Notes under the pieces: generated by a model
What the model was told of the DNA's origin: nothing
What the model saw: only the letters and a program-made list of their open reading frames with translations
Databases searched by the model: none
NCBI GenBank assembly: GCA_029856525.1
Contig: JAHQXC010000025.1
Span: forward strand, 1-16,100
Length of the DNA: 16,100 bases
Direction: 5' to 3'
From: Candidatus Odinarchaeia archaeon
GTDB taxonomy: Archaea; Asgardarchaeota; Odinarchaeia; Odinarchaeales; Odinarchaeaceae
In this document: positions 1 through 16,100 of the stretch, one piece after another
Position numbering within the stretch: the stretch's first letter is position 1
Layout of the letters: each line of letters opens with the position of its first letter
Translations under genes and position numbers: made by a program

Positions 1-164
1 CATTTTTTTTCATTATAATATCTCCTCTAAATTTTATTTTTATTTTAATTCTAGTAGTCTTACATATTCTTATAGTGAATCTACGACATATTTTAATTTG
101 TGTTTTTATATGATACTTTATTTAATATTTTAATACTGTCAAAGATTATACTGGCGGTGTGGTT

Positions 165-932
165 ATGTACTATTCTTTTTTCATAGGTCCGGCTGGCTCA
201 GGGAAGTCTTCGCTAGTTGATTGTGTAGCTAAATGGTTGGATGATCATAATATAGACGCGACCACCGTCAACCTCGATCCGGGTGTGGTGACATTACCAT
301 ATGGAGCGGATGTTGATGTTCGAAACTACGTTGATATTGAGAGAATCATTTTAGATTATAATCTAGGTCCTAACGGTGCTTTAATCGCGGCTGCTGATAT
401 TATGGCTGCTAAAATAAACGATATACAAAAAGAGATCCAGGATTTAGGTAACGAAATTGTTTTAGTTGACACACCGGGGCAAATGGAGCTTTTTACGTAT
501 AGGGCTTCAGGCCAGTTTATAGTTGAGTCATTCGGTCGCAGAAATTGCATGGTTTTCTTTCTGATAGATCCGACTCTGGCTAAAAACCCATCCGATTTCG
601 TCTCAATTCTCTTATTAAGCTTGTCAACTCAATTCCGTTTTAATACCCCTCAGATTAATCTCCTTACAAAGATTGATTTAATCTCAGAGTTGGAGCTTGA
701 AAGAATATTGAGATGGGCGTCTGAACCCTACAGTTTACTGGAATCTTTGAGCGAGGAGGATAGTAGCATCTACCGGGAGCTTGCGATTCAATTATACTAT
801 AGTCTTGAAAACATCGGCTTGTTATCAGAACTCCACCCTGTTTCTATAAAAGATGTAGCAGGCATTGAAAAAATATACGGACAAATTTCGAGAATATTCT
901 TAGGCGGAGAGGACAGTTACCTTAGACAATAA
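165..932 (+). CDS. GPN-loop GTPase (archaeal GPN/PAB0955 family ATP/GTP-binding protein)
   Basis: P-loop GPAGSGKS, NLDPG, signature YNLGPNGA (GPN loop), G3 DTPGQME, G4 TKID. ATG at 165 preferred over GTG at 159 (GGCGGTG upstream). Confidence 0.95.
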   Translation: MYYSFFIGPAGSGKSSLVDCVAKWLDDHNIDATTVNLDPGVVTLPYGADVDVRNYVDIERIILDYNLGPNGALIAAADIMAAKINDIQKEIQDLGNEIVLVDTPGQMELFTYRASGQFIVESFGRRNCMVFFLIDPTLAKNPSDFVSILLLSLSTQFRFNTPQINLLTKIDLISELELERILRWASEPYSLLESLSEEDSSIYRELAIQLYYSLENIGLLSELHPVSIKDVAGIEKIYGQISRIFLGGEDSYLRQ

Positions 933-965
933 ATTTTATAGACCACTATTATAAAATCTATCATT

Positions 966-1715
966 ATGAAGCCGGCTTCCGTGAATATTAAAAAGATTAT
1001 TTCAAATATAACAAGTTCAGGTCGCTGTGTTTTAACAGAGGATGAGAGTAAATCCATTCTTAGAGAGATAGGTATACCATTCCCAGAGTATGAAATAGTA
1101 GGCAGCGCTGAGGAGGCGGCTGAGGCGGCTGAGCGTTTAGGATACCCTGCGGTGCTTAAAATTATATCACCTGACATTATCCATAAGTCGGATTACGGCG
1201 GCGTTATACTCAACTTAGACAATAAAAGAGAAGTGATTGAAGCCTATAATAAAATTTTAGGTAATATTTCAAGAAAAGTATCTAATGCTAAAATCCACGG
1301 AGTTATGGTTTATAAAATGGCTCCGCGGGGTATAGCTGAATTACTAATAGGTGTCTCATACGATGAACAGTTCGGCCACGTGTTAGCCGTCGGATTAGGC
1401 GGTGTATTCGTAGAGTTGTTAAAAGATGTAAGTATAAGGTTGATTCCTATTTCAAAGCTTGAAGCAGAAGATATGCTAAAAGAGTTAAAGTCTTATCCTA
1501 TTCTAACCGGTTATAGAGGTTCAGTGAAGGCTGATATAGATAGCGTTAAACAAACTCTTATTAAAATCTCTGATCTTATCGTTGAAACTCCTGAAATATT
1601 AGAGCTTGACTTAAACCCTGTTATCGTTTATGAAAAAGGCTTAACCGTAGTCGACGCTAGGATAATACTTGCCGGTAGGGTTAGACCCCTTTTTAATATT
1701 AAAGAAAATGTTTGA
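966..1715 (+). CDS. acdB: ADP-forming acetate/acyl-CoA ligase beta subunit (ATP-grasp)
   Basis: LTEDESKSIL, GYPAVLKIISPDIIHKSDYGGV, ELLIG...DEQFG, GLGGVFVELLKD, ELDLNPV, VVDARI are typical of ACD beta/ATP-grasp_5 domains. No alpha subunit in the window. Confidence 0.92.
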   Translation: MKPASVNIKKIISNITSSGRCVLTEDESKSILREIGIPFPEYEIVGSAEEAAEAAERLGYPAVLKIISPDIIHKSDYGGVILNLDNKREVIEAYNKILGNISRKVSNAKIHGVMVYKMAPRGIAELLIGVSYDEQFGHVLAVGLGGVFVELLKDVSIRLIPISKLEAEDMLKELKSYPILTGYRGSVKADIDSVKQTLIKISDLIVETPEILELDLNPVIVYEKGLTVVDARIILAGRVRPLFNIKENV

Positions 1716-2918
1716 AATAATATTTATACTCTTTTTCAAATCCTCTACACCGCTCTCCGTTCTTTTATTTTTAAAAGAAAGCATTTTAGCAATGAAAGAG
1801 AATGCAAGCGTGGTTTTACGAGCAAACTCTGGAAGTGAATTCAATATATTAGTAGGCAGGGCGAGCTCGTTTTCAAACCCTATTATAATACTTCCTATGT
1901 TATTCAAAAGAATCCTCGTATCTATAGATAAATCTTGATTTGAAAGATCTTCATAAAAACTTCTAAGCGAAAGAGAATAGTCTTCACCGAATATTGAACG
2001 GCGAATACTATTATAAATACTTAAAACCATTCTGTAATCGTTTTCATCAAATTTAATAGAGCCTCTCGCATACTGGATAAAAAGATAGATTATTTGAATT
2101 AAAGATTTAAGCTCACTGTAGAATCCAGGCTTCTCCTCGATTATAGTCCTTAAAACCATGTTATCTAATATTCTCTCAACAAGGTTTTCAGCTAAATTAT
2201 TCTGCTCTAAATCCTCCATATACTCTAAAAGGCGCATAATATTTTCCTTTCTAATAAAATTCTTCACGTTAAATAATATATCGAATTCGAATACTGGTAG
2301 TCTGAAACATACCGTTCTATAAAGCTCATAACTTTTTAAAACACTATCCGAGCTTAACCGTTCCTCCCCCTTAGATGAAGACAATAATAGGGCTAGAATA
2401 ATAATAGTGTAACGTATTAGTAGAATAAATTTTTCTTGAATAATCCGCTCGCTTCCACTAAATATTTGAGTCACATACAGTGTAAACCGTTTAATAATCT
2501 CTTTGAAAGCATTCTTCGCGTTAAAAGAAATCTCTAGGTTACAACATTTTCTAAGCTCCGATAAGAAATTCCATTGAAGATTTTTAAGATTTCTAAATGT
2601 TCTACCTTCAGCTAACTCAGACCATAATCTTTCAGTGGAATAAAATTCAATAAAGTATAATGCTTTATGCAGATCCTCTCTATCAACACTGCTATGATTC
2701 TTTTTTAAGCTTACAGTTTTCGCAAAGAAAACTGTGAATGCTTCAAGCATTTTCATAAAACGTGTATTAGCTAATCCGTCTCCTGAGAGTTTATCGCCTA
2801 TATTTTTTAAGTATTTTCTAAGCTCCTCAGCCGCTTCTGGTTTAAACTTTAAATCTACAAATTTTCGGTAGAAATCTAAAGTCGTATTAAGCTTATCCAA
2901 AGCTTTCACCATGTACAC
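1641..2918 (-). CDS. Hypothetical all-helical protein with four ~100-aa repeats; candidate tandem histone-fold (or AAA+ lid-like) protein
   Basis: Intact 425-aa ORF. Repeat-end motifs HSSVDREDLHKAL (aa75-87), EERLSSDSVLKSY (185-197), SIKFDENDYRMVL (287-299) and RTESGVEDLKKSI (386-398), spaced 110/102/99 aa. The CDS is confident; the fold call is tentative. Confidence 0.6.
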   Translation of the reverse strand: MYMVKALDKLNTTLDFYRKFVDLKFKPEAAEELRKYLKNIGDKLSGDGLANTRFMKMLEAFTVFFAKTVSLKKNHSSVDREDLHKALYFIEFYSTERLWSELAEGRTFRNLKNLQWNFLSELRKCCNLEISFNAKNAFKEIIKRFTLYVTQIFSGSERIIQEKFILLIRYTIIILALLLSSSKGEERLSSDSVLKSYELYRTVCFRLPVFEFDILFNVKNFIRKENIMRLLEYMEDLEQNNLAENLVERILDNMVLRTIIEEKPGFYSELKSLIQIIYLFIQYARGSIKFDENDYRMVLSIYNSIRRSIFGEDYSLSLRSFYEDLSNQDLSIDTRILLNNIGSIIIGFENELALPTNILNSLPEFARKTTLAFSFIAKMLSFKNKRTESGVEDLKKSINIISNIFFNIKKGSNPTGKYYPSVDYG

Positions 2919-2988
2919 TAAAATTATTAGTTTTAAAATTATATTATTATTACCTTGAAATAATATTAAATTTAATTATCTTTGATGA
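2919..2988. promoter_or_regulatory. AT-rich divergent promoter region shared by the four-repeat gene and tatD
   Basis: 70-bp, very AT-rich spacer between divergent starts, with several TTTAAA/TTATA-like elements. Individual TATA boxes cannot be assigned. Confidence 0.45.
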
Positions 2989-3777
2989 GTGGTTTATATG
3001 CCAGTTTACAAGCTTATCGACTCTCATTGCCATGTTTTCTCACATGAATTCGACGAAGATCGTTTAAATGTTTTAAAAAGAGCTTACGATATAGGTGTGG
3101 TAGGCGTTATCGAATCAGCGTTAGATTTAAAAACAGCTTTAAAAGTTTTACGTGAAGTAAAGTATCCTTCTTCTAATATCAAAATTTATCTATCTGTAGG
3201 CTTAAACCCTTGTTGTATAACCGGGAGTATTTTTAATGAAACCTACAGTTTCATAGAAGAAAATTTCAGGGAGCTTACAGCGATAGGAGAAGTTGGTTTA
3301 GACTTCTATTTAACACAGGATTCTACAGGAAGAGAGAAACAGATCTCATATTTTAAAAGATTTATTTCACTTTCTAAAGAAATGAATCTACCAATTATAG
3401 TGCATAGTAGAAGCGCTGGTAAATACGCTATTCAAATATTAGTTGAGGAGAAAGCTGAGAGAGTTCTGCTACACGCTTTCGACGGCTCTTTCAAATCAGC
3501 TAAGCTTGGTGTTGAAAACGGTTTTTTCTTCAGTATCCCTCCTTCTATAACTTACAGTATACAGAAACAGAGGCTTGTTGAGAAATTACCTTTAGATCTA
3601 ATCCTCCTTGAAACCGATTCACCATCCCTTTCCCCGGTTAGAAATATTAGAAACACTCCTGAAAACTTAGTTATATCTCTAAGAGAAGTTGCTAGAATTA
3701 AAAAAATAGATTTAATTAATGTGGCGGAAACAGTTTTTAGAAACACAGTTAAATTATTCGACTTAAAAAATTTATAA
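2989..3777 (+). CDS. tatD: TatD family metal-dependent hydrolase/DNase
   Basis: IDSHCH, IGEVGLD, VHSR, LHAF and LLETDSP metal-binding motifs. Alternative start ATG 2998. Confidence 0.95.
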   Translation: MVYMPVYKLIDSHCHVFSHEFDEDRLNVLKRAYDIGVVGVIESALDLKTALKVLREVKYPSSNIKIYLSVGLNPCCITGSIFNETYSFIEENFRELTAIGEVGLDFYLTQDSTGREKQISYFKRFISLSKEMNLPIIVHSRSAGKYAIQILVEEKAERVLLHAFDGSFKSAKLGVENGFFFSIPPSITYSIQKQRLVEKLPLDLILLETDSPSLSPVRNIRNTPENLVISLREVARIKKIDLINVAETVFRNTVKLFDLKNL

Positions 3778-3931
3778 TTTCACATAGATTTGATGCGAAA
3801 TATTTATTTATCAAATACACGCATTTTTAAAACGGTTTCATGCAATAATTGAAGTGTAGAGGAAGATAAAGCTTAATATATCTCCTTCAGCTCAATGAAG
3901 AGAAAGGGAGCATCTTTTAGAGGCTGAGAAT

Positions 3932-4798
3932 TTGTCAGAGGAGCTGATAAGTCGATTAGAAGAGTTGAAGATTAAATCTACTGAAATCAAAAAACAAAGA
4001 GACGAGTATAATGAAATAGCTAAAAGGTACGCTGAAGAAAGAGATGCTAAAAATGCTCAGATATCCTCTCTGCTAGCGCAAGCTAAAGAGAAGAAAAATC
4101 TGAGAGATGATTTAAATTCGAAAGTAGCAAGTCTTAAAACTAAAAGAGAAGAGTTAGAAAAAACTAACGAGCAGCTTTTAAAAGAGTATAATAAGTTAAA
4201 AGAAGAGTTAGCTGCTTTAAACCCGCCTAGAACACCGCTTAAAACTCTTAAAAATAGGGTTAAAGATCTTGAATGGAAACTGCAAACTAATGTTCTCTCA
4301 TTAGAAAAAGAGAAAGAGATAGTTAAAGAAATATCTGAATTAGAGAAACTAATCGAAGATAAGAAAAAAGCTGACGAGTTGAAAAACCAACTAATCTTAT
4401 ATAAGACTCAGATTGCCGCTAACAAGCTTGAACTAAAGAATATTAAAAACATGATTATCGATACTGCTAAATCATCTCAAAACGAGCATAACACTATGGC
4501 TGAGATTTACAAACAGGTTGACGAGGTTAGAAAACAGGCTGATGAACTTCACAACAAATTTCTTGAAGCTAAAGCGAAGGCAGACGAATATCATAATCAA
4601 TACTTAGAAATAAGAAAGCAAATGAAGGAAATCATAGATAAAATACACCAGTTAAAGTTAAAAGATAAAGAGGAGAAAGAAAAACTTATAGAGCAGAGAA
4701 TAAACCAGCTTCTTAAGACAGCTCAAGAAAAATTGAATGCAGGAGAGAAACTCAGCTTCGAAGAGTTCCAGGTTTTAATGGAGAAAGGGTTAATATAA
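3932..4798 (+). CDS. Conserved archaeal coiled-coil protein (COG1340-like)
   Basis: K/E-rich heptads, RDEYN/RDAKN/RDDLN repeats, LEWKLQTNVLSLEKEKEIVKEISELE and C-terminal KLSFEEFQ recalled for this family. TTG start. Confidence 0.8.
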   Translation: MSEELISRLEELKIKSTEIKKQRDEYNEIAKRYAEERDAKNAQISSLLAQAKEKKNLRDDLNSKVASLKTKREELEKTNEQLLKEYNKLKEELAALNPPRTPLKTLKNRVKDLEWKLQTNVLSLEKEKEIVKEISELEKLIEDKKKADELKNQLILYKTQIAANKLELKNIKNMIIDTAKSSQNEHNTMAEIYKQVDEVRKQADELHNKFLEAKAKADEYHNQYLEIRKQMKEIIDKIHQLKLKDKEEKEKLIEQRINQLLKTAQEKLNAGEKLSFEEFQVLMEKGLI

Positions 4799-4824
4799 AA
4801 GTTATTTTTGCCTTTGTGACATAT

Positions 4825-5484
4825 ATGGAGATTAGAATCATCTACGATAATAATTCCAAGCCAGGCTTTATTTCTTCCCACGGGTTTTCGTGTTTAATAG
4901 ACGCTCAGGATGGATATCTTTTATTCGATACAGGCTGGAGCGGGCCTATTCTTCTTGAAAATCTTAGAAGATTTAATATTAACATTGAAAAAATAAAATA
5001 CGTTTTTCTATCCCATTTCCACTGGGATCATATAGGAGGCCTCCCTGACATACTCCAATATATTAAACCAGTAGTATACGCGTTAAGCTCGTTCTCAACT
5101 AATTTTAAAAACGAAGTTAAAAAAATAACTGAATTAATCGAAGTTAAAGATAAAATAGAGATAATACCAGATTTCATATCCACAGGCCCTCTCTCAAATA
5201 AAAACATAGTTGAGCAATCCCTCATAATAAGACACCGGAGTAAGATTATACTAATAACCGGCTGCGCTCATCCAGGTTTAGAGAGAATAATTGAAAAAAC
5301 AGAGGAATTCGGAGAAATAAACTATCTCATCGGGGGATTCCACGACTTTAACAACTTAGATATTTTAAAACACATCGATAATATTCTACCCTGTCATTGT
5401 ACAAAACTCAGAGATAAAATTCTAGAGAGATACAGCGAGAAAGCTAGAGGGATAGGCGCAGGCTCAGTAATAAGAATAGAATAG
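4825..5484 (+). CDS. MBL-fold metallo-hydrolase (COG1237, MptE/7,8-dihydropterin-related synthase-like family)
   Basis: HGFSCLI, LLFDTG, LSHFHWDHIGG, TGCAHPG, IGGFH, PCHCT. ATG 4825 preferred over GTG 4816. Exact substrate unknown. Confidence 0.88.
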   Translation: MEIRIIYDNNSKPGFISSHGFSCLIDAQDGYLLFDTGWSGPILLENLRRFNINIEKIKYVFLSHFHWDHIGGLPDILQYIKPVVYALSSFSTNFKNEVKKITELIEVKDKIEIIPDFISTGPLSNKNIVEQSLIIRHRSKIILITGCAHPGLERIIEKTEEFGEINYLIGGFHDFNNLDILKHIDNILPCHCTKLRDKILERYSEKARGIGAGSVIRIE

Positions 5485-5539
5485 TTTTATCTTTATTTAT
5501 GTAAATGGAGCTTATAATTAGACTTGCGGTTAATCTTCA

Positions 5540-5668
5540 ATATCTTATTCTGCTATTTAGAGTTCGAAATGTAGCTGACTTCTTAGACTAGTGTTTTGCA
5601 CAGACTTGGATAAGGGTGATTCCACGACAGGTAATACTCTGGTATTCAATGTTTTCTTAGAGCAGCAT
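5540..5668 (-). pseudogene. Second, short tnpB-like fragment (IEYKA...V.PK.TSK region)
   Basis: Minus-strand translation MLL*ENIEYQSITCRGITLIQVCAKH*SKKSATFRTLNSRIRY resembles the TnpB consensus l...IEYKA...GI.v..V.p..TS..C. It has in-frame stops and has lost the Zn-finger cysteines. Confidence 0.5.
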
Positions 5669-5702
5669 GTTGTCGATTAACCGTTTTGGGGTTTGTAGAT
5701 TT

Positions 5703-6300
5703 TCACCCTTTTCCTCTCACCTTTATTATTAGGGGTTCATGGAGGGCTTCCGCCACTAACAGACGGCGTATGGGGTGTTTTGCGGCTGTGTTCCAGGCTG
5801 CTGCTAGACGCCTGTCAGCTTGGAAGCCCACACTTTGCATTTATAGATACACTTATTCGGCTTATTCAACCCGCCGCATATCAGGCAAATCTTACACGTG
5901 TTTTTTTGTTTCAACAACCTCAGAGTTTATTATTTTGTTCTATCGACTTACAAGCAATCTAGAACCGAATTCCCCTGACATCCTCTTTCATCGTATAATG
6001 CTTCTCTAAGCTCATCGAAATAGACTTCTATAAATGACTATACAAATCCATCTATTCAGAAACAGCTGATAAACCCATGCCTAGGGGGCCCTTATACTCG
6101 TCAAGAGATTGCCTGTAAAATAGGTTGCGCTTAACATCATCCCTAAAATATTTGTAGTCCGCGGTTGTGATTAAGCTAGCTGTGTTATAAGATGCCGAGT
6201 TGATTTAGCTTAAATCTTATTTCAAGGACAGCTTACTAAATAAGCGATTTAGATTCTTTTAAATATTCGCAGTTAGGCTATCGTTATAAACTATTAAATT
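5703..6300 (-). pseudogene. tnpB: Degraded IS200/IS605-family tnpB (RuvC/Zn-ribbon) remnant
   Basis: Minus strand, in TnpB order: RuvC-I-like *DLS*INSA (D codon 6214-6216); RuvC-II-like EDVRGIR (5965-5985); F*IACKS...EVVE.KNTCK; Zn ribbon CLICG (5873-5887) and CKV[C]G (5826-5839, 1-nt deletion); ADRRLAAAWNTA (5819-5784); stop TGA 5703-5705. Several stops and frameshifts. Confidence 0.8.
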
Positions 6301-6309
6301 AGGGTTATA

Positions 6310-6792
6310 TTAGGCAGCTGATTTGCTGAAGTCTATTGTAATATCTGAGATGTTTTTCAGCATTTCCACGTCTACCCGGCTGCCTTCAGGGTTTATCGCA
6401 ATAATTTTTTTACCTTTCTCTCTCCCCTTATTTAATAACTGTAGAAACTCCTCGTTTCCCGTCGAGATCGCAACTGCTTCTATTTTCGGATTATATATTA
6501 TATCCATAGCTTCTAGGATAAAGTATACGTCAGTTTCACTAGCTCTTATCACTACCTCGAAACCTAGTTTTTGAATTTTTTTAGTTTCATCTTCAACCGG
6601 TAAATTTTTAACAATTAATTTAGCTGTGCGTATTTTACCGACTTCTTCAACAGCTTTTTTAATATTATTTAATTGGTTTAGTATGTTTTCTTTTTCCAGA
6701 CTTAAACCGTCAACTATTAGCGCGATATTAGAGATTTTTTTTAGCTTACTTGTAATAATCTCTTTTATACCCTTCTTTTTACTCTCCTTCAT
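6310..6792 (-). CDS. NYN/DUF88 (TIGR00288/COG1432-like, PIN-like fold) protein with altered catalytic motifs
   Basis: IALIVDG, GFEVV, TDVYFILEAMDIIYNPKIEAVAISTGNEEF..LLNKGREKGKKII closely parallels the recalled TIGR00288 pattern DVDV..AVEAMELIYNPNID.VALVTRDADF.P..NKAKENGK. Confidence 0.85.
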   Translation of the reverse strand: MKESKKKGIKEIITSKLKKISNIALIVDGLSLEKENILNQLNNIKKAVEEVGKIRTAKLIVKNLPVEDETKKIQKLGFEVVIRASETDVYFILEAMDIIYNPKIEAVAISTGNEEFLQLLNKGREKGKKIIAINPEGSRVDVEMLKNISDITIDFSKSAA

Positions 6793-7029
6793 ATTATCTC
6801 GCCTAATGCTTCAATTTCGCTGAAATTTATTCAGATTCTAATAGGTATATTTATTTAATAATATGTTAACAACTGTTTTTTACATTTTTAACCTCTCAAG
6901 TTAACGTTTACCCTTAGTGTTAATATTTATATGGGATCTTCTCATATTAGAATTTATTTTAAGCTTTCAAATATTTTTATAATTTATCATATATTTTTTA
7001 AGTGGTTAACTTAATTAACAGTTATGGTA

Positions 7030-7797
7030 CTACTTGCCGAATCTTCTTTTTCTTTTCTGGTATACTCTTATCGCTCTCCAAAGATCTATTTCGCGAACTT
7101 CAGGCCAGTAGACATCGCAGAAATATAGTTCAGAGTACGCGGATTGCCATAAAAGGAAATTTGATAATCTCTCTTCACCGGATGTTCGAATTATTAGATC
7201 AGGGTCAGGTAACCCTGCTGTGTAAAGATACTGGCTTACGAGGTTTTCATTTATATCCTCAATTTTTAAAACGCCTTTATACACGTTTTCAGCGATTTTT
7301 TTAATAGCATCAGTTAACTCTCCTCTTCCACTGTAACCGATCGCTATATTTAAGAAGTGTCTGCTATAATTTTCCGTCTCCCTCTCCGCCGCCTCTATTA
7401 TTGGTAGAAGACTTGGAGTTAACAGATCTTTTCTTCCTAAAGCTTTTACGCGTACTTGGTTTTTTTTAATGGTTGGATCTGTTAAAAGTTCTTGGAATTT
7501 TTCTTTAGCAATCTCGAATAAATGCTCGACTTCCTCTCGATCTCTTTGAAGATTTTCAATAGATAAAGCGTATAATGTTACTATTTTAATGTTTAAATGC
7601 CAACACCATTTTAAGAAATCTCTGACTTTTTCAGCTCCTATTTTATGGCCTAAAAGAGGATTTAACCCTCTTTCACGTGCGTATCTTCTATTTCCATCAA
7701 GTATTACTCCTATATGTTGGGGCATATCCCCGTTTTTTATCTGCCTCCATAACTTCCATTTATAGATTTTATAGATTGGTCTCAGTAAATTCACCAT
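7030..7797 (-). CDS. uppS: Cis-prenyltransferase (polyprenyl/undecaprenyl diphosphate synthase)
   Basis: PQHIGVILDGNRRYA, GHKIG, LYALSIEN..R, DPDLIIRTSGEERLSNFLLWQSAYSELYF, C-terminal RRFG. Confidence 0.97.
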   Translation of the reverse strand: MVNLLRPIYKIYKWKLWRQIKNGDMPQHIGVILDGNRRYARERGLNPLLGHKIGAEKVRDFLKWCWHLNIKIVTLYALSIENLQRDREEVEHLFEIAKEKFQELLTDPTIKKNQVRVKALGRKDLLTPSLLPIIEAAERETENYSRHFLNIAIGYSGRGELTDAIKKIAENVYKGVLKIEDINENLVSQYLYTAGLPDPDLIIRTSGEERLSNFLLWQSAYSELYFCDVYWPEVREIDLWRAIRVYQKRKRRFGK

Positions 7798-7889
7798 TTA
7801 AATAAACCTCTTATTTTAAGAATTAAATAACCCGGTTAATAGACTCTTATTATTTAACGTGTTCGGTTAATATTTTAGCTGATCTCCGC

Positions 7890-8951
7890 TTAAATCGCTT
7901 TTGGTAGATTTGTTAGAACTCTCGGTTTCCCTTCGTCAACGACGATGATATCCTCTATTCTTATACCTCCCCATCCTGGTATGTAAACGCCGGGTTCAAT
8001 TGTTACAACACTGCCTTGTTTTATATCTGAATTATTTCTAAATGATATTGAAGGCGCCTCATGTGTTTCTAATCCTAAGCCGTGACCTAGCGTGTGTATA
8101 AAATACTTGTCGTATCCTTTTTCTCTGAGGTATTCGCGGGCTGTTAAATCTATATAGCTGGCTTTAACACCAGGTTTTATTTTTTCAATAGCATGTTCTT
8201 GGGCTTCTCTAACTAAATTATATAATTCTCTCTGCCTGGTATCCGCCTCACCCACGGTGAACGTTCTAGTTATATCCGCGCAATATCCTTCATATCTGCA
8301 TCCTATGTCCACTATGACAAGATCCCCCTTGTTCAGCTTATTCATTGTGCTTTTAGCATGCGGGTTCGCGCTTCTCACACCGGCTACTATCAGACTTTCG
8401 AAAGCGAACCATTCCGCGCCGTTTCTTCTCATCTCATATTCTGTTTCCGCCGCTATCTCTAACTCTGCTTTCCCCTCGCAGATATTTTTTTGAGCGGTTA
8501 GGATTCCTTTCTCTGTTATTTTAACAGCTTTAGTAATCTTCTCGATTTCACTAGCATCTTTAACCTCTCTCATAGAGGTTATCAGTCCGTCACCGTTTTC
8601 GCATTTTACATTATTATAATTGAAAAATTTATTGAACAGGAAATGACTTAAATGGCTGTATTCTAAGAATATTTCCTCTTTTATTTTTTCAAGTCTTCTC
8701 TTCATATGATCGCTGATAGTTAATTCAAGAGGGGATTTAATAACTGTGAAGTTTTTCTCAAAATTTTTAGCTTCCAAGTAATCTATTTCTGTAACATGCA
8801 ATTCGAATCCATCATTTTCCGTGTATAATAAGTATGCTTCCGTTGTCGGGGGGAACCCTGTTAAATAGTATATGCTGATAGGCGAGCTTACTAGAAAATT
8901 TTTAATCCCTTTCTCCTCTATAATTCTCTTAAATCTACTGATTCTATTCAA
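7890..8951 (-). CDS. pepQ: Xaa-Pro aminopeptidase/prolidase, M24B family
   Basis: N-terminal creatinase-like domain, then NPH, VDIG, ADITRT, HTLGHGLGLETHEAP, TIEPGVY and GIRIEDII. Confidence 0.95.
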   Translation of the reverse strand: MNRISRFKRIIEEKGIKNFLVSSPISIYYLTGFPPTTEAYLLYTENDGFELHVTEIDYLEAKNFEKNFTVIKSPLELTISDHMKRRLEKIKEEIFLEYSHLSHFLFNKFFNYNNVKCENGDGLITSMREVKDASEIEKITKAVKITEKGILTAQKNICEGKAELEIAAETEYEMRRNGAEWFAFESLIVAGVRSANPHAKSTMNKLNKGDLVIVDIGCRYEGYCADITRTFTVGEADTRQRELYNLVREAQEHAIEKIKPGVKASYIDLTAREYLREKGYDKYFIHTLGHGLGLETHEAPSISFRNNSDIKQGSVVTIEPGVYIPGWGGIRIEDIIVVDEGKPRVLTNLPKAI

Positions 8952-8966
8952 GAATAATGTTCTCCT

Positions 8967-9422
8967 TTAAGATTTTAAACTATTTTCAACGTTGAGTGAA
9001 ACTATCCTAGAACTTTCTGAGAGCGGGTGTCCTAGGCAATGTATGTTAAATTCTTTATACCATCCGAATGGAGCCCGGTAGGCTTCAATATTCTTTTCTT
9101 TTAATTTCTCTTCTATCAGGTTTAGAATCTGAATTGCGGTTTTAGGTTTCGCTAGTTGAGGGGCGAATAGATGCGCGTAAGGGTAGATTAATATTCTCTC
9201 AGCTTTAATCCGTTCATTAACTTGAAGCAGTTCACTTACACATTTATCTGTAATCTTCTCCGGGTCAGCTTCATCAGAGGCTTCAACAGCTGTGAACGCT
9301 ACTAGTACATTTCTAAATTCAAACCACTTATTATCTTCCTCAACAGCATCCTTAGCGGATATCTTAACTTCCTCAGTTACTTTATACTTCATAGTTTTAG
9401 CATGGATTAGAAGTAATCTCAT
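8967..9422 (-). CDS. Free-standing archaeal threonyl-tRNA synthetase editing domain (DTD-like fold, Ser-tRNA(Thr) hydrolase-like)
   Basis: MRLLLIHA, AFTAVE..DE, IYPYAHL..LA, RAPFGWYKEF, GHPLSESSR, then a stop after about 151 aa. GGTGA RBS at 9428-9432 supports ATG 9422. Confidence 0.92.
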   Translation of the reverse strand: MRLLLIHAKTMKYKVTEEVKISAKDAVEEDNKWFEFRNVLVAFTAVEASDEADPEKITDKCVSELLQVNERIKAERILIYPYAHLFAPQLAKPKTAIQILNLIEEKLKEKNIEAYRAPFGWYKEFNIHCLGHPLSESSRIVSLNVENSLKS

Positions 9423-9433
9423 GTTATTCACCG

Positions 9434-10810
9434 TTAAACAATTTTACGCGCTTCAACCCACGCCTGTTCGATTATAGGCATGAACATTCTGATGTGTTCA
9501 GGTACAACTGAAGCTATTCCGACAGGTGTTCCCTGCTCAGCTACAGCTCCTATAAGGATTTCCTCTCTATCTTTATCCATAGCCCAAAGATCTTTTCTCG
9601 AATAAATTTTTATGCTTATATTAGGGTTTTTAACTAGTTCCTCATATATTTTTTTGTCTTCGCTGTTATTGTAATCTACGCTAGTAGCTATTCTAACGTT
9701 AACCCACTCTTTTAAATTAGAGAAGGAACTTACTTCAAGATCCTTCAATTCCGGTGTAACTATTAGAATACGTGTTTTAGCTCTACTTAGCATATCCGAG
9801 ATCTGCGCCTTGAAGCCTTCTATACCTGTCACAAACCATACATCGGTGAATTTGAATGTTATAGTTGATTTCGCTCTCCTCCATAACGCGGACATGGTAT
9901 CCTCTGAAACTGATATATGCTCATCCACATTCATTATTATGTTTTTTAACGCCTCCACCACTCTTTCTTGGAATAAATTTTTAAGCCGGTCAAGTTCTTT
10001 ACCAACTATGTTTTGAACCATATTCTCTATGAACGCTTTGAAAACCTTCATTTTAAGCTGTTCTTCAAACGCTTTAGATATTTTTGTTTTAACATTGTTA
10101 ACCTCTTCCTCGAATAGTTGAAATTGATCTGATAAAACTGTTGGAACAGCATTGTGGATAGAACTTAAAAATTCTCTGAAGTCTCCTAATTGTTTTAAAA
10201 GAGCGGTGTAGGGGGGTATAGCCTGGAAATATCTTCTAGTGCCGGGGATCGTTTTTAATAACCCTAGTTTTACTAATCTATTAGCAATCTCTAAAGCTTC
10301 TGTTTCTTGAACATGCGCATATAAGCCGATTTCACCTATAGAGATAGGGCCTTTATCCACCATGGCTAAGTAGGCCTCAGTCTCCTCTCTGGTCAGCCCG
10401 TATTCCGCTAATATCTTTCTCGGAATCTCTTCTTCCAGTTTTATTTTAGCTTCAATCGTTTCTAAAACTTCATTTAAGTATTCTGTAAATCCAGTGCTAC
10501 CCCTCCGGTTTATTATTCCATCTGAAACCTCTTCGAGTATTTTAGTGAATTTTTCAGCAGGTTCATTTTCTTTTAAGAAGAAGACGATTACAATCTGCTC
10601 CCCTGTTGATAATTTTATAAACTTGCTTGCAACATTCAAATCTCCTAACTTCATTGTTAAAACTGGATGAGCTTCAGCGTTTCCAATAGTATGAGACATG
10701 TATATTCTCATAATCTCATCGTCGTTTATACTATAATCTACAGGTGCTTTAGCATCTAAAACAGCGCCCATCACGTTATCCCATTTTATTAAAGCTAAAG
10801 CTTTAGGCAT
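9434..10810 (-). CDS. Longin-like domain / TrmB winged-HTH / coiled coil / TrmB-type PLD-like effector domain fusion; putative transcription regulator
   Basis: aa133-207 (numbering from the 10819 ORF start) YGLTREE.EAYLAMVDKGP.S..EI......L..L..LGL...IPG..RYFQAIPP is a TrmB HTH. aa326-461 WFV.G......I.DML..AK..I.IVTP...DREEILIG is a TrmB C-terminal-like domain. The N-terminal LIKWDNVMGAVL.AKAP is longin/uDENN-like. ATG 10810 follows a GGTG RBS; the ORF extends to GTG 10819. Confidence 0.78.
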   Translation of the reverse strand: MPKALALIKWDNVMGAVLDAKAPVDYSINDDEIMRIYMSHTIGNAEAHPVLTMKLGDLNVASKFIKLSTGEQIVIVFFLKENEPAEKFTKILEEVSDGIINRRGSTGFTEYLNEVLETIEAKIKLEEEIPRKILAEYGLTREETEAYLAMVDKGPISIGEIGLYAHVQETEALEIANRLVKLGLLKTIPGTRRYFQAIPPYTALLKQLGDFREFLSSIHNAVPTVLSDQFQLFEEEVNNVKTKISKAFEEQLKMKVFKAFIENMVQNIVGKELDRLKNLFQERVVEALKNIIMNVDEHISVSEDTMSALWRRAKSTITFKFTDVWFVTGIEGFKAQISDMLSRAKTRILIVTPELKDLEVSSFSNLKEWVNVRIATSVDYNNSEDKKIYEELVKNPNISIKIYSRKDLWAMDKDREEILIGAVAEQGTPVGIASVVPEHIRMFMPIIEQAWVEARKIV

Positions 10811-10895
10811 AAAGAACACCGTTAAATAATTCCAGAACCTTTAATTTATATCATACTATTCATTATCTTATTTAATAGTTTACGGGTGAAGTTGA

Positions 10896-11195
10896 ATGTT
10901 TACTATAAAATCTTTTAGTGTAGACGGGAAGATAGTAGTCGGTTTAAAAATAGACGTGTTAACTCCGCCTCTGCTTTTAATAATAGGTGAGAAAGGTATT
11001 CTATCATGCGGGTATTTCGATATAAAAACAGCTGAGAAATTTAACGCGCCTGTTGCTATTGTAAGAGGGGTTAAAAATTTTGAAGACATGTTAAGCGCTG
11101 AAGTTCAAGATTTAACTGATTCAGCGAGCCGTTTAGGAATTGTTAAAGGTGAGAGAGGGGAATCCGCTATTAGAAAATTCAGCGGAGCTATATGA
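10896..11195 (+). CDS. YunC/DUF1805 family protein
   Basis: LLLIIGEKGILSCGYFDI..AEKF..PVAIVRGVKNFEDML.A.V......A..LGI..G; GGGTGA RBS at 10884-10889. Confidence 0.9.
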   Translation: MFTIKSFSVDGKIVVGLKIDVLTPPLLLIIGEKGILSCGYFDIKTAEKFNAPVAIVRGVKNFEDMLSAEVQDLTDSASRLGIVKGERGESAIRKFSGAI

Positions 11196-11198
11196 TCT

Positions 11199-11429
11199 CT
11201 AAGATGAGATCAGAGTACTCGTCTGTTCAACTCCATCCATTCTCCTTATTAAAGTAACTACTTGATCTAATTCTCTAAGACTCTCTGTTTCTATTCGAAC
11301 TACGATGTCGAACTGGCCGTAAACTATCAGGCTTTCAGTTACCCCTTTAATTTTTCTGGTAGCTTCAGCTATTTCATGCTCTCTACCTATTTTAGTTGTA
11401 ATTAAAATATAGGATACTATAGATGTCAT
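11199..11429 (-). CDS. Lrp/AsnC ligand-binding (RAM) domain-only protein
   Basis: YILI.TKIG.E.EIAE...KIKGVTE...VYGQFDIVVRIE..SL.EL..V...IRRMDGV..TSTLI; no HTH. GAGGT RBS at 11438-11442. Confidence 0.92.
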   Translation of the reverse strand: MTSIVSYILITTKIGREHEIAEATRKIKGVTESLIVYGQFDIVVRIETESLRELDQVVTLIRRMDGVEQTSTLISS

Positions 11430-11448
11430 ATTCACTAACCTCGATCAA

Positions 11449-13104
11449 CTATTTTAAAGCAGAATTTAATCTTTCAATCAGCCAATCTCTATCTAAAGAT
11501 AATAGGAATGAACCTAGTCTGGGCCCGTATTTTTTACCTAAAATCACCATATATATTGTTTCAAAGCCTTTTTTAACATTTAACCCTTCAATCTCTTTTA
11601 TAATATTAAATATTTTATTCTGGAGTTCCTCTTCAGTGAACTCTCCCTGAGATAATGTTTCAATAACTTTTTTTATAACAGTTTTCTGCTGTTCAGTTAG
11701 ACTTTCTTTAATGTCATCGCTTATACTCTTAGAAATATTTATCTTATAGTTTTCAGGAGCGTATTTTAAAACCCAGTTCTCAGCTTTTCTTATCATCTCC
11801 TCTATTTCTTTTAACTCGCTTTCTGTTATAACAGGGATTTTATATATTTTTTTAACAACTTCTTGCGCTTTAGCCAGTATAGTCTGCGGGTTCATAATAT
11901 CTTTTAACTGCGAGAAGATTATTGCAAATCTGAACGGTAGTCTAGGTTTAATATTTTGAATATTCGAGTTGACTATTGTTAACGGGTATAGAACACGCGC
12001 CTCATATTTCTCCTCGTCGCTAGCATCAGGTTGGCGATCGAAGAACACTCTTTCAAATCGCTCATACTCGTCAATATACTGGGGTAAGAGTTCAGGCCTG
12101 AAACTTATATGTTTTGACGGTGGTGTACGGATAATCAAATATCTCAGAATCTCAGGTTGAGCGATCTCCAAGTATTCACGGGGTGTGAATATAATACCTT
12201 TATGGGTTTTCATATCTACATCCCCGTATCTTAACCATTCATATCCGATTTTAACAGGGCCTTCAAAACCGAAAACATCTCGGCATATGCGAAGCCCAGT
12301 GTCATAGGCTCCTCCTTTAACAGTATGATCTTTACCAGCCGGCTCGCATGTAACTTTTAACAGAAACCATTTAGCCGGCCAATCAACCCTCCAGGTGAGT
12401 TTCAAACGGGCTTCATCTAATTTCTCTTTAAACTCTTCTTGACATGAATGACAGAAATAAACAACTTCATCAGTTTCTTTAATGTAATTTAAAACTCTGT
12501 TCGGGGTGATTCTACCTTTATCAACTATCTGCATTTTACCGCATTTCCTGCAGACAACGTTTACCGGATACCGCCCGGTTAACTCTCTTCTATATTCCTC
12601 GGCATCCTCCTCGTTTAATGTTTCACCGACGGAATTAATTAATATCCTTCTAATTTCATCCACTTTCTCGATCACAGTTCTAATTATATTCTTCATTTCA
12701 GGAGTTTTATATAGCTTCGAAGTCCATAAAATTTTAGGGTTTAAGCCGAATGAGTTAAACGTGGAGGTTAACTCGTTTGCGAAGAATTCAGCGTATGATT
12801 CGCCTTCGCTAAATGGACTTGGTATATCTGAAAAAGGAACCCCTATATATTTATCATAGTTCGCTGGAATATAAGCTGGAAACCTTTTAGCAGGATCGTA
12901 ATCATCTAATATGAAATAGAATTCAACGTTAAACCCTTTTTTCTCTAAAATTCTTCTCAAACTATCACATATGAAAAGCTCTCTGAATATCCCTATGTGT
13001 ATTCTTCCGCTTATAGATTTCCCTGAATTGATTACGATTCTATCCGTGTTCCGTTTCAATATCTCTTCTACAGCTTCCTCTATCCATAGTTTCATCGAAT
13101 TCAT
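11449..13104 (-). CDS. lysS: Lysine--tRNA ligase, class I
   Basis: SGKSISGRIHIG (HIGH-like), DDYDP, CRKCG, KLTWRVDWPAKW, EPAGKDH..GG.YD, C-terminal LGKKYGPRLGSF anticodon domain. Start could be 13113, 13104 or 13095. Confidence 0.97.
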   Translation of the reverse strand: MNSMKLWIEEAVEEILKRNTDRIVINSGKSISGRIHIGIFRELFICDSLRRILEKKGFNVEFYFILDDYDPAKRFPAYIPANYDKYIGVPFSDIPSPFSEGESYAEFFANELTSTFNSFGLNPKILWTSKLYKTPEMKNIIRTVIEKVDEIRRILINSVGETLNEEDAEEYRRELTGRYPVNVVCRKCGKMQIVDKGRITPNRVLNYIKETDEVVYFCHSCQEEFKEKLDEARLKLTWRVDWPAKWFLLKVTCEPAGKDHTVKGGAYDTGLRICRDVFGFEGPVKIGYEWLRYGDVDMKTHKGIIFTPREYLEIAQPEILRYLIIRTPPSKHISFRPELLPQYIDEYERFERVFFDRQPDASDEEKYEARVLYPLTIVNSNIQNIKPRLPFRFAIIFSQLKDIMNPQTILAKAQEVVKKIYKIPVITESELKEIEEMIRKAENWVLKYAPENYKINISKSISDDIKESLTEQQKTVIKKVIETLSQGEFTEEELQNKIFNIIKEIEGLNVKKGFETIYMVILGKKYGPRLGSFLLSLDRDWLIERLNSALK

Positions 13105-13236
13105 GAATATCACGTGTTGAAGATTGGTTTAAATATTTAAATACTCTTTTAACTCCTAATCGAAAATAAACATTAACCCTTAATAAACATTGCAAACTTG
13201 TTAAAAATATAGCTGAAATAGTTGACAGGTGTTTTT

Positions 13237-13842
13237 ATGCTAGGTAAATTAAGGGAGAAATATCAGAAGCTTATGACACCGGTGGGTGAGTTTTTCTCTA
13301 AGACCAGGTTAACACCTAACATTATAACGTTTATAAGTTTTCTCATAAGCATCTGCGCTGGTGTAGTTTTAGCGTTAAACCAATTAGTGTTAGGAGTGAT
13401 ATTCATTATCTTAACAGGATTTGTGGATATGTTAGACGGCGCTGTTGCGAGAGCTACAGGTAGAGAGACACGTTTCGGCGCTGTATGGGATCATTTACTT
13501 GATCGCTACGCTGAATTCAATATAGTATTCGGGATAGCTTTCAGCTTTTATTCAACATGGTATATTCCATTTGCAACCATATTCAGCATGATTATGGCCA
13601 GCTTTATTAGAGCTAAAGCGGAGTCTGTCGGTAAACTGGAGAAATGCACGGTTGGATTAGCGGAAAGACAGGAAAAACTTTTGATTCTGATAGTTGGCTG
13701 TTTACTAACCTATTTTTACAGTTCACCTATCATATTCATGTACACTATTTTAGATATCGCTTTATTACTTATCGCAGTTCTATCACAAATTACCGTGATT
13801 CAACGTCTCAAATATACATGGGATATGACTAAAGGTGGTTGA
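13237..13842 (+). CDS. pgsA: CDP-alcohol phosphatidyltransferase, likely archaetidylinositol phosphate synthase
   Basis: TPNIITF, CDP-OH motif DMLDGAVARATGRETRFGAVWDHLLDRY, FIRAKAES, GLAERQEK, hydrophobic helices. AGGTG RBS at 13227-13231. Confidence 0.88.
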   Translation: MLGKLREKYQKLMTPVGEFFSKTRLTPNIITFISFLISICAGVVLALNQLVLGVIFIILTGFVDMLDGAVARATGRETRFGAVWDHLLDRYAEFNIVFGIAFSFYSTWYIPFATIFSMIMASFIRAKAESVGKLEKCTVGLAERQEKLLILIVGCLLTYFYSSPIIFMYTILDIALLLIAVLSQITVIQRLKYTWDMTKGG

Positions 13843-13843
13843 A

Positions 13844-14764
13844 ATGTTCGATCTAATAGCTATCGGAAACCCTGTCTACGATGAAATAACCACACCTTAT
13901 ATTTCCACAGCTGGACGTGTTCTTTCAGGTTGTAGTACAAACGCTGCTTTAACCGCTAAAAAACTAGGGGTTGAAAAAGTAGGGTTAATAGGCTCTATTG
14001 GACAGGATTACCGTGACCTGTTTATTAAAGATCTTGAAAGATTCGGAATAGAAGACTTACAGATTCTGGATGGAGCGAGCACCGGAGGCTTTAAGTTAGT
14101 TTATTTTGAGAACGGTGATCGGACGCTTCAAGTTTTAGGTGTAGCAGGGGAGATACGATTCGAAAAACTTTCAAGCACGACTATCAAAGCCTTGAAAAAC
14201 GCTAAATTTATTCTGCTCGGACCTATATTAAATGAAATCGACGTTGACTTTGTTAGATCTCTAAGAAAAGTATGTGAAGGTAAACTTTTCTTAGACCCTC
14301 AAGGTATTATTAGAAGAATAGGTTCTAATAATATGATTGAACACGCCTTCGACTTAGATGAAGTAAGGGAGATAATAAGCTTAGTTGATTTTGTTAAACC
14401 TAACGAGTTTGAAGCTGAAGCTTTAACAGGTTTAAATAATCCTTCTGAATCAGCCAAGTTACTTGCAGAATGGTGCGGTGGCGGTGTTTCAATAGTTACT
14501 TTAGGTGAAAAAGGTTCAATTCTATCCTTTAAAGGCGGTGTGTTTACAATTCCACCTTATAAAACATTCGCGTATGATCCGACTGGAGCAGGTGACAGCT
14601 ACGCTGGTGCTTTTATCACCCGCCTCTTATCCGGCGCCAGCCTTATAGACGCAGCATACTATGCTTCCGCAGCCTCCTCTATAATGGTGGAATATACTGG
14701 TCCGGATTTCAAGATGAGTAGAGAGGAAGTTGAGAAAAGGTTGAGGATAATAAAGAAAGTTTAG
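13844..14764 (+). CDS. PfkB/ribokinase family carbohydrate kinase (candidate myo-inositol kinase)
   Basis: IGNPVYD, LDPQG, VKPNEFEA, VTLGEKG, DPTGAGDSYAGAF. AGGTGG RBS at 13833-13838 and ATG 1 nt after the upstream stop. Confidence 0.9.
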   Translation: MFDLIAIGNPVYDEITTPYISTAGRVLSGCSTNAALTAKKLGVEKVGLIGSIGQDYRDLFIKDLERFGIEDLQILDGASTGGFKLVYFENGDRTLQVLGVAGEIRFEKLSSTTIKALKNAKFILLGPILNEIDVDFVRSLRKVCEGKLFLDPQGIIRRIGSNNMIEHAFDLDEVREIISLVDFVKPNEFEAEALTGLNNPSESAKLLAEWCGGGVSIVTLGEKGSILSFKGGVFTIPPYKTFAYDPTGAGDSYAGAFITRLLSGASLIDAAYYASAASSIMVEYTGPDFKMSREEVEKRLRIIKKV

Positions 14765-14838
14765 ATGTATTAACTTAAATGATAATATTAGAGTTATCTT
14801 AGCCTCAGAGTAATCTAATTGAAAACAATCCTAGACTT

Positions 14839-15288
14839 CTAGAAGAATGTCCCCATCATTAACATGTGCTCTCTTCTTATACATAAATTCTCTACAAATA
14901 TTATACCGTATTCAGCCGCTTTCTCAGCAGCCTCTTTACTTCTCAAACCTACCTGTAACCACACTACTGGAATATTTCTTTTATGAGCGGCTTCAACTAA
15001 CGCTGGTATCTCCTCAGGGGGTCTGAATACTTCTAAAATGTCTATTTTAATATTCTCAGGCACCTCTTCAAGCGATCTATACGCTTTTAACCCTAATATT
15101 TCTTTAGCGTTAGGATTGATCGGGATGATCTGATAGCCGTGTTCTAATAAGTATTTAGGTATTATATGTGCTAATTTACTCGGATCCCTTGACATTCCTA
15201 CAACAGCTATAACCTTCGCTTTATACAGGATTTTCTGGATTTCATCAGAACCCATCGTTAAAATTTCGGTTCTAGTTCGCTTGCTCAA
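14839..15288 (-). CDS. CoA-binding protein (YccU/COG1832-like Rossmann fold)
   Basis: IAVVGMSRDPSK.A..I..YL..HGY.IIPINP, ILG.KAY.SL.EVP, IDI..VFRP, VVWLQVG, CIRREH. GGGGAG RBS before the TTG start. Confidence 0.93.
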   Translation of the reverse strand: MSKRTRTEILTMGSDEIQKILYKAKVIAVVGMSRDPSKLAHIIPKYLLEHGYQIIPINPNAKEILGLKAYRSLEEVPENIKIDILEVFRPPEEIPALVEAAHKRNIPVVWLQVGLRSKEAAEKAAEYGIIFVENLCIRREHMLMMGTFF

Positions 15289-15422
15289 TATTCTCCCCGA
15301 TTAAATATAGTGAACTGCACGTATTTTAGCTTTTTTAAAAATAAAGCTGAGAAATCTTCTAATCAAGATAGTGGCAATTAAAAATTAGCGTATTATATTT
15401 GGAATTATAAAATAAGTATTTT

Positions 15423-15728
15423 TTAACCCGCGTTTTTAACTTCAGCCGTCTCCTCTTTCATTAATTTATCTGTTTTTTTAGCAGACTTCCTTTTAACACC
15501 TGTTTTCCTACCTGTCCGGGCTTCTTTAACAGCTTTTATCATATTTTTTAAAGCTTCAATATTCTCTTTATGGGCGCTTCGCCTCCTTCTATCTATATAT
15601 ACGCCTAGCTTTTTTAGCAGGTTTATTTCAACGCCGCTTTCTTTTATCTCTCCTAAACTGAAACCGCGTCCAGCTCTTATAATATGAGGTGTGAAAGGGC
15701 ATTTAACCAGACTTTTAGGCAGCTCCAT
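15423..15728 (-). CDS. rpl13e: 50S ribosomal protein L13e (eL13)
   Basis: RAGRGFSLGEIKESG....KKLGVYID.RRRSAHKENIEALK, plus a Lys-rich tail. GAGGTG RBS at 15736-15741. Confidence 0.92.
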   Translation of the reverse strand: MELPKSLVKCPFTPHIIRAGRGFSLGEIKESGVEINLLKKLGVYIDRRRRSAHKENIEALKNMIKAVKEARTGRKTGVKRKSAKKTDKLMKEETAEVKNAG

Positions 15729-15735
15729 CGTCAAC

Positions 15736-15741
15736 CACCTC
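15736..15741 (-). promoter_or_regulatory. Shine-Dalgarno site (GAGGTG) of rpl13e
   Basis: Complementary to the archaeal 16S 3' end, 7 nt before ATG 15728. Similar GGTG/GAGGT sites precede the genes starting at 9422, 10810, 10896, 11429, 13237 and 13844. Confidence 0.75.
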
Positions 15742-16100
15742 TATTATCTTTTATATTGCACGGTGATACTGCTCTAAGCGATTTAAAACTATGTTATAAG
15801 CGTTATAGTATTTGATAATCTTATTTATTAGTTTATCTTTTATCTGTAATGGTTTTAAGATAAATACGGCTAGTCCCTGTGAAATTTAAACGTTAACGGG
15901 GAAACGATAAAACAGTATTGTTTTTACTCTTCAGAATGGGCTCTCACCGTGTTTATGAAGTTGTATGGGGAGTGTGATGGTAAAAACAAGTTGAGCGGAT
16001 GCGTCAGAGGCGCGTTCTCATCATGGTTCTCAAAGTTTAAGATATAATTGGAGAGTTATATGTTCAATGTGTAAACTAAGAACTGAAGAGCGGTGATAGT

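Follow-up and report, generated by a model that had tools for sequence, protein, structure and literature searches.

The gene on the minus strand at positions 1641..2912 of the window, the 16,100-nucleotide stretch of Odinarchaeia DNA analysed here, probably (at roughly 70%) encodes a conserved non-enzymatic protein composed of four tandem four-helix bundles of the AAA+ C-domain (lid) type, with no ATPase core, for which we infer a scaffold role. Each copy would consist of two helix-strand-helix motifs that a hinge connects and a short intra-unit β-bridge holds together, and in size and shape the copies appear nearest to the lid of the MCM/Mg-chelatase-clade ATPases. [quoted passage not shown] The original prediction had favoured a quadruplet of histone folds, and had listed MCM/AAA+ lid-like bundles without an ATPase as its alternative. 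The hinge, the strand spacing and the structural matches support the latter, and AAA+ lids emerged as the best match from structure prediction and fold searches, which counts against the histone headline.

Gene and four-fold repeat

The open reading frame, its strand and all seven motifs quoted in the original prediction were recovered in place. As listed, the frame starts with a GTG at position 2918, two codons upstream of an ATG at 2912; it is likely that the ATG, rather than the GTG, is the true start, giving a protein of 423 amino acids, the same as the database copy, with its stop codon at 1641–1643. A comparison of the target with three congeneric orthologues yielded dN/dS values of 0.14–0.27, and we conclude from these that the gene is real and under purifying selection. 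Public sequencing runs listed for it include no RNA dataset, and the only run listed is probably the metagenome from which the sequence was assembled.

Four units of ~105 amino acids account for the whole 423-residue chain, and all lie on the minus strand. Unit 1 (residues 8–105; 2598..2891) was delineated in both the full and the single-unit AlphaFold models, and comprises helix 11–20, strand 22–23, helix 25–43, a hinge at 44–49, helix 50–70, strand 75–76, helix 78–93 and a short helix 97–101. The ‘DKLSGD’ hinge stretch of this unit (2766..2783, minus strand) is a loop in both models. The remaining units were taken from the full model. Unit 2 (residues 106–210; 2283..2597) contains helix 116–125, strand 127–128, helix 130–147, a hinge at 148–152, helix 153–180, strand 185–186 and helix 188–204, and its Y195, R199 and F203 are the residues most strongly conserved across the family. 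Unit 3 (residues 211–312; 1977..2282) is the most divergent repeat, all-helical and acidic, with a pI of 4.9. Unit 4 (residues 313–410; 1683..1976) is formed by helix 316–324, strand 326–327, helix 330–348, a hinge at 349–359, helix 360–381, strand 386–387 and helix 389–408. The C-terminal tail (residues 411–423; 1644..1682, minus strand) is non-conserved and predicted to be disordered, with pLDDT values below 50 over residues 410–423 of the full model. It is missing or different in orthologues, and falls within the 75 nucleotides over which the gene overlaps the 3′ end of a convergent ATP-grasp_5 gene (966–1715, plus strand).

The original prediction had proposed four homologous helical units of about 100 residues and had made its reading depend on a significant internal repeat. 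Both points were confirmed by profile-profile comparison with hhalign, performed with a 19-member family alignment and yielding matches that span 79–94 columns. The pairs of units 1 and 2 (P = 2.7e-10), 1 and 4 (5.8e-10) and 2 and 4 (6.8e-8) scored highest, and the match of units 2 and 3 reached P = 2.3e-4. Despite its divergence, unit 3 is homologous to unit 1 (P = 8.7e-7) and to unit 4 (P = 1.9e-6). As all six pairs are significant, the four-fold repeat is real. With the single sequence, Smith-Waterman alignment gave a notable score only for unit 1 against unit 4 (z = 3.7, a score reached by 2 of 300 shuffles), with z ≤ 2.2 for the remaining pairs. When the genome itself was scanned with a pooled unit profile, a single match (E = 0.016) was returned beyond the four units. 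It maps to the C-terminal portion of a Phos_pyr_kin (ThiD-type) open reading frame and extends past the stop codon of that frame, and was judged to be due to chance.

Predicted fold and structural relatives

The AlphaFold models of the full protein (pLDDT 81, pTM 0.75) and of unit 1 alone (pLDDT 88.3, pTM 0.77) rest on shallow alignments of 13 and 63 rows. In the full model, DSSP assigns the pattern helix-strand-helix-loop-helix-strand-helix to units 1, 2 and 4, and the single-unit model shows this pattern too. The single-unit model possesses only two strands in total, which can pair only with one another. In histone handshake pairing, the L1-L2 β-bridge links two separate folds, and a lone fold is not globular; the predicted single unit is compact, with its own two strands paired, and each unit is thus predicted to be a compact bundle that folds on itself through an intra-unit β-bridge. 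Such a bridge is predicted in units 1, 2 and 4, the units whose models have the AAA+ lid fold, and is absent from the model of unit 3.

The two halves of each bundle are connected by a hinge of variable length, with 5–13, 5–16, 11–18 and 16–17 residues in units 1 to 4, respectively, and with Gly or Pro mostly present; among the 19 members, the 5–13-residue segment of unit 1 contains one of these residues in 13. Measured between anchors in the two strands, the spacing from strand to strand amounts to 52, 58, 55 and 59 amino acids in units 1, 2, 3 and 4, compared with 52 (range 50–58) in the MCM lid, 39 in the TIP49 lid, 39–40 in the Cdc6 lid and an invariant 35 in 18 histones. The extra residues relative to histones form the indel-tolerant hinge, usually with Gly or Pro.

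A VIA-align search with the single unit placed MCM lids in all of the top six positions, with Z-scores of 8.1–8.9 over 79–89 residues and contiguous chain ranges; 8.9 is the highest score obtained, and helical bundles often reach such values. These hits were followed by the lids of ORC1 (Z = 7.6, r.m.s.d. = 2.1), RuvBL (Z = 6.3–7.0), Lon, BchI, ComM, Rpt3, FtsH and MuB. Two lid-type bundles from proteins other than AAA+ ATPases were also retrieved, namely asr4154/PCP_red (PDB code 2l09; Z = 7.2, r.m.s.d. = 2.1 over all 62 residues) and Dpoe2NT (PDB code 2v6z; Z = 5.0). In the ESM Atlas, the fold of the single unit matched PCP_red, DUF3987, Mg_chelatase_C, MCM_lid, TIP49_C and the LonB lid at TM-scores of 0.60–0.67, and no histone family was present among the ten rows returned. 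Foldseek listed Lon and MCM lids with probabilities of 0.96–1.00, yet with E-values above 0.1.

In the full model, individual units superpose on individual lids with r.m.s.d. values of 2.0–2.4 over 57–77 residues. The C-domain of Rpt3, for instance, overlays residues 126–200 in unit 2 (r.m.s.d. = 2.1, 57 residues), and unit 4 overlays asr4154/PCP_red (r.m.s.d. = 2.3, 62 residues) as well as the MuB and BchI lids. As a whole, the model had no Foldseek match at E ≤ 0.001 in the PDB and Swiss-Prot; the lists contained transporters and terpene synthases with TM-scores of 0.1–0.17, and only local matches to MCM5/7 were of high probability. Among the AFDB clusters, one full-length relative (E = 2.8e-9) and five proteins matching two-unit spans were identified.

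It could be argued that the protein is a generic α-helical repeat or solenoid of the ARM/HEAT or sigma-factor kind, and that its likeness to lids reflects a common small four-helix arrangement. All structural Z-scores are of a size that helical bundles can attain by chance, sigma-factor domains are matched by unit 3 (Z = 3.5–3.7), and ARM_ECM29_C gives weak matches to the unit 2–3 region of three relatives (E = 0.003–0.014). We nevertheless consider this explanation unlikely. The matches fall overwhelmingly on one domain type, the AAA+ lids of many families, and cover contiguous ranges; in three of the four units, the full model puts the two short strands that define the helix-strand-helix motif where they would be expected; and the sequence comparisons described below, above all the TIP49_C matches and the collinear alignment with the MCM lid, agree with lids as well.

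Sequence profiles and the histone reading

No Pfam family was found in the target, the only hit being Utp13 at E = 0.06, which we treated as chance. The TIP49/RuvBL AAA-lid (TIP49_C, PF17856) is the only family that repeatedly matches members, with 8 of 13 and 6 of 19 detected in the respective alignments and a best E-value of 1.4e-6. Two relatives score above the cut-off of 24.5 bits (28.8 and 25.6 bits), other relatives reach 22.2–22.8 bits, and the target itself has no match. These matches cover ~25 residues, corresponding to the last helix-strand-helix of unit 2. The TIP49 lid differs from the present units, however, in its spacing of 39 rather than 52–59 amino acids, and the protein lacks both the ATPase domain and domain II. 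The MCM lid model (PF17855) recognized one of the 19 members, with a marginal E-value of 0.13, and the Dpoe2NT model left a trace in one member (E = 1.3), with otherwise no detectable sequence relationship. PDB sequence searches with the family profiles returned nothing, or the ATP synthase c subunit at E ~1, which was treated as hydrophobic-helix noise. An ESM Atlas feature search with the whole protein and with unit 1 gave values of 0.75–0.79, the level of shuffled sequences; one of its rows contained PF00808 in 11% of members and was set aside as evidence.

The features of an AAA+ ATPase are missing from the protein. Neither the target nor any relative has an AAA or P-loop Pfam match, and no P-loop core with Walker A and B motifs was found. 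The motif G-x4-G-K-[ST] does not occur in the target, where the sole near match, ‘GSNPTGKY’, ends in Tyr and lies in the non-conserved tail. At the sensor-2 position, R51 of unit 1 is shared by members of the Odin genus alone, other residues taking its place in more distant relatives.

In hhalign comparisons, unit 1 aligned with the MCM lid collinearly over 64 columns (P = 5.1e-5), and unit 2 with the TIP49 lid (P = 5.5e-5). An Asgard histone profile matched unit 1 at P = 1.6e-5, slightly better than the MCM lid did, and unit 2 at P = 1e-3. These matches favour the reading of the original prediction, in which a single chain would carry four divergent histone folds and form from them an intramolecular handshake pseudo-tetramer that binds or modulates chromatin, and which we regard as very unlikely. 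In a control comparison, the histone and TIP49-lid profiles matched each other at P = 7.3e-6, so that the match of unit 1 to histones is no better than that of a lid family. Sequence profiles alone are unable to separate lids from histones, as described by Alva et al. (2007). Moreover, none of the 19 members matches PF00808 or any other histone Pfam model at E ≤ 5.

The histone profile alignment also disagrees with the register that had been assumed for the α1-L1 region. It places the L1 equivalent of unit 1 not at ‘DKLSGD’ but at ‘LKF’ (residues 21–23), and requires a gap of 15 residues in the middle of α2, at the hinge that both models show as a loop. Since the ‘DKLSGD’ register is not supported, the 37–38-residue distance from L1 to α3, earlier taken as histone-like, is an artefact of the chosen anchor; the profile-supported anchors give the 52–59 residues reported above, to be compared with 35 in histones. 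The four L2-α3-like motifs (nucleotides 2696–2658, 2366–2328, 2060–2022 and 1763–1725) do close the units as had been claimed. This signature is common to histone folds and AAA+ C-domains, which share the helix-strand-helix motif (Alva et al. 2007, PMC1847821).

Histone proteins were likewise among the structural matches of the single unit, including the doublet 1f1e (Z = 6.8, r.m.s.d. = 2.3), the Melbournevirus doublet, Sos and H2A-H2B. The doublets, however, reach their Z-scores of 6.2–6.8 only by drawing on both of their folds, with superpositions that use chain ranges 18–151, 47–231 and 33–177. TAF9, a single histone-fold chain, fits more poorly (Z = 5.7, r.m.s.d. = 4.6). One unit is therefore equivalent to one half of a histone dimer, which is what would be anticipated of a lid (PMC1847821). 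The protein resembles the histone fold, as seen in the HMk doublet 1F1E and the Poseidoniales quadruplets, in its helix-strand-helix motifs, its L2-α3 signature, a profile similarity that is weak yet genuine, and the presence of several units per chain. In the histone fold, by contrast, α2 is continuous and the folds are interleaved, whereas the models presented here contain a hinge and self-folded units. Handshake pairs of four histone folds, as originally envisaged, are hence at odds with the predicted structure.

Genuine archaeal histone quadruplets are already known, the ‘acidic quadruplets’ of Poseidoniales being one example (PMC13260811), which lends the histone reading some plausibility. 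Their median length is 262 amino acids, or ~65 per fold (PMC13260811), compared with ~105 per unit here. The loss of canonical DNA-contacting residues that had been noted was borne out, as the family has neither a conserved RKT-type L2 nor a conserved basic character. Its members have pI values between 5.5 and 9.7, a spread that speaks against a conserved function as a DNA wrapper. The R-x6-D pair of unit 4, previously interpreted as a retained salt bridge, does not hold up in the family either, where the Arg is variable (R, K, H, E or A in relatives). Finally, the same genome already encodes a canonical histone, on contig 80. On present evidence, the protein does not represent a novel type of chromatin protein, and it cautions histone surveys that an L2-α3-like signature is no proof of a histone fold, and neither are profile matches near 1e-5.

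There is also a slim chance that the hinges could open and allow adjacent units, or two chains, to swap halves into histone-like handshakes, or that the protein is a pseudo-oligomer of lids alone, docking in trans on MCM-clade or other NTPase cores of Asgard archaea and regulating them. Were the hinges to open and the halves to swap, this tandem array of unswapped C-domain bundles would illustrate, in a present-day protein, the transition by which Alva et al. suggested that histones arose. A Clp/Hsp100 N-domain-like module for substrate or adaptor recognition is the least credible candidate: its repeats of a four-helical motif share the helix-strand-helix element (PMC1847821) and the Hsp104 N-domain is among the matches (Z = 4.9 with the unit, 3.6 with the full model), but it ranks only 49th, with 4.9 against 8.9 for lids, and no family member matches the Clp_N Pfam model.

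Relation to known lids, possible role and distribution

An AAA+ lid normally occurs as one domain attached to an ATPase core, and it makes protein-protein contacts in cis within the AAA+ ring. To our knowledge, very few lids occur outside an ATPase context, Dpoe2NT having been described as the first. If our preferred reading of four tandem lid-type bundles is correct, a protein made of these and nothing else would be a new architecture for the lid fold. The closest counterparts are the MCM AAA-lid (PF17855), Mg_chelatase_C, ComM/YifB and the C-terminus of DUF3987, which likewise contain two helix-strand-helix motifs and a hinge. These lids of the MCM/Mg-chelatase clade gave the top structural matches, and the MCM lid has the same strand spacing as unit 1. 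In MCM, however, one copy follows the α/β core of the ATPase, whereas here four copies are arranged in tandem with no core before any of them, and the sensor-2 arginine is not conserved.

Lid-type four-helix bundles with a short parallel sheet and no AAA+ ATPase are also found in Dpoe2NT (2V6Z), the N-terminal domain of the DNA polymerase epsilon B subunit (PMC2528186), and in PCP_red (asr4154, 2L09). Those are single domains within larger proteins or small single-domain proteins, in contrast to the four homologous copies that constitute the entire protein here. The Clp/Hsp100 N-domain is comparable in that it derives from the same ancestral helix-strand-helix motif and consists of a four-helical unit duplicated in tandem (PMC1847821), but it differs in its strand pairing and has two repeats instead of four.

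Four lid-like modules would present surfaces for protein-protein contacts, as expected of a scaffold or adaptor, and the protein may cooperate with an NTPase machine, AAA+ or otherwise. By analogy with lids, a non-catalytic protein-binding scaffold is its most likely role. The family would add a new uncharacterised group, for which Pfam has no model, to the lineage that is nearest to eukaryotes. With sequences that fall at the boundary of lids and histone folds, it would lend itself well to testing whether histones originated by domain swapping.

The protein is not the orphan it had been taken for. Our survey of 400 Asgard genomes identified homologues in 32 of them; these are consistently ~400–450 amino acids long and align over all four units. 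The family is present in all seven of seven Odinarchaeia, and OdinLCB4_001545 is one of the orthologues. An exhaustive phmmer search returned only proteins of ~400 amino acids and one 162-residue fragment, and a third homologue search, based on a word index, added only three metagenomic proteins. A distribution complementary to that of TIP49-like ATPases was considered and dropped, as most Asgard families lack both. The MCM protein of the host retains a lid of its own. The neighbourhood and homologue searches revealed no partner, operon or fusion; the conserved neighbours are a GPN-loop GTPase, ATP-grasp_5, UPP synthase and DUF7121, mostly convergent or divergent housekeeping genes.

Family distribution and internal repeat

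The gene under study lies in an open reading frame at 1641–2918 on the reverse strand, and its start codon is likely the ATG at 2912, giving a protein of 423 amino acids, the length of the database copy. The gene content of the window is archaeal (GPN-loop GTPase, archaea-specific ThrRS editing domain, DUF7121, TrmB regulator). The closest named relative is OdinLCB4_001545 of Candidatus Odinarchaeum yellowstonii (72% identity), and dN/dS values of 0.14–0.27 against three congeneric orthologues indicate a real gene. Although the protein had been regarded as an orphan, an exhaustive phmmer search returned relatives at 36%, 26% and 16% identity, and genome searches showed that 7 of 7 Odinarchaeia carry the family, as do 32 of 400 Asgard genomes (16 of 85 genera). 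The protein is thus a member of a conserved Asgard family that has no Pfam model. Members in Asgard genomes always have an open frame of ~400–450 amino acids, and every one aligns across all four units; the quadruplication is therefore older than the split between the lineages in which the family occurs. Three loci stand out (G090:C15:47509-48423, G132:C112:9622-9933, G003:C141:3346-3654): two members are interrupted by an in-frame stop, one TGA and one TAA, which may reflect pseudogenes or errors of sequencing, and a further, partial copy in one genome comprises unit 1 only.

All seven motifs quoted in the original prediction are present where it placed them. The repeat is only weakly evident from the single sequence (units 1 and 4, z = 3.7; remaining pairs, z ≤ 2.2). 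Profile–profile comparison of the units, drawn from a 19-member alignment, confirmed it, with all six pairs clearly significant over 79–94 columns: P = 2.7e-10 for units 1–2, 5.8e-10 for 1–4, 6.8e-8 for 2–4, 8.7e-7 for 1–3, 1.9e-6 for 3–4 and 2.3e-4 for 2–3. The 63 pooled units share the pattern Y..L; h.h..A...L..h; a variable loop; h.hhS; h...Dh...h.hh. In the gene's own genome the pooled profile also matched, at E = 0.016, the end of a 444-residue ORF (G000:C125, locus L127, 297-1631), which we judged to be chance; the N-terminal domain of this ORF is Phos_pyr_kin (ThiD), and its C-terminal extension of ~190 residues gave no Pfam match at E ≤ 0.01.

Probable lid-type units rather than histone folds

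The units had been read as a histone quadruplet with handshake pairs, the alternative being AAA+ C-domain (lid)-like bundles without an ATPase. Against reference profiles built from Asgard genomes (PF00808 histones and MCM, Cdc6 and TIP49 lids), unit 1 matched histones with P = 1.6e-5, the MCM lid with 5.1e-5 and the TIP49 lid with 2.4e-4, and unit 2 matched the TIP49 lid with 5.5e-5; in a control, the histone and TIP49-lid profiles matched each other with P = 7.3e-6. From sequence alone, lid and histone are not separable. Alva et al. 2007 (PMC1847821) described this same kinship, in which histone folds and AAA+ C-domains each consist of two helix-strand-helix motifs.

The alignments themselves differ: that of unit 1 to the MCM-lid profile is collinear over 64 columns, whereas that to the histone profile requires a gap of 15 residues midway along histone α2 and sets L1 at ‘LKF’ (residues 21–23), not at ‘DKLSGD’ as had been proposed. 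The distance between equivalent anchors following the two strands is an invariant 35 residues in histones (n = 18), 39 in TIP49 lids, 39–40 in Cdc6 lids and 52 (range 50–58) in MCM lids; units 1 to 4 have 52, 58, 55 and 59. The extra residues form a segment that varies in length between members and mostly contains Gly or Pro, which fits a loop and not the middle of a helix. Six to eight relatives match Pfam TIP49_C (best E = 1.4e-6, two above the curated cut-off), while no family member matches the Pfam histone models.

The full AlphaFold model (pLDDT 81, pTM 0.75) predicts helix, strand, helix, loop, helix, strand, helix for units 1, 2 and 4; unit 3 is divergent and lacks the predicted β-bridge. 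Folded alone on the pooled unit alignment, unit 1 gave a confident compact bundle (pLDDT 88.3, pTM 0.77) with just two strands, which have no pairing partner but one another. Both models were predicted from alignments of little depth. Structural scores were middling throughout, with no Foldseek E-value ≤ 0.001. The six best VIA-align matches of the unit 1 model were all MCM lids (Z = 8.1–8.9, 79–89 residues, contiguous chain ranges), followed by ORC1 (Z = 7.6, r.m.s.d. = 2.1), asr4154/PCP_red (Z = 7.2) and the lids of RuvBL, Lon, BchI, ComM, Rpt3, FtsH and MuB. Histone doublets scored 6.2–6.8, only across ranges covering both folds (18–151, 47–231, 33–177), so that one unit equals half a histone dimer, the equivalence drawn for the lid by Alva et al. 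2007 (PMC1847821); the single histone-fold chain TAF9 fitted more poorly (Z = 5.7, r.m.s.d. = 4.6). An ESM Atlas shape search with the same model returned PCP_red, DUF3987, Mg_chelatase_C, MCM_lid, TIP49_C and LonB lids (TM 0.60–0.67), and no histone families among the returned rows. In the full model, single units superpose on single lids with r.m.s.d. values of 2.0–2.4 over 57–77 residues.

Gap, spacing and structural matches thus speak against the histone quadruplet and for its alternative; a best match to an AAA+ lid was also among the outcomes that the original prediction had named as refuting the quadruplet. As modelled, the protein is shown to consist entirely of four homologous lid-type bundles. 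Further points speak against a chromatin role: the pI within the family lies anywhere between 5.5 and 9.7, with unit 3 being acidic, the Arg of the R-x6-D pair proposed for unit 4 varies among members, and the genome encodes its own canonical histone. True archaeal histone quadruplets are already known, from Poseidoniales only, with a median of 262 residues and ~65 per fold (PMC13260811), compared to ~105 per unit here.

Possible role and other lid-bearing proteins

Pfam revealed no P-loop core in the protein or its relatives, and neither did the full model of the protein. Lids serve AAA+ machines as surfaces for contact and docking, and by analogy we infer a non-catalytic scaffold or adaptor. 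Outside any ATPase, a lid fold is already known from the Pol epsilon B subunit, as its N-terminal domain (PMC2528186), and the present protein represents a new architectural variant of this known fold. Its units most resemble MCM-clade lids; the host MCM, however, has its own lid, and no functional link between the two was found.

The MCM-lid match in the same genome (L074, G000:C116:5735-5992) lies in an open frame of 1653 amino acids, and such loci in many other Asgard genomes have frames of 1100–1990, which suggests intein-containing MCM genes. Of 31 sampled Asgard genomes, 6 encode TIP49/RuvBL-like proteins of ~460 residues with a full TIP49_C lid (81–93 bits; L120-L125); the Odin genus has none.

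Gene neighbourhood

The order GPN GTPase, ATP-grasp_5, family gene, TatD, DUF7121 and metallo-beta-lactamase is kept in two other Odin genomes, and GPN-loop GTPase, ATP-grasp_5, UPP synthase and DUF7121 recur beside the family in distant Asgard lineages. These neighbours are mostly convergent or divergent to the family gene, an arrangement that we take for ancient housekeeping synteny and not for an operon. The gene and the convergent ATP-grasp_5 gene (966-1715, forward strand) overlap at their 3′ ends by 75 nt (1641–1715), compared to 29–33 nt in two other Odin genomes; the extra length here stems from the non-conserved C-terminal tail of the protein. The 288-residue DUF7121 protein recurs beside the family in both Odinarchaeial genera (3932-4798, forward strand, in the window; L009, 377-1240, reverse strand), and in the second genus its gene and the family member are immediate, divergently oriented neighbours. 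The context in Asgard lineage f13 is unlike that in Odinarchaeia: a PhoU_div (DUF47) gene precedes the family member divergently, and the latter is followed, 20–30 nt downstream, by a TraB/PrgY/gumN-family gene in the same direction (L018, 333-1163, reverse strand, and 2601-3251, forward strand; likewise L020-L023).
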